DNA of 64,000 nucleotides from Candidatus Parcubacteria bacterium (lineage in GTDB: Bacteria; Patescibacteriota; Minisyncoccia; Phycocordibacterales; Zambryskibacteraceae). Below, piece after piece: positions 1 to 64,000 of this stretch (within the stretch, counting starts at the first letter, position 1; the number at the start of each line of letters is the position of its first letter). The stretch covers positions 20,852 to 84,851 of the forward strand of contig JAIFWN010000001.1 in NCBI GenBank assembly GCA_019658995.1, read 5' to 3'. The position numbers and the translations under genes are program-made. The notes under the pieces were generated by a model. The model saw only the letters and a list, made by a program, of their open reading frames with translations. It had not been told where the DNA came from and did no database searches.

Positions 1-1
1 T

Positions 2-1264
2 GTATCCTCGGCGGCCGAAGTCCTTGCTTTATCTGGGACTAGTAATGGTGTAGGCCTAAGCTTCTACGATGATATCGGTGGCGGTAGCGTTAGAAACTGG
101 GCGATTATCAATGATAAAGTCGGTGCAGGTAGACTGGACTTCGCAGTCTCTGCTGCTTCGGGAGGGTCTCCGTACGCGGCCAATACCACAAAGCTGTATC
201 TGGATAAGACAGGAGAGGTGGGAATTACAGGCTTCCTGACTATTGGTATTGGTAGCACTGGGAATATTTTTACCTCCGATTTGGCCGGTCACATAGGTAT
301 TGGTACTACTACTCCGCAATGGCTCCTTCAGCTCGCCACCTCGACTGCACCCCAGCTAACCCTTTCTGATCCATCCTCACTCACAAATAATCACTGGTCG
401 CTCCGGAACGCGGCGGGCAGGTTCTATCTGGCGACTTCATCGCCAACGACTTTCGCTACCTCCACAGTTGCTTCCTTCTCTATTGATCAAAACGGCAAGG
501 TTTTCCTTAACTCAGGACTCGGTACCGGTGCGGGCGGGAACTATCTGTGTATTGATACAACTACCTACGAAGTGCTGAGGGGTAATGGCGTATCGTGCAC
601 AGCTTCGTCACAAAGGTTCAAGGAAAATATACAAGATCTCGGATACGGTCTCAACGAAATCTTAGCCCTCCGCCCAGTCTCTTATACATATAAGCCGGGA
701 ACGAATATGGGAGAGGGGACTAAGCTCGGTTTTATTGCCGAAGAAGTTCAGACCATACTCCCTGAAGTGGTTACTCTCGACAATCAAGGACAAGTCTTCG
801 GTCTCGATTACCCAGTATTCACTTCTGTACTCACCAAGGCCATACAAGAGTTGAACCAGAAGGTCATTGCAGTCGAGCTTAACCTCGCTAGCGCCTCGAC
901 CTCTCTGGCTATCTCAACTTCAACTCCCGGCTTTGCAGCCTCTGTCCTTGAAGCCTTGGGAGCGACTGTCCAGGATGCGGTGCTCTATATAAAGCATCTG
1001 GTAGTTGATACTCTCACCGCCAAGGACGGCGTGGTTATATATGATCGCGTGACCGGCCAGCCTGTCTGTACCGTTTCGGAAAACGGAGTGCTGAAATCTT
1101 ACCCGGGTGATTGCTCGGTATTGCCACCAGTGCCGATACCGGCATATACCCCTCCTCCGCCCGATCCATCGGCTTCTACTACACCTCCGGACGATTCGAG
1201 CGCGACAACCACTCCGCCCGCAACTCCGCCTGATGAACCGACTGCAACATCTACGGAGCCATGA
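2..1264 (+). CDS. C-terminal part of a tail-fibre-like repeat surface protein; 5' end lies upstream of the window. Contains a GIGTTTP repeat, a C-terminal peptidase S74 intramolecular chaperone domain, and a Pro/Thr-rich tail.
   Basis: The frame is open from nt 2 with no upstream stop. Translation shows HIGIGTTTPQWLL repeats and NYLCIDTTTYEVLRGNGVSCTASSQRFKENIQDLGYGLNEILALRPVSYTYKP...GFIAEEVQTILPEVVTLDNQGQVFGLDYPVFTSVLTKAIQELNQKV. This matches the endosialidase/tail-spike C-terminal intramolecular chaperone (Peptidase_S74) consensus. It is a paralog of the 1912-7788 product. Confidence 0.75.
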   Translation, partial: VSSAAEVLALSGTSNGVGLSFYDDIGGGSVRNWAIINDKVGAGRLDFAVSAASGGSPYAANTTKLYLDKTGEVGITGFLTIGIGSTGNIFTSDLAGHIGIGTTTPQWLLQLATSTAPQLTLSDPSSLTNNHWSLRNAAGRFYLATSSPTTFATSTVASFSIDQNGKVFLNSGLGTGAGGNYLCIDTTTYEVLRGNGVSCTASSQRFKENIQDLGYGLNEILALRPVSYTYKPGTNMGEGTKLGFIAEEVQTILPEVVTLDNQGQVFGLDYPVFTSVLTKAIQELNQKVIAVELNLASASTSLAISTSTPGFAASVLEALGATVQDAVLYIKHLVVDTLTAKDGVVIYDRVTGQPVCTVSENGVLKSYPGDCSVLPPVPIPAYTPPPPDPSASTTPPDDSSATTTPPATPPDEPTATSTEP

Positions 1265-1683
1265 TTTCAAAAAAAGTTATTTTGGCAATTGCTATATTTG
1301 CCGGAGTTCTATTTCTCAGAATGTTTGCGCTGGAAGGATTCTTGGTAAGAGGGGATTCAATGTCGCCGACGATTCTATCCGGGGACTATGTATTCATAAG
1401 CAAGCTGGCGTATAAATTCGGTAATCCGGAGCGCGGAGATATTATAGTGGCCATCACGCGTGACGGACAAAGACTTGTAAAGAGGATCGTGGGCCTTCCT
1501 GGCGAAGTAGTCAAGATTGGGGATTTTAAGACAAATGTCGATCCGGAGGAATATTTTGCCGTTGGAGATAATATTGGCAATAGCATAGACTCCCGCGAGC
1601 TAGGAGCGGTAGATACCTGGAGAGTGAAGGGCAGGGTATTCGGAGCCCTAAGGCTCTCTAAATTTGAATATCTAAGTTTCTAG
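1261..1683 (+). CDS. Short type I signal peptidase (LepB/SipS family, 140 aa) embedded between the two giant surface-protein genes.
   Basis: An N-terminal TM helix is followed by the SPase I boxes: GDSMSPT (catalytic Ser), KRIVGLPGE (catalytic Lys) and GDNIGNSIDSR. It overlaps the upstream stop by 4 nt (ATGA). Confidence 0.8.
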   Translation: MISKKVILAIAIFAGVLFLRMFALEGFLVRGDSMSPTILSGDYVFISKLAYKFGNPERGDIIVAITRDGQRLVKRIVGLPGEVVKIGDFKTNVDPEEYFAVGDNIGNSIDSRELGAVDTWRVKGRVFGALRLSKFEYLSF

Positions 1684-1869
1684 CCATTTTTCTAGTGTAG
1701 GTTTATTAAGGTTTAAGAGGGTCTTACCACTTACTTCAACCAGGCTAATTTGTATTGACTCCAAATATGAGCGTTAAACTCTAATAATGAAATTAATTTA
1801 AATTGAGTTCTCCACAGAAAATCAATAGCAGAGCTTCCATCTGAAATATATAATAAATACAACGTTTTT

Positions 1870-1898
1870 CTTTATCCGATATACCATATCGGGTAAAG
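1870..1898. promoter_or_regulatory. 13-bp near-perfect palindrome (ctttatccgatat-acc-atatcgggtaaag) in the leader 14 nt upstream of the giant gene start. It could be an operator or a 5'UTR hairpin.
   Basis: Read directly from the sequence: the arms are 1870-1882 and 1886-1898 with one mismatch. Confidence 0.35.
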
Positions 1899-1911
1899 AA
1901 ACCCGAAGAAC

Positions 1912-4900
1912 TTGGACAACAAAGAAGCACAAAATGTGCCGCAGGGTGATGGGTGGCTTTCGATGTCGGAGGCGGCTCTTCATACACCCTACAGTTCTGA
2001 GTATCTCTCACTCCTTGCCCGTAAAGGTAAAATCTCCGCAAAGAAGATAGACAACACTTGGTACACCACCAGAGATATTCTTGATTCGTATATGAAGAAG
2101 CAGATGCTTCTTGCTCAGGTGCAAAACGGCGATATCTCTCCCGATCACATATCGGCGCCGAAAATAATTCCAACGCAGGAATCTGTTCCTCTCAAAACTG
2201 TGCGCTCATACGCTGATGATAGTCGCGATTACGACAGCGAGATCGAGAAGCAGAACCACATAAAGTCCATCGAGAATGCGCTAGAAAGAGTCGTAGACAA
2301 AAAATTCGGAAGAGTGGAGAAGTACGAAAGCCTGGTATCGAAAAATTTTTCAGCATTTCGTGATGCATTCGGCAGCAAAGCTATTGTTGTTTCGACTCTC
2401 GTAATTATCGTTTTGTTCACGATCATCCCGATACCCTTCGCCTTCAGCTTTTTTGAAAAGGGTCTGGACTTCGTCAAAGAGCTTGCAAGCGATGCCAATA
2501 CCATAATGGGCTACCGTCCCGGCACCCATAAGAACGAAATACTCCTCCTCGACAAAGACGGAAACATTAGCATCTTTGGCCATATAGAATCACATGTGTC
2601 AAACGGTACTGCTCCGATAGTGGTGGACTCTAAGACCCAGGTGGACAACCTGAATGCGGAATATCTGAACGACATGCATGCGGCCGACTTCACCCTGGCC
2701 TTCGTAACGCAAAACGGCAATGTTACCTCTGAAGATGTAAAGCTAGATGGTACCGTCGAAGTTGGTAAGACACTTGTAGTTAGCGGCGCAACGAAACTCT
2801 TGTCAGCGCTTGAAGTCGGCGGCGGACTCAGGGTGTTCGGCGATGCGGAAATCGGCAAAGCTTTAAGAGTTGTAGGCCCTGCCAGCTTCGAGTCTCTGGT
2901 GACTGTAAAAAATAACCTGGCCGTACAGAGAAACGTTTCCATAAGAGGCGGCCTTGAGATCGGCTCCGGCATTGAGGCAAAATCTGCCGCTTTCAGCAGT
3001 GTCGGCGTATCCGGAACCGTATCGGCCGCTCTCGGTAAGTTTGTCTCCGCAATCATAGACGATATATCGGCGGGAGCGCTGACGGTCTCCTCGACTACGG
3101 CCACGAGTGCCGTAGTTACTAACCTGAACTCCGTCAACCTCACCGGAGCAAGTTCGAGTCTTGCATACTTGACCTTTGATCTGGCTACGGGGACGTCGGC
3201 TACGACGACGAATCTGTTCTCTACCTATCTCACGGCAAGCGGAGCTACCACTACCACTCTCTTTGTAAATAAATTCGATATCCAGCAGGTTACTAATGGC
3301 AGGACAGTTATAGATGCCCGGCGTGTTACAGACTCCGCGCCGTCAGGAGATTTTATTACCTATACCAACGCTGCCGGCAACACGGCCCTCTTCAGGGTAG
3401 ACAACTCAGGTAATATTTTTGCCGGCGGTATTACCAACTCCGGAGCTCTGACTATTACCTCTGCTGTCACTCCGCAGTTTAGGATTCAGTATGATCCGAC
3501 GAACGAAAATACCACTTCCGTTTCTTCAGCCGGAGTTACGACCTTCGGCTTCAACGGCACAACTCCCCGCGCCATATGGATGCCGCAGGCAAACGCAACC
3601 GGAACATTCCAGTTTCAAGATTCATCCGCCAATACTATTTTGGATATTGATACGACAAATCAGAGGGTGGGTATTGGTACGACATCTCCAGCCACCGCTC
3701 TTGATCTGGTTGGCATCGAGGGCATTACCAACGGATATTTGAATGTCTTGCCGGTAAATACGAGCACCTTCAATGCCTTTGCCCTGAAGGGGCGGAATCT
3801 ATCAGCCGGTTCGTCTGTCTCGGTGCCTTACTTCGTGCCTACCGGTACGAATACAAATCAGAAGCTGGCTCTGGACCTCTTGGTCCAAGGGACACCGACG
3901 GATACTGTTGAGCGAGGCGTAGCCTGGATTGATATCACAGATGCCAATGAGACGAACCTGAACTTGGGAAACTACGAAGCCTTAAGCATAGGCAAGTTCA
4001 TAAACGGCCGCGGCAATATCTCCATGGTCGCTGGCGGAACAGGCGTGGTCAGGGACTTGGTATTGCAGGCTGGCGGAGGCAGGGTCGGCATCGGCACGAC
4101 CACTCCTCCAGCGCTACTCTCCGTAAATGATCCGGCCGGAATTGACTCACTTTATATTGGCTCATCGACACCCAAGCTTATAGTCAAACATACTGGTCTC
4201 GTCGGTATTGGCACAGCGGCTCCAAACAAGAAGCTAGATGTGAAGGGCGACATAGCTATCACATCAAGTACTTCGCCGGCAGTGGGTTTGGAGAGATCGC
4301 GCATAAGCGTGTATGACAATGCCATCGAACGCGGCTATATATCCAACTATGTACCAGTTGGCGTGGGCGGGACGAACTTCTCCTCATGGCGCTTCACTGT
4401 GGCCAATAACAGCACACTCTCTGAAGCGATGACTATTGACTATACAGGCAACATCGGTATCGGGACGACCACGCCAATTTCGCTCCTGCATCTGAGCGCT
4501 TCGGTTGTCAACAGCGGACTAGGCACTCTGAGATTATCTCGCCCAGACGCTACCAAAGAGAACTTCATTCGCTTCGATACCAATAATAGTAATTCGCAGT
4601 GGCTTATAGGAATAGACGACAGTACTGGCCAGTCAAGCAATTTCGAGATTATTCCTAATCTAGGAAATTCTGTGTTTGACATAACCACTTTGGGCAACGT
4701 CGGCATCGGGACGACTACGCCGACGTACCGACTGGATGTCTTAAGCGGGACTGGTAATACTGGTACGGGTGGCCATGATGCGAACATTAATGCCCTAGCT
4801 GTGACTGGACCTGATCTGGTGCAGACTTCAGCAGGCGGAAACATCTTTGTAACAACCAATTCTGACTTTGCCATAGACAGAGGAGGATCGATCGGCTTTG

Positions 4901-7788
4901 GCGGCAGATATATAACCGGTTCGTCGAATGATCTGAGCTTCGCAAGCATTAAGGGAGCGAAGGAAAATTCTACCAGTGCGAACCAAAACGGCTATCTGGC
5001 TTTCGCTACCCGCAACAACAACACCGCTACCGCCGCAGAGAGGATGCGCATCGACTCCTCCGGCAACGTCGGCATAGGCACCACAAGCCCTCTTCACTTA
5101 TTGGATGTCAACAATTCTCAAACTACCAACACTGCGGCTGACAATGCTCTGGTGGTTATTCGTTCGGCCAATAGAAGCGCCACCTTACAACTTGACGCAA
5201 AAGCTGGAACGGCATTTGGCGGAATTTCTTTTGCCGATACTGGAGTAGAAAAAGGCAGAATCCAGCTCTCCAACAGCAATTACAGTATGAACTTCCTGAC
5301 CAATGGAACTGAATGGATGACGATCACTTCTACAGGCAACGTCGGTATCGGGGCGACCAATCCGACGAGCGGCAAGCTGCATATGCAGACAACTAGCGCA
5401 GACGATACTCTATATATAGAGACAGTCACCTCCGGAAACCCGATACTATCACTCTCGGCGGCCGGAGTTGGAGGGACACAGCTGTATCAAGATAGAACCT
5501 CAAACTCCTTCCGCATTAAGGCCGAAGGCGGTGCGGATCGTTTAACCATAACTTCTGCCGGAAATGTCGGCATCGGGACGACGACGCCGGGTAGCTTAGG
5601 TTCCGGCGGTACCAGGACTGATCTCCAAATCCATAATGCAGGTACTGATACTACATCCTTCGGCAACCTGATGCTCTCTTCTGGTGCGACTGGCGCCGAC
5701 TCCATCATGGGAGCAATCCAGTTTGGTAGTGCGGGTATCACTGGGTCAGTTGCCCAGAGGACGGCCTTTATTGCCTCTAACAAAGAGTTTGCTAGTGCGA
5801 GCGACCCGGGTGGAAATTTGCGTTTCGCCACTACACTTACAGGTTCGGGCTCTGCTCCGACCGAGAGGATGCGTATAACCAGCTCTGGCAATGTCGGAGT
5901 GGGTACCACGTCTCCGGCTCAACTATTGTCCGTAGGTGGATCGCTTTTCATAGGAGCTTCAGCGGCAGGTGGTACGAGCGGTGGGCTCGGAGTTGGTGTA
6001 GTCAATACGAGTGCGGGAAGTATCGTGACAACAGGTACCGTCTCGGTTGGCAATACCATAAATCTTGGCGGAACCACCGCTCCGAGCGGACTCTTATCAT
6101 GGTCTGGAGCGTCTCCGCTATTGCGCGCTGCGGTTGGCGGGAGTATCAACCTCCAATCAGATAACAACTCCAAGCAGTGGAACTTCGCGGCGGATGGCAG
6201 TACTACGTTTCCTACCGGTGCAGTTTCCGGTATCACCACACTCAGCACCACAGGTTCGATATCGGCAGTAGCTGGTGGCGGAGTCAACATAACGGTTGAC
6301 AGCGACGCTGCCGGAAGCGGATTCAAGCTCAATCGCCTTGGTGCTGAACGCTGGAGCATCAGAAATATCGAAGCAAGTAATTTCCTGGGCTTCTTTGATC
6401 ACCGCGGAACACCGGATTATCGCATGGTGATCAAGGATATTACGGGTTTCGTAGGCATCGGTACTACTACGCCCAACGCCTTACTCAACATTGTTGGAAG
6501 CTCTTCAACTACGAGTCCGCAATTTAGTATCAACTCAAACGGCCTCATCGGCGACAGTGCAGCTTTGATGGTGAATCAGCGCGCCAAGTTCGGCTATGAC
6601 GGTCTACGAAGTGCGGTTTTCATTGATGATGTTGCTACTAATAAACATATTGTCTTCGACACCAACGGATCAGAAAAAATGCGCATTACCCGCACGGGAG
6701 AAGTCGGTATTGGTACAAGTACTCCGCAGGCTGCGCTCGAGGTCAATGGTTCTGTCAGACTAGCAACAGGGATCCTAATACAGAGGACAGCGGGTAGTCC
6801 GGCAAGTTACGCCATTATGAATATTCGAGGCGCGGCCGAGGCCTCGAACTTTGGCAATGCTCTTGGCAACGGGGCGGTGGAAATTTCCGAATTCACCACT
6901 GCAGGCATTATCCTTGGTACGAATAGTGCTAAGCCATTAGCCTTTGGCACGGCCAATACTGAGAGGATGAGGATCGAATCTGGCGGCACTATCAAACTGA
7001 GTTCCGCTCTCGGCACTGGTACCGGGGGCAACTACTTATGTATCGATACCACCACCTTTGAAGTTCTCCGCGGTAACGGTGCGGCATGTACTGCTTCGTC
7101 ACTCCGGTTCAAGGAAAATATAAATGACCTGAACTATGGCCTAGACGAGGTGCTCGCACTACGCCCAGTCTCTTATAATTACAAACCCGAAACCAATATG
7201 GGTTCGGGGGTCAAGCTGGGCTTCATCGCCGAAGAAATGAAGCTCGTGATACCGGAAGTGGTAACGGTTGATAATAACGGCCAGACATTCGGTCTCGATT
7301 ATCCGGTACTGACGTCCGTCCTTACAAAGGCTATTCAGGAACTGAATACTAAAGTGGTGGAGCTCGCTGCAGCGCTCAGTGATCTCGGCGCTACCATCGT
7401 GGATGGAGTCACGCACTTTGCTCGCCTGGCTGTAGAAAATCTATCCGTTGATGCACTCACGTTAGGAAAGCCTGAGAAGCCGGCCGGCATCACCATATAC
7501 GACGAGGCTAATGGAGCACCATTCTGCATAAAGGTGGTCAGCGGTCAGACTGTAACTGTACCTGGTGAGTGTGGCTCTGCTGCGCTCGTAGCAGGCGGCG
7601 GTCCGACCGTCACGATCTTTACACCGGTCGAAATTATCGAACCTACGCCCGGGCTTGAAGCTTCAACCACATTGCCTGTAATCGAGCCAGCGGCGACCTC
7701 CACGCCCGAAACTGCTTCGAGCACTCCGCCGGCTGATCCGGAGCCAGTGCCCCTGACGAGCGCCTCTACGACATCCGATACTATATAA
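1912..7788 (+). CDS. Giant (1958 aa) tail-fibre-like surface protein. It has an N-terminal excisionase-type HTH-like segment, one TM anchor, about 11 GxVGIGTTxP repeats, a C-terminal peptidase S74 intramolecular chaperone domain, and a Pro/Thr/Ser-rich tail.
   Basis: The ORF is 5877 nt. The N-terminus LSMSEAALHTPYSSEYLSLLARKGKISAKKIDNTWYTTRDILDSY resembles an HTH_17/excisionase fold. A TM helix (AIVVSTLVIIVLFTIIPIPFAFSFF) follows. The repeats read MRI(D/T)SSGNVGIGTT(S/T)P..LL(D/S)V. The C-terminus NYLCIDTTTFEVLRGNGAACTASSLRFKENINDLNYGLDEVLALRPVSYNYKP...GFIAEEMKLVIPEVVTVDNNGQTFGLDYPVLTSVLTKAIQELNTKV is the S74 CIMCD. Confidence 0.8.
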   Translation: MDNKEAQNVPQGDGWLSMSEAALHTPYSSEYLSLLARKGKISAKKIDNTWYTTRDILDSYMKKQMLLAQVQNGDISPDHISAPKIIPTQESVPLKTVRSYADDSRDYDSEIEKQNHIKSIENALERVVDKKFGRVEKYESLVSKNFSAFRDAFGSKAIVVSTLVIIVLFTIIPIPFAFSFFEKGLDFVKELASDANTIMGYRPGTHKNEILLLDKDGNISIFGHIESHVSNGTAPIVVDSKTQVDNLNAEYLNDMHAADFTLAFVTQNGNVTSEDVKLDGTVEVGKTLVVSGATKLLSALEVGGGLRVFGDAEIGKALRVVGPASFESLVTVKNNLAVQRNVSIRGGLEIGSGIEAKSAAFSSVGVSGTVSAALGKFVSAIIDDISAGALTVSSTTATSAVVTNLNSVNLTGASSSLAYLTFDLATGTSATTTNLFSTYLTASGATTTTLFVNKFDIQQVTNGRTVIDARRVTDSAPSGDFITYTNAAGNTALFRVDNSGNIFAGGITNSGALTITSAVTPQFRIQYDPTNENTTSVSSAGVTTFGFNGTTPRAIWMPQANATGTFQFQDSSANTILDIDTTNQRVGIGTTSPATALDLVGIEGITNGYLNVLPVNTSTFNAFALKGRNLSAGSSVSVPYFVPTGTNTNQKLALDLLVQGTPTDTVERGVAWIDITDANETNLNLGNYEALSIGKFINGRGNISMVAGGTGVVRDLVLQAGGGRVGIGTTTPPALLSVNDPAGIDSLYIGSSTPKLIVKHTGLVGIGTAAPNKKLDVKGDIAITSSTSPAVGLERSRISVYDNAIERGYISNYVPVGVGGTNFSSWRFTVANNSTLSEAMTIDYTGNIGIGTTTPISLLHLSASVVNSGLGTLRLSRPDATKENFIRFDTNNSNSQWLIGIDDSTGQSSNFEIIPNLGNSVFDITTLGNVGIGTTTPTYRLDVLSGTGNTGTGGHDANINALAVTGPDLVQTSAGGNIFVTTNSDFAIDRGGSIGFGGRYITGSSNDLSFASIKGAKENSTSANQNGYLAFATRNNNTATAAERMRIDSSGNVGIGTTSPLHLLDVNNSQTTNTAADNALVVIRSANRSATLQLDAKAGTAFGGISFADTGVEKGRIQLSNSNYSMNFLTNGTEWMTITSTGNVGIGATNPTSGKLHMQTTSADDTLYIETVTSGNPILSLSAAGVGGTQLYQDRTSNSFRIKAEGGADRLTITSAGNVGIGTTTPGSLGSGGTRTDLQIHNAGTDTTSFGNLMLSSGATGADSIMGAIQFGSAGITGSVAQRTAFIASNKEFASASDPGGNLRFATTLTGSGSAPTERMRITSSGNVGVGTTSPAQLLSVGGSLFIGASAAGGTSGGLGVGVVNTSAGSIVTTGTVSVGNTINLGGTTAPSGLLSWSGASPLLRAAVGGSINLQSDNNSKQWNFAADGSTTFPTGAVSGITTLSTTGSISAVAGGGVNITVDSDAAGSGFKLNRLGAERWSIRNIEASNFLGFFDHRGTPDYRMVIKDITGFVGIGTTTPNALLNIVGSSSTTSPQFSINSNGLIGDSAALMVNQRAKFGYDGLRSAVFIDDVATNKHIVFDTNGSEKMRITRTGEVGIGTSTPQAALEVNGSVRLATGILIQRTAGSPASYAIMNIRGAAEASNFGNALGNGAVEISEFTTAGIILGTNSAKPLAFGTANTERMRIESGGTIKLSSALGTGTGGNYLCIDTTTFEVLRGNGAACTASSLRFKENINDLNYGLDEVLALRPVSYNYKPETNMGSGVKLGFIAEEMKLVIPEVVTVDNNGQTFGLDYPVLTSVLTKAIQELNTKVVELAAALSDLGATIVDGVTHFARLAVENLSVDALTLGKPEKPAGITIYDEANGAPFCIKVVSGQTVTVPGECGSAALVAGGGPTVTIFTPVEIIEPTPGLEASTTLPVIEPAATSTPETASSTPPADPEPVPLTSASTTSDTI

Positions 7789-7797
7789 TAGAGCGCA

Positions 7798-8262
7798 ATG
7801 GAAAGAGACAGCATTAAAGAGTTTTTCCAAAAGAAGGCCGAGGAAGAACGCAGTAACAGCCTTATGCCGGTTTTAGAACACCGTAAGGAGGAGATTAAGA
7901 GGTCTGAGGTGGAGAAAGACCGTAGCCAAAATCTCAAGCAGGCTTCTGTAATATGGCTCGGAGCCATAGCAGCATGTACGCTCATAGTTTACGGAGGTTC
8001 GATGATCTTCGACAGGTATAAGATGATTACCGATAACAGTCCGGCAAGTATAGTGGCCCAGGTGGGGAGAGTGGTGGATCTGCCGAAGGATGAAATGCCA
8101 ACTATCGCCACAATAACTACTATGGAAAATCTTCGCGACCAGCCTTTCTTCAAGGATGCCATGGTAGGGGACAAGGTTATTGTCTTCAATAATTCCAGAA
8201 AGGCCATACTCTACCGGCCCGGAACGAAGAAGGTCATAGGAGTCGCAACCCTTTCGGAATAA
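7798..8262 (+). CDS. Hypothetical membrane-anchored protein (154 aa): charged N-terminus, one TM helix, then an extracytoplasmic domain.
   Basis: The ORF lies directly downstream of the giant gene. The TM helix is ASVIWLGAIAACTLIVYGG. I recognise no family. Confidence 0.4.
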   Translation: MERDSIKEFFQKKAEEERSNSLMPVLEHRKEEIKRSEVEKDRSQNLKQASVIWLGAIAACTLIVYGGSMIFDRYKMITDNSPASIVAQVGRVVDLPKDEMPTIATITTMENLRDQPFFKDAMVGDKVIVFNNSRKAILYRPGTKKVIGVATLSE

Positions 8263-8281
8263 CGTATTTGGTGGTATAATA

Positions 8282-8579
8282 ATGGGGATGCCGGATAACC
8301 GCTCCGACGCAAGTCGGGGAGGAAAGTCCGAACATTCGGTTGTCTGTGTCCGCAATTGCGCATAGACAACAAGGGTAGCAGGTAACGCCTGCCGAGAGTA
8401 ATCTTAGAGGTGAGAACAGAAACGATCCGGTTAAGTCCGGCTGAAACGGCAAAATCCTTACCTGAATGCAAGGCCGTGCTCTGGAAGCAATTTCAGAGAG
8501 TGCCGCTAGAGGGCGTACGCGAGTACGCTCCCAGATAAATGGTTATCGATCACAAAATTCGGCTTATAGGCATCCATAA
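8282..8579 (+). ncRNA. rnpB: RNase P RNA (bacterial type A-like).
   Basis: There is no ORF here. The conserved P4 strands are present: GGGAGGAAAGUCCG near the 5' end and ACAAAAUUCGGCUUAUAGG near the 3' end (CR-I/CR-V). The P1 helix pairs ggatgcc (8286-8292) with ggcatcc (8569-8575). An intrinsic terminator follows. Confidence 0.85.
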
Positions 8580-8610
8580 AGCTCCTCTCACGAGGAGCTT
8601 TATGTTTGTG
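8578..8610 (+). terminator. Rho-independent terminator after rnpB.
   Basis: The hairpin is agctcctc-tcac-gaggagct (8580-8599), followed by the T-rich stretch ttatgtttgtg. Confidence 0.6.
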
Positions 8611-8624
8611 ATAAAATATCGAAC

Positions 8625-10946
8625 ATGCAATACACAGAAAAAATCGGTTTCTGGAGCGTACTATTATTGATATTTCTTCTGCCAATCTTCTTTCTCCCTA
8701 CCGGGCTCGTGCCGCTCGGCATCGCCAAGGTGTCGCTTATCACGCTTGCGGCGGTAGTCTCATTCGGTTCCATCCTCGTCAATATGTTTCGACATAAGAG
8801 CATAGCCCTGCCGAAGAGCTATCTGCTCTGGATGATTCTTATACTTCCGGCCGTATACATTTTCTCCGCTCTCTTCTCTGGCACGCCATCTCTCTCACTC
8901 TTCGGTTATGCGCTCGAGCCGGGCACGGCCGCTTCCATGGCCGCCTTCTCGGCGCTTTTATTTGTCTCGGCGATTTATTTCCGCGACAGGCTACATCTCA
9001 TCAGGGCGCTTTCAGCATTTTTCCTTTCTCTCTTCATACTCGCGATATTTGTAGCTATAAAAATAATTACGGGAGGCAACTCGATGACGTTCGGTGTGTT
9101 CTCGGGCAGTATGGGCAACCCTCTCGGCGCATGGACAGACCTCGGTATAGTCTTCGGACTCTTTGCCATTCTCTCGACTATCGCTCTCGAAATGCTTCCG
9201 GTTGCCGGCATGGTCAGGGCCTTATTGTGGATTGCCTTTGTCCTATCGACAGCACTTCTCGTAGTTATTAATTTTTCCACGGCGTGGGTGCTGGTTCTCG
9301 GGTCGTCAGTGGTGTTGATTGTCTACCTTATGACCGTAGAACGATCGGGAAATAGCAAAGGAAAAGGTTCCGGGGTGCTCCTGGCGGGAATTCTTGCCGC
9401 ACTGGCGGTCTTATTCATATGGAACCCGTCGATTGGAGCGAAGGATCTGGTTTCCAGGGTTGCCGAAGTCACTAATGTATCCAATGTCGACGTGCGTCCG
9501 AGCCTCAGCGCCACATTGGATGTGACTAAGAAGGTTATAAAAGGTCATCCGGTATTGGGCTCCGGGCCGAATACTTTCGACAAGGACTGGCTCCTATATA
9601 GGACTCCGGCTACGAATTCGACTCAATTCTGGAACGCGGCTTTCCCGTTCGGGTTCGGGTTTCTTCCCACAGCTGCCGCTGCCACCGGACTTCTAGGATC
9701 GGCGGCCTGGATAATCTTCTTCATCCTGCTTCTGATGCTCGGACTCAAGGCTCTGTCGAGAAGTCCCGAAAACAAATCGGACCGCTTCATGATCGTGTCC
9801 ACTCTTCTCGTATCTCTTTTCCTGTGGGTCGGAGCTTTCATGTATGTTCCATCCATAACAGTTCTTGCTATGACATTCATCTTTACCGGACTCTTCGTCG
9901 CTGCGGTGCAGGCATCCGGAGTGGTGGAAGAGCGCGAAGTCTTGTTCAGCAGGAATAAGATAACTCATTTTACCTCCGTACTGGCATCACTCCTTCTGGT
10001 AGTCGCCACGGCCGCCTTCGCTCTTGGAACTTATAAGAAGGTCGCCGCCGCAATTCACTTCGAGCGAGCCCTTATATATTCGCAAACGGCTGGGAAATCG
10101 CTCGACGACGTGGAAAGCGAACTCGGCAAAGCCATTACAACGTCCCCATCCGATCCGTACTGGGGAGCGGTTTCGCAAGTCGAGCTTACCCGCGCCAACA
10201 ATGCCTTAAACGATACTGCCGGCACCGATTCCAAAAGGCAGCAGACCTTCCAGAATTCACTTTCGGCATCGATCGCCGCACTCCAGAATGCCATCGCCCT
10301 GAACCCGAGTTACGCCAATTGGATTGCTCTTGGCAATGTTTACGAATCTCTGGTTCCCGCGCCCCTCTCTGTCCAGGGTGCCTACGATAGCGCCCTTGCC
10401 TCATACAAATCCGCCTCGGCCCTGAATCCAGAAAGCCCCGAAATACCGCTTCTTCTGGCGAGACTGGAACTCGACAATAAAGATGTGAAGGCTGCCCGCG
10501 AGCATATAGCAGAGGCTCTGGAGAGGAAGCAGGATTACGCTGATGCTTACTTCCTGCTGTCTCAGCTTGAAGTGAGAGAGAATAATCTCAATTCGGCCAT
10601 AAAGTCTGCGGAGACCGGTGCCGTACTCTCGCCAGGTAATGCCGGGGTACTGTTCGAACTTGGGCTTCTTAAGTATGCCAACAGGGATTATCGCGGAGCG
10701 GCAGATGCTCTGAAGAGGGCTCTTGCCATAGTGCCGGACTATGCCAATGCCAAGTATTATCTAGGTCTCTCGCTCGACAAGCTCGGACAGAAGGCAGAAG
10801 CTCTGAAGGAATTCGAGGATTTGGCCAAGACGAATGCCGACAATACCCTGGTAATTCAGATTCTTGCCAACCTCAGGGCCGGCAGGAGCGCTCTGACCGA
10901 AACTCCCGCAGTCACCGGCAAGACCGCGCCAATAAGCGGGCAATAG
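8625..10946 (+). CDS. Polytopic membrane protein with an O-antigen-ligase/Wzy-like N-terminal region and C-terminal TPR repeats.
   Basis: About 10 or more predicted TM helices span the N-terminal 450 aa. The C-terminal 300 aa carry TPR-like repeats (YANWIALGNVYESL, AYFLLSQLEV, AGVLFELGLLKYANRDYRGAADALKRALAIVPDYANAKYYLGLSLDKLGQKAEALKEFEDL). Confidence 0.5.
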   Translation: MQYTEKIGFWSVLLLIFLLPIFFLPTGLVPLGIAKVSLITLAAVVSFGSILVNMFRHKSIALPKSYLLWMILILPAVYIFSALFSGTPSLSLFGYALEPGTAASMAAFSALLFVSAIYFRDRLHLIRALSAFFLSLFILAIFVAIKIITGGNSMTFGVFSGSMGNPLGAWTDLGIVFGLFAILSTIALEMLPVAGMVRALLWIAFVLSTALLVVINFSTAWVLVLGSSVVLIVYLMTVERSGNSKGKGSGVLLAGILAALAVLFIWNPSIGAKDLVSRVAEVTNVSNVDVRPSLSATLDVTKKVIKGHPVLGSGPNTFDKDWLLYRTPATNSTQFWNAAFPFGFGFLPTAAAATGLLGSAAWIIFFILLLMLGLKALSRSPENKSDRFMIVSTLLVSLFLWVGAFMYVPSITVLAMTFIFTGLFVAAVQASGVVEEREVLFSRNKITHFTSVLASLLLVVATAAFALGTYKKVAAAIHFERALIYSQTAGKSLDDVESELGKAITTSPSDPYWGAVSQVELTRANNALNDTAGTDSKRQQTFQNSLSASIAALQNAIALNPSYANWIALGNVYESLVPAPLSVQGAYDSALASYKSASALNPESPEIPLLLARLELDNKDVKAAREHIAEALERKQDYADAYFLLSQLEVRENNLNSAIKSAETGAVLSPGNAGVLFELGLLKYANRDYRGAADALKRALAIVPDYANAKYYLGLSLDKLGQKAEALKEFEDLAKTNADNTLVIQILANLRAGRSALTETPAVTGKTAPISGQ

Positions 10947-10960
10947 AAGGACAACAATAA

Positions 10961-12637
10961 ATGGTTCGTAAAATATTCGGGTTTTTCTACAAGGAGACCG
11001 ACAAGCTCCATCAGGCGGCATTCCTTCTTGCTTTCTTTTCCATACTCTCTCAGGTGCTGGCGTTTCTCCGGGACAGGGCGCTTGCCCATGTCTTTGGGGC
11101 GGGAAGCGATCTCGACATTTATTACGCGGCATTCAGGATACCGGATTTTCTTTTTGTCACGGTTGCTTCAGTTGTCTCGCTCTCTGTCATCGTCCCGTTC
11201 ATTATCGAAAGAGAGAAGCAGGGCAGAGAATCAGTAAAGAGTTTCGTTGACGATATCTTCTCGTTCTTCTCGCTCCTGATCATCGGAATTTCTGCAGTAG
11301 CTTTTTTCCTCATACCGAAGCTTAGTCCGATATTGTTCAAGGGATTCTCAGGCGAAGCTCTTGCGGATGTCGTGCTTCTGTCTAGAATATTTCTTCTCTC
11401 GCCGATACTTCTCGGCATCTCGAACCTCTTCGGCTCGCTTACTCAGGCCTATAACCGCTTCCTTATATACGCCTTTGCACCGGTTCTCTATAATGCGGGC
11501 ATAATTTTCGGCATAACCTTCCTTGCTCCGCGTTTCGGCATATCCGGCGTGGCCTGGGGCGTGGTGGTAGGTTCGCTCCTTCACGTCTCGATCCAGATCC
11601 CCTTTGTGATCAGGATCGGGCTTATGCCAAGGTGGAAACTTTTCTTCGATTGGAGGTCGATAAAGAGGGTAGTGGGGCTCTCTTTTCCGAGAACGCTCAC
11701 GCTTTCGACCAACCATCTGTCCACTATCTTCCTTGTGTCGCTGGCCTCTCTCATGACAGCGGGCTCCATCTCCATTCTCTCCTTCTCGCAAAATATCTCT
11801 TCGGTACCTCTGTCTATCATCGGAGTCTCATACTCGCTCGCCGCCTTCCCGACCCTGACCCGCTACTTCTCGGACAAGAATATAAAAGCTTTCGCGGAGC
11901 AGATGGCTCTGACGGTACGTCATATAATCTTCTGGTCTCTGCCTGTCATGGCCCTCTTCATTGTATTGCGCGCCCAGATCGTCAGAGTACTTCTCGGTAC
12001 CGGCCGCTTTGACTGGAACGACACTAGGCTGACGGCCGCCGCCCTGGCTCTCTTTGCCGTATCAGCCCTAGCTCAGAGCCTGCTGCTCTTATTTATACGC
12101 GCTTTCTACTCGGCAGGTCATACCAGGAAGCCTCTTCTGATTAATATTATCTCGACCTTGGTTCTCATAGCTTCCGCCTATGCTGCCGTCAAGCTCTATT
12201 ATTCATACCCGTCTTTCGGATACTTCATAAATGCTCTTCTGAAAGTTGATGATGTCCCGGGTACGGTGGTCCTGATGCTTCCTCTCGGATACTCGGTAGG
12301 AACCATACTGAACGCCGTCATACACTGGATTGGCTTCGAAAAGGATTTCGGCAGATTCCCGAGGGAGACGTATCACACTTTGTTCGTGTCGTTTGCAGCT
12401 GCGGTCTTCACCGGTATCGGAGCTTATGTAGGACTGCATATCTTTGTCTCAATGTTCGACATCCGGACACTGTGGGGTGTGCTGTTCCAGGGCTTATTTG
12501 CCGGAGTATTCGGCGCCCTGACCGGACTTCTGACGCTCTGGCTTCTGCGATCAGGAGAACTCTATGAGTTTACCCATGCTATGAAGATGAAATTCCGCGG
12601 AGTCGAACCCGTTGCCGAGAATCCCGAAATCGTGTAG
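10961..12637 (+). CDS. murJ: Lipid II flippase MurJ (MviN family).
   Basis: The N-terminus LSQVLAFLRDRALAHVFGAGSDLDIYYAAFRIPDFLF and about 14 TM helices match MurJ architecture. Confidence 0.8.
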   Translation: MVRKIFGFFYKETDKLHQAAFLLAFFSILSQVLAFLRDRALAHVFGAGSDLDIYYAAFRIPDFLFVTVASVVSLSVIVPFIIEREKQGRESVKSFVDDIFSFFSLLIIGISAVAFFLIPKLSPILFKGFSGEALADVVLLSRIFLLSPILLGISNLFGSLTQAYNRFLIYAFAPVLYNAGIIFGITFLAPRFGISGVAWGVVVGSLLHVSIQIPFVIRIGLMPRWKLFFDWRSIKRVVGLSFPRTLTLSTNHLSTIFLVSLASLMTAGSISILSFSQNISSVPLSIIGVSYSLAAFPTLTRYFSDKNIKAFAEQMALTVRHIIFWSLPVMALFIVLRAQIVRVLLGTGRFDWNDTRLTAAALALFAVSALAQSLLLLFIRAFYSAGHTRKPLLINIISTLVLIASAYAAVKLYYSYPSFGYFINALLKVDDVPGTVVLMLPLGYSVGTILNAVIHWIGFEKDFGRFPRETYHTLFVSFAAAVFTGIGAYVGLHIFVSMFDIRTLWGVLFQGLFAGVFGALTGLLTLWLLRSGELYEFTHAMKMKFRGVEPVAENPEIV

Positions 12638-12648
12638 GTTTAGCATCC

Positions 12649-14472
12649 ATGCAAAATATTCGCAACTTCTCCATTATTGCGCACATCGATCACGGCAAGA
12701 GCACTCTGGCTGACAGACTCCTGGAGATAACAGGCACCATCGAGAAGAGGAAGATGAAGGAGCAGGTTCTGGACTCGATGGAACTAGAACGCGAACGCGG
12801 TATTACCATCAAGATGCAGCCAGTACGTATGAAGTTCGGAGAGTATGTTTTGAACCTCATAGATACTCCTGGACACATCGACTTCTCCTACGAAGTCTCG
12901 CGGGCACTGAAGGCTGTCGAAGGCTCGATACTTCTAGTCGATGCTACGCAGGGTGTACAGGCCCAGACCCTTACCACCCTGGGCATGGCGCGCGAACAAG
13001 GACTTGTGATTATCCCGGTTATTTCCAAAATCGATTCTCCGCTCGCGATGATCCCCGAGGTCAGACAGGAAATCATGACTCTTCTTGGTGTGGATGAGAG
13101 CGAAATCCTGATGGTTTCAGGCAAGACCGGAGAGGGGGTGAAGGAATTGTTGAATGAAATTATAAAGAGAGTTCCTCCGCCAAGTTCGTTCTCCGAAAAG
13201 TCCTCGGGTCGCTTCGCTCAACCAGACTTTTCTCGCTCCGAACTTGGCTCCGCACTTTTCCGATCTCTAGTCTTCGATTTCAAATATTCTAATCATCGAG
13301 GGGTGATAGTCTTTGTGCGTGCCATCTCCGGCAGGGTCAAGAAGGGTGATCAACTGGTGTTCAAGGTGGCCGGTAAGGAGTTCCAGGCGCTTGAGGTTGG
13401 TTACTTTGCCCCAGAGGAGACTCCGACAGAGAGCTTTGCCGAGGGCGAAATAGGATACATCGTCACCGGCATCAAAGAGCCCGGTATTGTCTCTGTCGGA
13501 GATACGGTCGCTTCCATCTCGGACAATAGTGATCCGCTTCCCGGGTACCAAAAGGCTCGCCCCGTCGTATGGGCTTCTATATATCCGGAGAGTCAGGACG
13601 ATTTCACTCTTCTCAAACAGGCTCTGGAGAAGCTCCGTCTCTCTGACTCAGCCTTCTCCTTCGAGGAGGAGTCGTCGGGAGTGCTCGGCCGCGGTTTCCG
13701 GTGCGGATTCTTGGGCATGCTTCACCTCGAAATTATTTCAGAGCGACTGCGCCGAGAGTTTGACTTGCCGCTCATTATTACCCTGCCATCCATCACTTAT
13801 GTTGTTACTTATAAAAATGGTAAATCAGAGACTATCTATACTCCGTCTTTTTTCCCCGAGGATTATCTCATCGAGAGCGTGCGGGAGCCTTGGGTCAAGG
13901 CAAAGATCATAACTCCTCCGAAGTTTCTTGGCGATATAATGAAGCTCCTGTACGAGCATGAGGCCGAGGTGGGTGAGACCGAGACTCTGGCCGACCGCAC
14001 GTCGCTCTCGCTCCTCATGCCGCTTCGCGAGCTTATGCGGGGCTTCTTCGACAAGCTGAAGAGTGTCACTTCTGGCTTTGCCTCCATATCATATGATTTG
14101 TCTGGTGAGAGAGAGGCCGATGTGACAAGACTCGATATATTGGTGGCCGACGAGCCGGTGCCGGCTTTTGCCAAAGTTATCTCCAGACGGCAGGTTGAGA
14201 GCGAGGCCGAGATGGCAGTGGATAAACTCTCAAAACTTTTGCCGCGTCAGATGTTTACACTAAAAATTCAAGGCAAGGCCCTCGGCAGAATTATTTCATC
14301 ACGTACCCTGAGCGGTATGAAGAAAGACGTGACCCAGCACATGTACGGCGGCGACATCACTCGCAAGATGAAATTAAGAGAGAAGCAGAAGAAAGGCAAA
14401 AAGAAGATGAAGGAGCGCGGCTCCGTGAACATCCCCCAGGACGTTTTCCTCAAAATGATCCGCCAAGAGTAG
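12649..14472 (+). CDS. lepA: Elongation factor 4 (LepA).
   Basis: [23 protein letters not shown]...DSMELERERGITIK...NLIDTPGHIDFSYEVSRAL matches LepA; the product is 607 aa. Confidence 0.95.
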   Translation: MQNIRNFSIIAHIDHGKSTLADRLLEITGTIEKRKMKEQVLDSMELERERGITIKMQPVRMKFGEYVLNLIDTPGHIDFSYEVSRALKAVEGSILLVDATQGVQAQTLTTLGMAREQGLVIIPVISKIDSPLAMIPEVRQEIMTLLGVDESEILMVSGKTGEGVKELLNEIIKRVPPPSSFSEKSSGRFAQPDFSRSELGSALFRSLVFDFKYSNHRGVIVFVRAISGRVKKGDQLVFKVAGKEFQALEVGYFAPEETPTESFAEGEIGYIVTGIKEPGIVSVGDTVASISDNSDPLPGYQKARPVVWASIYPESQDDFTLLKQALEKLRLSDSAFSFEEESSGVLGRGFRCGFLGMLHLEIISERLRREFDLPLIITLPSITYVVTYKNGKSETIYTPSFFPEDYLIESVREPWVKAKIITPPKFLGDIMKLLYEHEAEVGETETLADRTSLSLLMPLRELMRGFFDKLKSVTSGFASISYDLSGEREADVTRLDILVADEPVPAFAKVISRRQVESEAEMAVDKLSKLLPRQMFTLKIQGKALGRIISSRTLSGMKKDVTQHMYGGDITRKMKLREKQKKGKKKMKERGSVNIPQDVFLKMIRQE

Positions 14473-14512
14473 TGCCTAAAAAATCGGCAGATAGAGAAGC
14501 ACCATTGAGATA

Positions 14513-14989
14513 ATGATGAGGACGCAAAGCACGATCCAGGCGGCGTTGATCTTCTTCTTGTGGCGCTTATCGAACAGCATTGGAGATCATGTTAGCATAA
14601 ATGGCACCATGAGAGAACTCGAACAGAGACAGAAACTGAGGCGGCGGCTCTATTCACTCCCCGCACTTGCCATACTTCTTGCTATTACCGCCGGTTTGGT
14701 CCGCGGAGCCTATACTTTGATATTGAAGGAGCGGGAGAGCGCCAGCGATGCCAGGCTTCTTGCGGCTAAAGTAGGGATTTTGACCGAGCGGGAAGAAGTG
14801 CTCTCGGCTGAGATAGAAAAGCTAGAGACCCCGGCCGGCGTGGAAGAGGAGATAAAGTCCAAATTCAACGTCGCCAAAGAGGGGGAGAGGGTGGCGGTGA
14901 TAGTCGACCGGCCGGAGAGCTCTACCACAACGGAACCACAAAAAGAATCTTGGTTCAAGCGCTTATGGGCTGATATAATCGGCAGATGA
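14513..14989 (+). CDS. ftsB: FtsB/DivIC-like septum formation initiator. The true start is probably the internal Met near 14609.
   Basis: A single TM helix is followed by a coiled coil and then EEIKSKFNVAKEGERVAVIVD, which is typical of the FtsB C-terminus. Confidence 0.5.
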   Translation: MMRTQSTIQAALIFFLWRLSNSIGDHVSINGTMRELEQRQKLRRRLYSLPALAILLAITAGLVRGAYTLILKERESASDARLLAAKVGILTEREEVLSAEIEKLETPAGVEEEIKSKFNVAKEGERVAVIVDRPESSTTTEPQKESWFKRLWADIIGR

Positions 14990-15228
14990 AAAAAGTAGAA
15001 ATATATTCAACGCCCAGCTGCCACTTCTGCGGCATGGCCAAGGAGTTTTTTGCGGCCAACAATGTCCCGTTCACCAATTACGATGTCGCATCTGATACCG
15101 CAAAGCGGGCCGAGATGGTACAGCTCTCCGGCCAGATGGGTGTGCCGGTTATTGTCATAGACAACAAAGACCTTATCGTCGGTTTTGACCAGAAGCATAT
15201 ATCGCAACTGCTCGATATCAAGGCATAA
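14986..15228 (+). CDS. Glutaredoxin-like protein (NrdH/GrxC-like, 80 aa).
   Basis: The CxxC motif STPSCHFCG is followed by a GVPVIVID-type fold signature. Confidence 0.8.
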   Translation: MKKVEIYSTPSCHFCGMAKEFFAANNVPFTNYDVASDTAKRAEMVQLSGQMGVPVIVIDNKDLIVGFDQKHISQLLDIKA

Positions 15229-15232
15229 GCTA

Positions 15233-15304
15233 TGCCCTCACTAGGAATCGAACCTAGACCGCATGCTTCGGAAGCATGAATTCTATCCATTAAACTATGA
15301 GGAC
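15233..15304 (-). tRNA. tRNA-Arg (anticodon CCG).
   Basis: I folded it by hand: acceptor GUCCUCA/UGAGGGC, anticodon stem CAUGC/GCAUG with loop UUCCGAA, T arm CUAGG-UUCGAUU-CCUAG, discriminator A. CCA is not encoded. Confidence 0.85.
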
Positions 15305-15379
15305 TGGTGCTCTCAGCCAGAATCGAACTGACATCTTATCCTTAGGACGGATCTGCTCTATCCATTGAGCTATGAGAGC
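15305..15379 (-). tRNA. tRNA-Arg (anticodon CCU), with CCA encoded.
   Basis: Acceptor GCUCUCA/UGAGAGC-A-CCA, anticodon loop GUCCUAA, T arm GUCAG-UUCGAUU-CUGGC. It abuts the next tRNA with no spacer. Confidence 0.85.
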
Positions 15380-15560
15380 CTGTCTGCGCGGGCAGGCTTA
15401 GAGACAATATATCACACCGCTTTATTATCCACAGCTTTCCCCAGCTTTTCCCCAATCTAGTCCACTTTCCGAATTTGACACAGTTTGCACAGATGCTTTT
15501 ATTGATAGCAGACCTTTCACGCAGTTCGCTGCAAGATGTACCTTTCACAGGAGTAGGGAA

Positions 15561-15857
15561 ATGTTGTCGCTGCATGCCGCACGTGCACTCGTTACGTTCG
15601 GCGATGAGAGCATCGAGAATGATGAAGACTTGATGCTCGCGTTGCAATATGCGAAACAGGCGGGTGACGGTGTAGTGGTGGCTTTCAATGACAGCACCGA
15701 TTTCTACGTCGATCCGACCGATACCATCGAGAGTGCGCGAGCCCGTCATTTCCAAACACGACAGGGTGAACGCCGTCTGAATTGGAACAACTACGATGGA
15801 ATCAATCGTCGCAGGGGTTTCGATCGTCGAGGTATCAAGTTTCTCAAAACCGCGTAA
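15561..15857 (+). CDS. Hypothetical protein (98 aa); GC-richer; sandwiched between tRNA genes.
   Basis: ORF only. It has an acidic N-terminal half and an Arg-rich C-terminus (NRRRGFDRRGIKFLK). I recognise no family. Confidence 0.35.
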   Translation: MLSLHAARALVTFGDESIENDEDLMLALQYAKQAGDGVVVAFNDSTDFYVDPTDTIESARARHFQTRQGERRLNWNNYDGINRRRGFDRRGIKFLKTA

Positions 15858-15950
15858 CGGGCCCTCCTCCCTCCCAGAGCAATTCCCAGAAAAACAAAAG
15901 CCGCTATGCTACCAATCCTACCCAGGTAAGCAAAGCGGCTTTGTCGTTTA

Positions 15951-16026
15951 TGGTGCCGAGGACCAGGTTCGAACTGGTGACCCTTCCCTCTTCAGGGGAA
16001 TGCTCTACCAACTGAGCTACCTCGGC
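15951..16026 (-). tRNA. tRNA-Phe (anticodon GAA), with CCA encoded.
   Basis: Acceptor GCCGAGG/CCUCGGC, anticodon stem UUCCC/GGGAA with loop CUGAAGA, T arm ACCAG-UUCGAAC-CUGGU. Confidence 0.9.
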
Positions 16027-16027
16027 A

Positions 16028-16261
16028 TTATTTAAATGTGTTCAGGACACCCTGAGCCTGTCTGAAGGAGTCGGAGATCGAGCCGAACTGCGGCTCGAGA
16101 TAGAAGTAGGCAATAACGAACGGCACAATAAGAATAATAATTTTTATGATTCCCCAGAGCACGGCCCAGCGGGCAGTGCTGCGCATGGAACGCAAGAGTT
16201 TGTTGTTCTCCTCAGAGATCTTGAGCGTACGCTCCAAGAGCACTTTATCCTCGGGATTCAT
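16028..16261 (-). CDS. Small hypothetical membrane protein (77 aa).
   Basis: ORF with one TM helix (AVLWGIIKIIILIVPFVIAYFYL). It lies immediately upstream of tRNA-Phe on the same strand. Confidence 0.35.
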   Translation of the reverse strand: MNPEDKVLLERTLKISEENNKLLRSMRSTARWAVLWGIIKIIILIVPFVIAYFYLEPQFGSISDSFRQAQGVLNTFK

Positions 16262-16299
16262 GGGGTGATTTTAACAGAAAACTGGCTAATTTCAACGTA

Positions 16300-16746
16300 T
16301 CAGGATCCCTTTACCTTGAGCTTGGTCTGTCTGTTTTTATCGAGCTTGGGGAGGCGCAGAATCAGGAGTCCGTATTTTTCCACAGCCTCAGCCTCGTCGA
16401 CGTCAACTTCAGCCGGTAAGACTATCGTGCGGGAGAACGAACCCCAGAAGAGTTCGCGATGGAAGTAGTCTTCCTTGCCGACGGTCCTGTCCTCCTCGCG
16501 CTTGCCGCTTATGGTAACGCTGTCGCGGCTTATGGCGACATCGAGATCTTCGGGCTTTACCCCGGCGACCATGGTCTTCAGGACGATCTCGGAAGGGGTT
16601 TCGTATACGTCTACGGTGAGCTGAGCCACTTCCTCATCTTCGAGAATGCTCTGACGCAGAGATGTGTCGGATCTCTCTATCGATATATTTTCCTCATCGA
16701 GCTTGACCGCACCGGTAAGGCGTTCGAAAAAAGATCTTTTTGCCAT
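16300..16746 (-). CDS. Small heat-shock protein (Hsp20/alpha-crystallin family).
   Basis: The start is taken at MAKRSFFERL. The alpha-crystallin domain signature is (I/V)x(I/V)...GLLILRLPK, and the product is about 148 aa. Confidence 0.7.
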   Translation of the reverse strand: MAKRSFFERLTGAVKLDEENISIERSDTSLRQSILEDEEVAQLTVDVYETPSEIVLKTMVAGVKPEDLDVAISRDSVTISGKREEDRTVGKEDYFHRELFWGSFSRTIVLPAEVDVDEAEAVEKYGLLILRLPKLDKNRQTKLKVKGS

Positions 16747-16760
16747 ATGATTATTATATC

Positions 16761-17456
16761 TTAACCTCTTCGGGGCGCAATCGACTTGGCCTTTTCGAAA
16801 CACAGAAGCAGTATTGCCACTCCGAGCCATACGGCCGAGAAGATGCGCAATGTTCCCGATCCGTTTTCCGCCACCAGATAGAGGTTGAAAGCAGTATGTA
16901 TGGCAACAGCTGCAGCAAGGCCCACAAGGCCATAGAGTATCTTCCTGCCTTTGGATTTGTAGAAGGAGAGAGCCAGAGCAAAGCCGATGGCGCCGGATGC
17001 CAATATATGAAGGAGGCTCGCTCCCAGGAAGCGCAGTCCGCCCGTAGAGAGTGCTACGGAGACATTTTGTTCCAAAAGGGGATTCCAGATGAAGAGAGCA
17101 TTCTCAAGAGCTACGAATCCGAGTGCGGCGGTGATCATATATATGAGTGGATCGGCCGGTTCGTCATCATCTTTGGTACGGAGAGCGGCAACATAGGCCG
17201 CTATAAATTTGAAGGTCTCCTCGATAGCTGCCCAGAGCAGAAATGGTGTTAACCCCAAACCGGGAAACCGGTGTGCTACCCACTTCTGAAGCGGCAGGAC
17301 CAAGAGAACGGCCAGCATTCCGAATAGGAAGGATTCAGCCAATCTGCCTCTGGGCTCCGGACGCTTGCTGTCCTCTCTGAGCCAGAAGAAGAGCCATACC
17401 AGAGCCGGCAGTATCCCTCCCAAGAGCGCATATATAATAGTGCTGGTGTTACTCAT
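16761..17456 (-). CDS. PrsW-family intramembrane protease.
   Basis: A polytopic membrane protein carrying AAIEETFKF (the EExxK motif) and other PrsW/CPBP-like features. Confidence 0.55.
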   Translation of the reverse strand: MSNTSTIIYALLGGILPALVWLFFWLREDSKRPEPRGRLAESFLFGMLAVLLVLPLQKWVAHRFPGLGLTPFLLWAAIEETFKFIAAYVAALRTKDDDEPADPLIYMITAALGFVALENALFIWNPLLEQNVSVALSTGGLRFLGASLLHILASGAIGFALALSFYKSKGRKILYGLVGLAAAVAIHTAFNLYLVAENGSGTLRIFSAVWLGVAILLLCFEKAKSIAPRRG

Positions 17457-19527
17457 GAGGCCATGACTCGACCATTAGAATGCTTTTACCGTCATGCATT
17501 TCCTGCCAGATCTCTTCGGTGATGAATGGCATAAATGGATGCAAGAGTTTGAGCGATTGCTCAAGTATATAGTATAGAGTAGATCCGTAATCGTTCTTAC
17601 CCTTGCTCTCCTCGATTATCTCATCGGCGAATCGGTGCCAGACGTAGTGGTAGACCTTCTCGGCCGCGATATAGAATCTGAAGTTGTCCATGTCGTTCGT
17701 GATATCCCTGGACAGCGCTTCGAGCTCCTCTTTGAGGTCGGTCTTAATCTCGCCAGCGGGCTCTTTGTCGAGCACGTAACGAGCGATGTTCCAGACCTTG
17801 TTGGCAAAATTTTTATAAGCCTTGATCTTATCGGGTGAGAGTGAAAGGGATGTGCCCGGGGTATTGCCGACGACCAAGGCGATTCTCAGGGCATCGGTGC
17901 CAAATTGCTCCGTAAGTACCATGGGATCGATAACATTACCTTTGGATTTGCTCATCTTCTGACCTTTGGCGTCCAGGACCAGGCCGTGGAGATATACGGT
18001 GCTGAAAGGGATCTTGTCGGTAGCGTAGAGTCCGAGCATTATCATTCTGGCTACCCAGAAGAAGATAATCTCACCGGCAGTTTCCATTATATCCGTAGGG
18101 TAGAAAGTTTCGAAATCCTTGTCACCGAGAGACTGGAGCGTAGCATATGGCCACTGCCCGGAAGAGAACCAGGTGTCAAATGTGTCAGGATCTTTATGCA
18201 CGCCCGATCCGCAATCTGGACACTTTGTTACCGTATCATCAAGATCAACCGTGCCGTGGCCGTGGTCATCGCAGATCTTGGCCGGTATGGGTATGCCCCA
18301 GACTATCTGGCGCGAGATGTTCCAGTCATTGATGTTCTCGAGCCAGTGGACGGTAATCTTCCTGTAGTGCTCGGGTATATAGGTGATGCTTCCGGCGTCT
18401 ATTTCCTTAAGAGCTCTCTCTGCCAGAGGCTTCATACGGACGAACCACTGGGCTTTTATCTGCGGCTCGATGACAGTACCGCATTTGTAGCAGGTTTTTA
18501 CAACATGTTTGTAAGCAGAGTCGATCTTCTCCACCAGGCCCTTGGACTGAAGTTTTTCTACAATCTTAGGCCGCGCTTCCTGTATCTTCATACCTGCAAA
18601 TTCTTCGGCTATGGGCAGGAGCTTGCCGTCCTCGCCTATTATCTGCTCTTTCTCGAGTCTGTGCCGTTCGGCGATCTCGAAGTCGGCCTGGTCGTGCCAT
18701 GGGGTGATGGTCATCACTCCGGTACCGAACTCCATGTCTATGGCCTCATCCTTGATGATCGTTGCCGTAATAGGCCCGTTGATCCATTCCAGGTCAATTT
18801 TTTGCCCATGTTCATACTCTTTGTATCTATCATCGGACGGATGCATGACAATGTATTTATCCCCGAACTTGGTCTCCGGCCGAGCGGTCGCGATAGTGAA
18901 TGGTCCATACTTGAGGTAGTAAAGCTTATCTGTCCTATCCTCGTCCTTGATTTCCAAGTCGGAAAAAGAGGTGCGGTGCTTGGGACACCAATTGACGATT
19001 CTGGCGCCCCTATACAAGAGTTCGTCCCTGGACAGGTCCTCAAATGTCCTGTAGACGATTTTGACGATATCCGGATCCAGAGTGAACTTCTCCCTAGACC
19101 AGTCGCAGGAAGCGCCCATCTTCTTTATCTGGGATCTGATATTCTTGGAATTTTCCAGGGTGAACTCAAGTATTTCTTTATACAGATCATCCCGGCTCAG
19201 GTCGAAACGCGAGCGACCCTCCTTCTCGAGCTTCTTTTCGAAAACCACCTGAGTCTCGAAGCCCGCGTGGTCGAGGCCGGGAAGCCACAAGGCTTTCTTT
19301 CCCCGCATGCGGTTGTAGCGGGTCATAATATCCTCGATAGTCATTACCAGAGCGTGGCCTGCGTGAAGCAATCCGTTGGCATTTGTCGGGGGCATAATTA
19401 TGCTGAACTTCTCCTTTCTCTCTCCTGGCAGGTTGTCCGGATTGAAATATCCGCTATCTTCCCAAATGCGATATATCTTTGACTCCGTGTCAATCGGATT
19501 ATACGGTTTAAGAAATTTATCTTTCAT
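17449..19527 (-). CDS. valS: Valyl-tRNA synthetase, short form (692 aa) lacking the C-terminal coiled-coil extension.
   Basis: PPTNANGLLHAGHAL (HIGH), LWLPGLDHAGFETQ and KMSKSKGNVIDP (KMSKS) are present, followed by a GTDALRIAL-type anticodon-binding region. Confidence 0.85.
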   Translation of the reverse strand: MKDKFLKPYNPIDTESKIYRIWEDSGYFNPDNLPGERKEKFSIIMPPTNANGLLHAGHALVMTIEDIMTRYNRMRGKKALWLPGLDHAGFETQVVFEKKLEKEGRSRFDLSRDDLYKEILEFTLENSKNIRSQIKKMGASCDWSREKFTLDPDIVKIVYRTFEDLSRDELLYRGARIVNWCPKHRTSFSDLEIKDEDRTDKLYYLKYGPFTIATARPETKFGDKYIVMHPSDDRYKEYEHGQKIDLEWINGPITATIIKDEAIDMEFGTGVMTITPWHDQADFEIAERHRLEKEQIIGEDGKLLPIAEEFAGMKIQEARPKIVEKLQSKGLVEKIDSAYKHVVKTCYKCGTVIEPQIKAQWFVRMKPLAERALKEIDAGSITYIPEHYRKITVHWLENINDWNISRQIVWGIPIPAKICDDHGHGTVDLDDTVTKCPDCGSGVHKDPDTFDTWFSSGQWPYATLQSLGDKDFETFYPTDIMETAGEIIFFWVARMIMLGLYATDKIPFSTVYLHGLVLDAKGQKMSKSKGNVIDPMVLTEQFGTDALRIALVVGNTPGTSLSLSPDKIKAYKNFANKVWNIARYVLDKEPAGEIKTDLKEELEALSRDITNDMDNFRFYIAAEKVYHYVWHRFADEIIEESKGKNDYGSTLYYILEQSLKLLHPFMPFITEEIWQEMHDGKSILMVESWPHE

Positions 19528-19560
19528 GCGTCTTACATACTAGCACGATAGGTGCGCCGT

Positions 19561-19664
19561 TCTTGTAAAGGACATAAATAACCTAAGAGACATAATGGAC
19601 ATAATTGAACAAGAATATGTCCTTTATGATATTTCTTGACTATTATGTTTCAAGAACGTAGGGT
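19561..19664 (+). promoter_or_regulatory. Divergent regulatory region between valS and the repeat-protein gene.
   Basis: Read directly. A 10-bp perfect inverted repeat, taaaggacat (19566-19575) and atgtccttta (19617-19626), is present. GACATAA occurs three times (19571, 19589, 19598). A TTGACT (19636-41), 17-nt spacer, TAGGGT (19659-64) promoter-like motif precedes the 19686 gene. Confidence 0.4.
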
Positions 19665-19685
19665 GGCAACACCCGCAATTCCGAA

Positions 19686-21935
19686 ATGAAAGCAATACGT
19701 ACGAATATTCCTAAAAGAATGACGACCATCCTCATGGCGATTGTTGTTATTTGTACCAGTATACCTTTTTCCGCTTTTGCCGCGCTTTCCGTGGATCTCA
19801 AGGCAAATGGCCAAGATTCGCTTACTCTTGCAAACTCAACTTCTTCTTTTGATATAACCCTTAACCAGACCGACGCAGTAAGCTGTCAAATTACCGGGCC
19901 TGGCGGTTTGTCTTCGGGCTTTGCCATAGGCTCGACGATGACTATTGCGCCCGGGAGTCCATCCTATCCAGCAGCCGGAGGAAGCAGTACTTTCACTATC
20001 GGATGTCTGGATGCCGGAGGCGCGTCATTAACCGACAGTGTGACTGTGAATGCACCGGCCGCTCCCGCCGCGGCCCCAACTATAGACTTGAAGGCTAATG
20101 GATCTGACGGTCCGGTTACTGTTACCTCAGGAAGCGCTTATACATACACCTGGACATCATCTAATGCCACAGCTTGCCAGACTTCTTCTCCTGTTACTTC
20201 CGGTGTTACTCTGGCGGGAAGCGGTACCGTCAATCCCGGTGATCCTTTCTATCCGGCAGTAGGTTCTCCGGTAACCATCACTATTACCTGCACCAATGGC
20301 TCGCAGAATGCCACTGACTCTGTGGTAATCAACCTTAGTCCCGGCGGCGGAGGCGGCGGATCAACCCCGACTATAGATGTGAAGGCCAACGGTCAGGACG
20401 GCACCGTCACCGTCACAAGCGGTTCGAGCTACACCTATACCTGGGTCTCTGGCAATGCCACAGCCTGCCAGATGAGCTCTCCGGTAACTTCCGGCGTATC
20501 TTTGTCAGGTAGCGGCGTTGTAAACCCGGGAGACCCGTTTTATCCAAGTATCGGAAACCCGGTAACCATCACCATTACCTGTACTGACGGAACCCAAAAT
20601 GCCACCGACTCGGTGATAGTTCAGCTTACACCGGGCGGAGGAGGCGGCGGTTCGCCGACTGTGGATGTAAAGGCTAATGGATCGGATGGTCCGGTAGTGC
20701 TCCAAGTAGGCCAGACGTATGTTTATACCTGGGTCTCTGGCAATGCCACAGCCTGCCAGATGAGCTCTCCGGTAACTTCCGGAGTAGCCTTAAGCGGTAC
20801 GAGCGTCACCATAGACTCTTCCAATACGGCATTTTATCCGACCCTAAGTGCGCCGGTAACCATCACTATTACCTGCACCAACGGCTCGCAGAATGCCACC
20901 GACTCTGTGGTAATACAGCTTGTAAACAATGGAGGCGGAGGTGGTGGGGGTGGTGGGGGAGGAAGCAGCAGTTCGAGCGGCAGGGGATCGGTTCTTCCTG
21001 GTGCCATCAGCGCTGAGTGTCCGTGGATTCATGACTACATGAGGATCGATTTCAATAATGACCCTATAGAAGTGGCCAAACTTCAGGCTTTTCTCAAGGT
21101 CTTCATGGGTTATGACTATGTGACGGTTAACGGCGTCTTCGATCAGGCAACCTGGACGGCTGTTGGCGCCTTCCAGATGGCTTACCGTGACGAGATTCTT
21201 ACGCCATGGGGCCATACAGCACCCACACACTATGTCTACATTTTGACCTTGAAGAAGGTCAACGAGATCTTCTGCCAGCAGATAATTCCACTGACACCCG
21301 ACCAGCAAAATGAAATCGTTGCCTTCAGGAACTTGATCAATATAGGTCCTGCAAGAAGCTCAGGTCAGAGCGGCTTTTATAGTAAGGAGGGCTTCATATC
21401 CAAAGAAGGCTACATTTCAGGTGATGGAAGCGGCCTGGGAACAGCCTCGTCTACCACTACGGTGATACCGCAGACCTCGACGACCACCGTACCGGTCGAA
21501 GTACCCATAACCGGTAATAAAGGACAAATATCCACAGGCTTAGCAGCAGCACTGTTTACCTTCCCGGATAATCTAAAGGACAATATGCTATGCCTGTTCG
21601 AGTTCGCGCTAATACTAATTGTCTTATATATACTGGGAAGTGTCCTTAAAGATGTCCTTTATAGCGACTTGCCCGAGAATGCCGTCAAGCGCTTCCTTGC
21701 CAAGTGGATAACCATATCTCTCGGCCTTCTCTTAACACTCATCGGTGCATATCTTCTTAAGGAGTTCTGCCTCCTGCTGCCAACTCTGATTGCACTTGTG
21801 GCATCACTTCTCTGGATGTCTTTCTATCCTAAGCACGATTCCATGAGGAGCACTACCAAGTCCTGGACAACCTGGAACAAGGGCCCTGCGGGCGCTACGG
21901 TAGTTGATAAAAAGGAGGAGAGGAAAGCCGCCTAG
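19686..21935 (+). CDS. Secreted tandem-repeat protein (749 aa) with an N-terminal signal peptide, four ~97-aa Ig-like repeats, a poly-Gly/Ser linker, a globular domain, and C-terminal TM helices.
   Basis: The signal peptide is MTTILMAIVVICTSIPFSAFA. The repeats read (I/V)D(L/V)KANG(S/Q)DG.V.V.SG..Y.YTW.S.NATACQ.SSPVTSGV.L.G...PVTITITCT(N/D)G(S/T)QNATDSV, each ending in G5-11. C-terminal TM helices follow. Confidence 0.6.
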   Translation: MKAIRTNIPKRMTTILMAIVVICTSIPFSAFAALSVDLKANGQDSLTLANSTSSFDITLNQTDAVSCQITGPGGLSSGFAIGSTMTIAPGSPSYPAAGGSSTFTIGCLDAGGASLTDSVTVNAPAAPAAAPTIDLKANGSDGPVTVTSGSAYTYTWTSSNATACQTSSPVTSGVTLAGSGTVNPGDPFYPAVGSPVTITITCTNGSQNATDSVVINLSPGGGGGGSTPTIDVKANGQDGTVTVTSGSSYTYTWVSGNATACQMSSPVTSGVSLSGSGVVNPGDPFYPSIGNPVTITITCTDGTQNATDSVIVQLTPGGGGGGSPTVDVKANGSDGPVVLQVGQTYVYTWVSGNATACQMSSPVTSGVALSGTSVTIDSSNTAFYPTLSAPVTITITCTNGSQNATDSVVIQLVNNGGGGGGGGGGGSSSSSGRGSVLPGAISAECPWIHDYMRIDFNNDPIEVAKLQAFLKVFMGYDYVTVNGVFDQATWTAVGAFQMAYRDEILTPWGHTAPTHYVYILTLKKVNEIFCQQIIPLTPDQQNEIVAFRNLINIGPARSSGQSGFYSKEGFISKEGYISGDGSGLGTASSTTTVIPQTSTTTVPVEVPITGNKGQISTGLAAALFTFPDNLKDNMLCLFEFALILIVLYILGSVLKDVLYSDLPENAVKRFLAKWITISLGLLLTLIGAYLLKEFCLLLPTLIALVASLLWMSFYPKHDSMRSTTKSWTTWNKGPAGATVVDKKEERKAA
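20083..20950 (+). repeat. Three near-identical ~290-bp tandem DNA repeats within the 19686-21935 gene, plus one degenerate upstream copy starting near 19790.
   Basis: The units begin at about 20083, 20374 and 20662 and are nearly identical at the protein level. The G-rich linker ggaggcggaggtggtgggggtggtggggga lies at 20929-20960. Confidence 0.7.
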
Positions 21936-22963
21936 AGATCGAGATTGCCTCTGGCTACTATCTCGTCCGGGGACTCGGCGCGGTTCGTAAGCAATCTCAC
22001 ATATGCGGCAATGCCGATCATGATGGCGTTATCAGTCGTAAGGCTCTGTATAGGCAGACGAAAATCCAGGGAGAGCTCGTCTGCGAGAGCTTGAAGATTC
22101 TTTCTCAGGAGTTTGTTGGCCGCTACGCCCCCTCCGACAATGAGAGTCTTGGCACCGTGTAGGTTCGCGGCTGCTCTGGTCTTCTCCACAAGGGGTTCGA
22201 TGGCCGCATCCTCGAAGGCTTCTGCCAAGGACTCTTTGGTTTTCAAATCAAGTTCGCCGAGCTTTCTTGTAGTATAGAGTACCGAAGTCTTGAGGCCGGA
22301 GTACGAGAAGTTCAAATCTCCGGATTTAATCATGGGCCTTGGAAAATGGAATGCCGGAACACCCCCTCTGTTTCTGGAGATTTCCGCAAGTTCCGAAATC
22401 TTCGGGCCGCCGGGGTAGGGAAGACCGAGGAGGCGGGCAGTCTTATCGAAGGCTTCGCCCACAGCATCGTCGCGGGTGCGGCCTATGATCTTATATTTGT
22501 CGAAGTCCTCTACATGTACGAGCTCGGTATGGCCTCCTGATACGAGGAGAGCTATGGCGGGGAACTCGATTGGTTTACTTTGTTCAAACATGTATGAAAA
22601 CAGGTGACCTTCCATATGGTTTACCGGTATCACTCTCTTGCCCCATTTTTTCCCAAGTTCTTTGGCAAACTCGATGCCGGTCCAGAGTGCCGGTTCGAGG
22701 CCGGGACCTGAGGTGACTGCAATGTAATCCACATCCGAATTGTCAGCTTCCTGCATGGTTTTGGGAAGTAAAATAGGCAGATTCTTGATATGTTCGCGCT
22801 TGGCGAGCATCGGATAGACTCCGCCGTACTCCTTATGTATATGTATCTGAGACATTAAAGAGTTTCCGAGCACCTTGAACTCAGGCACTGGCAGTGTGCC
22901 ACTACACTCGAGCACGGCCACAGCCGTCTCATCACAGGATGTTTCTATAGCTAGTATTCTCAA
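21932..22963 (-). CDS. tsaD: tRNA N6-adenosine threonylcarbamoyltransferase TsaD (Kae1/Gcp), with a TTG start.
   Basis: (M)RILAIETSCDETAVAV... matches the Gcp-like family over its full length. The first codon is TTG. Confidence 0.9.
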   Translation of the reverse strand: MRILAIETSCDETAVAVLECSGTLPVPEFKVLGNSLMSQIHIHKEYGGVYPMLAKREHIKNLPILLPKTMQEADNSDVDYIAVTSGPGLEPALWTGIEFAKELGKKWGKRVIPVNHMEGHLFSYMFEQSKPIEFPAIALLVSGGHTELVHVEDFDKYKIIGRTRDDAVGEAFDKTARLLGLPYPGGPKISELAEISRNRGGVPAFHFPRPMIKSGDLNFSYSGLKTSVLYTTRKLGELDLKTKESLAEAFEDAAIEPLVEKTRAAANLHGAKTLIVGGGVAANKLLRKNLQALADELSLDFRLPIQSLTTDNAIMIGIAAYVRLLTNRAESPDEIVARGNLDL

Positions 22964-22964
22964 G

Positions 22965-23037
22965 TGCGCGATAGAGGACTCGAACCTCTGACCCTCCCCA
23001 CGTCAAGGGGATGCTCTACCAACTGAGCTAACCGCGC
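22965..23037 (-). tRNA. tRNA-Val (anticodon GAC).
   Basis: Acceptor GCGCGGU/AUCGCGC, anticodon stem UCCCC/GGGGA with loop UUGACGU, T arm CAGAG-GUUCGAGU-CCUCU. Confidence 0.85.
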
Positions 23038-23062
23038 AATGCCCCGCCGAAGCGGAGACCCA

Positions 23063-23134
23063 TGACCCTACAGGGAGTCGAACCCTGCTTCCAAGCTTGA
23101 AAAGCTTGTGTCCTAACCGATAGACGATAGGGCC
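23063..23134 (-). tRNA. tRNA-Glu (anticodon UUC).
   Basis: Acceptor GGCCCUA/UAGGGUC, anticodon stem CAAGC/GCUUG with loop UUUUCAA, T arm GCAGG-GUUCGACU-CCCUG. Confidence 0.85.
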
Positions 23135-23188
23135 AGAAACAAGCGTTATATTAACATTTTTCGGTCAAAATGGTATAGTTTTGGCCTT

Positions 23189-23275
23189 GGAAGAGTGGCT
23201 GAGTGGTTTAAGGCACTGGTTTCGAAAACCAGCGTAGGGGAAACCTTACCGTGAGTTCAAATCTCACCTCTTCCG
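23189..23275 (+). tRNA. tRNA-Ser (anticodon CGA), with a long variable arm.
   Basis: Acceptor GGAAGAG/CUCUUCC-G, anticodon stem CUGGU/ACCAG with loop UUCGAAA, variable arm GUAGGGGAAACCUUACC, T arm GUGAG-UUCAAAU-CUCAC. Confidence 0.85.
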
Positions 23276-23423
23276 CTGTCTGTAACGCTTTGGTTGAGTA
23301 AGTAGAGTTCGCGCCGAACGTCATATTTGCAGGGGCTTGTACAGCTCTTTACACATGTTGTCTGAAGTGGTAATATCCCGCTCAGACTGAAGTTCATAAA
23401 CAACCATAACAGCGAGGATTCCG

Positions 23424-24374
23424 ATGCGAATTCGTTTGGCAGTGGCAGTACTCGCCGCCCTCGCCTCGGTCTCCGAGGCGCAGGGTTTTGCAGAAGGAGC
23501 TCCATTGGTCTTTTCCGGCCCGATAACCAAAGCGAGATTCGCCAAGGCTATCCAGGACTGCGACAAGGCGGTCCTTCGTCCATCTTGCTCCGCCGTCATT
23601 CAGAAGTTCGAGGAGGTCCAGAAGATCCAATTCACCGAAGGGTCGAACAAGCAGGTCCAGCTTGCAGACTATGTAAGAAGTCTGAGCGACCGGCCATGTC
23701 CGACCGGGGCGAAGTTCAAGACAACTGAGTGGGTTCCTGGATCAGGTGGCCAGCCGGGCAGCCTGATCATCGGTTACGGCGACTGGGGTTGCACCGGATC
23801 CAGGGAAATCTTCCTCTGGGATGGTGACAAACCTGTCTTCTCGCTTGCCGATGGGCACATGATTCTCGATTACAGGGCGCCGCAAGTTGCGCGCGTGGCG
23901 CAATCAGGGAGAGGTCTTGCCCGGGCTGCGGCTGATACGGACACTACGAGAAGGGTCAGGCCGTCTGAAGCGAGTTCTGTTATCATAAAGGATCGCCAGG
24001 AAGCTCCGCCGAGGATTACACAAAGTCCGCCCGGTTTAAACTGCTGGGATCTGAACGGTAACGGCATGGCCGATCTCCTGAGCGAGGACACCGACGGCAA
24101 CGGAGTAATCAATGTCTCCGACTGCCGCGGAAAAGATGGTCAGCCGGGCCTTCCGGGACCGTCGGGTCGAGTCGTAAAAAAGGGCTTTCCGATCTGGCGC
24201 ACTTTGGGGGGAATCGTACTGGGTGTTGCCGGGGGTGCTCTGGTTTGTCATAACAACCCGGGTTACGCCGGCATCTGTCCGGAGAAGCGCGAACCCGGCA
24301 ACATCGACATCGGCATCGATATCGACAATCATAACGGTGTGACCACTGCGGGTTTCAGGTGGCGGGTGCCTTAG
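23424..24374 (+). CDS. Secreted hypothetical protein (316 aa), GC-rich, with dockerin/EF-hand-like Ca-binding repeats and a short collagen-like Gly-x-y run.
   Basis: The signal peptide is MRIRLAVAVLAALASVSEAQG. The Ca-binding-like repeats are DLNGNGMADLLSEDTDGNGVINVSD. The Gly-x-y run is GKDGQPGLPGPSG. GC content is visibly higher than in neighbouring housekeeping genes. Confidence 0.45.
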   Translation: MRIRLAVAVLAALASVSEAQGFAEGAPLVFSGPITKARFAKAIQDCDKAVLRPSCSAVIQKFEEVQKIQFTEGSNKQVQLADYVRSLSDRPCPTGAKFKTTEWVPGSGGQPGSLIIGYGDWGCTGSREIFLWDGDKPVFSLADGHMILDYRAPQVARVAQSGRGLARAAADTDTTRRVRPSEASSVIIKDRQEAPPRITQSPPGLNCWDLNGNGMADLLSEDTDGNGVINVSDCRGKDGQPGLPGPSGRVVKKGFPIWRTLGGIVLGVAGGALVCHNNPGYAGICPEKREPGNIDIGIDIDNHNGVTTAGFRWRVP

Positions 24375-24386
24375 CACTCGCCATTT

Positions 24387-25310
24387 TTATTTGCCGGTGT
24401 GTACGTATAGATAAATATCTTCGAGGGCACGCACAGCATCGCCGGCGGCAATATTGTTCTGATGATAGAGGACATCGGTAACATCACCTGCGGCCCATAT
24501 GCCGGGCACTTCTGTGCGCTGGGTGTGCGGATCAATGATGATCTGTTTGTTGTCGTTAAGCGGTATGGTGTTCTCGACGAAGCTGGTGGCCGGTATGAGT
24601 CCTATCTCGACGAAGACTCCCGCCGCCGGAAGCTCGTGGTCGGTACCGGTAGCAGTGTCTGTATATATAATGGAGCTCGCGAATTTATCACCCCTGACCT
24701 CTCGGATCTCGGCATTGAGTACACCTTTCATATTGCGGTGCGCCAGAACCTTATCTACGGTCATCTCGTCGGCTTTGAAAGTGCTTCCGCGGTGAAGGAG
24801 TGTGACCGACTTGGCATACGCCAGAAGCTGGGCGGCCGTCTCGAATCCAGCATTGCCTCCGCCCACAACTGCCACATCCTGACCGCTGAATAGAGGACCA
24901 TCGCAGGAGGCGCAGTAAGTGATACCTTTGTTTTCAAATTCTTTGGCACCGGGCACTTCAAGCTTTCTTCTGGATGAGCCGCTAGTTATGAGTACGGTCT
25001 TGGAGTTATAGACTTCATCTCCGGCAGTAACGGCGAATCCGCCCTCACCCCTCGCGATCTTAGTAGCTCTTATACCTGTCTTAATATCTACTGAACCGTC
25101 TGCATAAGCTCGCAGGTGCGCTTCAAGAGCTTTGGCCAGATCCGGGCCTGAGATATTCACCGTGCCGATCCAGTTTTCGATACCCATGGAGTCTATGGAT
25201 TGTCCGCCGAAAGATTCCGTAACGAGCAAGGTTTTGAGCTTTTTTCTGGCCGCGTACACTCCTGCCGCCACTCCTGCCGGGCCTCCGCCGATGATGATCA
25301 GATCGTACAT
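24387..25310 (-). CDS. trxB: Thioredoxin-disulfide reductase.
   Basis: MYDLIIIGGGPAGVAAGVYAARK (FAD Rossmann), the CASCDG redox motif and GGGNAGFETA (NADPH site) are present. The ORF extends to 25346, but the Rossmann-proximal Met at 25310 is preferred as the start. Confidence 0.85.
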   Translation of the reverse strand: MYDLIIIGGGPAGVAAGVYAARKKLKTLLVTESFGGQSIDSMGIENWIGTVNISGPDLAKALEAHLRAYADGSVDIKTGIRATKIARGEGGFAVTAGDEVYNSKTVLITSGSSRRKLEVPGAKEFENKGITYCASCDGPLFSGQDVAVVGGGNAGFETAAQLLAYAKSVTLLHRGSTFKADEMTVDKVLAHRNMKGVLNAEIREVRGDKFASSIIYTDTATGTDHELPAAGVFVEIGLIPATSFVENTIPLNDNKQIIIDPHTQRTEVPGIWAAGDVTDVLYHQNNIAAGDAVRALEDIYLYVHTGK

Positions 25311-25376
25311 GTTGGATAACAATATCAGAAACCTCTGTAAAAACAAAAAAGCCCCGAGAGGCTTTTTTGTTTTTGA

Positions 25377-26552
25377 TTATTTCAGTTTCGATCTCCTGAG
25401 GAAGGATGGCACCGCGCCCCAGTCATCTTCGTCATCCACGGCAACCGGTTCGGGTTTCTTGACGATCACAGGAGCTTCTTCAGCAGGCTTCTCTACTTTG
25501 GGAGAAGAGGTGAAGCTGCCGAAGATCTTATTCTTATTCTTTTCTTCCTCCGAATCTCTGTTGAATAGGGAAGAGGAGACAACTCTTTTCTGCTGGTTTT
25601 CGGGGAAGCTTGAAGCGATGACGGTAATCTTAACCTCGCCCTTTTTAAGCTTGTCGTCGTGGACGGTACCGAAGATGATCTTGGCATTCGGATCTACTGA
25701 TTCTGTAATGATCTTGGCGGCATCCTGGATCTCAAACATAGTGAGGTCGTCGTGACCGGCGATAGAGAAGAGCACGCCCTTGGCTCCGTTGATGGATATC
25801 TCAAGGAGAGGCGAGGAGATGGCTGCGCGAGCCGCATCTTCTGCACGCTTGTCGCCCTGGCCCGTGCCTATGCCCATGAGCGCTGCTCCCGCATCCTGCA
25901 TGACCGCTCGTATATCGGCGAAGTCGATGTTGATAATGCCCGGCATGGTGATGAGGTCTGAGATGCCCTCGACAGCCTCCTTAAGTATGTTGTCACAGAT
26001 GGCAAAGGCGTTCTTGGCGGTTGTCTCCTTGTCGATAGTAGCGAGGAGCCGGTCGTTGGGGATGATAATGATGGCGTCGACAGCACTCTTCAGCTCTTCG
26101 ATGGCGGCTTCGGCGATTTTCATGCGCTGGACGCCTTCAAAATAGAATGGTTTAGTCACAACTGCCACTGTCAGGATTCCGTTTTCCTTGGCTGTCCGGC
26201 AGATTACTGGAGCGGCTCCGGAGCCGGTGCCGCCGCCCATACCGCATGCCACGAAGAGCATGTCGGAACCTTTGATAGCTTCCTGAATTTCTTCCTTTGT
26301 TTCTTCGACAGCCCGCTTTCCGAGTGCCGGATCCATTCCCGCTCCGAGGCCGCGGGTAAGGTTCTTGCCTATGTGGACCTTCTTTTTTGCCAGCGATTTA
26401 TGGAGATCCTGAGCATCGGTATTGACCGCGATGAAGTCAACGCCGCGGACCTTGGAGTTGATCATGTTGTTCACGGCATTGCCGCCGGAGCCTCCGACAC
26501 CTACGACCTTGATGCGTGCGAACGATTCTATATCAGGTTTGACTTGTGGCAT
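25377..26552 (-). CDS. ftsZ: Cell division protein FtsZ.
   Basis: [17 protein letters not shown]...[12 protein letters not shown] (tubulin signature) and the T7 loop are present. Confidence 0.95.
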
Positions 26553-26660
26553 AAGTATGTTTTATTCAGAAAGTGTCCTCCGTAATTTGAGGTGTGCACA
26601 TAGTACACGAGCTCGTTTAAAAAAGAAACAGTTGACACAAGGTTTAAACGGGTTTTCTTT

Positions 26661-26698
26661 TCCCCATAGAAAAAGGCCGGACAAAGTATGTCCGACCT
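26661..26698 (-). terminator. Rho-independent terminator (minus strand) for the 26697-27140 gene; it overlaps the stop codon.
   Basis: The stem aggccggaca/tgtccgacct (26674-26698) has a loop aagta. It is followed on the minus strand by uuuucu. Confidence 0.55.
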
Positions 26699-27140
26699 AG
26701 GCCGTAATATCCTTATTGTTAGCCAGGTTTTTCGATTTTGCGGCTATGTCGAGAGCTCTTGACCTGTGCCCGGCGGACTGTTCTTTTCTGCTTTTGTCCG
26801 CTGAAATCTTCTTGATGATGTCTATTTTCTTCCGCATCACGCGCCGGAGAGTGAACTGCCAGGCCTGATTTTTCTCAAAGAAGATAACCTCACCATCGCC
26901 GATATCCGTGCTGTAGCGGAAGTGGACTACCAGCTCCGGCTTGATCGCTCTGTGGTAGAAGATCTTGACGTCTTTGGAACGAGTGCCGCTCTCTTCTGAT
27001 TCGATACGGAAGGAGAGCCCTCCGAAATTGCTGATTTCTCTGACTCTCATCTCACGGAGAAGCTCTTCGGTGAACGGGATAACTCTTTTCAGGAAGTCAT
27101 CTCGGCCTTCGAGCTTGCGTCTCTGTTTCGGGTAACTCAC
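26697..27140 (-). CDS. Hypothetical protein (147 aa) between ftsA and ftsZ, with weak PilZ-like motifs.
   Basis: QRRKLEGR ... EISNFGGLSF loosely resembles the PilZ RxxxR and (D/N)xSxxG motifs. I cannot confirm a family. Confidence 0.35.
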   Translation of the reverse strand: MSYPKQRRKLEGRDDFLKRVIPFTEELLREMRVREISNFGGLSFRIESEESGTRSKDVKIFYHRAIKPELVVHFRYSTDIGDGEVIFFEKNQAWQFTLRRVMRKKIDIIKKISADKSRKEQSAGHRSRALDIAAKSKNLANNKDITA

Positions 27141-27197
27141 ACAGCCTCACTTGGCAGGTTCCGGTCTAGTCTTAGCAGGACATTCGGCGGGTGTCAA

Positions 27198-28400
27198 TTA
27201 CGGCAAAAACTTTCCGATCCAGTGAGAGAGCTGGCGCAGGCCGCGGCGGCTGCCTTCGGCAATAGATTCAAGACCTTTCTGACCCACCGAGCCCTGCTCG
27301 TTTTCGGCATTGAAGCCGACCACAGCCAAACCGTATGCCACCGACCAGGCCAGGTCTTTGTTTGACCTAAGTTCGGAATTACCGAAGTGAATCTCTCCAA
27401 CACGAGCGGGGAGCTTCAGGGCGTACTCGGCGAATTCTCTGATGCCGTAAACTCCCGCGCCTCCGCCGGTAAGTACCGCACCTGCCGGCAGGAGCTGATG
27501 ACGGCCAATCTTTTTCAGATGTGCTTCGACCAGTTCGAATATCTCAGATAGACGGGATGAGATGATGTCGTCCATCTTTTTCTTAGGATAATCAGTGCGG
27601 GTGTAGGCACCGAGCTTTATATTTTCGGCTTCCTCTAGAGTGGTCTTGAGACCCAGAGCAATGTCGTTAGTGAGATCTGTTCCTCCCATTTCGAAGACTT
27701 CAAGAGATATAGGATTGCTGTTTTCAAAAACGACCATGGAAGTGGTCTCGGCCCCGATATTCAAGAGCAGGCAACCGGCCATCTTCTGCTTCTTGCTTAG
27801 CGTGACGAATGATGAGGCAATTGGAGCGGCCACTACATCTATGACTTCCACCCCGGCGCCTTCCACCGATCGTATGAGGTCCTCGAGATGATGCTCGAGA
27901 CAGGTTATGAAAAGAATTTTTACCTCGAGCTTGCCGGCCCGCATGCCCTCTACGCGCCCGAGCGCTTGCCGGCCGTCGAGGAGTGTTACCAGGGGAATGG
28001 TGTTTATAACTTTGCGATTTAAGGAAAGTGATTGCGGAATAGACGCCTCGGCCGCATCGTGGGCCTTCTCGATATCCAGATTGGTAACTTCAAGATCTGC
28101 TCGCGAGATAGCCACGGTGCCCGTTGAGACGGCACTGCCGAGTCCTACGCCGCCGACAGAGACGAAGGCTCTCTTAACCGTAATGCCGCTGGCTTTCTCG
28201 GCCTTATCTAGGGCTATTCTTACGCTCTTGCTAACCTCTCCGGTGTCTATGATGAATCCCTTGCGGAGCCCTCTGGTCTCTGAGGTGCCGGTTCCCAGAA
28301 CCTTAGGTATGTGTCTGTCACCATCAAGAACTTCTTCGGCGATAACTGCCTTTACCTGGTGAGTGCCTATGTCGATGCCGACTGAGAGATTTTTTGCCAT
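27198..28400 (-). CDS. ftsA: Cell division protein FtsA.
   Basis: LSVGIDIGTHQVKAVIAEE... shows an actin-like ATPase fold with SHS2 insert-like features, and it lies adjacent to ftsZ. Confidence 0.9.
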   Translation of the reverse strand: MAKNLSVGIDIGTHQVKAVIAEEVLDGDRHIPKVLGTGTSETRGLRKGFIIDTGEVSKSVRIALDKAEKASGITVKRAFVSVGGVGLGSAVSTGTVAISRADLEVTNLDIEKAHDAAEASIPQSLSLNRKVINTIPLVTLLDGRQALGRVEGMRAGKLEVKILFITCLEHHLEDLIRSVEGAGVEVIDVVAAPIASSFVTLSKKQKMAGCLLLNIGAETTSMVVFENSNPISLEVFEMGGTDLTNDIALGLKTTLEEAENIKLGAYTRTDYPKKKMDDIISSRLSEIFELVEAHLKKIGRHQLLPAGAVLTGGGAGVYGIREFAEYALKLPARVGEIHFGNSELRSNKDLAWSVAYGLAVVGFNAENEQGSVGQKGLESIAEGSRRGLRQLSHWIGKFLP

Positions 28401-28740
28401 TAAATAGTTTATAGAACCTTTGTTCCTCGCTCTCCATTTTAGCGCCGTGTCGCATTCCTTTCAAATGAAGAAGTGCGTGGATGTATAGTTCCAGAACCGA
28501 AAATCCGCCCAATCCCTCTTTGTTTATGAAAACTTCTCCGCTCCCTTTGCCGAGCGGGAAGGCGAGGACATTGGTCGGCTTGTCCTTGCCGCGGTATGTG
28601 CGGTTGAGCCTTCTCGATAGCGCATTGTTGCAAAAGACCAGGGAGAGCTCGTAATCCTTACCAAGGATTGCCTCTTTAATCGCTACTTCCCGGCTAATCT
28701 TACGATTAGCGCCGCTTTTTGCCGAACTTCTGGAGTTCAT
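28324..28740 (-). CDS. ybeY: rRNA maturation endoribonuclease YbeY (short form).
   Basis: LNRTYRGKDKPTNVLAFP and HALLHLKGMRHG (the HxxxHxxGxxH zinc motif) are present. Its 3' end overlaps ftsA by 77 nt and its 5' end overlaps rpsU by 35 nt. Confidence 0.6.
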   Translation of the reverse strand: MNSRSSAKSGANRKISREVAIKEAILGKDYELSLVFCNNALSRRLNRTYRGKDKPTNVLAFPLGKGSGEVFINKEGLGGFSVLELYIHALLHLKGMRHGAKMESEEQRFYKLFNGKKSLSRHRHRHSPGKGSYRRRSS

Positions 28741-28960
28741 TCAGTTTGCCCTGCTTCAGGAGCTCGTTTATGTGCTCTTTTTTCTTAAGGTATGCGAGGG
28801 TCTTGGCGCGTTTGACGTTCTCGCTCTTGATGCGCTCGGAGTAGCGCTTCTCGCGCACTTTCATGAGTATGCCGGCGCTCTGTACGCGCTTCTGGAAACG
28901 CCTAAGAACCGAGAGGTTGTTCTCGCTTGCGCCTTTGGTTACTTCGATATTGACTGCCAT
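28706..28960 (-). CDS. rpsU: 30S ribosomal protein S21.
   Basis: MAVNIEVTKGASENNLSVLRRFQKRVQSAGILMKVREKRYSERIKSENVKRAK matches S21. The start is taken at the second Met. Confidence 0.85.
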   Translation of the reverse strand: MAVNIEVTKGASENNLSVLRRFQKRVQSAGILMKVREKRYSERIKSENVKRAKTLAYLKKKEHINELLKQGKLNELQKFGKKRR

Positions 28961-29023
28961 ATAGGTCTGAAACTCTAACACAATGGTCTCAATCGCGCAA
29001 TAGAGCCATATATTAAAAAGCGG

Positions 29024-29317
29024 CTAGTTGTATCTAGCCGCAAGAGCGAGACGAAACCGCTGCATACTTTGAGGACTTAGCCGGATCACAACTAAGGGTA
29101 TTTCATCCGGATCCGAATCCGGCAGACCCATGGTTCTGATCTCACGTACCAGGAGCTCGGCCCAGAACTGATCGATGCGGTTGGCAATGCGCAACCCCAT
29201 GATACAGGCCATTGCCAGGTTTTCGGTGCGGATGAGACGACTCACGTATCCGTCTGGCAAGGTGATAATGATGCCCTGGGGATGCTGTTCGATGACGGGC
29301 TCGTCATTCATGTCCAT
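29024..29317 (-). CDS. Hypothetical protein (97 aa).
   Basis: ORF only. Confidence 0.3.
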   Translation of the reverse strand: MDMNDEPVIEQHPQGIIITLPDGYVSRLIRTENLAMACIMGLRIANRIDQFWAELLVREIRTMGLPDSDPDEIPLVVIRLSPQSMQRFRLALAARYN

Positions 29318-29349
29318 ATCTGCCTCCGTCGCGGTCTAAGACCAATATA

Positions 29350-30468
29350 TCAGAAAGGTAAGTGCTTGAGAAAGCTCGGCAAATTGGAGATCGGCACGGT
29401 GTCTTGAGCTCGGCTCTCGACGTTTCTTATGGTCACCGTATTTTCGAGAGCCTCCTTCTGTCCGACTATCAGGAGATAGGGCGGGCGGAGCCGGTCTGCG
29501 GTCTCCATCTGGGCCATGAGCTTGTCCTTGCCCAGGAAGTGGTAAATGGGTATGCGGCTGGAGCGCAGGAGTTCTATGAGAGGCAAGGCGCGTATGCGGG
29601 CCTCTCGTCCGAGATGCACGAGCTGGAATTTGGGTTTCGGCGCTTCTTTGTAGACCTGTCTCTCTTTGGGTTTCTTTTCTCCAAATATGGTAGCGCCTAT
29701 GAGAGCAAGTTCTTTCTTGAATCCGAAGCGCCGGCTGAGCCGCGAATATCGGTAACCGGCGGCAAGGAGGTGTTCGGTATCATCGCGGACGGCAAAAAGA
29801 GCTTCGGAGCAGAAATTTTTGTGCCCTACGAGTTCCGGAGCGAAACGATAATCGACTCCGAGAGCCTCCAGATATTCTATAACTTCCTTGAACTGGGCGC
29901 GGCTGGCCGAGGATAACGAAGAGACGGAAGGGGGCATCTCTTTCCTCAGTTTTTCGGCTTCTTCTCCTTCAGCTTTAGCTATGGCGAAAATGTCTTCCTT
30001 GAAAAGTTTCTTCAGCTCTGCCGATATCGAGTGCCCGACCTTGCGGACGAAGTTACTGAGTTCGCGTTCGTAGGCCTGGATAGACTCCTTGTCACCGATC
30101 GAGTTTATCTCGACCACGAGGCCCTTATAGCCTTCTTCTGAAAGTATCGAAAGGGAAGTGCGTATGAGCTTAGCTTCGGCCACACCCACCGGGTAACCGA
30201 CAAGCTCCAGGGAGTAGTTGTGTCCGCGGCGCCAGGAGAGAGCCAGGGGGTGGGGGAGTTCGGCAAGTTTCCTCTCTATGTAGTGCCGGATGAAGGCCGC
30301 TTTCTCCGGGGCGTTGCATAAGAATCGGCCGGAAGTCTTCTCGACCTTCTCCTCGCAATCTTCCGTCATTCGCAAATCCTCGTTGCTCACCGCCGGAGCC
30401 TCTATCGGCGTGAAGCCGAAGTGGGCCGCGATATAGAGAGGCTTGTCGAACTCAATTTTTTTCATCTT
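29350..30468 (-). CDS. hisS: Histidyl-tRNA synthetase-like class II aaRS with a divergent catalytic core and a HGPT-type anticodon-binding domain.
   Basis: VVEINSIGDKESIQAYERELSNFV is similar to HisRS LELNSIGSLEARANYRDAL. AAGYRYSRLSRRFG matches motif-3 GGRYD. The C-terminal LLIVGQKEALENTVTIRNVESRAQDTV is the anticodon-binding domain. The start is taken at MKKIEFDK, and it overlaps the lepB 3' end. Confidence 0.6.
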   Translation of the reverse strand, partial: KMKKIEFDKPLYIAAHFGFTPIEAPAVSNEDLRMTEDCEEKVEKTSGRFLCNAPEKAAFIRHYIERKLAELPHPLALSWRRGHNYSLELVGYPVGVAEAKLIRTSLSILSEEGYKGLVVEINSIGDKESIQAYERELSNFVRKVGHSISAELKKLFKEDIFAIAKAEGEEAEKLRKEMPPSVSSLSSASRAQFKEVIEYLEALGVDYRFAPELVGHKNFCSEALFAVRDDTEHLLAAGYRYSRLSRRFGFKKELALIGATIFGEKKPKERQVYKEAPKPKFQLVHLGREARIRALPLIELLRSSRIPIYHFLGKDKLMAQMETADRLRPPYLLIVGQKEALENTVTIRNVESRAQDTVPISNLPSFLKHLPF

Positions 30469-31111
30469 GGTTTCCGGGAAGTATGGCGAATGGCCAGAGG
30501 CGGATAATGGGTCGGCCGATGATGTTTGCTTCCGGTACTGAACCCCACATGCGCGAGTCGGCGCTTCCGGCGCGGTTGTCACCCATCACGAAGTACTCGC
30601 CGCTCTCGAGAGTATAGACTCCGCTATCGTCCTTGGTGAGCTTCACGTAGGGCTCGTCGAGGACGAAACCCTCAGGATACTCCTGATTGACGACAGTAAC
30701 TCTGCCGCGGTCTATTCTTACGGTTTCGCCTGGCAAGCCAATAACACGCTTGATGAAGTATTTGGAAGGATCTTTGGGGTACCTGAATATGAGGACAGAG
30801 CCTCTTTCGGGTGTCTTGAAGTGGTAAGTGAGCTCGTCTACGACGAGATACTCGCTATTGTGGAAGGTCGGATCCATCGACGCTCCTTCTACGACGAATG
30901 GCTGTGCCACGTAACGGCGGAAAGGTATGACTATGAGCGCCGCTATGATCGCAAATTTGACCCACTCCCTCCAAGTACCCGTGTCTCTCTCATTATCTTT
31001 GGCAGGAGCGGTGTCGAGTTCCATAATTTTCGGACATTGTATTATACTTCTCACATGTACACAATTGTCGGACTCGGAAATCCGGGTGATGAGTATGCGG
31101 AGACTAGACAC
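30452..31111 (-). CDS. lepB: Signal peptidase I (housekeeping copy, 219 aa).
   Basis: GASMDPT (Ser box), KRVIGLPGE (Lys box) and GDNRAGSADSR are present. Confidence 0.9.
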   Translation of the reverse strand: MSSLRILITRISESDNCVHVRSIIQCPKIMELDTAPAKDNERDTGTWREWVKFAIIAALIVIPFRRYVAQPFVVEGASMDPTFHNSEYLVVDELTYHFKTPERGSVLIFRYPKDPSKYFIKRVIGLPGETVRIDRGRVTVVNQEYPEGFVLDEPYVKLTKDDSGVYTLESGEYFVMGDNRAGSADSRMWGSVPEANIIGRPIIRLWPFAILPGNQDEKN

Positions 31112-31543
31112 AACACCGGAAAAATGGCGGTTGAAGCGTTAGGGAAGCATGGAGTGGGGGCTAAACTGATTCTTCAGGATACTTTTATGAATAAATCAGG
31201 GTTTGCAGTGGCTAAAGTCGTGAAGAGCAAAAAAGCGGCCGAGAAGCTGATTGTAATCTATGATGATCTCGATCTCCCGGTAGGGGTTATGAGGATATCA
31301 TGGAACCGCGGGAGCGGCGGACACAAGGGCCTGGAGTCGGTCATAAGAGCGGTAAAGACCAAGGAGTTCATCCGTATACGTATAGGAATAGGGAAGAAGG
31401 AGCCGGTGGAGAAGCACATCCTCGGCAAGTTCACGCCCAAAGAAAAAGGCGAGATTAAAAAAGTTTTCAAAAAAGTCACCGAAGCGGTTGAGGCTATTAT
31501 CGAGCACGGTCTGCCCCGGGCGATGAGCGAGTTTAATAAATAA
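31055..31543 (+). CDS. pth: Peptidyl-tRNA hydrolase.
   Basis: MYTIVGLGNPGDEYAETRHNTG is the canonical Pth N-terminus. The upstream in-frame ORF extension is antisense to lepB and is rejected. Confidence 0.9.
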   Translation: MYTIVGLGNPGDEYAETRHNTGKMAVEALGKHGVGAKLILQDTFMNKSGFAVAKVVKSKKAAEKLIVIYDDLDLPVGVMRISWNRGSGGHKGLESVIRAVKTKEFIRIRIGIGKKEPVEKHILGKFTPKEKGEIKKVFKKVTEAVEAIIEHGLPRAMSEFNK

Positions 31544-31556
31544 AAAGCCGCGATGA

Positions 31557-32036
31557 TTAGTCGCAGCAGGAGTTCGTGGTGAGTTTCCTGTAGAAATCCA
31601 CTCCGACCTTTGCAAGAGCGTCGAAATAAGGTTCCTCGTCCTTGTGGATTTCACACAGCCTTCCGAGAGTCTCTTTGAGGAGCTGTCGGGCGTCACTTGC
31701 GAACCTCATATACTCGCCGTTCTCGCCAGACTCGAGTGTGACAACTCCGAAGAGAGCCAGATCCTTCAGGAACTCGTCCAAGACTATATACAGGCCGTCA
31801 TTCTTGCAATCGAAGGCCGAGCTTGCCGACCGGACAGAGATTGGGATGTCTTTCGCTTCTTCGACACTCCTTTTCTCCCAATGCTCGATCGCTTTTCCGA
31901 CTCTACCCATTGAGCGATGGAGCATTGGAATTTCGAGTTTGTGGAGTCCGCCTTTCTCCACGGCCATGAGGAGCTTTAGCATCACAACGCGGATGCTGGT
32001 CTCCTCGGGGCCGATGCTGTAGATCATGCCTCGCAT
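31557..32036 (-). CDS. Hypothetical protein (159 aa).
   Basis: ORF only. Confidence 0.3.
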   Translation of the reverse strand: MRGMIYSIGPEETSIRVVMLKLLMAVEKGGLHKLEIPMLHRSMGRVGKAIEHWEKRSVEEAKDIPISVRSASSAFDCKNDGLYIVLDEFLKDLALFGVVTLESGENGEYMRFASDARQLLKETLGRLCEIHKDEEPYFDALAKVGVDFYRKLTTNSCCD

Positions 32037-32127
32037 AGCCCCTCCGGAGCCAAGTGATACTTCTATCTATATATAGACACATCCGAACTTAAATTGCAAA
32101 GTGAGCGTAAATAAAAGCCGCTACAAC

Positions 32128-32610
32128 CTAGGTCGTAGCGGGAGCTTCAGACTGTCTCTTCTTCCTCTTGTATTCCTCGACTCTCTCGAGCATCCGGCCC
32201 CAATCTCTGTCGAGCCGGTACATCTCGGCCGTTGTCTCCATGACAATGTTTGCCTTCTCGATCACGTCCTGGTCGAGATGGTCTCTGATCTCCTTTTCCG
32301 CAAAGCGTCGAAATCCGTGTTCAAAGTGGTGCCGGCCATCATTGACCGTCTTGCAATACATGACCCCGGCTATCACCGCTCTCGACAGGGTTCCGCGGAT
32401 CGCATGCTCGCGGTCCGAGGCAAAGAAGTGATACTCTCGAAGACTGACACCTTCGACCTCGAGGAGCCTGAAGTGGAGCTGCATCGCATCCACGAAGCGC
32501 CCGGTCTCGACTGAGTTCTGGCCTTCATTAGCCATGAGGTGGAGAAGGACTATCCAGACGAAAGCATCCTGGACGTAGTCCTCGGGCTCGTTACCGCGAA
32601 GTAAAGACAT
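32128..32610 (-). CDS. Hypothetical protein (160 aa).
   Basis: ORF only. Confidence 0.3.
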   Translation of the reverse strand: MSLLRGNEPEDYVQDAFVWIVLLHLMANEGQNSVETGRFVDAMQLHFRLLEVEGVSLREYHFFASDREHAIRGTLSRAVIAGVMYCKTVNDGRHHFEHGFRRFAEKEIRDHLDQDVIEKANIVMETTAEMYRLDRDWGRMLERVEEYKRKKRQSEAPATT

Positions 32611-32653
32611 GTCTCACTCCGTAAGCTGGGGTTTTGTCTGCTGCTACTCTACA

Positions 32654-33799
32654 CTATTTCTTTTCTACGTACGAGAGTGCCATCTTCTGTTCCTTGGGAT
32701 CGAAGAGGGTGATCTTGAAGGGGTAAGTTTTGCCCATCTCGAGCGTAGAGCGGAGCTTGTCCTCAGTGCCGAATTCCGAGACGTGTACCAGACCGGCTAC
32801 GCCTTCCTCAATGGAGGCCAGAGCGCCATGCTTGTTGTATTTGATGATCACGCCTTCGACGACGTCATCTTTCTTGTATTTCTCTGCCGCTTCCTTCCAC
32901 GGATTCTCCTTCAGTGCTTTTATCGAGAGAGAGATCTTGTCATCTTTGATTTCGATGATCTTCACTCGGACCTTTTCCCCGATCTTAAACATGGTCTTAG
33001 GATTTTCCACCAGACCCCAGTCTATCTCGGAGATGTGCACGAGACCCTCGAGACCTTCTTCAAGTTTGACGAAGATGCCGAAGTCCACGAGTCCCGTCAC
33101 TTCTCCCTGGAGTTCGTCGCCCAAGGAATACTTCTCAATCATGTTCTCCTTGTTCTTGGTTTCCGGGGACTTCTCGGAGAAGATCAGTTTGCCTTCTTTG
33201 GGTGTTGCGCCGATGATGGTGACGGAAAGTTTCTCTCCGACGAGTTTGCGGAGTTCATCCAGGATCTTATCTTTGTCGCCGTCTGAGACCCTCGGATAAT
33301 GCTCTGGCTTGAGCTGGGAAGCCGGAAGGAAGCCGGGGATACCCTGCCAGTTCAATATCAATCCGCCCTTGTTGGCATCGGTTACCGGGAGGTCGTATAT
33401 GCGCTTCTCTCGGATTGCCTCTTCGGCCTCGCTCCAGATGAGAGCTTGGCGTGCTTCTTTGAGCGATATTTCGATATATCCATCCTTGCCGCCCATGCCG
33501 ACAACCTTTCCGGCCACGGTATCGCCGACGTTGACCTTCTTGATGATGTCGCGCGCGTTCATAAACTCGCGTCCGAAGATGATGCCCGTGCCGAATGGCG
33601 GCAGGTCTATGTATATCGCACCCTTATCTATGGAGATAACCGGGCCCTCTATCACATCGTCGATCTTGGGCGGGTTAGGAGATTTCTCCACTAGAGAATG
33701 CATCACGGTGTTTTCCGCTTTTGTATCGATTTCAATATTTCTAACGTCCTCCGCCTTCGGAGTTTCCTCTTTCTTTTTTCTAGTACCAAATAAAGCCAA
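32654..33799 (-). CDS. rpsA: 30S ribosomal protein S1, short form with four S1 domains.
   Basis: S1-domain repeats are present (GDTVAGKVVGM.., GEVTGLVDFGIFVKL.., GVIIKYNKHGALASI.. with VHISE/VHVSE). Confidence 0.85.
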   Translation of the reverse strand: MALFGTRKKKEETPKAEDVRNIEIDTKAENTVMHSLVEKSPNPPKIDDVIEGPVISIDKGAIYIDLPPFGTGIIFGREFMNARDIIKKVNVGDTVAGKVVGMGGKDGYIEISLKEARQALIWSEAEEAIREKRIYDLPVTDANKGGLILNWQGIPGFLPASQLKPEHYPRVSDGDKDKILDELRKLVGEKLSVTIIGATPKEGKLIFSEKSPETKNKENMIEKYSLGDELQGEVTGLVDFGIFVKLEEGLEGLVHISEIDWGLVENPKTMFKIGEKVRVKIIEIKDDKISLSIKALKENPWKEAAEKYKKDDVVEGVIIKYNKHGALASIEEGVAGLVHVSEFGTEDKLRSTLEMGKTYPFKITLFDPKEQKMALSYVEKK

Positions 33800-33894
33800 A
33801 TTTTTGAGCCGTTACCGCTCCTCGCGCTCTATCTGTGGTTGCCGGAGCGAGAGGTGTTACGGAAAACGGGGATAATAAGAACTCAAGTAAATTA

Positions 33895-33936
33895 ACATAA
33901 AATGAGAAGCCCCGCAACACTCGTGTGTTGCGGGGC
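33895..33936 (-). terminator. Strong rho-independent terminator on the minus strand.
   Basis: A 12-bp perfect stem, gccccgcaacac/gtgttgcggggc (33909-33936), has a 4-nt loop. It is followed on the minus strand by cuucucauuuua. Confidence 0.7.
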
Positions 33937-34160
33937 TTGTGTCCCCACCAAGATGATAGACGTACTCAGGGTGGATGCATACTTCCGTACCTCTTGGTTA
34001 GCCGTGGCCTTCCTGTGCCCGTGGGCGTTGGTCACCGAGGTACTACCTCTCGTCCGCTGTTGGATGCGCGTTAGGATTGACGTTGGGAAGACGAAAGCGC
34101 TCCCTATATGCGAGTCCGGCGCGCCGCGAGGAGACGAGGTAATGCGGGAACTTTATCTGT
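33937..34160 (-). ncRNA. Candidate GC-rich small RNA (about 250 nt) on the minus strand, bounded by a promoter-like motif and the strong terminator above.
   Basis: On the minus strand, TTGACT (plus 34188-34193), a 17-nt spacer and TAAGCT (plus 34165-34170) precede it. There is no minus-strand ORF of 60 aa or more. The region is about 60% GC and structured. No match to an SRP, tmRNA or 6S core was recognised by eye. Confidence 0.25.
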
Positions 34161-34224
34161 ATATAGCTTATCATAGTCTAGTCTATAAGTCAAGCACAGC
34201 TGTGGATATGAAAAAAGCCCCGAA

Positions 34225-34710
34225 TTACTTCGAGACTCTGGCAAAAGACTTTGGCATTACGTTATAAATCGTACATGTCCTTTTGAAGGAGCTCTCACGG
34301 ACGGCAAGTTTGTACTCGTCGTCGGGAGGAAGATGGAAATCCGCCTTACTCGATCCCAATCTTACTGGCAGATAAGAGAAGGAGAAGAGAGTACAAATTT
34401 CCGTCCGGCCCGGCGTATTCAAGGGGAAGCCGCTGGTGTCCACTGCCCACCATGATCCTTCGTGGATTACCCAGTAGAGCTCGATAGCCGTGTCGCCAGC
34501 CACTACGCTTGGCTTATCCAGGTGGAATCTGAGACGCGTGCCGAGAGGCAAAACTGTGCCTTCCGGAACGGTGATGATCTTCTCTGCCGGGCGGCGAGTC
34601 TTACCCCAGGTGTAGCTCTTGCTAGTGAGTGGAAGTTGAACTGTGCCGCACCCGGCTGCGACCCATAGGCTCATCATAGTAATGAAGAGGGTAAGGCACC
34701 TTATCCGCAT
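34225..34710 (-). CDS. Putative lipoprotein (161 aa), GC-rich.
   Basis: The signal peptide ends in the lipobox VAAGC (MRIRCLTLFITMMSLWVAAGCGT). Confidence 0.5.
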   Translation of the reverse strand: MRIRCLTLFITMMSLWVAAGCGTVQLPLTSKSYTWGKTRRPAEKIITVPEGTVLPLGTRLRFHLDKPSVVAGDTAIELYWVIHEGSWWAVDTSGFPLNTPGRTEICTLFSFSYLPVRLGSSKADFHLPPDDEYKLAVRESSFKRTCTIYNVMPKSFARVSK

Positions 34711-35063
34711 TTTCTCACCTCCTTGGCGAGGGTGACAATGTAAGAGCGATGCAGAAATGTGAACTCGTACTTCTTGTCTACCTCGATGTCCATACCTTCA
34801 AGTATGCGCAGTACATGAGGTGCCGTGCGTCCGTCTTTGTACTCGTACCGGGTGAGGGTAGTGTCTGCGAACCGGCTCGTCCGCGTTACTATGCCGCACT
34901 CGGTGATAGTCGAGTCGGCTGGGGCAACCTCCGCACCGAAAAGATTTTCGGGCGCACTTGAACTCCACGCGCAGCGAGCCAGAGACAATGCTACGCAGAC
35001 TACGAATCCGAGTTTCCACGGACTCTCATACCACGGACGTGAGTCACCGCGTTCGAGCGGCAT
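34701..35063 (-). CDS. Small secreted or lipoprotein-like hypothetical protein (120 aa), GC-rich.
   Basis: It has a hydrophobic N-terminus (GFVVCVALSLARCAWSSSA). Confidence 0.4.
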   Translation of the reverse strand: MPLERGDSRPWYESPWKLGFVVCVALSLARCAWSSSAPENLFGAEVAPADSTITECGIVTRTSRFADTTLTRYEYKDGRTAPHVLRILEGMDIEVDKKYEFTFLHRSYIVTLAKEVRKCG

Positions 35064-35110
35064 ACTTCCTCCATGTTTAGAACAGCTCTGCTTTAAGTAT
35101 GTTCTTCCCT

Positions 35111-35153
35111 ATTTAAAATACAAATGGCCCGGTCACGTGTTGCGTGCCGGGCC
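35111..35153 (-). terminator. Terminator-like hairpin downstream of the 35184-35570 gene (minus strand).
   Basis: The hairpin ggcccgg-t-cacg...cgtg-ccgggcc (35126-35153) is followed on the minus strand by AT-rich auuuguauuuuaaau. Confidence 0.5.
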
Positions 35154-35183
35154 AGACGAACAATCGTTCGCATGCTGGTGCTT

Positions 35184-35570
35184 CTACTCCTTCTTGATTT
35201 TCCAGAAATGATTCGGATCTGGTACGAAGACGAGAGCAACGCTCGCGCGAAGCCTGACTTTCACGATCCAGCCGCCCGGAACCCTTGACCTATAAGTCTG
35301 CTCGTCCGGGCGGACGCCGATGGGATAGTAGTCTTCCTGAATCTGTTCCCAAATCGGTGTATCCGTGATGGTCGTGTCTGGGCGGATCAACTTTACGGTG
35401 TCCACCCTGGTTCGGATATGTGAACCCGGACCGCGCGGGATGCGATGACCCTGAGCTTCGAGTATTCCGGCTGAGCCGAGCACGAGCCCGATGAGGACGC
35501 ACAACGTGACCAATCTGCGCAATGGATCTCCTTGAAGTAGGGAACAGAGCAACTGCTTTAATAGTAGCAT
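35184..35570 (-). CDS. Secreted hypothetical protein (128 aa), GC-rich.
   Basis: It has an N-terminal hydrophobic segment and no recognisable family. Confidence 0.4.
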   Translation of the reverse strand: MLLLKQLLCSLLQGDPLRRLVTLCVLIGLVLGSAGILEAQGHRIPRGPGSHIRTRVDTVKLIRPDTTITDTPIWEQIQEDYYPIGVRPDEQTYRSRVPGGWIVKVRLRASVALVFVPDPNHFWKIKKE

Positions 35571-35627
35571 AGATGGTACTTTTTGTCAAGTTAATCTAAC
35601 TTTACCTCAATCAGAAAATGCTGGTAT

Positions 35628-36197
35628 TTGGGCTCAAAATATGCTAAAATAGGGTATATGGTAATTACCAAAGAGGGCCCTAACTCCTTCAAAATCTCCC
35701 AGGGCGATCTTGTCATAGCCGTCAATCCGGAGAGCAAGCTGACATCGACCATTACCCTTTTCAACACGGGTCGCGGAGTTGATGGTGATCGAGCCGGATT
35801 CGTCATCAATGGCCCCGGAGAGTATGAGGTCAGAGACGTTTCTGTAAAAGGTTTTCTCTCCGAGGGCGCCGATAAGAAAATCAACACTATATATATAGTG
35901 AACATTGAGGGTATGAACCTCTGCATACTGGGGAGTCTCACGAGCGCCGAGCTTCCGGCTGAGACTATAGAGTCACTTGAGGATATCGATATACTCTTCA
36001 CTCCGGTAAATGCATACAAGCTGGCTGTCTCACTCGAGCCGAAACTTATAATACCGATGAACTACACCCCCGAAGACCTTAAGAAGTTTTTGAAGGATGC
36101 CGGCGAGGACAGTGTCAATCCGGAGGAGAAACTGGTGGTCAAGAAGAAGGATCTAGATGGCAAGGAAGGAGATATAGTAGTATTGAAAGAGTCATGA
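35628..36197 (+). CDS. Hypothetical protein (189 aa), possibly a degenerate MBL-fold (UPF0173-like) protein lacking the HxHxDH motif.
   Basis: MVITKEGPNSFKISQGDLVIAVNP...IDILFTPVNAYKLAVSLEPKLIIPMNY fits an MBL-fold pattern without the metal-binding His residues. Confidence 0.3.
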   Translation: MGSKYAKIGYMVITKEGPNSFKISQGDLVIAVNPESKLTSTITLFNTGRGVDGDRAGFVINGPGEYEVRDVSVKGFLSEGADKKINTIYIVNIEGMNLCILGSLTSAELPAETIESLEDIDILFTPVNAYKLAVSLEPKLIIPMNYTPEDLKKFLKDAGEDSVNPEEKLVVKKKDLDGKEGDIVVLKES

Positions 36198-36466
36198 AAT
36201 CATACCTGATGTCACTTAGGGGTAAATCTCCGGCGCACAAGAAGCGCTTCTCCTTCCTTGTGGCGGGCGGCACCACTCTCATAATCTTCGTCCTCTGGGC
36301 AACGGTCAAATTCGGCGGCGGGAATAACATCGTAGCCGAGACTACCGGTCCTGTTAACCTTGCCGCCGTATCAGAGTCGGGTATCACTCCGTTTGAAAAT
36401 ATTCTCTCCGGCATCAGACAGAGCTGGAACTCCTTTATAAACATCGGCAGGAATGGCGGACAATAA
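36194..36466 (+). CDS. Small hypothetical membrane protein (90 aa).
   Basis: It has one TM helix ([20 protein letters not shown]). It overlaps neighbours by 4 nt and 14 nt. Confidence 0.35.
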
Positions 36467-38888
36467 TCAGCACAACAAAGTCGTCTCGCGCTCGATAGTA
36501 AGCGAGATGAAGGAGTCGTTCATCGACTACGCCATGTCGGTCATCACCGACCGGGCTCTTCCAGATGTGCGTGACGGCCTGAAGCCCGTGCATAGGCGCA
36601 TTCTCTATGCCATGAACCAGATAGGTCTGACTGCCACGGCCAAGACCAGAAAGAGTGCGACGGTAGTCGGAGAAGTGCTCGGCTCTTACCATCCTCACGG
36701 TGATGCCTCCGTGTACGACGCCATGGTCAAGCTCGCACAAGACTTCGCTACGCGCTATCCATTGGTAATAGGGCAGGGTAACTTCGGTTCCATAGACGGC
36801 GACGGAGCCGCCGCATACCGTTACACCGAGGCCAAGATGAGCCGCATCGCCGGGGAACTCCTGGCAAATATAGAGAAGGACACGGTCGACTTCCGTCCCA
36901 ATTACGACGGTACCAAAAGGGAGCCCGTAGTGCTTCCGAGTGCCGCACCCAACCTGCTTCTGAACGGCACTCTCGGTATCGCCGTCGGCATGGCTACAAA
37001 TATCCCGCCGCATAACCTCAATGAGGTGATAGACGCGGCAATACTTCTTATAAATGATCCCGAGGCCACCACCGAAGACCTCCTGGAGTTCGTCAAAGGA
37101 CCGGACTTCCCGACAGGAGGAGTTGTTTTCAATCAGAAAGATATCGCCCACGCCTATGCTACCGGACGCGGCGGCATACTTACCCGCGGCGTGGCGGAAA
37201 TAGTAGACGACGGCAAGATGAATCAGATCGTTATCAGCCAGATTCCATACAGGGTCAATAAGCAAGTCCTGGTGGAAAAGATCGCCGATCTGGTGAGGGA
37301 AAAGAAAGTGGACGGAATCAAGGGTCTTCGGGATGAATCGACCAAAGACATTCGCGTCGTCATCGACCTGAAGCAGGGCAGCCAGCCGCAGAAGGTGCTC
37401 AATGCTCTCTACAAGCACACACAGCTCGAGGAGACCTTCCATGTAAACCTGGTGGCGCTTGTCGACGGCGTGCCGCAGACCATGTCTCTTAAGAGCATGC
37501 TCGTTGAGTTTATAAAGCACAGAGAGCAGGTAGTGCGCAGGCGTACCGTATACGACCTCGCCCAGGCCGAAGCCCGCGAACACATCCTTCTCGGTCTCAA
37601 GAAAGCACTTGATCACATCGACCAGATCGTGAAGCTGATTCGCGCATCCAAAACCGTCGAGGATGCTCGAACCGGGCTGATGAAGGAGTTCAGGTTCTCC
37701 GAGCTCCAGGCAAACGCCATTCTCGAGATGCGTTTGCAGAAGCTCGCGGGACTTGAACGCAAGAAGGTTGAGGACGAACTTAAGGAGGTACAGGCTCTTA
37801 TTGAATACCTTAAGGACCTCCTGGCCTCGCAGAAGAAGATCCGCAATCTGATCAAGGAGGAATTAAACGAAATCCAGAAGAAATACGGCGATGAGCGCCG
37901 CACTAAGGTGGTCAAGGGCGGGGTCAAGATCATATCCGCCGAGGATCTCATACCGGATGAGGAGCAGGCCCTGGTCCTTACCTCCGGCGGATATATCAAG
38001 CGCACTAATCCGGGCGAGTACAAGCGCCAGAAGAGGGGGGGCGTCGGTGTCATCGACCTGGATACAAAAGAAGAGGACTTCGTAACCATTTTCCTCACCG
38101 CATCCACCCACTCGGACCTTCTCTTCTTCACCGACAAGGGCAAGGCCTATCAGGTCAAGATGTACGACATTCCGGAGGGCAAGCGCGCCACGCGGGGCAA
38201 GAGCATCATGAACTTCATATCTCTGAGCGACGATGAGAAGGTCACCTCGATCCTTGCCATGCCCAAAGAACTCAAAAATATCGAGGGTTCTCTCACTCTC
38301 ATAACCAAGCAGGGCACGGGGAAGCGCGTATCGGCAAAGAGTTTCCATGATGTGCGGGCATCGGGCATCATCGCCATACGCTTGGATGCCGGAGACAAGC
38401 TCATATCCGTAACGCATTCGGAAAAGGGCGATGATATTTCCATAGTGACGAGGGAAGGTATGTCCATACGCTTCAAGGAAGGCGATATCCGCGAGATGGG
38501 CAGGGCGGCCGGCGGAGTGCGTGCTATCAAGCTGGATAAAAACGATGAAGTAGTGGCCGCGCATGTCATAAAACCGAAGTGGCAGAACTCCTGTCTCCTG
38601 GTCATAAGCGCCAATGGCTACGGCAAGCGTACCGATCTCTCCGAGTACAAGGTACAGGGCAGAGGCGGCAGCGGGATCCTGACCTCTAAGGTTACGCCAA
38701 AGACAGGCAAGGTTATGGCGTCGCAGATCGTGACGGAAGAGGAGTCGGAAGTGGTGGCAATTTCAAAAAAGTCTCAGGTAGTGCGGGTGGATATTAAAGA
38801 AATTCCGGTTCTCGGCCGCTCGACCCAGGGTGTGCGTATCATGAAGCTCCGCGAAGGCGACTCTCTGGCTTCGCTTATCTGTTTATAA
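36453..38888 (+). CDS. gyrA: DNA gyrase subunit A.
   Basis: [34 protein letters not shown] (with the active-site Tyr region), the QRDR-like segment and C-terminal beta-pinwheel repeats are present. Confidence 0.95.
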
Positions 38889-38889
38889 A

Positions 38890-38918
38890 ATAAAAAGCCC
38901 GAGCATTTCTGCTCGGGG
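38890..38918. terminator. Hairpin terminator shared by gyrA (plus) and the 38940-39392 gene (minus).
   Basis: The stem cccgagca/tgctcggg (38898-38917) has a loop tttc. An A-tract lies upstream on the plus strand, which is a U-tract on the minus strand. Confidence 0.55.
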
Positions 38919-38939
38919 TGATGCCGGATTCGGAGTCCG

Positions 38940-39392
38940 TTACTTGCGGGAGAGCTTGACGGTCTGAGACGCGCTGTCGACGACTGCCGCTCCGCTCGCT
39001 TTGTAGCATTTGAAGATGGCGACCTTCTCCTCGCCGGCCTTCGGATACCAGGGGTGACCCTCGGATATCGCAACCGACTTGTAGGCCGCGCCGTCCTTGA
39101 AGTTGATGCCGATCTCGCGGCCAGTTGGTGTCTGAACCAGGCATGCCGACGCCCAGTCGGGCTTCGGCAACGAGACGACGTATGGCTTGCCCTCGTGCAA
39201 ATCGAGCAGCTTGTCGCCGGCCGGGTCGGCACGGAAGGATGCGAGAGGGCTTGTCTGGCCAACAACTTCGGCTGTGACATTCATCGCGAGCTTTGCCTGC
39301 TGTCCCTGGGCCGGGATGGCGAAGAGCGAGAGAATGCCGAGCGAGCCAGTGAAGCAGAGAAGTGCGAAATTACGCTGACGCTTGGAAAGCAT
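38940..39392 (-). CDS. Secreted hypothetical protein (150 aa), GC-rich.
   Basis: The signal peptide is MLSKRQRNFALLCFTGSLGILSLFAIPAQG. Confidence 0.4.
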   Translation of the reverse strand: MLSKRQRNFALLCFTGSLGILSLFAIPAQGQQAKLAMNVTAEVVGQTSPLASFRADPAGDKLLDLHEGKPYVVSLPKPDWASACLVQTPTGREIGINFKDGAAYKSVAISEGHPWYPKAGEEKVAIFKCYKASGAAVVDSASQTVKLSRK

Positions 39393-39517
39393 TTCAGTTC
39401 TCCTGTGTCGAATGGTACATGCCGCAGATGAAGACGTATGAGCTTCAGCCTGCTTACTCTTGGTATTATATCACTAACTGATATTTTGTCAAATCAGATA
39501 AGAATAGCCTGTAGCTC

Positions 39518-40078
39518 TTGTATAATGAATGCATAATGTTCAGCGATCCTGAGAAAAATGTTTTGGAATTCGGTTTCATTCCCGGTCAGAAGGTGGTCGA
39601 TCTGGGGAGCGGAGCGGGACACTATGCCGCCGCGCTGTCGCGCCTCCTCGGTCCATCAGGAAGGGTCTACGCCGTGGATATCGATAAAGATATGTTGGTT
39701 AAGATTAAGAACGATTCGGCCAGAGAGGGCAGGGACAACATTGAGGTTATCTGGGGCGATATTGAGAAGGTGAGCGGTACTAAGCTCCGAGACAATGTGG
39801 CCGATGGGGCCGTCTTCTCCAATATCCTCTTCCAGCTCGATGACAAGGCCGGCGCGGTTGCCGAGGCTAAGAGAGTCATTAAGCCCGGCGGAAGAATTTG
39901 TGTCGTAGAGTGGGCCGATCTCTCGTTTCTCAAGAACACTCTGAGCTCGCAAAAGAAGGAACCGGTCACGGAGCCGGCATCCAGGGAACTTTTCGCATCA
40001 GCGGGGGTAACCTTCGAAAGATCTTTCGATGCGGGGGAGAGCCACTATGGCGCAATCTTCCGTAAGCCTCTACAATAA
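39518..40078 (+). CDS. Class I SAM-dependent methyltransferase.
   Basis: Motif I VVDLGSGAGHYA and motif post-I VYAVDID are present. The alternative start at 39536 (MFSDPE) would leave a TATAAT at 39521-39526 as the -10 element. Confidence 0.7.
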   Translation: MYNECIMFSDPEKNVLEFGFIPGQKVVDLGSGAGHYAAALSRLLGPSGRVYAVDIDKDMLVKIKNDSAREGRDNIEVIWGDIEKVSGTKLRDNVADGAVFSNILFQLDDKAGAVAEAKRVIKPGGRICVVEWADLSFLKNTLSSQKKEPVTEPASRELFASAGVTFERSFDAGESHYGAIFRKPLQ

Positions 40079-40083
40079 TACTA

Positions 40084-41367
40084 ATGAGTAAGTTCCAGAT
40101 AGGTCTTCTTGTGGTATTCGGGGTTTTCATACTCCTCGCGGTCATTCTCTTCTCCACTAATCGCGGCTCCTCTGTAGACGGCGCCAAGCTTTCAGTATGG
40201 GGTACTCTCTCCGAATACGACTTTAACAATATGATCACGAATTCGGGCCTGGGCAGGAGTGATACTCTGTCCTTCTCTTATACCGAGAAGCCGGAAGGCA
40301 AGCTCTCCGCCGACTTCACCGAGGCTCTGGCCGAAGGAAACGGGCCGGATCTCATAATTTTACCGCTCGAAAACCTTCTCAAGGATAAAAACAAGCTGAT
40401 GCTCATCCCCAATGCAAGCGTCAAACCATCGGATTTCGTATCCACTTTCATAAAGGAGGGCGAGCTCTTCGAGACAGCCGAGGGTACGTACGCCCTGCCG
40501 ATGTATATTGACCCGATGGTTCTATATTGGAACCGGGATCTTTTTGCCAAAGCTTCACTGGCTACACCGCCCGTGTATTGGGATCAGATCTATGATTATA
40601 TTTCCAAACTGACGGTCCGCGACAATGCCGGTAATATCACCCAATCCGCTATCGCTCTCGGCGAGGCTAAAAATATTCCCCATGCCAAGGAGGTTCTCTC
40701 GCTTCTCATGCTTCAGGCCGGCACTCCCATAGTTATAGACTCGGGTATCGGACTCCGCGCCGGCCTCATCGACAGCTTCGGACAGTCTGTGATACCGGCC
40801 CAGGCCGCTCTGGACTTCTACACCCAGTTCGCCAATCCGCAGAAGTCCTTCTATGGCTGGAACCGCTCTCTCGTCACAGCCGATACTCACTTTGCCTCTG
40901 GCAAGAGCGCCATGTACCTCGGCTTCGCCAGTGAGCGGCCGGTGCTCAAGGCCAAGAACCCGACGGCCGACATCGCTGTTGCTCCGGTGCCGCAGTCGCG
41001 CGTAAGCAGCAAGGTCATAACATTCGGACGTATTTATGGTGTAGCTATAGCAAGGAGTGCCAGGGACGGCGCGGCAGCTCTCTCGGGTGTCCTGGCTCTC
41101 GCTAGCAAGGAGAGCGCGGCTGCCCTCTCTGGCGCGACACCGCTTGTACCCGCCCGCCGCGACCTTCTTTCTCAAAAACCGGTTGACCCATTCGGTTCGG
41201 TCTTCTACGGGGCGGCTCTCCAAGCCCGCGGCTGGCTCGATCCGGATTCTGATAAGAGCCAGAAGATTTTTACCGACATGATCGAGTCGGTTACCTCCGG
41301 CCGCCAGAGAGTGGAAGAAGCGGTTAGGACAGCCCAGTCGGCGCTCGATGCCTTACTTTCAAAATAA
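40084..41367 (+). CDS. Membrane-anchored extracellular solute-binding-protein-like protein (427 aa).
   Basis: An N-terminal TM anchor is followed by a periplasmic-binding-protein-like alpha/beta pattern. The family assignment is tentative. Confidence 0.4.
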   Translation: MSKFQIGLLVVFGVFILLAVILFSTNRGSSVDGAKLSVWGTLSEYDFNNMITNSGLGRSDTLSFSYTEKPEGKLSADFTEALAEGNGPDLIILPLENLLKDKNKLMLIPNASVKPSDFVSTFIKEGELFETAEGTYALPMYIDPMVLYWNRDLFAKASLATPPVYWDQIYDYISKLTVRDNAGNITQSAIALGEAKNIPHAKEVLSLLMLQAGTPIVIDSGIGLRAGLIDSFGQSVIPAQAALDFYTQFANPQKSFYGWNRSLVTADTHFASGKSAMYLGFASERPVLKAKNPTADIAVAPVPQSRVSSKVITFGRIYGVAIARSARDGAAALSGVLALASKESAAALSGATPLVPARRDLLSQKPVDPFGSVFYGAALQARGWLDPDSDKSQKIFTDMIESVTSGRQRVEEAVRTAQSALDALLSK

Positions 41368-41372
41368 TATGA

Positions 41373-41454
41373 ATCCCGTTAGAAGCTCGCACAGAACATG
41401 AAAAGTAGATATTCTTTTACTATGATTTTTATAAGAAATAGCTTCTAACGGGAT
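41373..41454. repeat. 15-bp perfect inverted repeat flanking a 52-bp AT-rich spacer. The right arm contains the start codon of the first pilin-like gene.
   Basis: The left arm atcccgttagaagct is at 41373-41387 and the right arm agcttctaacgggat at 41440-41454. The ATG at 41453 lies inside the right arm. Confidence 0.6.
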
Positions 41455-41785
41455 GAATCAACTAGCCGCAATCTGGCAGCCTCTCATTGTCTGTGATGGC
41501 ACACGTGCGGATCCGTGCACTTTCGCAAGTCTCATTAAGCTTACCCAGGTCATCATAAATGACCTCATAGTCATATCGACCGTCCTTGCCACTATCGCTT
41601 TCATCATCATCGGCTTCACTCTTCTTACTTCAGGTGGTGACACTGGCGCATGGAAAAAGGCTAGGGAAAGGTTCTTCAGTGTGGTCGTAGGCTATGTGTG
41701 GATACTGGCGGCATGGCTCATAGTCTATACTATAACCAGCGTGCTTCTGAACAGCGGCTACTCGATCCTGGGATCGCCAAAATAA
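41453..41785 (+). CDS. TrbC/VirB2-like small two-helix membrane protein, paralog 1 of 6.
   Basis: LIKLTQVIINDLIVISTVLATIAFIIIGFTLLTSGGDTGAWKKARERFFSVVVGYVWILAAWLIVY shows two hydrophobic helices separated by a short Gly/charged loop. Confidence 0.5.
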   Translation: MNQLAAIWQPLIVCDGTRADPCTFASLIKLTQVIINDLIVISTVLATIAFIIIGFTLLTSGGDTGAWKKARERFFSVVVGYVWILAAWLIVYTITSVLLNSGYSILGSPK

Positions 41786-42219
41786 TGAAAAAATATACAA
41801 AATACATTCTGGTCATGTCTGTCATCTCCGTGGTTTTCGCCGCTAATGTCTATGCAGTGAACCCGCCTAATCAGGATGATGGGGGAGGAAGGGCGGGAGA
41901 TGACGGCGGCGGCAGGACCGCCGTAAATCTGAAGATCGAGAACCCATTCAAGTGCTCCGGCAGTGAGTCTCAGTGCGGCAGTCTCATCAATCTTTTCAAA
42001 ACAATCGTGGAGAAGGTACTGCTTCCCATTGGCGGTGTAGCGGCTGTAGTCTCCTTTATCTGGTCGGGCTTCCTCTTCGTTACGGCGCAGGGTGAACCTG
42101 CCAAAATTCAGACTGCCAAAAACGCTCTTCTCTACACTGCCATAGGCACGGCGGTGCTCCTGGGAGCTGTGGCTATAGCCACTATTATCGACAACACCAT
42201 AAGTGCTCTCCAAACCTGA
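41785..42219 (+). CDS. TrbC/VirB2-like protein, paralog 2, with a signal peptide.
   Basis: The signal peptide is MKKYTKYILVMSVISVVFAANVYA. The core is LINLFKTIVEKVLLPIGGVAAVVSFIWSGFLFVTAQGEPAKIQTAKNALLYTAIGTAVLLGAVAIATII. TAATG stop/start overlap. Confidence 0.5.
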   Translation: MKKYTKYILVMSVISVVFAANVYAVNPPNQDDGGGRAGDDGGGRTAVNLKIENPFKCSGSESQCGSLINLFKTIVEKVLLPIGGVAAVVSFIWSGFLFVTAQGEPAKIQTAKNALLYTAIGTAVLLGAVAIATIIDNTISALQT

Positions 42220-42509
42220 TGCCGCGTACTTTCGCAGAACTCATAGAAGTGTTTCTCCGTCTGATCGGTCTCCTTTTGCCTCTTCTTATCGCCCTGGCAT
42301 TTCTTGTATTCGTCTGGGGTATCGCCAAGTTCATCGCCAGGTCCGAAGATTCCAAGAGCCATGAGGAAGGCAAGAGCCTCATAAAGTGGGGATTGGTAGG
42401 TCTCTTCGTAATGTTATCATTTATGGGGATCATCCGGTTATTCTACGAGGATATCGGATTCAGCAGGTTCGGATTGCCGCTTCTGCCGCCTTATCACATC
42501 GCAAAATAA
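42219..42509 (+). CDS. TrbC/VirB2-like protein, paralog 3.
   Basis: LIEVFLRLIGLLLPLLIALAFLVFVWGIAKFIARSEDSKSHEEGKSLIKWGLVGLFVMLSFMGIIRLF. TGATG overlap. Confidence 0.5.
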   Translation: MPRTFAELIEVFLRLIGLLLPLLIALAFLVFVWGIAKFIARSEDSKSHEEGKSLIKWGLVGLFVMLSFMGIIRLFYEDIGFSRFGLPLLPPYHIAK

Positions 42510-42862
42510 TGAAAAAAATAACAAAGTTAAATATAATCACAGGCACGCTGCTCTCTCTTCCATTGGCCGCCTGGGCACAACAAAGTCAGGTTTTAAACCT
42601 AATAGAGTACATAATGGATATCGTTGAAAATCTCATTATTCTGGCTGCGGCTCTCGCTCTTCTTGCCTTCATGTGGGGTCTTACCAGGTTTATTTTCAAG
42701 GTCGGGGGTGATGAGAAGGCTATCGAACAAGGTAAGAATCTAATGAAGTGGGGCCTCATAGCCCTCTTCGTGATGATGTCGGTCTGGGGGATCATCAGAT
42801 TCTTCCAGGATGAGTTTGAGCTGGATAACTCTGCACTCGATATCAATTTCCCCATAAGGTAG
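42509..42862 (+). CDS. TrbC/VirB2-like protein, paralog 4, with a signal peptide.
   Basis: The signal peptide is MKKITKLNIITGTLLSLPLAAWA. The core is LNLIEYIMDIVENLIILAAALALLAFMWGLTRFIFKVGGDEKAIEQGKNLMKWGLIALFVMMSVWGIIRFF. TAATG overlap. Confidence 0.5.
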   Translation: MKKITKLNIITGTLLSLPLAAWAQQSQVLNLIEYIMDIVENLIILAAALALLAFMWGLTRFIFKVGGDEKAIEQGKNLMKWGLIALFVMMSVWGIIRFFQDEFELDNSALDINFPIR

Positions 42863-42889
42863 CTCTTAGGAGCCTCGTGGATAGCTGTG

Positions 42890-42917
42890 TTGTAAACTCT
42901 CTATGGTAGAGTATCAT
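42890..42917 (+). promoter_or_regulatory. Promoter-like TTGTAA, 16-nt spacer, TATCAT upstream of pilin-like paralog 5.
   Basis: The -35 element is at 42890-42895 and the -10 at 42912-42917. Confidence 0.35.
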
Positions 42918-42965
42918 TGAGACATACCAACAGGTATATTAAAAATAACAAGTTATAGAGACTTA

Positions 42966-43325
42966 ATGAAAAAGCTTATTTACGCTTCGATCGCGCTTAC
43001 TCCGGCTCTGAGCTTCGCCCAGACCAGCGGTACGCCGACCCTGGGCAACCTCCAGGTACTCCTCAACTCCATCCAGAACCTCGTCAAGCTGGCCCTTCCG
43101 ATAGTTATCGGCCTCGCTCTTCTCGGATTCTTCTGGGGCTTGATGAAGTTCATCTTCTCCGCGGGCAACGAGGAGTCCAAAGCCGACGGCAAGAAGATCA
43201 TGATCTACGGAGTTATCGCTCTCTTCGTGATGGTTTCGGTGTGGGGTCTCGTCAACTTCATAGGCGGTTCTCTCGGAGTCGGCCAGGGAGGCACGGCACC
43301 GGTCCCGACGGTCAACGGTCTCTAA
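42966..43325 (+). CDS. TrbC/VirB2-like protein, paralog 5, with a signal peptide.
   Basis: The signal peptide is MKKLIYASIALTPALSFA. The core LQVLLNSIQNLVKLALPIVIGLALLGFFWGLMKFIFSAGNEESKADGKKIMIYGVIALFVMVSVWGLVNF is closest in layout to Agrobacterium VirB2 (L..L...VPII...ILL..GIAYAGRFI..D...RWSIGVIIAGSAV). Confidence 0.55.
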   Translation: MKKLIYASIALTPALSFAQTSGTPTLGNLQVLLNSIQNLVKLALPIVIGLALLGFFWGLMKFIFSAGNEESKADGKKIMIYGVIALFVMVSVWGLVNFIGGSLGVGQGGTAPVPTVNGL

Positions 43326-43336
43326 GATAGACAGGG

Positions 43337-43603
43337 ATGGATATCTCCTCCTTCCTCGACAAGGTTAATGCTCTTATCATTAACCCGATCATTGTTCTTC
43401 TCTTCGCCATTGCTTTCCTCGTCTTCTTCTTCGGCATCTTCCAGTTTGTAGGCTCGGCGGGGGAGAGCGGCGAGAGAGACAAGGGCAAGAAGAAGATTAT
43501 GTACGGTCTTATAGGAATGTTCATCATGTTCAGTGCCTACGGGCTTATCCGCCTGGTGCTCGGCACGTTCGGTATAAACGCACCATCTTACATCAACCGT
43601 TAA
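43337..43603 (+). CDS. TrbC/VirB2-like protein, paralog 6.
   Basis: LDKVNALIINPIIVLLFAIAFLVFFFGIFQFVGSAGESGERDKGKKKIMYGLIGMFIMFSAYGLIRLV. Confidence 0.5.
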   Translation: MDISSFLDKVNALIINPIIVLLFAIAFLVFFFGIFQFVGSAGESGERDKGKKKIMYGLIGMFIMFSAYGLIRLVLGTFGINAPSYINR

Positions 43604-44535
43604 GTCTTGGATAAAAAAGAGCCGATAGCGACTGTGGTAGTCGCTATCGGCTTTTGTGTTGGGCGAGCACTGCATTTTCTGCCCGTGCTTTCCTGGTGTA
43701 CATAGATCGCGGCGGATGCGCCCAGAGCTCTGAAGCGAACTCCTCCACTGACGTCCACGATTTTTTCGGGAGGATCTCCAGGCCAGAACTCGACCCAGCC
43801 GTCTTTCTTGGTCCAGACCGCATAAGCGGAGTGAGAATTGGCAGGTCTCTTCCAGCCGAGGTACGGATTTCCGAGTGTATTGGGCAAGAAGATCCGTGAC
43901 GGCTCACTCCCGACCATGATGACGAATGCCGTATCACAAGACGGAAGGATGAGAGCCGAGTCGAGCATCTTGGCATAAGTCGCCAGTGCGATCGCTCTTA
44001 CTCGCTTCTCCTCAGCTTCTTCCCTGTCGCTTCGCTTCCCGTTCCAGACCAGGAAGAGGACAGTCGCCGCGACGACTATGCCCCAGCCGAGTGTCATGAG
44101 CAGAACATCGACAGATCTCGATGGTTTTGCAGCACCAGTCCCAGGTCTGCGTTTCTTCCAGAGCTTATAACCGCCTTGGACCAGAACTAAGCCGGCGACG
44201 ATCCCGAGAGCCCACTTCCCGATCGTCAGCCAGGGCAGAGTCATGAGCCAGGCCCAGACACTTGATGATGGACCGCTAGCTTTAGCGGCCAGGAACACCA
44301 CCAGCGTAATCGTGATAATACCCTGGATTGCCAATTTCGCGTCCGGGATAATTGCCGAATTGCGTGTCGATCTCTTGAAAGACCGAAGTGCGACGCGAGT
44401 TCGGGTTTTCAATCTCAGGCCGCGATTTGTTAAGGTCATGTGCCGAGAAATCCGGTTACGTCTGGCTTTCCAGAGAATCTGGGTCTCTCGCCAGCTCTTG
44501 TCCAATCTGGCACGAAGTCTATTGAGCATCCTCAT
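43600..44535 (-). CDS. Hypothetical membrane protein (311 aa) with a basic N-terminus, three TM helices and a C-terminal extracytoplasmic domain; GC-rich.
   Basis: ORF with TM helices (IITITLVVFLAA, WALGIVAGLVLV, LGWGIVVAATVLFLV). A strong promoter lies upstream. Confidence 0.45.
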   Translation of the reverse strand: MRMLNRLRARLDKSWRETQILWKARRNRISRHMTLTNRGLRLKTRTRVALRSFKRSTRNSAIIPDAKLAIQGIITITLVVFLAAKASGPSSSVWAWLMTLPWLTIGKWALGIVAGLVLVQGGYKLWKKRRPGTGAAKPSRSVDVLLMTLGWGIVVAATVLFLVWNGKRSDREEAEEKRVRAIALATYAKMLDSALILPSCDTAFVIMVGSEPSRIFLPNTLGNPYLGWKRPANSHSAYAVWTKKDGWVEFWPGDPPEKIVDVSGGVRFRALGASAAIYVHQESTGRKCSARPTQKPIATTTVAIGSFLSKT

Positions 44536-44570
44536 TCTCCTTTGCTATTTGGCGAACTTGATCTCTCATC

Positions 44571-44598
44571 ATTATATATTGAAAATCTGTAAAGTCAA
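44571..44598 (-). promoter_or_regulatory. Near-consensus sigma70-type promoter TTGACT, 16-nt spacer, TATAAT (minus strand) for the 43600-44535 gene.
   Basis: On the minus strand the -35 element is at plus 44593-44598 (agtcaa) and the -10 at plus 44571-44576 (attata). Confidence 0.55.
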
Positions 44599-44600
44599 GT

Positions 44601-44632
44601 ATAAAAAAGCCAGTCCGATGTTTTGGACTGGC
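44601..44632 (-). terminator. Rho-independent terminator (minus strand) for the 44646-45815 gene.
   Basis: The stem gccagtcc/ggactggc (44609-44632) has an 8-nt loop. It is followed on the minus strand by uuuuuuau. Confidence 0.7.
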
Positions 44633-44645
44633 TGAGTGAGTTGTA

Positions 44646-45815
44646 TTACTTGCTGCCGACAAGAACTGCTGGAGTGGCTCCGCCTCGTACAGAAGTTGTA
44701 ACTACCTTGTTGTTTTCGTAAGCCTCGGCCTCACGTGCACGTGCTGCGAATTCGCCGGCGTTAGCTATGGGTATAATAACCTTCTGCACATGGTCAGCCT
44801 GACCCTCGTTCACGCGCAATTGAGCATTACGCTCGCCTGTAGCCACGACGACAGCTCGCCTTGCTTGCTTGATGGCGACACGGACTTCGAGGTCCGCAGC
44901 AAGGATTTTGGCTTCTTGCTCGCGCTTGGTTTTCTCCTGGAGCTGGAGAAGCTCACGCTGCTTGGCATCCATGTCGATGGCGTAGAGTATGTACCTCTCA
45001 GCCTGGATGCCTATGACATCTAGAGCTCGCTCCTTGAGCTTCTTGAGTACATCCGTGCGGAGCTGTTCTTTCCGCTCCTTCAGTTTGCCATGCACCTCTT
45101 CGGTGGGAACATCTTCGAAGAGGTAATACTCAGGCTGGTGACTCCCTGTCTCATCGGTGACTACCTCGTCGACGAGAGAGGTGAGAGTCGCGTTTGAGTC
45201 AGCGACCTTAAGTCTCGCGCGGACAGGGAATTTCTCCTGGTACACAACCTTGCCATATACATCAATGGTGTATGTACCCGCTGTCTCAGCCCCACGAGTA
45301 GCAACGTCATTCTCGCGAGAGTAGTAGACGAAGGTCGTATCATAGCTCAGGGGCTCCTCTTTATACCTGGGCATTTCGTATTCTTCGCCCCTCTCCCGCT
45401 TCTCTTCGGCTTCGCGAAGTTTAGCCTCGTCAATCTTGAGGCGGACTTCACTGATCTTGTTGATCCGAATTTCCATGAATGGGCCAAGCCAGGTCGCGCC
45501 GTAGAGATAGTACATGAGTCCGCGTCGGTGAGTCTCACGTCCGGGAACGACTTCCCAGTTCATAAGGTCATGACCGGCTCGCTTGATCTTGTGGCCAGGT
45601 ACCCCGCATACGATATCAAGAATTTCACTCCCCGAAGCGGGTGTCGCTTTCTGAGGATCGGCCACCGCTCGCTTGCGATTGCTTTTCCGCTGAAGAAAGC
45701 CATTTGTGCCAGCCGGCACGAAGCACCAGATAGTGCCTCGGCTCGCCAGCGTTCTCACGACGAATCCAACGATGAAGTAAGAAGCTATGAGCCAAATCCA
45801 GAAAAACATTTGCAC
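44646..45815 (-). CDS. Membrane-anchored protein (389 aa) with an SPFH/band-7-like or coiled-coil C-terminal region.
   Basis: An N-terminal TM helix (FFWIWLIASYFIVGFVV) is followed by a region with an Ala/Glu/Arg/Lys-rich coiled-coil tail resembling HflC/K-type proteins. This is tentative. Confidence 0.35.
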   Translation of the reverse strand: MQMFFWIWLIASYFIVGFVVRTLASRGTIWCFVPAGTNGFLQRKSNRKRAVADPQKATPASGSEILDIVCGVPGHKIKRAGHDLMNWEVVPGRETHRRGLMYYLYGATWLGPFMEIRINKISEVRLKIDEAKLREAEEKRERGEEYEMPRYKEEPLSYDTTFVYYSRENDVATRGAETAGTYTIDVYGKVVYQEKFPVRARLKVADSNATLTSLVDEVVTDETGSHQPEYYLFEDVPTEEVHGKLKERKEQLRTDVLKKLKERALDVIGIQAERYILYAIDMDAKQRELLQLQEKTKREQEAKILAADLEVRVAIKQARRAVVVATGERNAQLRVNEGQADHVQKVIIPIANAGEFAARAREAEAYENNKVVTTSVRGGATPAVLVGSK

Positions 45816-45899
45816 CTCCGCGGCTGGGTTGCTTGTAGTGGTTCAAGGTTCTAGCACTCTAGACGCATTTTATAATAGAAAACTTACAAAGTCAATATG

Positions 45900-45980
45900 T
45901 GGGCGGGAGAGGACTTGAACCTCCACTCCTTGCGGAACCAGTTCCTAAAACTGGCGTGTCTACCATTTCACCACCCGCCC
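45900..45980 (-). tRNA. tRNA-Leu (anticodon UAG), with a long variable arm.
   Basis: Acceptor GGGCGGG/CCCGCCC-A, anticodon stem CCAGU/ACUGG with loop UUUAGGA, T arm GGAGG-UUCAAGU-CCUCU. Confidence 0.85.
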
Positions 45981-46011
45981 TTTATTTAAATTTTATCAAA
46001 ATAGAGAGCAC

Positions 46012-46413
46012 TCATCGAGTGCTCTCTTCATGGATGATTCGCAGTCCTCTTACTGAGCAGCTGATATGGATGGTTGTTAATGTGGCAGGCGCAACCCACC
46101 AGTACCACTTTTCCTGCTTTCGCCAGCGATATGCCACGCGCATCACTGCGCCGTAGCCTATGGCGGCTGCAAGATACACCGGAAGGGTCCTGCCCTCCGT
46201 CCCAAATAGGGGTCGGGCCAACGGGTTCCTCTCACCGCAGTCGTACTTTCTGATGCAATAAGCACTCTGCTCGATATCGAGCGCCGCCATACCGGCTAGC
46301 GCCGCAGTTGCTACTACGAAGGGAGTGAGAGACTTCTGTTCTACAGGTTTCTCCTGCGCGATCACCGTGCCGAATGAGAAAAGTGAAAACGCGATAGCCA
46401 GAACGACTCGCAT
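46012..46413 (-). CDS. Secreted hypothetical protein (133 aa), GC-rich.
   Basis: The signal peptide is MRVVLAIAFSLFSFGTVIAQ. Confidence 0.4.
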   Translation of the reverse strand: MRVVLAIAFSLFSFGTVIAQEKPVEQKSLTPFVVATAALAGMAALDIEQSAYCIRKYDCGERNPLARPLFGTEGRTLPVYLAAAIGYGAVMRVAYRWRKQEKWYWWVAPATLTTIHISCSVRGLRIIHEESTR

Positions 46414-46477
46414 GGAGCCCCCGAGGCTGGGTTGTCTATCTCAACAATATCACAGACTAATCAATTAGTCAAACTAG

Positions 46478-46550
46478 TGCACCCTGAAGGGATCGAACCT
46501 TCGACCTTATCCTTAAGAGGGATCTGCTCTACCAGCTGAGCTAAGGGTGC
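46478..46550 (-). tRNA. tRNA-Lys (anticodon CUU).
   Basis: Acceptor GCACCCU/AGGGUGC-A, anticodon loop CUCUUAA, T arm GAAGG-UUCGAUC-CCUUC. Confidence 0.85.
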
Positions 46551-46592
46551 AGTGAGGAAAACTATATCTAAAATTCCACGTCTTTTCAATTG

Positions 46593-46663
46593 TGCGAGAT
46601 GCGAGAATCGAACTCGCGCCCGATGCTTGGGAAGCACCAGTTCTGCCACTAAACTAATCTCGC
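46593..46663 (-). tRNA. tRNA-Gly (anticodon CCC).
   Basis: Acceptor GCGAGAU/AUCUCGC-A, anticodon stem GGUGC/GCAUC with loop UUCCCAA, T arm GCGAG-UUCGAUU-CUCGC. Confidence 0.85.
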
Positions 46664-46683
46664 TCGGTTTCAGAATATCATAA

Positions 46684-46707
46684 AGAAAAAAGCGGACAGG
46701 GTCCGCT
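46684..46707 (-). terminator. Terminator hairpin overlapping the stop codon of the 46706-47185 gene.
   Basis: The stem agcggac/gtccgct (46691-46707) has a loop agg. It is followed on the minus strand by uuuuuucuuu. Confidence 0.55.
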
Positions 46708-47185
46708 AGGTGAGTCTGGCGAGCTTACGGTTAAGAACTTCGGCTGCAAGTTCGATCTCGACTTTCTCCATATCACGAATCTGGGGCAGAAGAATACTTT
46801 CGAGATAATGTATTCCACTCGGATTGATTCTCAGAAGCCTCGGCGTATGCCTGCCACGAAAACAGATCAATCCTCCGTAGGTAAGCATCTCGATCGAGTC
46901 ATTGAGAAGACGCGAAAATCCTAGATTGCTCCAGTCACGGAAAGCGGACAGAATTTCGAACTCAGGGTTCCTGCAGATTTCGCGGAATACGGATTGCAGG
47001 TCGTTTCTGTCGGCCATCAGGCTACTCGTTTCTCCTGCTGCCGCGTAGAGCACCGCGAGGACGACGTCCATCGCCAAGAGTTGTCTTGGCTGCAAGCGAA
47101 CCGTTGACATGAGGTCTCCGAGCTTGTCTGCCGAAAGAATACACCAAGTTTGTAAAATCCGCACGGGAGTGATTGAATAGTTCAA
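46706..47185 (-). CDS. Hypothetical protein (159 aa).
   Basis: ORF only. Confidence 0.3.
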   Translation of the reverse strand: MNYSITPVRILQTWCILSADKLGDLMSTVRLQPRQLLAMDVVLAVLYAAAGETSSLMADRNDLQSVFREICRNPEFEILSAFRDWSNLGFSRLLNDSIEMLTYGGLICFRGRHTPRLLRINPSGIHYLESILLPQIRDMEKVEIELAAEVLNRKLARLT

Positions 47186-47781
47186 GAATGAGCCATGGGG
47201 GAAACGTGCCGTTCATTACCATCACCGGTCAGCCGGGTTCGGGCAAGACTTTCCTCGAGACAAGGATTCTCGAGGCGAGGCCGGATATAAGGATGTTTGA
47301 AGGCAGGAGTTATACCACCAGGTTTCCGAGACCGGGCGATCTTCCCGGCGAGTATGAGCATGTCACAAGGAAAGAGTTCCGGAAAATGCGCGCTAATGCA
47401 GAATTCGCCTGGGTTTTTCCCCACGGTGACTACCATGTTGCCACGAGGAAACGCGATCTTACGGAGGCGATGCGGAGCGGCAAGGTCTGGATGATGACTC
47501 TGGTGCCGGAAGCCGTGGCCAGGCTCACGGCTTTTGTCGGAAAGGAATCTCTAGTGTCTTTCTATCTCGAGGCCCCGGAAGAGCAGATGATCTCGAGGAT
47601 CAGGGAGAGGGGAGATGACATGGAGAAGGCTCTCAAACGCTTCGAGGATACGAGGAGTTGGAAGCGGCAGATGCACGTGCTCGGTCTGGAATTTTTTCCA
47701 ATCGACACATCCGACGAAGATCCTCCGGCTAAGACCGCTCTGAGTGCGGTCTTAAGAGTGCTTTCACTCCATGGTATCTGA
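47173..47781 (+). CDS. Guanylate-kinase-family P-loop kinase.
   Basis: The P-loop ITGQPGSGKT is present, followed by SYTTRFPRPGDLPGEYEHVTRKEF (the GK signature TTRxPRxGExxGxxYxFV). Confidence 0.55.
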   Translation: MNSSRMSHGGNVPFITITGQPGSGKTFLETRILEARPDIRMFEGRSYTTRFPRPGDLPGEYEHVTRKEFRKMRANAEFAWVFPHGDYHVATRKRDLTEAMRSGKVWMMTLVPEAVARLTAFVGKESLVSFYLEAPEEQMISRIRERGDDMEKALKRFEDTRSWKRQMHVLGLEFFPIDTSDEDPPAKTALSAVLRVLSLHGI

Positions 47782-47805
47782 AGCGCGAAGGCGCTTCTTT
47801 TTTAT
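47782..47805 (+). terminator. Rho-independent terminator after the kinase gene.
   Basis: The hairpin agcgc-gaag-gcgct is followed by ucuuuuuuau. Confidence 0.65.
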
Positions 47806-47823
47806 GATAATGTAGAACTTATC

Positions 47824-47898
47824 GGCCTAGTCGCCAAGTAGTAAGGCAACTCTCTGCAAAAGAGTTACACGCGGGTGCGATTCCCGCCTAGGCCTCCA
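47824..47898 (+). tRNA. tRNA-Cys (anticodon GCA), U73 discriminator, with CCA encoded.
   Basis: The acceptor GGCCUAG/CUAGGCC is a perfect pair. The anticodon stem ACUCU/AGAGU has loop CUGCAAA. The T arm is GCGGG-UGCGAUU-CCCGC. The D stem has 3 bp. The T loop is unusual, with G at position 55. Confidence 0.7.
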
Positions 47899-47921
47899 TC
47901 GGAGACCACTGTTTCCGAGAC

Positions 47922-48004
47922 GCCCAGGTGGTGGAATGGTATACACGAGGGACTTAAAATCCCTTGGTCGCAAGACCTTGTGAGTTCGAGTCTCACTCTG
48001 GGCA
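47922..48004 (+). tRNA. tRNA-Leu (anticodon UAA), with a long variable arm.
   Basis: Acceptor GCCCAGG/UCUGGGC-A, anticodon stem AGGGA/UCCCU with loop CUUAAAA, T arm GUGAG-UUCGAGU-CUCAC. Confidence 0.85.
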
Positions 48005-48005
48005 C

Positions 48006-48332
48006 CTAAATATTTTTTCCTATCTCATCCAGTCTCTGGCGGTTTCTCTCGCCGTAATCGATCTTGAAGCGAAGGTGGGGAGGAAAGCCGATGCGGGATT
48101 CCTTGATGACTTTTTGCTTGAACTCGGGGGCCTTGCGATCCAAAAATTTCAGTGCGGTATCCTCTTCCGATTCAGGCAGAGTGGTAAAGAAGATGACGGC
48201 ATCCTTGCCGCTGGGGTTGAGTTCTACTCGGGTGACGGTGATGAGAGAGGATTTGCCCCCTTCGTCACGGATAAATTCCGCAGCCAGACGGTGAAGAATC
48301 TCTTCTACCTTGTCGTGTTTGATTGCTCTCAT
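48006..48332 (-). CDS. rbfA: Ribosome-binding factor A.
   Basis: RLAAEFIRDEGGKSSLITVTRVELNPSGKDAVIFFT shows a KH-like fold signature. It is adjacent to infB. Confidence 0.8.
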   Translation of the reverse strand: MRAIKHDKVEEILHRLAAEFIRDEGGKSSLITVTRVELNPSGKDAVIFFTTLPESEEDTALKFLDRKAPEFKQKVIKESRIGFPPHLRFKIDYGERNRQRLDEIGKNI

Positions 48333-49825
48333 TTCGTTACCAGTACTATTCGTTCGAGATAATCTCCAGGTGTGATCTCGGCCTTTGACTCGATCATTGC
48401 GCCGAACTCAGCGCCTTCAGAGACGCTGTCTGTGGCTATCTTGGCCTGCTGGAGCTCCTTGACCTTGCCGCGGCCTATCTCCTCCTCACGCCTCAGAATT
48501 TTGAGCATTGAACCCTTTTCAATCAGGCCGTTTTCGACCCTGGCGCCGACGACCTGCTTGTCTTTGGTCTTGCTGAAAATTTTCAGGACTTTGGCGCGAC
48601 CCATGATCTCTTCAACTTCGACCTTCGGTTCGCGTTCCGTAAGCAGTTCTTCAACTCTTTCCTTAAGCTTGTAAATAATGTCAAAGAGTTCTATCGTCAC
48701 ACCTTCTGTGCGCTCGGCAAGCGCAGCCGCCTGGGGGTCTACTTTGGTATTGAAGCCCATGATAATTGTGCCCGGGGTGGTCATGGAAGTCTTTACGTCG
48801 CCCTCGGAAATGGTGCCGACGGCTGCGGTTACGATTTTTATTGAAATGCGCTCGCGTGCAATCTTGCCGAGTTCATACTGGATAGCTTCAAGACTTCCGG
48901 CCGCATCGGCTTTGATAATGAGAGGAAGGGCGGTACTGCCGTCTTCGATGTTGGCTGACTGCATCTCCTGTTTGGGGATGTGGGCCAGTACTCTCTCCGA
49001 ATCTGCGTATAGTTGCGCGGCCTTCTTGTCTTCGAAAATCTCGAATACCGCACCGACCAGTGGCAAGTTGTCCCATCCGACGATCTGAATAGGGGAGGAG
49101 AAGGAGAGTTCCGGTACCTGCTCGCCGTCGGCATTGAGGATAAACCTTAGCGGTGCCACAGTGCCGATGGAAGCGGCGACTTGTCCGATCTTGACTGTGC
49201 CGTCTTTAATGACGCCGACGGCAGTGACGCCCTTCTTCGGATCCAGTCTGCTCTCTATTATTACTCCTGTACCCCATCTGTCGCTGTCGCCGGTGCAGTG
49301 CTCCATCTCCGAGAGTAGTATGAGCATATCGAGAAACTCTTTGACGCCTTCCCCGGTCTTAGCCGAGAGCGCTACGAAGGGTACATCGCCGCCGTAACCC
49401 TCTAGATACACATCGTTCTCGGCAAGAGACTGCTTAACCATTTCGATATTCGCAGAGGGTTTGTCGATTTTGGTTATAGCTACGAGCATAGGAATCTTCT
49501 CTTCTCGGATGCGCTTAAGAGCCTCGAGAGTCTGCGGCTTCACTCCGTCCTCGGCAGAAACTACAAGAACGGCGATGTCGGCCGCACGGGCGCCGCGAGC
49601 GCGGATAGATTTGAAGGCTTCGTGTCCGGGAGTATCGAGAAAGGTGATGCGGCTTCCCGTCTCATCGTCTCTGATGTGTACGATCTCATAAGCGGCCACG
49701 TGCTGGGTGATGCCCCCAGCCTCTTTGTCGACGGTATTTGATTTGCGGATGTAATCAAGAAGCGTCGACTTGCCGTGGTCTATGTGTCCCATTATTGCCA
49801 CAACTGGAGGTCTCGGAGATTTCAT
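48329..49825 (-). CDS. infB: Translation initiation factor IF-2, short form (498 aa) starting at the G domain.
   Basis: [22 protein letters not shown]...[16 protein letters not shown]...NKIDK are present, and the C-terminal beta-barrel domains are intact. Confidence 0.9.
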
Positions 49826-49860
49826 AGTGTGGCTACTTTATCACAAATGTGGTCTTATAT

Positions 49861-49892
49861 CTAATAATAAAAATGCCGACTATGCAGTCGGC
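49861..49892 (-). terminator. Terminator overlapping the stop codon of the 49880-50380 gene.
   Basis: The stem gccgact/agtcggc (49875-49892) has a loop atgc. It is followed on the minus strand by auuuuuauuauuag. Confidence 0.55.
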
Positions 49893-50380
49893 TGAGGGGT
49901 GCCTATATGCCCCCATCTTACACTCTGTGATAGCTCACAAAAACGCAGGAGTACTTTGGCAGCGGCGAGTGCCTGAGGCGAACCGACACCGAATGGACTC
50001 TCGTCCGTATCGAGAACAATGACCGTGGGATCGAGCCCCCTGTCCATCTGACATTTGGGCAAATACACGGCGGCACGAGCGATTTGGCCATCCTCGACTC
50101 CGATCTTGCCGGCTTCGATCTCAAGGATATCATTCTTGTCGACATCAAGGACATAGAAGCGATAGTTGTCATCGGGGTGTCCGTACATCCTTTCCCGTGT
50201 CTCGTGTACAAGATGGACAGAAAATTGCATAAACTCCTTCATATGCCCTTTCCAGAGTCTCTTGCCGCGGTATTCTGTATCTGTGAATTCTTCGAAGATC
50301 GCAGGAAGAACTTCGTTAGCATCCATGATTTTCTCCGGTTGTTCTATAAAGACTTTACGTTCTGTATTTTGCCCTGTCAA
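49880..50380 (-). CDS. Hypothetical protein (166 aa).
   Basis: ORF only; it sits upstream of infB. Confidence 0.3.
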   Translation of the reverse strand: MTGQNTERKVFIEQPEKIMDANEVLPAIFEEFTDTEYRGKRLWKGHMKEFMQFSVHLVHETRERMYGHPDDNYRFYVLDVDKNDILEIEAGKIGVEDGQIARAAVYLPKCQMDRGLDPTVIVLDTDESPFGVGSPQALAAAKVLLRFCELSQSVRWGHIGTPQPTA

Positions 50381-50391
50381 TCTGCTAGATT

Positions 50392-51408
50392 GTGGTTATG
50401 AACTGGTTCAAGAGGAGGATTTTTTTCGATTATGCCGGAGGGAAAGATAATCCGTCCGGTATCCATGAAGAGGGAAGACTGGCGCATAAAAAGCTTGAGG
50501 AGACCCGCCTCCGGATCGCGCGAATTTTGAAGTGCCAGGCGCGCGATATTATCTTCACCTCGGGCGGAACGGAGTCTGACAACCTGGCGGTGCTCGGAGT
50601 TTTCGAAGAGGCTAAGGAGAAGTTCGAAAAGCCGCATATAATCATCGGTACCCATGAGCATCCAGCAGTTTATGAGTCGGCAAAAGAGGCACAAAGACAG
50701 GGAGCCGAGCTCACCATCACCGATGAGCCGATGAAGCACCTGAAGGAGAATACAGTACTCGTGTCTATTATATATGCCAATAACGAAACAGGAGCAATAA
50801 ACCCGGTACCCAAAATTGCCAGACTCGTCAGGGACTATAGGAAGAAGCACGGAAGCCGGTACCCCCTAATGCACACAGATGCCACATCCGCGTACGAATA
50901 CCTGGAGGTAGACATCAATAAAGTACCCGCCGATCTCATCAGTATAGAAAATGTGTTAACAGTAAGGCCGCCTGCGACGATACGTCCTAGAAATTTGGGC
51001 GGAGGACAGGAGAGGAGACTCCGCGCCGGAACGCAGAACCTAAAAGTTATCGAAGATTTTGCCAGGAATCTCGAAGTATCGGTGAAAAATCGCGAAAAAG
51101 AATCCGAGAGATTAACGGAGATCAAAAATTTCTTCATCGATGAGATCCGCAGAAGTTTTCCCAAGGCTGTCATCAATACTCCCCGGATCAGTCTGCCGCA
51201 TATCGTGAGTGTGAGTTTCCCGGGTCAATTGCATGAGTTTCTGGCCATAAAGCTCGACTTTCACGGCATCGCTGTCTCGACCGGGAGCGCCTGCGACTCA
51301 TCCAAAGATGAAGAAAGCAAAGAAGCCTTGCGATTTTCTTTCGGTAAGGAAACTTCCAAAATAGAAATCAAAGAAACGATTAGCGTTCTTAAGAAAATAA
51401 TGTTATAA
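50392..51408 (+). CDS. Cysteine desulfurase (NifS/IscS)-like class V aminotransferase lacking the PLP-binding lysine.
   Basis: FTSGGTESDN, GGGQERRLRAGTQN and STGSACDS (the active-site Cys region) are present. The position aligning to IscS SFSGHKIYGP reads DLISIENVLTV, with no Lys. Confidence 0.6.
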   Translation: MVMNWFKRRIFFDYAGGKDNPSGIHEEGRLAHKKLEETRLRIARILKCQARDIIFTSGGTESDNLAVLGVFEEAKEKFEKPHIIIGTHEHPAVYESAKEAQRQGAELTITDEPMKHLKENTVLVSIIYANNETGAINPVPKIARLVRDYRKKHGSRYPLMHTDATSAYEYLEVDINKVPADLISIENVLTVRPPATIRPRNLGGGQERRLRAGTQNLKVIEDFARNLEVSVKNREKESERLTEIKNFFIDEIRRSFPKAVINTPRISLPHIVSVSFPGQLHEFLAIKLDFHGIAVSTGSACDSSKDEESKEALRFSFGKETSKIEIKETISVLKKIML

Positions 51409-51415
51409 TTGCGCC

Positions 51416-52213
51416 ATGACGACGATGGAAGATCTCACAAAGACCCAAATCGTTCTCCTGACTTTGCTCGTGAGCTTCATCACGTCTATAGCAACTGGCA
51501 TTATTACCTCGACGCTTCTTGCACAAGCCCCGGCAAACGTAACTCAGACCATCGATCGTGTGGTAGAGCGCACTATTGAAAAAGTCGCCCCCACTCCGAC
51601 CGGTGCCGGCACGACGGTCAGGGAAGTTACGGTAATTAAAGAGGGCGATGCCATAGTCTCATCGATAGATCAGAACGCCAAGGCCGTGGTTCGCATAAGA
51701 AATTCTTCGGTATCCGGAGATGCGGGTTCGGAATTCTATGCCATGGGCGTAGTCGTGAACAGGCAGGGGCTTATACTTTCCGACAAACGCGGCATTGTGC
51801 CGAATGCGTCATACATAGCGGTTTTCTCGGACGGCAGCACTCTCCCGGTAACGGCCTATGCCTCAAGCGAAACTGGCAGCCTGGCCCTCTTCAAACTGAA
51901 TACCGATGATGTGCACCTGCGCGCTCTCTCGCTCATAACTCTTTCAAAAACTGATCCCAAGCTCGGACAGACTGTCATTGCCATAGAAGGGGTAGAGAAA
52001 AACGCGGTAGCTGTCGGCCGTGTACTCTCGATAGATACCAATGCCGGCGCTGTAGATACTGATATACCGGCCAGGGCGGAAACAGCCGGCGGGCCACTCC
52101 TTAATCTCTCAGGCGAACTCATAGGTATGAAAACATCGAATTCGGATTTGACCCTTCCTCCCGGCAGTTATACAGTGGCTTCGGCACTGACAAAGTTCGT
52201 AGCCGCCCACTAG
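51416..52213 (+). CDS. Membrane-anchored trypsin-fold (HtrA/S1C-like) protein lacking the catalytic Ser and a PDZ domain; a probable pseudo-protease.
   Basis: An N-terminal TM helix is present. ETAGGPLLNLSGELIGM aligns to the HtrA GNSGGPLVNxxGEVIGI, with Ser replaced by Ala. No His/Asp triad context is recognisable. Confidence 0.5.
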   Translation: MTTMEDLTKTQIVLLTLLVSFITSIATGIITSTLLAQAPANVTQTIDRVVERTIEKVAPTPTGAGTTVREVTVIKEGDAIVSSIDQNAKAVVRIRNSSVSGDAGSEFYAMGVVVNRQGLILSDKRGIVPNASYIAVFSDGSTLPVTAYASSETGSLALFKLNTDDVHLRALSLITLSKTDPKLGQTVIAIEGVEKNAVAVGRVLSIDTNAGAVDTDIPARAETAGGPLLNLSGELIGMKTSNSDLTLPPGSYTVASALTKFVAAH

Positions 52214-52240
52214 AAATTTCCGGAACCTAACAGAACAGCC

Positions 52241-54916
52241 ATGCTTCCATTCCAACATTTCACAACCAAAGCCAAAGAAGCCATACGCCGAGCGCATGAG
52301 CTTGCCATAGAGCGCGGACAGAACCATGTAAACCCCATGCATCTCCTCGCAGCTTTAATACTGCAGGAAGAGAGCATGGTCATTTCCATACTGGACAAGA
52401 TGGATGTTGATACCATTCTTCTGACCGACTCGGTCCTTGAGTCCATAGAAAATCCGGAAGTGTCCCAGACTCTCTCTCCTTCATATCAGATATATCTCAC
52501 TCCCGAACTTGCGCACATTATCGAGTCATCTTCGAAGATAGCCCAGGGACTCGGGGACGAATTCGTCTCGACCGAACATCTTTTCCTCTCTGTTCTTGAA
52601 GTGCAGGGAGAGGCGCGCGATCTCTTAACCAAGTTTAAAATCGACCGTCAGACTGTCACCAAGCTCATCGAGGAGCTCAAGCACGCCGGCCCAGCCGAAC
52701 CCAAGCAGGAGAAAAAATTCAAATCCCTTTCCAAATACACCCGCTCGCTCACCAAACTTGCCAAACAAAACAAACTCGATCCGGTCATAGGGCGCGACCA
52801 GGAAATTTCCCGTATCATCCAGATACTCTCCCGCCGCACCAAAAACAATCCCATACTCATCGGTGAAGCCGGGGTGGGTAAAACCGCCATTGCCGAAGGT
52901 CTGGCTATCAGGATGTCTTCGGGAAACGTTCCCGAATCTCTGCGCGATAAGGAGCTGGTATCGCTCGACCTCGGACTTCTGATTGCCGGTACCAAATACC
53001 GCGGCGAATTCGAAGAACGTCTGAAAAATATAATCAAGGAGATAGAGAAGTCAGACGGAAAGATCATCCTCTTTATTGACGAGATACATACGATAGTGGG
53101 TGCCGGAGCCGCCGAAGGCTCAATGGATGCGTCGAATATGCTGAAGCCCCCGCTTGCCCGCGGTGAGCTGCGTGCCATAGGCGCTACCACGCTCCGCGAA
53201 TATCAGAAGCATATCGAGAAGGATCCCGCACTGACCCGTCGTTTCCAGCCCGTATACGTAAACGAGCCTTCGGTCGAGGATGCCATGACGATTCTCCGCG
53301 GTCTCAAGGAGCGCTACGAGCTCTACCACGGCGTACACATAACGGATGATTCCATTAAGGCGGCGGTCAATCTCTCTTCGCGCTACATTACAGACCGATT
53401 CCTGCCCGATAAAGCTGTCGACCTCATAGATGAAGCCGCATCTTTTCTGAAGATTTCGCTCGAGAATATGCCGCCGATTCTCCAGGAGACTCACTCCAAA
53501 GTAGTGAAGCTGGAGATAGAGCGGGAAGCCCTGAAGAAGGAAGCCAAGAACCCCAAAGTTTCTACCCGTCTCAAAGCTATTGAGAAGGAAATCGCCGATC
53601 TCAAAGAGAAAACAGCCGAGATTGAGCTTAAGTGGAAAAATGAGAAGGAAGTAGTGGGCGAGATCAAGGAGATTAAGAAAGCTCTGGAAACGACCAGACT
53701 CGAGGCCGAGGCTGCAGAAGCCAGGGCCGATCTCTCGCGCGCAGCCGAACTGCGCTATGGGCGCATTCCCGCTCTGGAACGCGATCTCGATACCAAATCC
53801 AAACGCCTAAAGAAGCTTCAGAGTTCCAGAAGGATTTTGAAAGAGGAGATCACTGAGCAAGATATTGCTGATGTGGTCAGCCGATGGACCAACATCCCTG
53901 TCTCGAGAATGCTTGAGGAAGAGGCTGAAAAGCTCAGCCGGATGGAAGAGTATCTGAAGAAAAGAATCGTGGGCCAGGATGAAGCGGTCAAGAAAATCGC
54001 CGATACGGTCAAGAGAAGTCGTGCCGGTATCTCAGACCCGCAGAGGCCCATAGGCTCTTTTATGTTCCTTGGTCCTACCGGGGTGGGCAAGACCGAGCTT
54101 ACCAAAGCTCTGGCCGAATTTATGTTCGACGATGAGAAGGCACTGATACGCGTGGACATGAGCGAGTTCATGGAGAAGCACTCGGTTTCAAAACTGATCG
54201 GAGCTCCTCCCGGCTACGTCGGCTTCGAAGAGGGAGGAAGCTTTACGGAAATGGTTCGTCATCGGCCGTATTCCGTCATACTCTTTGATGAGATAGAGAA
54301 GGCGCATCCCGAAGTATTTAACATTTTGCTTCAAGTTCTCGACAACGGCCGGTTGACCGACGCCAAGGGCAGGGTAGTGAACTTCAAGAATGCCATAATT
54401 ATTTTGACATCTAACGTCGGTGCCCAGTATATAGACAAGATGCAGGCAATAGGATTCTCCAGGGGCAGTGACAAGGACAACTACGATGGACTGAAAGACA
54501 AGGTTCTCGATGCCTTGAAAGACCAGTTCAGGCCGGAGTTTCTGAATCGCCTGGACGAGATAGTGGTCTTCAACATCCTTACCAAGGATGTGGTTAAGGA
54601 AATAGTGAGCATTCAGGTCGAGGCTATCAAAAAACGCCTTGCCGAGAAAGAGATAGAGCTCGTGGTCAACGACGCTGTCTTCGAGGAGCTTGCCAAGGAG
54701 GGCTACAATCCCCAGTACGGCGCAAGGCCTCTGAAGCGTCTGATACAGACAAAAATCCTCAACCCGGTAGCTACCATGATGATAGGCAATAAGATACTAA
54801 GCGGCGGCACGGTTATCGTCGATAAAAAGAATGACGAGTACACCTTCGAGGTCAAAAGAGGCCGAAGGAGCGGCAATATAAGTACGGTCGCTGAAAGGCA
54901 AAAGACCACCCGCTAG
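52241..54916 (+). CDS. clpB: Chaperone ClpB (two AAA+ modules plus a middle coiled-coil domain).
   Basis: The Clp N-domain is followed by Walker A GEAGVGKTAIAEGLA, a long middle domain, a second Walker A LGPTGVGKTELTKALA, and the sensor-2 region. Confidence 0.95.
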   Translation: MLPFQHFTTKAKEAIRRAHELAIERGQNHVNPMHLLAALILQEESMVISILDKMDVDTILLTDSVLESIENPEVSQTLSPSYQIYLTPELAHIIESSSKIAQGLGDEFVSTEHLFLSVLEVQGEARDLLTKFKIDRQTVTKLIEELKHAGPAEPKQEKKFKSLSKYTRSLTKLAKQNKLDPVIGRDQEISRIIQILSRRTKNNPILIGEAGVGKTAIAEGLAIRMSSGNVPESLRDKELVSLDLGLLIAGTKYRGEFEERLKNIIKEIEKSDGKIILFIDEIHTIVGAGAAEGSMDASNMLKPPLARGELRAIGATTLREYQKHIEKDPALTRRFQPVYVNEPSVEDAMTILRGLKERYELYHGVHITDDSIKAAVNLSSRYITDRFLPDKAVDLIDEAASFLKISLENMPPILQETHSKVVKLEIEREALKKEAKNPKVSTRLKAIEKEIADLKEKTAEIELKWKNEKEVVGEIKEIKKALETTRLEAEAAEARADLSRAAELRYGRIPALERDLDTKSKRLKKLQSSRRILKEEITEQDIADVVSRWTNIPVSRMLEEEAEKLSRMEEYLKKRIVGQDEAVKKIADTVKRSRAGISDPQRPIGSFMFLGPTGVGKTELTKALAEFMFDDEKALIRVDMSEFMEKHSVSKLIGAPPGYVGFEEGGSFTEMVRHRPYSVILFDEIEKAHPEVFNILLQVLDNGRLTDAKGRVVNFKNAIIILTSNVGAQYIDKMQAIGFSRGSDKDNYDGLKDKVLDALKDQFRPEFLNRLDEIVVFNILTKDVVKEIVSIQVEAIKKRLAEKEIELVVNDAVFEELAKEGYNPQYGARPLKRLIQTKILNPVATMMIGNKILSGGTVIVDKKNDEYTFEVKRGRRSGNISTVAERQKTTR

Positions 54917-54951
54917 CAAGCAGGCCGAAAAACTGCTAAATTCATAGGTAC

Positions 54952-55034
54952 GCGTCGGTGGTAGAGTGGTCAATTACAACAGACTGTAAATCTGTCGGCT
55001 TCGGCCTACGCAGGTTCGAATCCTGCCCGGCGCA
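54952..55034 (+). tRNA. tRNA-Tyr (anticodon GUA), with a long variable arm.
   Basis: Acceptor GCGUCGG/CCGGCGC-A, anticodon stem ACAGA/UCUGU with loop CUGUAAA, variable arm CGGCUUCGGCCUAC, T arm GCAGG-UUCGAAU-CCUGC. Confidence 0.85.
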
Positions 55035-55041
55035 CACAAAA

Positions 55042-55344
55042 ATGGAACACATCCCAAGCAACTACGAATTCAGCGATTTCGTTAAGGAATGTAAGAATAG
55101 ATACAACAAGATTTATACAGCTGTGAGCATAGATCAGAGTATTGATATCGAGGAAGATTTGGCCAAGTTCATACAGAGACTGAAGGAGAAGTACGGAGCG
55201 GAGGAGGTACAAAAATACGGTCTCTACCATGCTCTATACAGCAGCCCTTTGTCCAAAATGGAAATCATCGCTGATGACCTACCAGGAGAAGACTCCATAG
55301 CCGGATTCATCGGGGAGCTTGAAAATAAATATAAGAAAGGTTAG
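55042..55344 (+). CDS. Hypothetical protein (about 100 aa).
   Basis: The start is taken at MEHIPSNYEF. The longer ORF from 54958 overlaps tRNA-Tyr and is rejected. Confidence 0.35.
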   Translation: MEHIPSNYEFSDFVKECKNRYNKIYTAVSIDQSIDIEEDLAKFIQRLKEKYGAEEVQKYGLYHALYSSPLSKMEIIADDLPGEDSIAGFIGELENKYKKG

Positions 55345-55355
55345 TCTATAGCCCT

Positions 55356-55529
55356 ATGTCACAGGTTCATCTGATAAAGCTGGTCTCAGTAGGGGACGAA
55401 AAGGGTGTGGGCAAAGGCCACACTTATTACTCGCGCAAAAATAAGAAATCGGTCGAGCGCAAACTGGAGTTGAAGAAGTATAACCCGATAGCTAAAAAGC
55501 ATACCGTCTACAAGGAGAAGAAGGCCTAG
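55356..55529 (+). CDS. rpmG: 50S ribosomal protein L33 (57 aa); absent from the ORF track because it is under 60 aa.
   Basis: It translates to MSQVHLIKLVSVGDEKGVGKGHTYYSRKNKKSVERKLELKKYNPIAKKHTVYKEKKA. This matches the L33 consensus (..YyttKNKr..peKLelkKYdP..rkHvl.kE.K). Confidence 0.85.
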   Translation: MSQVHLIKLVSVGDEKGVGKGHTYYSRKNKKSVERKLELKKYNPIAKKHTVYKEKKA

Positions 55530-55576
55530 TTCGTGCTAATATAGCCCTCTAAGGGGCTTGCCCCGAGCTTGTCGAG

Positions 55577-55647
55577 GGGCGATTAGTTTAGTGGTAGAAC
55601 AGCGGTCTCCAAAACCGCTGGCGGGGGTTCGATTCCCTCATCGCCCG
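55577..55647 (+). tRNA. tRNA-Trp (anticodon CCA).
   Basis: Acceptor GGGCGAU/AUCGCCC-G, anticodon stem GCGGU/ACCGC with loop CUCCAAA, T arm GGGGG-UUCGAUU-CCCUC. Confidence 0.85.
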
Positions 55648-55648
55648 C

Positions 55649-56260
55649 ATGTCATATTTGTTTCTTAATATCCCGCATCTGCTCGCCACGCACGGCTACT
55701 GGGGCGTCTTCATTATCGTTTTTCTGGAGAGCGGCATCTTCTTCCCGCTGCCGGGAGATAGCCTGCTTTTCACCGCCGGACTTTTAGCCTCGGGAGCCGG
55801 GCTTAACCTGTATTTGCTAATCCCGATCATATTTGTCGCCACTTTCCTCGGCGGCATAGCCGGGTATTTCATCGGTGTTTACCTCGAGCGACTGCACAAG
55901 TACGCTTTCTTCAGGAAAATCTTGAAAGAAGAACATCTTGATAAAGCTCACGAATTCTTCGACAAACACGGACGAATGGCGATTGTTCTGTCCAGGTTTG
56001 TGCCCCTCGTGCGCACCTTCGTACCTATAGTCGCGGGTATTGCTCGTATGAATTTCGGCAGATTCATACGCTACAGCCTGCTGTCATCACTGCTATGGTC
56101 CATTATTGTAACCCTTCTAGGATATTTTCTCGGCCGAGAATTCCCCGAACTCCACAATTATCTCTCGTACCTTGTTATACTCATCGTTTTGGCTTCGGTC
56201 GTGCCGATAGCAATCGAGTGGTGGCGCGAAAGGCGCCGGAAGCGGAGTCGAACCACCTGA
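55649..56260 (+). CDS. DedA/SNARE-associated family membrane protein.
   Basis: FLESGIFFPLPGDSLLFTAGLLA is the DedA signature, and the protein is polytopic. Confidence 0.8.
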   Translation: MSYLFLNIPHLLATHGYWGVFIIVFLESGIFFPLPGDSLLFTAGLLASGAGLNLYLLIPIIFVATFLGGIAGYFIGVYLERLHKYAFFRKILKEEHLDKAHEFFDKHGRMAIVLSRFVPLVRTFVPIVAGIARMNFGRFIRYSLLSSLLWSIIVTLLGYFLGREFPELHNYLSYLVILIVLASVVPIAIEWWRERRRKRSRTT

Positions 56261-57044
56261 TCTTCTTGTTCTTCCTAAACCAGGTCATCTGGCGCTTGGA
56301 ATACTGCCGAATAGCAATCTCAAGCCTCTCAATAAATTCTTTCTTAGTAAACTTGCCCTGTAGATATTCCGAAGTGAAACGGTATTCGAGCCCCAGTTCA
56401 TAAGCACGCTTCCTGTTTAGTTTTTTAGTCTCGCGCAATATGCCGGGAATTCTTTTTAGCAATCTCTCATGGATGCGCTTATCCAAATCTTTAGGTTTGA
56501 GGCCGATCCATATAAAATCATAATCGCTCCGGATTTTGACTCTGGGGATTTTTCCCAGAGTCCTGATAATTTCTATCGCTCGGATCAGTCGGACTCTATT
56601 ATTCGGATCTTTAATCTTGTGTTTGCCAAGCATTCTTTGCAACTCTTTCAGAGATCTTTTCTCCAGTTTCTTGCGGAGAATCGAATTCGGCTGCACCTCC
56701 GGCAGATCCATAGTCAGAGCGTCTATATAAAAACCGGTACCGCCGATGATTATAGGCAATTTATTTCTACCAAGAATGAACCTGATTGCATTAAGCGCCA
56801 TCGGCTTCCACTCTGCGGCAGTGAAGCGCTCTTTGGGGTCAGCCACATCCATGAGGTAGTGGGGAATACCCCTCATCTCGCCTTTGGTGATCTTACCTGT
56901 GCCAATATCCAAGCCTTTGTAGACCTGGCGCGAGTCAGCCGATATGATCTCGCCATTGAGCTTCTTGGCTAGTCGCACAGCCAAAGCACTCTTGCCCGAG
57001 GCAGTAGGCCCCACTATTACCAAGACTTTCTGCTTCCTAATCAC
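56181..57044 (-). CDS. miaA: tRNA dimethylallyltransferase MiaA.
   Basis: VLVIVGPTASGKSALAVRLAKKLNGEIISADSRQVYKGLDIGTGKIT is present. The start is taken at GTG 57044, because the longer ORF runs into tRNA-Leu. The 3' end overlaps the convergent DedA gene by 80 nt. Confidence 0.85.
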   Translation of the reverse strand: MIRKQKVLVIVGPTASGKSALAVRLAKKLNGEIISADSRQVYKGLDIGTGKITKGEMRGIPHYLMDVADPKERFTAAEWKPMALNAIRFILGRNKLPIIIGGTGFYIDALTMDLPEVQPNSILRKKLEKRSLKELQRMLGKHKIKDPNNRVRLIRAIEIIRTLGKIPRVKIRSDYDFIWIGLKPKDLDKRIHERLLKRIPGILRETKKLNRKRAYELGLEYRFTSEYLQGKFTKKEFIERLEIAIRQYSKRQMTWFRKNKKIRWFDSASGAFRATTRLLSARPKPKR

Positions 57045-57046
57045 TG

Positions 57047-57127
57047 TGCCGGGAGAGAGACTCGAACTCTCACCCCTTACGAGACACGATTTTGAGTCGT
57101 GCGCGTCTACCATTCCGCCATCCCGGC
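57047..57127 (-). tRNA. tRNA-Leu (anticodon CAA), with a long variable arm.
   Basis: Acceptor GCCGGGA/UCCCGGC-A, anticodon stem CACGA/UCGUG with loop CUCAAAA, T arm GAGAG-UUCGAGU-CUCUC. Confidence 0.85.
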
Positions 57128-57169
57128 CTATACCTACAATCTACGATAAATTGGTGTTAAAATCTATCC

Positions 57170-58129
57170 ATGTCAGAGATCTACAATGACGCTATCTTTT
57201 GGATTGAGGTCAACAAAATCCACCCCAACCCGTACCAGCCGCGCCGCGAGTTCGATCAGATGGCCCTCAAGAGTCTTGCCGACTCCATAAGGCAATACGG
57301 TGTACTCCAAGCCCTCGTGGTAACTCGCAAAGAAGTCGAGAAGCCCGATGGTGGTCTCGCTACCGAGTACGAGCTGATAGCCGGAGAGCGTCGTTTGCGT
57401 GCGGCTAAGCTCGCCGGCCTCACCCAGGTGCCCGCGCAGGTGCGGAATGGCGAGGAGACGGATCTCATGAAGCTCGAGCTCGCCATTATTGAGAATATCC
57501 AGCGCGAGGATCTGAATGCCGTTGACCGGGCCCGCGCTTTCGACCGACTGGTCAAGGAATTCGGCTTCAAGCATGCTGATATCGGTAAAAAGGTGGGGAA
57601 GAGCCGCGAGTACGTATCAAACACTCTGCGCATTCTCATGCTTCCGGAGCCGATTCTGCAAGCTCTGGCGGAAGGGAAGATCAACGAAGGCCATACCCGC
57701 CCGCTTATGATGCTTACAGACAGGCCACAGGAGCAGGAAACCCTGTTCAAAGAAATTGTTTTCAAAAAGATGAATGTTCGCGAGGCAGAGAGCATCGCCC
57801 GCAAAATCGCTTTTGAGAGAGCCAGGAAGCTTATGGATCCTGATCTCGTCGATCTTGAAGATAAGTTCAAGGAAACTCTGGGTACCCGCGTCAGAATAGA
57901 GAAAAAGGATGAGGGCGGCAAGATCACCATAGACTTCTTCTCCAAAGACGACCTGGTAGCACTTTTGCAAAAGCTTTCGCTGCAAGAGACGGCACCTCGG
58001 AATATAGTAAGCACTGAGAAGCCGGCTGAGCCGACCGAGGAAGAGAAAATTATAATGGCCGAGGGAGCCAAAGAAGCCATGGAAGCTCCTGAAGAAGATC
58101 TCTACTCCGTCAAAAACTTTTCAATATAA
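57170..58129 (+). CDS. parB: ParB/Spo0J-family partition protein; orphan, with no adjacent parA.
   Basis: NPYQPRREFDQMALKSLADSIRQYGVLQALVV and LIAGERRLRAAKLAG (the ParB box) are present, plus a C-terminal dimerisation region. GC-richer than the core genes. Confidence 0.85.
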   Translation: MSEIYNDAIFWIEVNKIHPNPYQPRREFDQMALKSLADSIRQYGVLQALVVTRKEVEKPDGGLATEYELIAGERRLRAAKLAGLTQVPAQVRNGEETDLMKLELAIIENIQREDLNAVDRARAFDRLVKEFGFKHADIGKKVGKSREYVSNTLRILMLPEPILQALAEGKINEGHTRPLMMLTDRPQEQETLFKEIVFKKMNVREAESIARKIAFERARKLMDPDLVDLEDKFKETLGTRVRIEKKDEGGKITIDFFSKDDLVALLQKLSLQETAPRNIVSTEKPAEPTEEEKIIMAEGAKEAMEAPEEDLYSVKNFSI

Positions 58130-58156
58130 AGAAAAGAGCACCCCTGTTGGGAATGC

Positions 58157-58744
58157 TCAGAATTTCCGATGGGAGATCAGATACATGCGTGCCAGATCTC
58201 TTTCTTGCGGATGATACTGGTAAGCCGTAGTGAGGATGAGGCGCGAATTCGCGTTCTTCACCAAAGTCCATGAGACCCTGGGACCGTAACCGATCGAATT
58301 TTTCGCCGGGCGGAAGGTATTCTCCGTCTCCGCGCCGAGAGCGAGCGGTCCGCTGACTACCGCCTCCACGACTGACATATGATAGAGAGCTCGCTGAGAG
58401 AGGAACGGTGACACTTCGGTGAAGAAGGATGTCCTGCCGAGGCTGAACGAGTTGCGTACATCGAGGAGCCAGTTGTTCTTCCTGCCCCACTGACGCCAGA
58501 TCATCGTCTCGAGCGAGCTTCCACCGCGGCGGTAGCCAAGACCACCGAAGATGTTCATGTTGCCGGGCGGACCAGCGCGTCGCACATTACCGATGAGCCA
58601 TGAGGCTGCGAACCAATGCTGATCGAGCTTCATCGTCGGATGGATGATCAGTCTCGACATCTGATCCGGATCGCTCTGCTGCGATGAGAGCGGGGAAGCC
58701 AGCGCTACGAGCGCGGCCATGAGCAAGGCTGTTTGCCGAAGCAT
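58157..58744 (-). CDS. Secreted hypothetical protein (195 aa) with a beta-strand-like C-terminus ending in Phe, which is an OMP-like signature; GC-rich.
   Basis: The signal peptide is MLRQTALLMAALVALASPLSSQQ. The C-terminus ...RLILTTAYQYHPQERDLARMYLISHRKF shows alternating hydrophobicity and a terminal F. Confidence 0.4.
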   Translation of the reverse strand: MLRQTALLMAALVALASPLSSQQSDPDQMSRLIIHPTMKLDQHWFAASWLIGNVRRAGPPGNMNIFGGLGYRRGGSSLETMIWRQWGRKNNWLLDVRNSFSLGRTSFFTEVSPFLSQRALYHMSVVEAVVSGPLALGAETENTFRPAKNSIGYGPRVSWTLVKNANSRLILTTAYQYHPQERDLARMYLISHRKF

Positions 58745-58796
58745 GTTGTCTCCAAAGAAGGGGTGCCTCAGGCCACCCTAGCACGAAGCTTAGATG

Positions 58797-58825
58797 TTGA
58801 CAAATCCCAGATTTATGTGTATGAT
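58797..58825 (+). promoter_or_regulatory. Near-consensus promoter TTGACA, 17-nt spacer, TATGAT, with the RBS AGGGAGG 8 nt before the 58883 ATG.
   Basis: The -35 element is at 58797-58802 and the -10 at 58820-58825. The SD sequence is at 58868-58874. Confidence 0.6.
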
Positions 58826-58882
58826 GCAAGAGCTAGGTGAAAAACAGTAGCCTAGAGATCTTTAACTAGGGAGGAACAGCCC

Positions 58883-59464
58883 ATGTCGGGAACAGCCTTG
58901 CCTGGTTGGTACGTCAATTTCCAAACCGCGGTTCTTCAACAGCTCCCGCGGCCGGGCGTACTCAGCCAACACGATGCAGAGAAGTGGATTAGCACACAAG
59001 CAAAGTTGAAACGCGAATTAACGGAGACCCTTCTGTCCGATGTACTGCTCCAGCAAGTACCGGTAGATACAACTCTATCGTGGAAAGACATGCTAGAGTC
59101 GGCTGGGCGCCATTTGTATCTAGAGGGTAGTCCCGAGATGATCGAGGCAATGCCACGCGGTCGGGCGAAAAAGATCGAGGCGTACTTCTTCAGGCTCGGC
59201 TATGAGATGGATATCCATGAGGTGAAGTATAAGTACAAAGTGCACGGTCTCAGGCCTCTGGACCCATATTCGCTGGCGGCGATCAATGCCCACGACCAGG
59301 ACTTTGCCGACGAGTGCAACAATGCGACCTACTGGGAAGTAGAAGCGCAAGATGGTTGGCGTAGTCTAGCTTTCCACGGGGGTCCCAAAGACCGCATGGC
59401 CACTCTCGTCTCTCGCCAGAGAAGGTGGGAGGGAAGCTGGTGGTTCGCTGGAATTCCACTATAG
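58883..59464 (+). CDS. Hypothetical protein (193 aa), paralog A of a tandem pair.
   Basis: It shares MPRG...(F/Y)RL..EM...DPY.LAA...TYW...G(W/N)W with the 59662 gene. I recognise no family. Confidence 0.45.
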   Translation: MSGTALPGWYVNFQTAVLQQLPRPGVLSQHDAEKWISTQAKLKRELTETLLSDVLLQQVPVDTTLSWKDMLESAGRHLYLEGSPEMIEAMPRGRAKKIEAYFFRLGYEMDIHEVKYKYKVHGLRPLDPYSLAAINAHDQDFADECNNATYWEVEAQDGWRSLAFHGGPKDRMATLVSRQRRWEGSWWFAGIPL

Positions 59465-59480
59465 TAGTAACAAATTAAAT

Positions 59481-59519
59481 AGGCTCCTCGAGATTTCGGG
59501 AAGCCTGTTTTTTTATTTC
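59481..59519 (+). terminator. Rho-independent terminator after paralog A.
   Basis: The hairpin aggctcctcg-agattt-cgggaagcct is followed by guuuuuuuauuuc. Confidence 0.6.
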
Positions 59520-59540
59520 TTCCATCAAAAATTTTTCTAT

Positions 59541-59569
59541 TTGACAGTAATTATAATAAGTTGTAGGGT
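59541..59569 (+). promoter_or_regulatory. Promoter-like TTGACA, 17-nt spacer, TAGGGT upstream of paralog B. The same -10 hexamer occurs at 19659.
   Basis: The -35 element is at 59541-59546 and the -10 at 59564-59569. Confidence 0.4.
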
Positions 59570-59661
59570 CAAGATGTAGTTCTTTGAGTGCTGTTGCGAA
59601 GCCGGATGGCTAGCTTAATCCCAACAGGGACAGCACGTGACAGATCCCAGAGGAGAGTCAC

Positions 59662-60234
59662 ATGCCAGTAGCAAACGATTTTGGTGTAGTCACCATGGGT
59701 AGGTTAGCGAGGAGGCTCGCTGAAGCCGGTTGGGAACCCGAAGACCTGGAGTCACTCACGCCCGAGATGGCTCGTCGATTTCTGGATGTCCATCATGAGC
59801 TCGCAGAAGTGCGACCCATGGATCGGATTGTCTGTCGCGTCCGTGTGGACCGCAGCCGGACTCCCCGTCAGGCCCTCTCGTATTACAAAGGAAATGCCAT
59901 AATCACATCGGCTGTGGACTCGATGCCTAGGGGCGAGGGCGAAGAAGTGGATGTAATCTTCTACCGCCTCTCAAGCGAAATGTCCGACGAGTACATTGAG
60001 GAAGCGTACGGGCATGAACACAAGACCGATCCGTACGCCGTTCTCGCAGTTCACCAGCTCAAACCCGACTTCTTCCACGCTCATCCTGGCGGTACGTACT
60101 GGAAAGATGTCGCAGGTAATTGGTGTCATCTCATGATCACTGGGCGTAGGTCATCACAGTATCTTTATGCAGAACAAGGAAATGCTGGTATCGGATGGGC
60201 CTCGGATGTGTGGTTGGGGTTCGTTCGCAAATGA
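59662..60234 (+). CDS. Hypothetical protein (190 aa), paralog B of a tandem pair.
   Basis: MPRGEGEEVDVIFYRLSSEMSDEYIEEAYGHEHKTDPYAVLAVHQLKPDFFHAHPGGTYWKDVAGNW aligns with paralog A. Confidence 0.45.
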   Translation: MPVANDFGVVTMGRLARRLAEAGWEPEDLESLTPEMARRFLDVHHELAEVRPMDRIVCRVRVDRSRTPRQALSYYKGNAIITSAVDSMPRGEGEEVDVIFYRLSSEMSDEYIEEAYGHEHKTDPYAVLAVHQLKPDFFHAHPGGTYWKDVAGNWCHLMITGRRSSQYLYAEQGNAGIGWASDVWLGFVRK

Positions 60235-60246
60235 TGATTGGCCCCT

Positions 60247-60285
60247 GAGCCTCGCGCATGCGCGAGGCTCATTTCTTTTTATTTC
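60247..60285 (+). terminator. Palindromic hairpin terminator after paralog B. Its T-tract overlaps the topA 3' end.
   Basis: The hairpin gagcctcgcg-catg-cgcgaggctc is followed by auuucuuuuuauuuc. Confidence 0.6.
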
Positions 60286-62432
60286 TTCTTTCTTGCGAAA
60301 CCGCGCTGTTTCTTGGGCTCTTTCAAAATTTCTAAAGCTCTATCAAGGTTTATGGTATAGACATCATCGGTTTTGAGAGAGCGAAAGTCTTTCTGATGGA
60401 CTATGTAAGGTCCGAAGCGGCCGACGTTCGCTGTGATCTCTTCTCCGGTTTCCGGATGTTTCCCGAGTTTTCTCGGCAAAGATAAATATACTAGAGCATC
60501 TTGTAGACTGACTTCCTCCAGATTTTTATTTTTCGGTACGCTCGATTTACGCGCTTTGATTTTCTTCTTCTTGTCATCCTCGCCGACCTGCACATAAGGT
60601 CCGAAGCGGCCAGTTTTGAGGAATACATTTAGTCCGGACTCGGGATCTACGCCTATCGGGACATCGGCCTTAATCTCTTCGCCCTTTATAGTGAGAGCTC
60701 CCGTGCAGTCAGGGAAGCGCGAGCAGGAGAGGAAGCGTCCGCCCCGCCCTAATTTGATGATCATATCCGAGCCGCAGACAGGGCACTTGAACTCTTTGGG
60801 AGCGGCACCTAGGTCGGTGGCTTTGGCCATCTTCTCCTTGCTCTTCACATCGGCATGGAATGGGCCGTAGAAGTCAGTCAGAGTCTTAACATACGTGCGT
60901 TTGCCGAGGGCTATCTCATCAAGCTCATCCTCCATCTCAGCGGTGAAGTCGTCGCTGATATATTTGTCGAAGTTCTCCTCAAGGAAACCGGAGACTACCT
61001 CGCCGACGTCTGTCGGCACCAAGGCCTTTTGCTGCTTCTCCACATAACCTCGGTCAACGACAGTTTTGATGATCGAGGCGTAAGTGGAAGGTCGTCCGAT
61101 GCCGCGCTTCTCGAGCTCTTTAATCAGTCCGGCTTCGGAGTATCGCGGCGGTGGTTCAGTCTGCTTCTCCTCAGCTAAGATATTTTCCAGATCGAGCTTT
61201 TCTCCAATTTTAAACGATGGGAGTATCACATCCTCACCCTGGGCTGCCGGATCGGCCTTAGTCCAGCCATCGAAGAGGATGCGCGAGCCATTCAGTGCAA
61301 AGTCTGGGATTTTATTGTCTTCAATATTGGCCGTAACCTTGGTACGCATAATGAGCGCGTCCTTCATTTGCGTAGCGAGCGTTCGGCTCCAGATCAGTTT
61401 GTAGAGCTTCTTCTGTTCGTCTGTCGCTCCGGCAGTGACAATGTTCATATGCGTCGGGCGGATGGCTTCGTGCGCCTCCTGGGCGTTCTTCGACTTCTTC
61501 ACAAAGGCGTGCGACTCGTAGTAGCTTGCTCCGAACTTCTCCTTCACCGTTCTCTCGATATCCGCGCGGGCTTGAGCCCCGAGATTGAAAGAGTCTGTAC
61601 GCATATAAGTAATGTGCCCGGCTTCGTAGAGGCGCTGGGCTACCATCATAGTGCGGGAAGGGGCAAAGCCCAGGCGCGAGCTTGCTGCCTGCTGAAGAGT
61701 CGAGGTGATGAAAGGGGGTTTGGGTGCGCGCTTAACCTCCGTCTCTTTGATATCCGTCACCTTCCAGCTGCCGGTCTTGCCCAACTCTAAAATTCTGTCC
61801 ACCTCTTTCCTGTCTCTCGGTTCTACTGAGCAGTCGAAGGCGAGCTTATTTAAAATAGCTATGATTTTCCAGAAGGTCTCCGGCTTGAAAGCGCGTATCT
61901 CCCGCTCGCGCTCTACTAGTATGCGAAGCGCTGGCGATTGCACACGGCCGGCCGAGAGGCCATAGCGCACTTTCTTCCATATCAGTCCCGAAAGATCGTA
62001 GCCGACGAGACGGTCCAAGACTCTGCGAGCCTCCTGAGCCTCCTTGAGATTTTCATCGATCTCCCTAGGGTTATTGATAGCTTCTTCTACAGCTTCTTTG
62101 GTAATTTCATGAAAGACGCTTCTTTTCGGTTTCTTCAAGCCTATGGCCTCGGATATGTGCCAGGCAATGGCCTCGCCCTCGCGGTCGGGGTCGGTGGCGA
62201 GGATCACTTCGTCAGCTTTTTTAGCGAGATTCTTAATATCGGCAATGATATGTTCCTTGCCCTTAACTACTTCGTAGTGCGGTATGAAGCCGCCCGGCAC
62301 ATCGATGGCCTTTTTATTGCTCTTCGGGAGATCGCGAACGTGGCCGACAGAGGCGACCACGCGGAAATCCTTACCGAGATATTTTTCTATAGTCTTCGCC
62401 TTCGACGGAGACTCAACTATTACCAAACGCAT
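60279..62432 (-). CDS. topA: DNA topoisomerase I.
   Basis: The Toprim N-terminus MRLVIVESPSKAKTIEKYLG is present. The catalytic Tyr region YMRTDS is present. C-terminal Zn ribbons (CPVCGSDM...CSRFPDC) follow. Confidence 0.95.
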   Translation of the reverse strand: MRLVIVESPSKAKTIEKYLGKDFRVVASVGHVRDLPKSNKKAIDVPGGFIPHYEVVKGKEHIIADIKNLAKKADEVILATDPDREGEAIAWHISEAIGLKKPKRSVFHEITKEAVEEAINNPREIDENLKEAQEARRVLDRLVGYDLSGLIWKKVRYGLSAGRVQSPALRILVEREREIRAFKPETFWKIIAILNKLAFDCSVEPRDRKEVDRILELGKTGSWKVTDIKETEVKRAPKPPFITSTLQQAASSRLGFAPSRTMMVAQRLYEAGHITYMRTDSFNLGAQARADIERTVKEKFGASYYESHAFVKKSKNAQEAHEAIRPTHMNIVTAGATDEQKKLYKLIWSRTLATQMKDALIMRTKVTANIEDNKIPDFALNGSRILFDGWTKADPAAQGEDVILPSFKIGEKLDLENILAEEKQTEPPPRYSEAGLIKELEKRGIGRPSTYASIIKTVVDRGYVEKQQKALVPTDVGEVVSGFLEENFDKYISDDFTAEMEDELDEIALGKRTYVKTLTDFYGPFHADVKSKEKMAKATDLGAAPKEFKCPVCGSDMIIKLGRGGRFLSCSRFPDCTGALTIKGEEIKADVPIGVDPESGLNVFLKTGRFGPYVQVGEDDKKKKIKARKSSVPKNKNLEEVSLQDALVYLSLPRKLGKHPETGEEITANVGRFGPYIVHQKDFRSLKTDDVYTINLDRALEILKEPKKQRGFARKKK

Positions 62433-62471
62433 TTCTCAATTAATACTACGGATGTGATTTATTAGCAAATT

Positions 62472-63344
62472 TCAGAAGGTTTTTCTCACTTCGCCGAGTT
62501 GTTCCACGATAAGCCCTTTGATTTCGAGGAGAGAGAGTACGGCGTTAGCTTTGGAGATGTCCAGTTTGGATTTACGGACCAGTTCATCGCGTTCGTGGGG
62601 CTCGCCCAAAATTTTTATAAAAACTTTTTCTTCGTCTGTCAGATCCTCGGTATTAAATAGCGTGTCATGGCCTTCGCTCTTTAAGCTTAAAAGCTCCAAT
62701 ATATCCGCTGAGTCGCGTATGAGAGCGGCGCCGAGACGTATGAGCATGTGCGGACCCTCGGAAGTCGAAGAGGTGATAGGTCCGGGCACCGCACCAACCT
62801 CTCTATTATATTCGGTGGCCAGGCGGGAAGTGATGAGAGTGCCGGATCTCTTCTCCGCTTCGATAACTATAGTGGCGTGGCACATACCGGCCATAATCCT
62901 GTTTCTTTTGGGGAAGGTCCAGATGCCGGCAGGCATTTCGTCATCGTACTCCGATATTAGGCCGCCGCCCGCATCAACGATTTCCTGGGCCAGCCTTACA
63001 TGCGAACGCGGGTGGAGTACTTTGGTCGAGAGGCCGGAGCCGGGCAGGGCGACAGTTTGAAGACCTGCTTCTATAGCTGCACGGTGCGCCAGAGAGTCTA
63101 TACCGAGAGCCAAGCCGCTGACGATGGTTATCGGGTAGCCAGCCAAGCCGAGTATGAGCGAATGGCATACCTCGCTGCTGTAAGAAGTGTATTTGCGTGA
63201 GCCGACTACGGCCAAGAGTTTATTGCCCTCTGTCGGAGGCGAACCCCAGAGGCGGAGCTTTTTCGGCGGGTCGTTGATCTCCCGCAGTAATGCCGGCCAC
63301 TCGTCTTGTGGGAGCTCTCTTATCATGTGGTAATATTCTATCAA
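62472..63344 (-). CDS. dprA: DNA processing protein DprA (Smf).
   Basis: LLAVVGSRKYTSYS...VSGLALGIDSLAHRAAIEAGLQTVALPGSGL...GGGLISEY...FPKRNRIMAG..IEAEKRSGTLITSRLATEYNREVGAVPG is present. The start is TTG at 63344 or ATG at 63326. Confidence 0.85.
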   Translation of the reverse strand: MIEYYHMIRELPQDEWPALLREINDPPKKLRLWGSPPTEGNKLLAVVGSRKYTSYSSEVCHSLILGLAGYPITIVSGLALGIDSLAHRAAIEAGLQTVALPGSGLSTKVLHPRSHVRLAQEIVDAGGGLISEYDDEMPAGIWTFPKRNRIMAGMCHATIVIEAEKRSGTLITSRLATEYNREVGAVPGPITSSTSEGPHMLIRLGAALIRDSADILELLSLKSEGHDTLFNTEDLTDEEKVFIKILGEPHERDELVRKSKLDISKANAVLSLLEIKGLIVEQLGEVRKTF

Positions 63345-64000
63345 TGCTCGACATCAAATTCATCCGCGAGAACAAGGAACTGGTGGAGATGGCCTCCAAG
63401 AAGAAGCGCCTGGACTTCGATGTAAATAAGCTGATAGAGGCGGATGACAAGCGCAAGACACTCCTAACAAAGGTGGAGGAGAAGCGCGCTGAGCAAAACC
63501 AGGCCAGTCAGGAGATTGTCAGAGCCTCCGGTCCAGAGAGGGCCGATATCCTAGAGAAGATGAAATTTGTGAAGGAAGAACTTTCTAAAAGCGAGGAGGA
63601 GTTAAAGATAGTTATGAAGGACTGGCAGATGCTGATGCTCCAGGTGCCCAACATTCCTGATATTTCCGTACCCGAGGGTGCGAGCGATGCAGACAATAAG
63701 GAAGTGAAGAGGTGGGGCACTATCCCGAAGTTCGACTTCGAACCCAAGAGCCACATCGAGATTATGCAGAACCTCGATATGGCCGACTTCGAGCGCGGCA
63801 CCAAGGTCGCGGGCTTCCGCGGTTACTTCCTCAAGAACGACGGGGCATTGCTCTCCTTTGCCATCTGGCAGTATGCATACAATTTCTTTCTCTCAAGAGG
63901 TTTTACTTCGATGATAGTACCGTCGCTTGTGCGCAAGGAATCTCTTATGGGCACCGGTTTCCTGCCGCAGGGAGAGGAAGATCTGTATAAAACGCAGGAT
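63344..64000 (+). CDS. serS: Seryl-tRNA synthetase, N-terminal part; the 3' end lies beyond the window.
   Basis: MLDIKFIRENKELV is followed by the coiled-coil arm and GFRGYFLKNDGALLSFAIWQYAYNF. There is no stop in the window. Confidence 0.8.
   Translation, partial: MLDIKFIRENKELVEMASKKKRLDFDVNKLIEADDKRKTLLTKVEEKRAEQNQASQEIVRASGPERADILEKMKFVKEELSKSEEELKIVMKDWQMLMLQVPNIPDISVPEGASDADNKEVKRWGTIPKFDFEPKSHIEIMQNLDMADFERGTKVAGFRGYFLKNDGALLSFAIWQYAYNFFLSRGFTSMIVPSLVRKESLMGTGFLPQGEEDLYKTQD

What the first reader, a model, noticed from the sequence alone, without database searches (positions are those of the whole stretch)
1912..2460. Excisionase-type HTH-like module fused in front of a TM anchor at the N-terminus of the 1958-aa extracellular protein
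Residues ~17-60 (LSMSEAALHTPYSSEYLSLLARKGKISAKKIDNTWYTTRDILDSY) fit the HTH_17/excisionase/MerR-N-terminal pattern (helix, turn, recognition helix, then a K.G..W wing). A cytoplasmic linker and one TM helix (aa ~147-172) follow, then about 1800 extracellular residues. A cytoplasmic DNA-binding head on a giant surface fibre suggests a one-component trans-membrane signalling or autoregulatory arrangement, or that the annotated start is too far upstream.
Basis: inference. Interest (0 to 1): 0.55.

Follow-up and report, generated by a model that had tools for sequence, protein, structure and literature searches.

The report
DNA-binding head on membrane-anchored surface fibre
The giant surface-fibre protein of this Parcubacteria-type (CPR) bacterium starts with a real cytoplasmic DNA-binding domain, and a conserved palindrome in its own promoter, found with this domain type even in unrelated proteins, suggests the fibre represses its own gene.

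Summary

This is not a one-off. A profile search finds 3651 cluster representatives, mostly from CPR/Patescibacteria. They carry 1-3 N-terminal copies, one TM helix and ectodomains of up to about 7,600 aa.

It sits a fixed ~22 nt after a TATAAT box and occurs almost nowhere else. The same half-site, ATCCGATA, flanks the promoters of 10/10 unrelated soluble Fic proteins that carry the same HTH subtype.

Best reading, inferred and not tested: a membrane-tethered, negatively autoregulating DNA-binding head. The alternative of a mis-called start is rejected. No literature description was found.

The parts
1261..1683 (+). Signal peptidase I (S26) gene directly upstream on the same strand; conserved neighbour of this gene
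   Evidence: Pfam Peptidase_S26, E 3.6e-30. A homologue lies directly upstream on the same strand in 34 of 80 related loci, including essentially all close orthologues.
1849..1854 (+). TATAAT -10-like box of the fibre gene's presumptive promoter
   Evidence: Read from the sequence. A TATAAT-like hexamer ends 17-24 nt (mode 22) before the palindrome core in about 30 of 33 N5-type loci. The generic promoter scan found no full -35/-10 pair here.
1867..1901 (.). Inverted repeat TTTCTTTATCCGATAT-ACC-ATATCGGGTAAAGAAA. The conserved core CCGATAT-ACC-ATATCGG is at 1876-1892. Proposed operator, about +10 to +35 of the transcript.
   Evidence: Arms are 16 nt and 94% complementary. The core is unique in the window, with 0.07 expected. 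It is conserved upstream of orthologues. As RNA it would also fold, at -19.8 kcal/mol, z -4.6.
1912..1914 (+). TTG start codon
   Evidence: It is the first start codon after the in-frame stop at 1894-1896. In-frame TTG followed by AAC/GAC is conserved at the same place in orthologues. Public gene calls use the same start.
1954..2130 (+). Winged helix-turn-helix domain (aa 15-73), MerR/excisionase (HTH_17) type. The recognition helix is aa 28-38 (SSEYLSLLARK) and the wing is aa 41-53.
2131..2379 (+). Cytoplasmic linker (aa 74-156), partly disordered and not conserved
   Evidence: pLDDT is below 50 for aa 81-116. Linker length in the family runs from 18 to 292 aa, median 74. The alignment shows no conservation.
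2380..2454 (+). Single hydrophobic helix (aa 157-181): a membrane anchor or the h/c-region of a very long signal peptide. It ends in the conserved PxPxxF[GS]FF, with a possible signal-peptidase site AFS|FF after aa 179.
   Evidence: Hydropathy analysis. Conserved helix end in orthologues. Cleavage was not tested.
2491..2553 (+). Conserved juxtamembrane extracellular motif DANTIMGYRPGTHKNEILLLD (aa 194-214)
   Evidence: Conserved in the single-HTH class: 27 of 36 representatives of at least 300 aa, against 1 of 65 tandem-HTH ones.
2455..7785 (+). Extracellular fibre region (aa 182-1958) with GIGTT-type repeats
   Evidence: Translation. Eleven G[IV]G[TA][TSA] motifs.
7096..7263 (+). Peptidase_S74 intramolecular chaperone domain (aa 1729-1784)
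   Evidence: Pfam E 5.2e-12, 46.3 bits against a cut-off of 22.

Best explanation
The first ~73 residues are a cytoplasmic winged-helix DNA-binding domain of the MerR/excisionase (HTH_17) kind. A flexible linker and one N-in membrane helix tether it to a ~1780-residue extracellular tail-fibre-like protein.

The domain most likely recognises the half-site (AT)CCGATA(Y). That half-site occurs as a compact palindrome about 22 nt downstream of the -10 box of the protein's own gene. Binding there would repress transcription, so fibre production would be limited by the number of fibre heads already in the membrane. This would be product feedback without a separate regulator.

Shown here: the fold, homology to HTH_17, the N-terminal-HTH / single-TM architecture as a large CPR-wide family, the conserved palindrome and its near-exclusive position, and co-occurrence of the same half-site with the same HTH subtype in unrelated Fic proteins.

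Inferred: N-in topology, physical binding of the HTH to the palindrome, repression as the sign of regulation, and action while still membrane-bound.
For: Fold and homology
- The Pfam HTH_17 match runs end to end.
- Relatives score 34-45 bits, above the cut-off.
- AlphaFold core pLDDT is above 90.

Family
- The profile search finds 3651 representatives.
- Of the 151 family proteins examined, the HTH is N-terminal in 1-3 copies and a single TM helix follows in nearly all full-length ones. Ectodomains reach 7569 aa.
- 76 of 81 genome loci come from CPR/Patescibacteria bins.

Topology
- The positive-inside rule favours N-in, 75 members to 5.

Cis element
- CGATA-N5-TATCG occurs 33 times in 430 kb of loci, and 31 of these lie 0-160 nt before the domain.
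- CGATA-N3-TATCG occurs 26 times, always upstream of the family gene.
- Spacers N4, N6 and N7 never occur.
- Eight more loci carry the element with one mismatch.
- A tandem-HTH member has it 39 nt before its start.
- The distance from the TATAAT box is fixed.

Reverse test
- In a metagenome scan for the palindrome, 10 of 36 N3 hits were followed by the domain. None of 92 N4/N5 hits were (Fisher p 1.1e-6).

Independent architecture
- Soluble Fic proteins carry the same HTH subtype at their C-terminus (58% identity, same recognition helix).
- They have CCGATA/TATCGG pairs within 160 nt upstream in 10 of 10 independent loci. That is 33 times the background density (Poisson 1.7e-32).

Experimental precedent
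- The Fic-HTH protein CccR represses its own promoter through widely spaced inverted repeats (PMC9755527).

DNA rather than hairpin
- The innermost Y/R positions of the arms vary independently.
- Stem extensions show no excess of G-U over A-C.
- The Fic sites are everted and cannot form the same hairpin.
Against: - No binding experiment exists.
- The window's own copy is below the Pfam threshold.
- The palindrome would also make a stable 5' RNA hairpin, and its flanks are often self-complementary with differing sequences.
- Within CPR, the closest loci also share the TM helix and the juxtamembrane motif, not just the HTH. The CPR-only association therefore cannot single out the HTH. Only the Fic comparison does that.
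- Spacing differs between subfamilies (N5 against N3), and a few loci lack a recognisable site.
- Small stand-alone ORFs with the same HTH exist (L066, L075, L077) and could be the real regulators.
- Topology and non-cleavage of the hydrophobic segment are predicted only from simple rules.
Confidence: 0.6

Rival explanations
1. Secretion-coupled release. The hydrophobic segment is the core of a giant, cleavable signal peptide. The neighbouring signal peptidase cuts after aa 179 (AFS|FF), freeing the fibre and leaving an HTH-linker-helix stub. The stub, or a further-processed soluble HTH, is the active repressor. Each export event would then deposit one regulator molecule.
For: - The S26 signal-peptidase gene lies directly upstream in 34 of 80 loci and in essentially all close orthologues.
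- The helix ends in the conserved PxPxxF[GS]FF, with small residues at -3/-1: ASA|F in L016, VSA|F in L033, VFG|F and VFS|F elsewhere.
- The hydrophobic core before the prolines is only about 15 residues, which is signal-peptide-like.
Against: - No cleavage predictor or proteomic data were available.
- The protein has no other anchor, such as a C-terminal TM helix or a sortase signal, so cleavage would release the fibre.
- In tail-fibre-like proteins with a C-terminal S74 chaperone, the N-terminus is the attachment end (established knowledge of endosialidase-type fibres).
- Small -3/-1 residues are common by chance.
Confidence: 0.15
2. The palindrome acts as a 5'-terminal RNA hairpin, for example stabilising a long mRNA or controlling translation. 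The HTH-like module is not a DNA binder and instead mediates a protein contact or binds the RNA, as the RodZ HTH binds MreB.
For: - The element lies just after the presumptive transcription start.
- It folds at -19.8 kcal/mol, z -4.6.
- Its flanks extend the stem with different sequences in different loci.
- N3-type relatives have a long structured leader downstream of it.
Against: - The arms are conserved in sequence while the centre varies.
- The innermost positions do not covary.
- G-U is not favoured over A-C in stem extensions (32 against 51).
- Extra single half-sites occur, as do direct (L080) and everted (Fic) arrangements that cannot form the hairpin.
- The best structural neighbours are DNA binders.
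Confidence: 0.1
3. The HTH does bind the site, but its role is architectural rather than regulatory. It would tether the gene or chromosome to the membrane, as RacA anchors DNA, or act as a decoy for a separate soluble regulator of the same HTH subtype.
For: - RacA is among the structural neighbours.
- Stand-alone small ORFs with this HTH exist (L066 94 aa, L075 91 aa, L077 86 aa).
- CPR cells are tiny, so membrane tethering of DNA is easy (inference).
Against: - There is one site per gene, placed at a fixed distance from the -10 box. That is typical of an operator, not an anchoring array.
- In the Fic proteins the sites flank the promoter, as in the experimentally proven CccR repressor.
Confidence: 0.1
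4. Annotation artefact. Translation really starts at ATG 1963 or later, and the HTH-like stretch is not part of the protein.
For: - 1912 is a TTG with no clear Shine-Dalgarno sequence.
Against: - ATG 1963 lies inside the domain, after the conserved Trp15 and strand 1.
- The domain is fused N-terminally in thousands of relatives.
- The in-frame TTG is conserved in orthologues.
Confidence: 0.02

Closest known systems
ToxR/CadC/TcpP-type membrane-bound one-component transcription regulators
   Same: N-terminal cytoplasmic winged-helix DNA-binding domain, a flexible linker, a single TM helix and an extracytoplasmic domain in one polypeptide. The protein acts on DNA at the membrane (CadC description in PMC5430869, seen).
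   Different: - Their DNA-binding domain is OmpR/PhoB-type, whereas this one is MerR/excisionase-type.
- Their outer part is a small sensor domain, whereas here it is a ~1780-aa structural fibre.
- They activate other operons, whereas here the conserved site sits in the protein's own promoter region.
Fic proteins with a C-terminal HTH, including the experimentally studied CccR of Yersinia pseudotuberculosis
   Same: A subgroup of more than 7000 homologues carries the same HTH subtype (58% identity). These proteins have the same CCGATA half-sites around their own promoters. CccR is a proven autorepressor acting through inverted repeats 26 bp apart (PMC9755527).
   Different: - They are soluble enzymes with the HTH at the C-terminus.
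- Their half-sites are everted or widely spaced rather than forming a compact palindrome.
- CccR's own HTH and site (AGATAATCAT) are different sequences.
Small MerR-like/excisionase winged-helix proteins (BldC, phage and ICE Xis/RdfS, terminase small-subunit HTH)
   Different: - Those are stand-alone 50-130-aa soluble proteins that often bind direct repeats cooperatively.
- No integrase or terminase context exists here.
- This domain has its own near-invariant recognition helix, YSxEYLSLLARKGK.
RodZ
   Same: Cytoplasmic HTH, single TM helix and extracytoplasmic domain.
   Different: The RodZ HTH is Xre-type and binds MreB rather than DNA (my own knowledge). Here a conserved DNA site accompanies the domain.
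Phage tail fibres and endosialidase-type spikes with a C-terminal Peptidase_S74 intramolecular chaperone
   Same: The C-terminal S74 domain is present, along with a repetitive fibre-like body. Such proteins trimerise and shed the chaperone (established knowledge).
   Different: This one is chromosomal, membrane-anchored at its N-terminus, and carries a DNA-binding head.
Extended signal peptide regions (ESPR) of very large autotransporters and two-partner-secretion (TPS) proteins
   Same: A conserved N-terminal extension precedes the hydrophobic export segment of very large surface proteins (my own knowledge).
   Different: ESPR is about 25 residues and unstructured, with no nucleic-acid-binding fold and no associated operator.

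Membership tests
Pfam HTH_17 (PF12728) / MerR-excisionase winged-helix clan | Sequence match to the family profile at or above the curated cut-off (27 bits) | tested here: inconclusive
   The window copy scores 17.6 bits (E 0.0046) but covers the profile end to end, 1-50 of 51. Close relatives in the same family score 34.3-44.9 bits, so membership follows by transitive homology.
Pfam HTH_17 (PF12728) / MerR-excisionase winged-helix clan | Fold: strand, helix, recognition helix, two-stranded wing, C-terminal helix | tested here: met
Pfam HTH_17 (PF12728) / MerR-excisionase winged-helix clan | Sequence-specific DNA binding | not testable with these tools
   Only comparative evidence is available: a conserved half-site accompanies the domain in two unrelated architectures.
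Excisionase / recombination directionality factor | Small stand-alone protein encoded next to an integrase within a mobile element | tested here: not met
   The domain is the head of a 1958-aa ORF. Its neighbours are signal peptidase and other cellular genes, with tRNA genes elsewhere in the window. No integrase is adjacent.
MerR-family transcription regulators | N-terminal winged helix, a long dimerising coiled coil and a C-terminal effector-binding region; operator inside a 19-20-bp promoter spacer | tested here: not met
   After helix 3 come a disordered linker and a TM helix. The palindrome lies about 22 nt downstream of the -10 box, not between -35 and -10.
ToxR-like membrane-bound one-component regulators | Cytoplasmic DNA-binding domain of the OmpR/PhoB winged-helix type | tested here: not met
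ToxR-like membrane-bound one-component regulators | Bitopic N-in topology with one TM helix between the DNA-binding and extracytoplasmic parts | tested here: met
   There is a single hydrophobic segment at aa 157-181. The positive-inside rule favours N-in in 75 family members against 5. This is prediction only.
ToxR-like membrane-bound one-component regulators | Extracytoplasmic domain senses a signal that changes transcription | not testable with these tools
   The outer part is a fibre with an S74 chaperone. No sensor domain was recognised.
Peptidase_S74 (endosialidase-chaperone) tail-fibre-like proteins | C-terminal intramolecular chaperone domain above the Pfam cut-off | tested here: met
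   46.3 bits against a cut-off of 22, aa 1729-1784.
RodZ | Xre-type (HTH_25) cytoplasmic domain | tested here: not met
   No Xre-type hit was found; the domain is HTH_17-like.

The most novel reading that the evidence does not exclude
The HTH head is the first part of the nascent chain to leave the ribosome. It could bind the operator of the very gene copy being transcribed and translated. That would couple gene, mRNA, ribosome and translocon at the membrane (transertion) and shut the promoter while one giant fibre, up to about 7,900 aa in relatives, is being made. This would be a cis-acting, one-at-a-time production control for giant surface proteins. Because the same operator and head recur on many different ectodomains, it would define a surface-protein regulon that needs no dedicated transcription factor in these reduced genomes.
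Probability: 0.15. Interest if true: 0.85.

Novelty: new variant of a known kind. Interest (0 to 1): 0.7.

Why it matters
CPR/Patescibacteria have tiny genomes, few recognisable regulators and many huge surface proteins of unknown biology, thought to mediate attachment to host cells. This finding gives a concrete and testable regulatory unit for them:

- a defined DNA-binding domain subtype;
- a defined 7-8-bp half-site;
- a defined promoter geometry.

The unit recurs in thousands of genes. It suggests that structural surface proteins carry their own repressor, which is an unusually economical form of product feedback. It links that module to a very large group of Fic-HTH proteins in other bacteria and archaea, whose operators can now be predicted. 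It also supplies an unannotated family that current Pfam and NCBIfam models barely detect.

Tried and rejected
- Paralogues in the window. A phmmer search of the N-terminus against all six-frame ORFs of the window found no second copy.
- Sequence search of PDB with the domain profile. No hit was found, so the fold had to be reached through structure prediction.
- Rfam on the upstream region and on related loci. Nothing scored above noise.
- Generic promoter and terminator scan. It found no promoter pair, and the one terminator-like site lies on the minus strand inside the ORF. I judged that site to be chance.
- G-U against A-C counts in stem extensions, as a test for a sense-strand RNA hairpin. 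There was no G-U excess.
- Viral-contig scan for the everted Fic-type site. It gave 25 hits, none with the domain, which is about chance level and uninformative.
- RNAalifold on the long leader of N3-type loci. The MAFFT alignment was too poor for a clean consensus, although the first hairpin visibly covaries.
- Literature searches for this architecture in CPR. Nothing relevant was found.
- Excisionase or prophage reading. Rejected, because there is no integrase and the context is chromosomal with tRNA and housekeeping genes.
- Mis-called start.
Full report
**1. What is in the sequence**

The ORF 1912..7788 (+) encodes 1958 aa and opens with TTG. The frame is closed by a stop at 1894-1896, so the only possible starts before the conserved region are TTG 1912, GTG 1936 and ATG 1963. 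The same protein with the same start is already in the public collection (P0036 is identical).

Pfam gives a weak HTH_17 match that nevertheless covers the profile end to end. It spans aa 15-64 on profile positions 1-50 of 51, at E 0.0046 and 17.6 bits against a cut-off of 27. Pfam also gives a solid Peptidase_S74 match at aa 1729-1784. NCBIfam finds nothing useful.

The gene directly upstream (1261-1683) is a signal peptidase I. The ORF before that (218-1264) is the C-terminal part of another S74 fibre protein. The window carries 14 tRNA genes and ordinary cellular ORFs, so the context is chromosomal and not a prophage.

**2. The HTH is real**

A word-indexed search found seven relatives with a strikingly conserved core, WLSMSEAA..TPYSxEYLSLLARKGKLxxKKIxNTWYTT......Y. 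One of them is a Parcubacteria MAG protein with the same HTH-linker-TM-fibre layout.

An exhaustive profile search with the 64-residue core found 3651 cluster representatives at E<=1e-3 and 1314 at E<=1e-10. Several relatives pass the HTH_17 gathering threshold at 34-45 bits. The window copy therefore belongs to that superfamily by transitive homology.

AlphaFold predicts strand 15-17, helix 18-22, helix 29-38, strands 44-46 and 49-53, and helix 54-72, with pLDDT above 90. A disordered linker follows (aa 81-116 below 50), then a long hydrophobic helix. A domain-only model with 36 aligned sequences gives the same fold at pLDDT 84.

Foldseek on the longer model agrees.

**3. Architecture and topology**

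I examined 151 family proteins. The domain sits at the N-terminus in one, two or three tandem copies. Nearly every protein long enough to show it has exactly one strongly hydrophobic segment, 18-292 residues (median 74) after the last HTH. The regions beyond it run from a few tens of residues to 7569 residues.

K+R in the 15 residues before the helix averages 3.1, against 1.6 after it. The N side is larger in 75 proteins and the C side in 5. The positive-inside rule therefore puts the HTH in the cytoplasm.

Ectodomains differ widely: S74 plus collagen repeats, LVIVD propellers, or nothing recognisable. Two classes appear:
- Single-HTH proteins, like this one, share a juxtamembrane motif, NT(V/I)MG(F/Y)RPGTHxNEILLLD (27 of 36).
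- Tandem-HTH proteins almost never have it (1 of 65).

Of 81 loci recovered from species-representative genomes, 76 are labelled as CPR/Patescibacteria or as unclassified bins with the CPR-type architecture. The groups named include Parcubacteria/Paceibacterota, Zambryski-, Yanofsky-, Kaiser-, Taylor-, Taga-, Ryan-, Sungi- and Doudnabacteria, and generic 'Saccharibacteria' labels.

**4. The start codon**

Met18 (ATG 1963) lies inside the fold, after the conserved Trp15 and strand 1. In the orthologues an in-frame TTG followed by AAC/GAC sits at the same short distance after the palindrome. Examples are TTG AAC CCC GAA CTT... in L003, L009 and L013. The idea that the HTH results from a start called too far upstream is rejected.

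**5. The palindrome**

The window has 16-nt arms at 1867-1882 and 1886-1901, 94% complementary. The core CGATA-N5-TATCG occurs once in 64 kb, where 0.07 is expected.

Across about 430 kb of related loci the counts are:
- The N5 form occurs 33 times. Thirty-one lie 0-160 nt before the domain, and the other two at -191 and -281.
- An N3 form occurs 26 times, always upstream of the family gene.
- N4, N6 and N7 forms never occur.

Allowing one mismatch adds eight loci. A tandem-HTH member fetched separately has CCGATA-CGT-CATCGG 39 nt before its start. Other loci carry the half-site in direct or single arrangements. In total about 66 of 76 CPR loci have a recognisable palindromic form.

A TATAAT-like box ends 17-24 nt (mode 22) before the core in about 30 of 33 N5 loci. 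In the window it is at 1849-1854. The element therefore sits roughly at +10 to +30 of the transcript, a classical repressor position.

I also ran a reverse test. A metagenome scan for ATCCGATA-N(3-5)-TATCGGAT gave 10 of 36 N3 hits followed within 700 nt by the domain. None of 39 N4 hits and none of 53 N5 hits were. The N4 class gauges the chance background (Fisher p 1.1e-6).

**6. The decisive comparison: Fic proteins**

Five loci from non-CPR bins (Chloroflexia, Anaerolineae, Leptospirales, Alkalispirochaeta and a Bathyarchaeota bin) encode ~320-aa Fic proteins. Their C-terminal 50 residues are this same HTH subtype, at 58% identity with the same YSxEYLSLLARKG recognition helix. This Fic-HTH group has more than 7000 homologues.

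Upstream of these genes the same half-sites appear. They are everted, as TATCGGAT-N17-ATCCGATA around a -10-like box, or inverted with N7/N8 spacing.

Five further independent Fic-HTH loci all showed them. Overall 10 of 10 loci have at least two CCGATA/TATCGG hexamers within 160 nt upstream. That is 33 times the density of the rest of the loci (Poisson 1.7e-32).

The only thing shared by the Fic proteins and the CPR fibre proteins is the HTH. The half-site therefore belongs to the HTH. An experimental precedent exists in CccR, a Fic protein with a different C-terminal HTH. CccR represses its own promoter through 10-bp inverted repeats 26 bp apart (PMC9755527).

**7. DNA site or RNA hairpin?**

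As RNA, 1861-1915 would fold at -19.8 kcal/mol (z -4.6). Flanks often lengthen the stem with different sequences.

Four observations argue against a hairpin:
- The arms are conserved in sequence while the centre varies.
- The innermost Y/R positions vary independently. C/A non-pairs occur 8 times against 6.6 expected (Fisher p 0.39).
- G-U is not favoured over A-C in stem extensions (32 against 51).
- Extra single, direct and everted half-sites occur that cannot form the hairpin.

I therefore favour protein-DNA recognition of independent CCGATAY half-sites. A secondary role for the hairpin in the mRNA is not excluded.

**8. Mechanism proposed**

Shown: a MerR/Xis-type winged helix at the cytoplasmic N-terminus of a bitopic fibre protein, and a conserved palindrome of that domain's cognate half-site just downstream of the -10 box of its own gene.

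Inferred: two heads bind the palindrome and block transcription. The heads could come from neighbouring chains, and S74 fibres are trimeric by established knowledge. The amount of fibre already inserted would then set the rate of new synthesis.

Whether the outer fibre modulates this (signalling) is unknown.

One variant deserves weight. The signal-peptidase gene is a conserved neighbour (34 of 80 loci), and the helix ends in PxPxxF[GS]FF with small -3/-1 residues. The hydrophobic segment may therefore be a cleaved, very long signal peptide that leaves an HTH stub behind.

**9. Comparison with known systems**

In logic it works like ToxR/CadC-type membrane-bound regulators. It fails their defining OmpR-type domain and has no sensor domain.

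By domain it belongs to the HTH_17/MerR-Xis clan. It is neither an excisionase (no integrase, not stand-alone) nor a MerR regulator (no coiled-coil or effector domain, and the operator is not in the promoter spacer).

Its nearest functional relatives are the Fic-HTH autoregulators. Four literature searches found no description of this CPR family.

**10. Verdict**

The mis-annotation alternative is rejected.

It is a new variant of a known kind, a membrane-tethered autoregulator. It represents a large, essentially unannotated family. Binding, sign of regulation, topology and cleavage remain to be tested.

Noticed in passing
L035 2735-2990 (also L031, L036, L037, L041, L045, L049, L053, L055, L058, L064, L066): In relatives with the N3 palindrome, a 170-280-nt leader separates the palindrome from the ORF. 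It contains a conserved ~100-nt element with these parts in order: AAAAAC; a GC-rich hairpin whose sequence differs between loci while pairing is kept; an invariant GGAATGCAC(G/A)CC; a second hairpin; and TTTAATTATA. Rfam has no match. It may be an undescribed cis-regulatory RNA. The window's own gene lacks it.
   Followed up: partly
L062, L067, L074, L078, L079, L227, L229, L230, L231, L233 (upstream of the Fic genes): A very large group of Fic proteins with a C-terminal HTH of this subtype has predicted operators made of the same half-site. They appear as TATCGGAT-N17-ATCCGATA around the -10 box, as three such pairs in L079, or as inverted repeats with N7/N8 spacing. This predicts autorepression like that of CccR.
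   Followed up: yes
window 1261-1683 and 2440-2448: A signal peptidase I gene is a conserved upstream neighbour of this gene (34 of 80 loci). The hydrophobic helix ends in the conserved PxPxxF[GS]FF, which is AFS|FF in the window. The 'anchor' may therefore be a cleavable signal peptide with a 156-residue N-terminal extension.
   Followed up: partly
window 7773-7789: A single ATCCGATA half-site lies in the last codons of the fibre ORF, directly before a TATAAT (7784-7789) and the ATG of the next ORF (7798..8262, 154 aa, no family hit). The 8-mer occurs five times in the window against about two expected, so this may be chance.
   Followed up: partly
window 218-1264: The ORF that runs off the window start is the C-terminal part of a second fibre protein. 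It has its own Peptidase_S74 domain and a Pro/Thr-rich tail very like the end of the 1958-aa protein, so the two are tandem paralogues. Its N-terminus is outside the window, so whether it also has an HTH head is unknown.
   Followed up: no
L066 2977-3258, L075 2932-3204, L077 2947-3204; L001 2945-3568: Complete small ORFs of 86-94 aa consist of little more than this HTH. A 205-aa protein with a weaker copy (31 bits) lies upstream of the signal peptidase gene in L001. A 79-aa MerR/HTH_17 gene is also nearby in L001. These are possible soluble partners or competitors for the same sites.
   Followed up: no
L083 5141-5212, L092 721-792, L135 7342-7413, L161 1562-1628 (sample Ga0210040): In one metagenome, pairs of ATCCGATA-N5-TATCGGAT palindromes 46-51 nt apart recur on several contigs with no HTH gene nearby. 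This looks like an unrelated repeat element that happens to share the arms.
   Followed up: no

Follow-up and report, generated by a model that had tools for sequence, protein, structure and literature searches.

The 64-kb window, as the whole stretch of DNA analysed is called here, derives from a Zambryskibacteria-like member of the Paceibacteria/Parcubacteria (CPR), and the ribosomal protein S1 that it encodes is 70-88% identical to the S1 proteins of 80 Zambryskibacteria-like MAGs. The segment of interest lies on the minus strand directly upstream of the S1 gene, rpsA (Table 1). On the far side of rpsA are two small ORFs and the plus-strand gene pth, which marks one end of the local gene order. 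On the near side lie three small genes of the same orientation as rpsA (p161, p120 and p128), followed by the divergent p189, p90 and gyrA. The neighboring ORFs correspond to NCBI proteins KW796_00265 and KW796_00270, encoded on a contig of 121,467 bp.

The three small genes form an ORFan island (34225-35570) with a GC content of 55-60%, against 51.5% for the window. No homologues of p161, p120 or p128 were found in 80 related genome loci, and among 5.8 billion clustered proteins p161 matched nothing but itself. For p128, the start as listed falls within its own perfect promoter, so the true start must be an internal codon.

Table 1. Coordinates of genes, signals and comparable sites. Positions are those of the window, except where a locus label of a relative precedes them.
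Feature	Position	Strand	Remarks
pth		+	one end of the local gene order
two small ORFs		-	between pth and rpsA
rpsA (ribosomal protein S1)	32654-33799	-	
rpsA structured 5' leader	33798-33878	-	covariance model R1, 66.9 bits, E 7e-15
rpsA promoter	33889-33917	-	overlaps terminator; same spacing as lineage consensus
rpsA extended -10	33897-33889	-	TG-T-TAATTT; -10 TAATTT at 33894-33889
rpsA -35	33917-33912	-	TTGCGG, in 3' arm of hairpin stem; the 14-nt spacer is the terminator U-tract
candidate unit	33895-34224	-	between rpsA and p161
strong intrinsic terminator (predicted)	33897-33938	-	14-bp stem 33938-33907, loop ACGA, U-rich tail
body of predicted transcript	33939-34158	-	~220 nt, 57.7% GC
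candidate promoter	34165-34193	-	TTGACT-N14-TGA-TAAGCT; aligned with promoters of 8 relatives
candidate -35	34193-34188	-	TTGACT, then 14-nt spacer
candidate extended -10	34173-34172	-	TG
candidate -10	34170-34165	-	TAAGCT
weak terminator-like hairpin	34214-34239	-	dG -12.5 kcal/mol; overlaps p161 stop codon
p161	34225-34710	-	ORFan lipoprotein gene, lipobox; stop TAA 34227-34225
p120	34701-35063	-	ORFan, secreted/lipoprotein-like
p128	35184-35570	-	ORFan, secreted/lipoprotein-like; heads p128-p120-p161 operon
p189	35628-36197	+	divergent; metallo-beta-lactamase-fold match (metallo-hydrolase gene)
p90, gyrA		+	beyond p189, same direction as p189
lineage-promoter site	35561-35589	-	motif scan; perfect match, p128 operon
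lineage-promoter site	46444-46472	-	motif scan; perfect match, 133-aa secreted-protein gene
lineage-promoter site	23151-23179	+	motif scan
ORF-free promoter-to-terminator units of relatives	L001:3361-3860, L006:3503-3835, L005:3365-3822, L042:3482-3848		

Signals bounding the candidate unit

The original prediction placed a minus-strand transcript between a promoter of the form TTGACT-17-TAAGCT and a very strong terminator with a 12-bp stem (33909-33936). Both signals are present, and each turned out to be better than described: the promoter has in addition an extended -10 TG and matches a consensus of the lineage, and the stem comprises 14 bp. When the candidate was compared with relatives by relaxed blastn, one short same-strand segment recurred, and this segment is the promoter. 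The aligned segment yields the lineage consensus cTTGACA-N14-TATG(C/A)TA(A/G)G(C/A)T followed by ATACAGA, and the candidate box agrees with the core TTGACA-N14-TGn-TAAGMT, extended -10 TG included. The box is followed by ATATACAGA and carries the conserved ATACAGA start-site block after it, with transcription predicted to start near 34158. A generic sigma-70 scan had missed the site, since TAAGCT and TATAAT agree at just 3 of the 6 positions.

The motif is enriched in the window. The pattern TTGAC-N15-TGnTAnnnT, with at most one mismatch, occurs 12 times in the window against an expectation of 2.57, and none of 100 shuffles reached 12. Nine of the 12 matches stand in front of a gene on their own strand. 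For seven of them this is an ORF, at a distance of 21-93 nt; an eighth is followed by a tRNA after 10 nt, and the ninth opens the p128 operon. Three matches in the 64 kb are perfect, those of the candidate, the p128 operon and a gene for a 133-aa secreted protein. The last of these drives a gene that fills its unit all the way to a terminator, which argues that the motif marks real units. By its sequence, the candidate box is a sigma-70-type promoter in a lineage variant with an extended -10. Support for a bounded unit is better than the original prediction could have known, since the promoter matches a consensus that precedes genes and a tRNA. More broadly, the lineage consensus and the general use of intrinsic terminators should help to annotate transcription units in Paceibacteria/CPR genomes.

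Hairpins followed by U-tracts are found at both ends of the unit. The one at the p161 end is weak (four G-C pairs and several G-U pairs), and it is followed by six U residues (34216-34211). The hairpin and its U-tract end 17 nt before the candidate -35 box, thus separating the unit from p161. The hairpin at the rpsA end has 9 G-C pairs in its stem, a 4-nt loop and a dG of -27.0 kcal/mol. No hairpin computed in the window is stronger; by comparison, the RNase P RNA gene is followed by a terminator of -19.9 kcal/mol and p133 by one of -17.4 kcal/mol. A census found 15 strong hairpin-and-T terminators in the window, generally at gene ends, and among these the hairpin in question has the joint longest stem and the most G-C pairs. 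Its tail, CUCAUUUUAU (33906-33897), exists on the minus strand only and predicts an RNA 3' end near 33899. Hairpin and U-tract together have the make-up of an intrinsic (Rho-independent) terminator, and are predicted to act as one. With promoter and terminator both credible, the predicted RNA runs between these two points and is ~260 nt long.

As a separate observation, the RNase P RNA gene of the window (8283-8604, plus strand; Rfam class A, 110 bits, just over the gathering score of 100) is closed by a 13-bp intrinsic terminator (8575-8604), so RNA genes here use the same type of terminator.

The rpsA promoter and leader

The predicted terminator does more than close the candidate unit, for it is interlaced with the promoter of the next gene. 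The rpsA -35 box forms part of the hairpin stem, the U-tract doubles as the promoter spacer, and an extended -10 follows; transcription of rpsA is predicted to begin near 33882. The arrangement recurs in several relatives (L001, L006 and L008, also L016 and L019), where the hairpin's 3' arm likewise contains a -35 of the form TTGCG(G/T). Of the 42 sequences with the rpsA leader described below, 35 have TGnTAnnnT ahead of it (at a distance of 10-13 nt in 33), and in 16 a terminator hairpin ends no more than 45 nt before the leader. Recurrence of a terminator that abuts or overlaps the rpsA promoter suggests that the hairpin serves as the terminator of whichever unit happens to lie upstream.

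Beyond the terminator, and outside the candidate RNA, the 5' UTR of rpsA is filled by a structured leader. It consists of two stems with an invariant GGCAA(C/A)CA loop, and its 3' strand includes the Shine-Dalgarno-like (A/G)AGGACCGG. RNAalifold, applied to a MAFFT alignment of 27 sequences, predicted 16 pairs, 15 of which show compensatory changes. Across 81 sources (the window and 80 genome loci), the resulting covariance model found exactly one match in each of 43, always directly before S1; 16 of these 43 matches lie outside the seed. Paired cells make up 91.4% of the model alignment; shuffles gave 70.2%, none of 500 reaching the observed value, and slid controls gave 35-55%.

Known S1 leaders comprise the E. 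coli type, which is confined to Gammaproteobacteria, and a putative cyanobacterial motif (PMC3616713). Neither of these matched in the candidate region (Rfam, E<=10), and the rpsA leader of this lineage, which has no match in Rfam, is apparently undescribed so far. It is likely a new S1 leader and a candidate autoregulatory element; as such it would be a candidate for S1 autoregulation outside Gammaproteobacteria and Cyanobacteria. The leader is a more solid finding than the candidate sRNA from which the analysis set out.

The slot between p189 and rpsA in relatives

Eighty genome loci conserve the order gyrA-p90-p189, then S1 and pth. The p189-S1 gap is a different matter: it ranges from 66 to 2182 bp in relatives, and of the 1.8-kb gap in the window only about 33800-33945 aligns with them. 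This aligning segment holds the leader and promoter of rpsA together with part of the hairpin. Taken by itself, the candidate unit aligns with relatives only in its promoter and at the rpsA leader/hairpin end. The body of the unit found no homologue in 160 syntenic loci (80 from genomes and 80 S1-anchored loci from metagenomes) by nhmmer, blastn or tblastx. The best of the S1-anchored metagenome loci has 88% identity, and the body occurs in none of them; an exact 24-mer from the body gave 0 matches in metagenome and viral contig collections. A search of phage DNA with the candidate gave no match either, and blastn and tblastx found no paralogues of the unit within the window. In all the data searched, then, the unit and its ORFan island are singletons.

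What relatives carry in this slot is varied. Small peptide genes are found in L016 (a 41-aa transmembrane peptide), L044 (62 aa), L008 (50 aa) and L039, all with strong Shine-Dalgarno sites and each itself a singleton, while L020, L036 and others have larger ORFs. In four further relatives the slot is occupied by ORF-free units that run from promoter to terminator (Table 1). Two of these are strongly structured, the ~500-nt unit of L001 (z = -4.84) and the ~330-nt unit of L006 (z = -5.53), and a block common to them occurs in those two loci only. The units of L005 and L042 form a homologous pair; every reading frame is interrupted by stops, and the lengths of their indels are not multiples of three. 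Rfam gave nothing for the loci of 15 relatives, and none of the units named here has a match in it; the ORF-free ones may be unknown ncRNAs. Single-sequence and profile nhmmer were both negative for kinship with the L005/L042, L001 or L006 units, and the idea that the window carries a shortened homologue of one of them was rejected. Nor is any other of the slot contents listed detectably related to the window's unit.

On this comparison of loci, the p189-rpsA junction is a hotspot for predicted orphan RNA and micro-peptide units, with fast turnover.

Possible products of the unit

The unit was originally described as giving rise to a GC-rich (~60%), highly self-complementary RNA. The GC content is indeed elevated over that of the window, but at 56.8% (33897-34160) falls short of that figure, and the self-complementarity does not hold up. 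With the terminator included the fold has a z of -2.08 relative to shuffles, and this is lost once the hairpin is taken away: the 220-nt body alone folds to an MFE of -64.2 kcal/mol, where shuffles average -67.1 (z = +0.61) and 146 of 200 do no worse. The plus strand is no better (z = +0.91). The idea of a structured RNA is thus not supported. Of the original proposal of a novel sRNA, the bounded, ORF-poor and independent unit stands and the structured RNA does not.

On neither strand do a start codon, a ribosome-binding site, gene-like codon usage and a homologue or annotation come together to mark a protein-coding gene. The longest minus-strand ORF encodes 47 aa (34035-33892), in line with the earlier statement that none reaches 60 aa. 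Pfam had no match for any small ORF nearby. The ORFs of the unit on both strands are absent from ~15 billion predicted proteins, among which the neighbors p120 and p161 are present.

The unit probably makes a ~260-nt non-coding RNA, to go by its signals and the state of its reading frames, and the candidate is most likely a fast-turnover non-coding transcript. The fuller reading, to which we would give a little less than an even chance, is an orphan non-coding unit, transcribed independently, that either arose recently or is decaying. RNA polymerase carrying the housekeeping sigma factor would start near 34158 at the consensus extended -10 promoter, transcribe ~260 nt without a credible protein, and stop near 33899 at the strong intrinsic terminator. 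The product would be a largely unstructured non-coding RNA, either left over from a small gene or newly arisen, with no conserved role in trans. Its most dependable effect would be in cis. Because the terminator lies within the rpsA core promoter, the geometry suggests that transcription arriving from upstream would end exactly at the rpsA promoter, an arrangement that would insulate that promoter and might also occlude it. There are arguments against a unit without any function: a reduced CPR genome is not expected to retain a strongly promoted 300-bp unit for long, and a promoter of perfect consensus argues for current use, perhaps for function.

One rival, in line with the original sRNA prediction, is that the unit encodes a functional, strain-specific sRNA that acts in trans, regulating mRNAs by base pairing. 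A promoter and a terminator without an ORF are the typical architecture of bacterial base-pairing sRNAs, and the candidate conforms to it: it is preceded by a consensus promoter of its own, ends in a strong intrinsic terminator and lacks an ORF. Perfection of the promoter suggests selection for expression. The unstructured body would then bear the seeds, one example being a C/U-rich stretch close to the 5' end, CCUCGUCUCCUCGCGG, and the RNA would be stabilized by its terminator hairpin. In these respects the candidate resembles enterobacterial sRNAs of the Spot 42 / RyhB type, which share its housekeeping-type promoter, a length of 50-300 nt, the lack of an ORF, a largely single-stranded body and a strong 3' terminator hairpin with a U-tail. 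It differs from them in being a prediction and a singleton in all data searched, with no conservation and no identifiable target. The one suggestive pairing joins CUCCUCGCG in the candidate to the 3' arm of the neighboring stem in the rpsA leader, CGCGAGGAG; the complement is perfect over 9 nt but at chance level (duplex p = 0.16-0.19). Nine nucleotides is also the longest complement to any of 58 translation-initiation regions in the 64-kb window, and 68% of shuffled candidates reach at least that length. The rpsA leader was accordingly dropped as a target, there being no parallel in L001 or L006. With no conservation across the 160 loci, metagenomes and viral contigs and no structure but the terminator, a functional trans-acting sRNA is rather unlikely, though a strain-specific base-pairing sRNA would be compatible with both of these negatives.

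Somewhat more doubtful still is a version that ties function to location, namely a functional, strain-specific regulatory RNA born in the rpsA-adjacent hotspot and transcribed in step with S1 expression. The coupling would be mechanical, as the terminator is embedded in the rpsA core promoter. If a regulatory RNA of this sort does exist, the slot would be a cradle in which CPR genomes, minimal in other respects, give rise to new genes for RNAs and peptides. For now the sRNA candidate matters little, as a singleton in an uncultured CPR genome without structure, conservation or target.

The peptide genes of relatives raise the question of a small protein. L016, L044, L008 and L039 encode peptides of 41-62 aa with clear Shine-Dalgarno sites in the same slot. 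The genes of the first three resemble the candidate in their p189-rpsA position, promoter type, length (180-340 nt) and a terminator abutting the rpsA promoter. What they possess and the candidate lacks is an AGGAGG or AAGGAG site, a start codon and a hydrophobic peptide. Two minus-strand candidates, both in one frame, could be considered. The 47-aa ORF begins with GTG, 10 nt after a weak GAGG, but it crosses the entire terminator hairpin and stops in the rpsA -10 box, and in codon score it falls short of the 5th percentile for true-frame windows. The other is the full stop-free extent of that frame, 86 codons (34152-33895), which spans the entire transcribed unit and hints at past or present coding. 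It has no ATG, GTG or TTG in its first 39 codons and would need a non-canonical start such as the ATT at 34143. Its codon score of -0.091 is equaled or bettered by 38% of spurious stop-free frames, and its GC2 exceeds GC1, the opposite of real genes in the window. Codon scores for this reading (-0.09 to -0.12) are in the range of spurious frames, the predicted peptide is not hydrophobic like those of relatives, and the minus-strand frame has no homologue and was never called as a gene in the ~15 billion proteins. A small protein from this unit is accordingly a slim prospect.

The original prediction had itself raised the prospect that the region is simply a 3' UTR without conservation, belonging to the gene at 34225-34710. 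Conservation is absent, as set out above, but with a promoter for the unit itself and a separate terminator-like hairpin for the upstream gene, a 3' UTR is not favored. The proposal would have the weak hairpin leak, the promoter box lie inactive, and the strong hairpin terminate the p128-p120-p161 operon; the low stability of the p161 hairpin and a body without any feature of its own speak for it. The weak hairpin is nonetheless followed by a perfect U6 run, and the box it asks us to disregard is one of three perfect motif matches in 64 kb and carries the ATACAGA start-site block. A comparison with 3'-UTR sRNAs of the DapZ / MicL type is instructive. Like these, the candidate has its promoter at or just past the end of a gene running in the same direction, and the last strong terminator in the cluster closes its RNA. 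Unlike them, it has no conserved seed, and p161 has its own hairpin and U6 before the promoter, which makes the candidate unit physically separate. The two accounts are in any case compatible, since read-through could add to promoter-driven transcripts; as the sole explanation, a long operon 3' UTR is improbable.

The plus-strand ORF (33902-34267) to which the original prediction drew attention does exist, encodes 121 aa, and begins at the terminator hairpin as described. It is the longest open frame in the region, and its GC1/GC2/GC3 (0.53/0.45/0.59) and codon score (-0.008, against -0.011 for p133) resemble those of real ORFan genes in the window. This likeness means that codon usage cannot decide the matter, and codon-usage scoring was set aside as a coding test without discriminating power for ORFans; the score of this ORF is equaled or bettered by 23% of spurious open frames. 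To be a real gene it would also need the minus-strand signals to be coincidental. It has no Shine-Dalgarno site, upstream promoter or terminator, its codons 2-12 make up the 14-bp hairpin, and it shares 43 nt with the 3' end of p161. Pfam has no match for it, HMMER against 1.84 billion representatives returned a single match that is a tandem-repeat artefact, and it has never been called as a gene. A plus-strand gene is very improbable.

A highly divergent housekeeping RNA missed by Rfam models is essentially refuted, although 220-260 nt is within the size range of 6S and long SRP RNA and no 6S, SRP or tmRNA was found elsewhere in the 64-kb window: the region gave nothing at the Rfam gathering threshold and, with permissive filters, chance-level matches only at E<=10, with none to 6S (RF00013), SRP RNA (RF00169 / RF01854) or tmRNA; ARAGORN found neither tRNA nor tmRNA in 33000-35000; and there is no counterpart at the equivalent position in 160 related loci, many of which lack the room, an absence that counts because a housekeeping RNA would be conserved. 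The earlier failure to match such cores by eye is borne out. To 6S RNA the candidate bears only the likeness of a non-coding RNA of about 200 nt, differing in that it is not conserved and folds no better than shuffles, its MFE structure being multibranched rather than a stable rod, or long irregular hairpin, with a central bubble.

A minor observation concerns the two long frames. The minus-strand frame of 86 codons and the plus-strand frame of 121 codons are phase-linked, such that their third codon positions coincide. The rough chance of a stop-free frame of this kind is ~0.04 for the former and ~0.01 for the latter, and the pair could be the trace of a decayed gene or an effect of composition.

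Follow-up and report, generated by a model that had tools for sequence, protein, structure and literature searches.

A series of six small genes in DNA of a member of the Parcubacteria, contained in a stretch of 64,000 nucleotides that was analysed as a whole (hereafter the window), raises the question of what such genes encode and for which machinery, given that they had been read as TrbC/VirB2-like pilin paralogues standing apart from any other T4SS gene. Our analysis supports the view that the six products are paralogous helical-hairpin pilin-like proteins of the T4SS_pilin family PF18895. Because tandem PF18895 arrays in the ultra-small Patescibacteria have already been published, the locus, a member of a known family in an array of a known type, is largely ordinary. 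What it adds concerns the stability of the six gene types, their distance from T4SS genes, and the gene that precedes them.

The array and its protein family

The six ORFs are consecutive and lie on the + strand at 41453-43603, as originally described. Their products measure, in order, 110, 144, 96, 117, 119 and 88 aa when translation is taken from the ATG codons that sit on the preceding stop codons; of the size range first given, 88-158 aa, the lower bound was borne out, but the upper one came from an over-extended GTG ORF, the true maximum being 144 aa. Three junctions had been read as translationally coupled, and the sequences are exactly those: TAATG at 41783-41787, TGATG at 42217-42221 and TAATG at 42507-42511. 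The first gene, pil1 (41453-41785), encodes 110 aa with no signal peptide and a conserved pair of cysteines (C.G.....C) before the hairpin; pil2 (41785-42219), joined to it by the first TAATG, encodes 144 aa in which a signal peptide and a Gly-rich low-complexity stretch precede the hairpin. The third and fourth genes, pil3 (42219-42509, 96 aa) and pil4 (42509-42862, 117 aa), follow by way of the TGATG and the second TAATG, the ATG of pil4 at 42509 overlapping the stop codon of pil3. They are succeeded by pil5 (42966-43325, 119 aa), the most conserved of the six, and by the final gene of the operon, pil6 (43337-43603, 88 aa). Directly after the pil6 stop codon lies a GC-rich hairpin (43617-43655) with 17-nt arms that are 94% complementary, likely the operon terminator.

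All six proteins share the proposed layout, in which an amphipathic segment leads into two hydrophobic helices separated by a short Gly/charged loop, and the alignment of their cores bears this out; a signal peptide is optional, as had been suggested. Identity within the array is 18-40% over the hairpin core, and the profiles of the orthologue groups at the six positions match one another with hhalign probabilities of 94-100%. N-terminal signal peptides, with the canonical small residues at -3/-1, are found in genes 2 (VYA), 4 (AWA) and 5 (SFA), while genes 1, 3 and 6 have none, a pattern that is kept in their orthologues. Each pilin is predicted to be a small two-helix membrane hairpin, three being made with a cleavable Sec signal peptide and three without. 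Genes 3, 4 and 5 form one subfamily (44-48% identity inside a locus). A search of the whole 64-kb window with an HMM built from the six proteins found no seventh copy.

All six proteins reach the PF18895 gathering cutoff of 26.6 bits (27.8, 29.9, 30.5, 39.9, 48.3 and 33.5 bits for pil1 to pil6), so that the Pfam check proposed with the original prediction came out positive for this family in six of six cases. The pil5 product matches at 100% identity a protein that NCBI lists as "pilin [Candidatus Parcubacteria bacterium]", whose 437 homologues all carry PF18895; the homologues and the identical entry are, without exception, from Parcubacteria or Patescibacteria. The family is large, with 48,327 cluster representatives matching its profile at E <= 1e-3, and it includes natural single-chain fusions of 3, 6 and 8 hairpins. 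The suggestion of a new family of filaments or toxins therefore does not stand, as the family is PF18895, the name in the database is already "pilin", and arrays of such genes have been published (PMC12102498).

The relationship to VirB2 itself is much less direct than the close parallel to mature VirB2 that had been drawn. None of the six reaches the PF04956 (TrbC/VirB2) cutoff of 27.9 bits, so the second half of the proposed Pfam check failed in all six; scores lie between 10 and 23 bits (23.0 for gene 2, E 9e-5; 18.1 for gene 1; 16.9; 10.2), sub-cutoff matches being found for four or five of the proteins, four of them at E <= 0.0073 and the weakest at E 0.95, with the missing matches among genes 3 and 4. 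When alignment A1 and each of the orthologue groups were compared by hhalign with Agrobacterium-type VirB2, the probability was at most 2.6% (E 0.018-0.5); for groups 1 and 2 the match does span the hairpin in full and in register. The VirB2 alignment consisted of 27 homologues of A. tumefaciens VirB2, collected with a query sequence 98% identical to the database entry, and since it is narrow (Neff ~3) the test is low in power. Direct profile similarity to VirB2 not being significant, the term "VirB2 homologue" rests on PF18895, the sub-threshold TrbC matches and the published context. NF045849, a Mycoplasma ICE pilin-like family, matches all six over the hairpin at E 5e-6 to 4e-3, with 17-26 bits against a cutoff of 40.

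The structure model agrees with the proposed fold. AlphaFold predicts for pil5, the only pilin modelled, a helical hairpin with helices at 27-64 and 69-102 (pLDDT 77). Foldseek found nothing in the PDB at E <= 0.001 for this model: the highest-ranking matches, none of them significant, were helices of chemoreceptors and toxins, and rank 10 went to an archaeal conjugation pilus (E 3). With a fold as simple as two helices in a hairpin, such a comparison is not informative, as it cannot separate many unrelated hairpins. Likewise, a profile search of PDB sequences gave as its best match the pKM101 TraM pilin (8cw4), with a non-significant E of 0.23, and in the literature searched we found no description of a pilus made from any PF18895 protein.

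Genomic setting and the gene for the sugar-binding protein

The operon begins with the SBP gene (40084-41367, + strand), which encodes a membrane-anchored MalE-fold solute-binding-protein homologue of 427 aa. Pfam assigns it to SBP_bac_8 and SBP_bac_1 (E 2.8e-16), and its AlphaFold model (pLDDT 87.8) has the two-lobed periplasmic-binding-protein fold of the SBP_bac_1/8 type. Foldseek places it closest to proteins that bind oligosaccharides, 2zyo among them (E 7e-22, TM 0.73-0.80), and matches it with maltodextrin- and mannooligosaccharide-binding proteins at E ~1e-21 and TM 0.7-0.8. The 85-nt spacer between SBP and pil1 holds a perfect 15-bp inverted repeat (41373-41454, + strand), the 3' arm of which includes the GGG immediately before pil1 and the AT of its ATG; the RNA fold has -27.7 kcal/mol (z = -4.7). 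Each end of the insert carries the heptamer ATGAATC (at 41369-41375 and 41453-41459), a search of the window for the inverted-repeat element elsewhere came up empty, and the relatives lack the spacer.

These relatives comprise 79 species-level representatives of Zambryskibacteria, Campbellbacteria and Wolfebacteria. In all 64 related loci with room for it, an SBP homologue stands directly 5' of the pilin array, and the gap between its stop codon and the pil1 start has a median of 1.5 nt, with a 4-nt overlap in 14 loci; the pair is read as translationally coupled. On its other side SBP is flanked by gyrA or a methyltransferase, the order of the block being gyrA, methyltransferase, SBP, pilins, and gyrA is found beside the locus in 62 cases. 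A membrane or lysozyme-like gene follows the array in relatives; the ORF at 43600-44535 on the - strand of the window shows no homology to it by phmmer or jackhmmer.

That no other T4SS genes are nearby, as had been claimed, holds for the entire 64-kb window. Pfam scans covered 76 more ORFs, made up of every non-overlapping one of 80 aa or longer outside the array and a few that overlap; they found housekeeping genes only, with no member of the VirB4, VirD4, VirB6/TrbL, PrgI or VirB8 families. None of the 79 relatives has a T4SS ATPase or other T4SS gene within 10 kb of the array. Beyond the right end of the window, followed in metagenome relatives of its DprA, the adjoining 10 kb encode SerRS, Dus, DnaX, a glycosyltransferase and others of that kind, with neither T4SS nor pilin genes among them. 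An orthologous array is also present in GCA_001825315.1 and GCA_001825155.1, two genomes listed as VirB4-positive, and in neither was a T4SS gene of VirB4 size found within 10 kb of it. A satellite set of pilins for a T4SS encoded elsewhere, one of the possibilities raised at the outset, is therefore the best reading.

We consider it probable that the locus is a chromosomal seven-gene operon of Zambryskibacteria-related Paceibacteria (Parcubacteria) that encodes a MalE-fold sugar-binding protein and six PF18895 pilins serving a T4SS encoded elsewhere. The hairpins would be inserted in the cytoplasmic membrane, from which a T4SS of the monoderm type found in Patescibacteria (VirB4, TrsD, PrgI/VirB3, VirB6) could draw them into a mixed-subunit pilus or conduit, in which one type is probably the major subunit and several others are minor or specialised. 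The epibiont may use such a structure on its host cell, and the co-translated sugar-binding protein may act with it, for example in the recognition of glycans at the host surface. Counted against a T4SS pilus are the lack of T4SS genes in the window and within 10 kb of the array in relatives, two array-bearing drafts listed as VirB4-negative, the non-significant comparison with VirB2, and the universal SBP partner, which this model leaves unexplained.

That partner also speaks for a different possibility, in our judgement unlikely, in which the hairpins would form a T4SS-independent membrane module, a fixed hetero-oligomer (a channel, ring or scaffold) working with the sugar-binding protein, for instance in the capture or uptake of host oligosaccharides, with no polymerisation by VirB4. 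SBP not only adjoins every array with room for it, close to or overlapping the pil1 start, but is of a truly MalE-like oligosaccharide-binding fold, yet no ABC permease or ATPase (BPD_transp, ABC_tran) for it was found by Pfam in the window; its adjacency, however, could be mere strong synteny within the gyrA, methyltransferase, SBP, pilin block. The lack of T4SS genes near the array in 79 loci also suits a module of this kind, as does the failure to detect VirB4 in two array-bearing drafts (L027 and L062) listed as VirB4-negative, but these drafts are incomplete, at 468 and 603 kb. Further points in its favour are the fixed set of six types, the fusions of 3, 6 and 8 hairpins, which fit packing side by side in a membrane, and the VirB2 homology left statistically unproven by hhalign. 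Against it, the six PF18895 genes of S. epibionticum lie inside a T4SS cluster and are essential along with it, and pilin genes stand beside virB4 in 1,135 assemblies (PMC12102498).

A bolder proposal, which we hold to be rather improbable, is that the six fixed types and the membrane-anchored oligosaccharide-binding protein make up one dedicated apparatus, a heteromeric filament or conduit that recognises glycans and is detached from, and possibly independent of, a VirB4 machine. If so, the fusions of several hairpins would be covalent versions of the same assembly, and PF18895 would stand for a separate class of envelope structure, built as a hetero-oligomer, and not for simple homopolymer pilins of the VirB2 type.

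Stability of the six gene types

Across many species the six types persist as a set, almost unaltered. The comparison of copy number that had been recommended gave six genes in 47 of 61 complete loci, with the others in the range of 5 to 7, in a fixed order and with orthologues position for position. Over 53 genomes, the best hit falls on the same position in 99, 96, 71, 41, 100 and 100% of cases for positions 1 to 6, and lineage-specific turnover of the Bartonella/Anaplasma type, with paralogues closer to each other inside a genome than between genomes, was not found. Positions 1, 2, 5 and 6 are one-to-one orthologue groups (96-100% same-position, median identity 43-55%), whereas position 3 is less stable and position 4 the least, the best hit of pil4 elsewhere often being the position-5 gene of the other genome. 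The first gene is 60% identical to its counterpart in a Zambryskibacteria array. Loop motifs are conserved inside each orthologue group, and in the one relative compared directly the pilins are 46-70% identical against 53% for SBP, five of the six being at least as conserved as the latter.

Such fixed orthology argues against ongoing antigenic diversification, which had been proposed from the strong differences in the loop between copies. The inter-helix loop lines the lumen and not the surface in the solved pili of the VirB2 family (F, pKM101, T-pilus). [quoted passage not shown] The one-to-one groups, their conserved loops and a degree of conservation like that of SBP nevertheless speak against it. 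Equally, neither truncated cassettes nor repeats suited to recombination were found, the sole DNA repeat in the array being the diverged pil3/pil4 paralogy (71%), and the combination of individual start codons with coupled or close spacing implies that the pilins are co-expressed, not switched. We regard this explanation as very improbable and already largely refuted. From their coupled junctions and single terminator, the six appear instead to be anciently diverged, position-specific types that are expressed together, not silent cassettes.

Small secreted or membrane-active toxins, bacteriocins or holin-like proteins with no link to a filament, a reading that could appeal to the small hydrophobic two-helix form, the signal peptides of some members and the pore-forming toxin helices among the non-significant Foldseek matches, are so improbable that we reject them, given PF18895 scores above the cutoff in all six, a conserved housekeeping position beside gyrA in 62 loci, the absence of immunity, processing and export genes at the locus, the essentiality of the homologous S. 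epibionticum array, and the fact that toxin loci are typically variable and not made of six fixed types.

Relation to known pilin systems

In a cultivated Patescibacterium, few systems have been shown to be indispensable to life as an epibiont; the T4SS and the accompanying pilin array belong to these few, and what they do is still called completely unknown (PMC11665869). Our locus leaves the general picture of T4SS and pilins unchanged, as it is one more PF18895 array whose product is already annotated as pilin. It does add constraints: in a large clade of Paceibacteria the same six orthologous types recur stably and do not form a variable reservoir, the array is detached from T4SS genes, and it is always headed by the gene for a MalE-fold sugar-binding protein. 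Taken together, these three features favour a structure whose subunits are mixed in a defined composition and which may have a partner in glycan recognition.

In the survey of Patescibacteria, VirB2-like pilins were found in 1,948 VirB4-containing assemblies, with the pilin near virB4 in only 1,135 (PMC12102498). The same work counts 441 arrays, each of 2-11 genes, in which identity averages 25% and reaches at most 54%; it finds them most abundant in Microgenomatia and Saccharimonadia and reads their variability as possible host adaptation (PMC12102498). There an array is at least two PF18895/PF04956 genes in tandem or with one non-pilin gene between them, a definition under which our six tandem PF18895 genes, at 18-40% identity, fall. 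The resemblance extends to the number of tandem genes, a low identity among them and a pilin often located away from virB4; the Paceibacteria array differs in consisting of six fixed orthologous types headed by SBP, and the survey makes no mention of a solute-binding protein or gyrA beside its arrays (PMC12102498).

The closest experimental counterpart is the array of Candidatus Southlakia epibionticum ML1, SEML1_0014-0019, six PF18895 genes in a T4SS cluster, all of them essential (PMC10633639; PMC12857230). Both arrays come from Patescibacteria, comprise six tandem same-strand PF18895 genes for divergent hairpin proteins, and include some members with weak TrbC/VirB2 matches. The S. epibionticum proteins, from a member of the Saccharimonadia, measure 103-185 aa, as opposed to 88-144 aa in our Paceibacteria array, and their genes lie beside a VirB6-like gene, PrgI, VirB4 and a lysozyme, whereas ours follow gyrA and SBP in a window where T4SS genes were not found. 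Essentiality was established by Tn-seq for S. epibionticum.

The PF04956 pilins (Agrobacterium VirB2, RP4 TrbC, pKM101 TraM) resemble our proteins in size, in having two hydrophobic helices with a short polar loop, and in the signal peptide of some members. Unlike them, the six score below the PF04956 cutoff, belong to a monoderm host, are unlinked to virB genes and lack a signal peptide in three of six cases. The Mbov_0395 family (NF045849) is matched along the hairpin over an 80-position model and belongs to a monoderm system, which fits the MPF-FATA origin proposed for the T4SS of Patescibacteria (PMC12102498), although the six are not members of that family, and the Mycoplasma gene is single-copy on a mobile element in contrast to a chromosomal operon with six such genes. 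Finally, the virB2 arrays of Bartonella, Anaplasma and Rickettsia likewise consist of several pilin paralogues of low identity, in tandem or dispersed, and T4SS genes are reported to be scattered in Rickettsia. Those arrays encode bona fide PF04956 VirB2 proteins of diderm MPF-T systems and have been read as a means of antigenic variation, whereas the six genes described here fall into stable orthologue groups.

The six-gene array and its protein family

The array at 41453-43603 consists of six consecutive genes on the + strand, here pil1 to pil6, as the original prediction from sequence had described, although the 158 aa it gave as the upper size came from a GTG ORF extended too far. Their products are pil1 (41453-41785, 110 aa), pil2 (41785-42219, 144 aa), pil3 (42219-42509, 96 aa), pil4 (42509-42862, 117 aa), pil5 (42966-43325, 119 aa) and pil6 (43337-43603, 88 aa); pil2, pil4 and pil5 carry signal peptides, ending VYA, AWA and SFA respectively, and pil1, pil3 and pil6 have none. 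The ATG starts of pil2 and pil4 overlap the stop codon of the preceding gene, the three coupled junctions read earlier (TAATG, TGATG and TAATG) agree with the sequence, and a strong hairpin lies 3' of the pil6 stop codon (43617-43655). The shared layout that had been proposed, an amphipathic segment, a hydrophobic helix, a Gly/charged loop and a second hydrophobic helix, is borne out, and the six proteins align over this core with pairwise identities of 18-40%. An HMM built from them found no seventh copy in the window.

All six score above the gathering cutoff for the Pfam T4SS pilin family PF18895 (27.8-48.3 bits against 26.6). Matches to TrbC/VirB2 (PF04956), the family first invoked, were found for five of the six, every one below cutoff (10-23 bits against 27.9), and sub-cutoff matches to the NCBIfam model 'Mbov_0395 family pilin-like conjugal transfer protein' from a Mycoplasma ICE were seen for all six. 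In hhalign, the six orthologue groups match one another at 94-100%; a narrow alignment built from A. tumefaciens VirB2 homologues gave no significant match to any of them (probability ≤2.6%). Given the Pfam scores and the matches between groups, the six are certainly paralogues of one another and members of PF18895. Homology to canonical VirB2 is remote, and is based on the Pfam assignment, the weak TrbC matches and the published genomic context.

The helical hairpin anticipated for these proteins was recovered in an AlphaFold model of pil5 (47 aligned sequences; pLDDT 77), in which a signal-peptide helix is followed by helices at residues 27-64 and 69-102. A fold search with this model was uninformative because the two-helix shape is too simple, and the top match of a sequence search of the PDB, the pKM101 TraM pilin, was not significant (E 0.23). 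The pil5 protein is 100% identical to an NCBI entry named 'pilin [Candidatus Parcubacteria bacterium]', PF18895 was found in 437/437 of its homologues, and all the named ones come from Patescibacteria. The family is very large, as the pilin profile retrieved 48,327 cluster representatives at E ≤ 1e-3 from a library of 1.84 billion proteins. Many of the top matches in that library combine 2-8 tandem pilin hairpin domains in one polypeptide, with continuous linkers and no internal signal peptides; P0361, P0371 and P0373 are among them, and examples of size are 353 aa with 3 domains, 552 aa with 6 and 820 aa with 8. These natural fusions are hard to square with a simple homopolymer pilus and suggest that paralogues pack side by side.

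Conservation of the six positions among relatives

A scan with one genome per GTDB species yielded 79 related loci (gene-5 identity 45-70%), named as Zambryskibacteria, Campbellbacteria, Wolfebacteria, Parcubacteria and, apparently as mislabels, Saccharibacteria. Of the 61 loci that span the array completely, 47 carry six pilin genes, ten carry seven and four carry five. Against one Zambryskibacteria locus the window genes pair position for position, with identities of 60, 46, 56, 47, 70 and 59% from pil1 to pil6 (53% for the solute-binding protein encoded upstream). Across 53 six-gene genomes, the share of comparisons in which the best match fell at the same position was, from position 1 to position 6, 99, 96, 71, 41, 100 and 100%. 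Positions 3, 4 and 5 are closer to one another (44-48% identity inside a locus) and make up a subfamily, with position 4 frequently most like position 5. Loop motifs are kept inside each orthologue group (for example, AAGDEE.K.EGK at position 5), and whether a signal peptide is present or absent is conserved as well.

Such a pattern marks a long-standing, stable set of distinct subunit types, not a diversifying reservoir: same-position orthology of positions 1, 2, 5 and 6 across 53 genomes and the conserved loop motifs speak against the antigenic diversification that had been read into the strong differences between loops. In the solved pili of the VirB2 family the loop between the helices faces the lumen and the termini point outward, so by analogy the 'exposed loop' is unlikely to be an antigenic surface. 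The six are two-helix membrane proteins of ancient divergence, three carrying Sec signal peptides, and are predicted to be co-expressed.

An 85-nt direct repeat with 71% identity links the parts of pil3 (42367-42451) and pil4 (42729-42813) that code for the second helix. Together with the resemblance of position 4 to position 5 in relatives, it suggests that duplication or gene conversion has recurred in the gene 3/4/5 subfamily, with types 1, 2 and 6 remaining fixed.

A conserved operon headed by a sugar-binding protein gene

Immediately 5' of pil1 lies a gene (40084-41367, +) for a solute-binding protein (SBP) with an N-terminal membrane helix followed by an SBP_bac_8/SBP_bac_1 domain. Structural matches to its model (pLDDT 87.8) are binding proteins for maltodextrin, mannooligosaccharide and beta-glucoside (E about 1e-21, TM 0.7-0.8). 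A homologue stands immediately 5' of the array in 64/64 related loci with room for one, with GyrA farther upstream in 62, and the distance from the SBP stop to the pil1 start in relatives has a median of 1.5 nt, with a 4-nt overlap in 14 loci. The six pilin genes are part of a conserved operon headed by this gene. The linkage could be functional or simply strong local synteny, and the translational coupling makes function the likelier of the two. In the window the SBP gene has neither an ABC permease nor an ATPase gene with it; the sole ABC component seen adjoining any such operon is a 612-aa ABC_tran ATPase protein directly after the array on the same strand in one relative (L080:10700-12538, +).

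In relatives the SBP stop overlaps the start of pil1; the window instead has an 85-nt spacer (41368-41459 region) that resembles a small insertion, with a perfect, terminal 15-bp inverted repeat (arms 41373-41387 and 41440-41454) and the heptamer ATGAATC on both sides, the second copy being the pil1 start codon region. Folded as predicted (-27.7 kcal/mol, z -4.7), the stem would mask that codon's first two bases together with the GGG just 5' of it. No further copy of the element was found in the window.

On the 3' side, a 311-aa ORF (43600-44535, -) overlaps the hairpin through its last 17 codons, and the minus-strand T-run of the hairpin precedes its stop codon. It has no Pfam or NCBIfam match and no homologue among the genes after the array in the 79 related loci, and is either a lineage-specific gene or no gene. 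In about 38/79 loci the place directly 3' of the array is taken, on the convergent strand, by a multi-pass membrane protein (42 ORFs, 126-686 aa; for example, L005:10719-11864, L052:6278-7924, L065:10742-12016 and L038:10438-11679, all -). Some of these have weak lysozyme-like domains (SLT_3, 26.4 bits against a cutoff of 27; SLT, 16.5 bits), and from such sequence matches the protein could be a wall hydrolase of the VirB1 type with a link to the pilins; no counterpart is detectable in the window. A 389-aa protein without a Pfam match (44646-45815, -) belongs to a family found two genes 3' of the array in 45 related loci, and its orthologues score above the SPFH/Band 7 cutoff (25-27 bits against 23.6).

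Type IV secretion and known pilin arrays

The window is otherwise ordinary chromosome, with 14 tRNA genes and genes for MurJ, LepA, a class I tRNA synthetase, TsaD, FtsZ, FtsA, GyrA, IF-2, ClpB, ParB, TopA and DprA. The Peptidase_S74 intramolecular-chaperone domain, a feature of phage tail spikes and endosialidases, is present in two proteins (218-1264 and 1912-7788, +; one of 1,958 aa); judging from this domain they are possibly large self-processing surface fibres of this episymbiont. Pfam was run on 76 further ORFs (non-overlapping ones of at least 80 aa outside the array, and a few overlapping), and no VirB4, VirD4, VirB6/TrbL, PrgI/VirB3 or VirB8 family member was found among them, so the original statement that no T4SS genes lie nearby is right over 41 kb upstream and 20 kb downstream. 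Nor does any of the 79 related loci have a VirB4- or VirD4-sized T4SS gene within 10 kb of its array, and relatives have no T4SS gene in the 10 kb corresponding to the sequence past the window's right end.

The main rival explanation is that the six form a hetero-oligomeric membrane module that acts with the SBP independently of a T4SS. It is supported by the universal SBP linkage, by the absence of T4SS genes near the array and by naturally occurring members of the family that fuse 3, 6 or 8 hairpins in one chain. The reading that had been proposed, satellite pilins for a T4SS encoded elsewhere, is supported by proxy rather than by the source genome: two array-bearing genomes, GCA_001825315.1 (L001/L005) and GCA_001825155.1 (L043), are listed as VirB4-present (Table S1 of PMC12102498). 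Two array-bearing drafts, L027 and L062, are listed there as VirB4-absent. We favour the reading that the six proteins would be subunits of a pilus or conduit of the monoderm-type T4SS of Patescibacteria, with the secretion system itself probably encoded elsewhere in the genome and the structure presumably working in host-cell contact. The original observation is confirmed and its interpretation supported in part.

Comparable arrays have been published. Using PF04956, PF18895 and further pilin profiles on 3,035 Patescibacteria genomes, Quinonero-Coronel et al. 2025 (PMC12102498) found VirB2-like pilins in 1,948 assemblies that contain VirB4, near virB4 in only 1,135, together with 441 arrays, each of 2-11 pilin genes, spread over 383 assemblies (identity mean 25%, maximum 54%); neither a solute-binding protein nor gyrA is mentioned. 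In Southlakia epibionticum a pilin series inside the T4SS cluster is essential (Wang et al. 2023, PMC10633639); it comprises SEML1_0014-0019, six PF18895 genes, all essential according to the tables of that study, and a 2025 review describes it as six divergent VirB2-like pilins (PMC12857230). Given these precedents, the window array adds one more case to a phenomenon already published rather than being the new family that had been considered, and the value of the finding lies not in the array itself but in its fixed six-type composition, its detachment from the T4SS and its unexplained sugar-binding partner.
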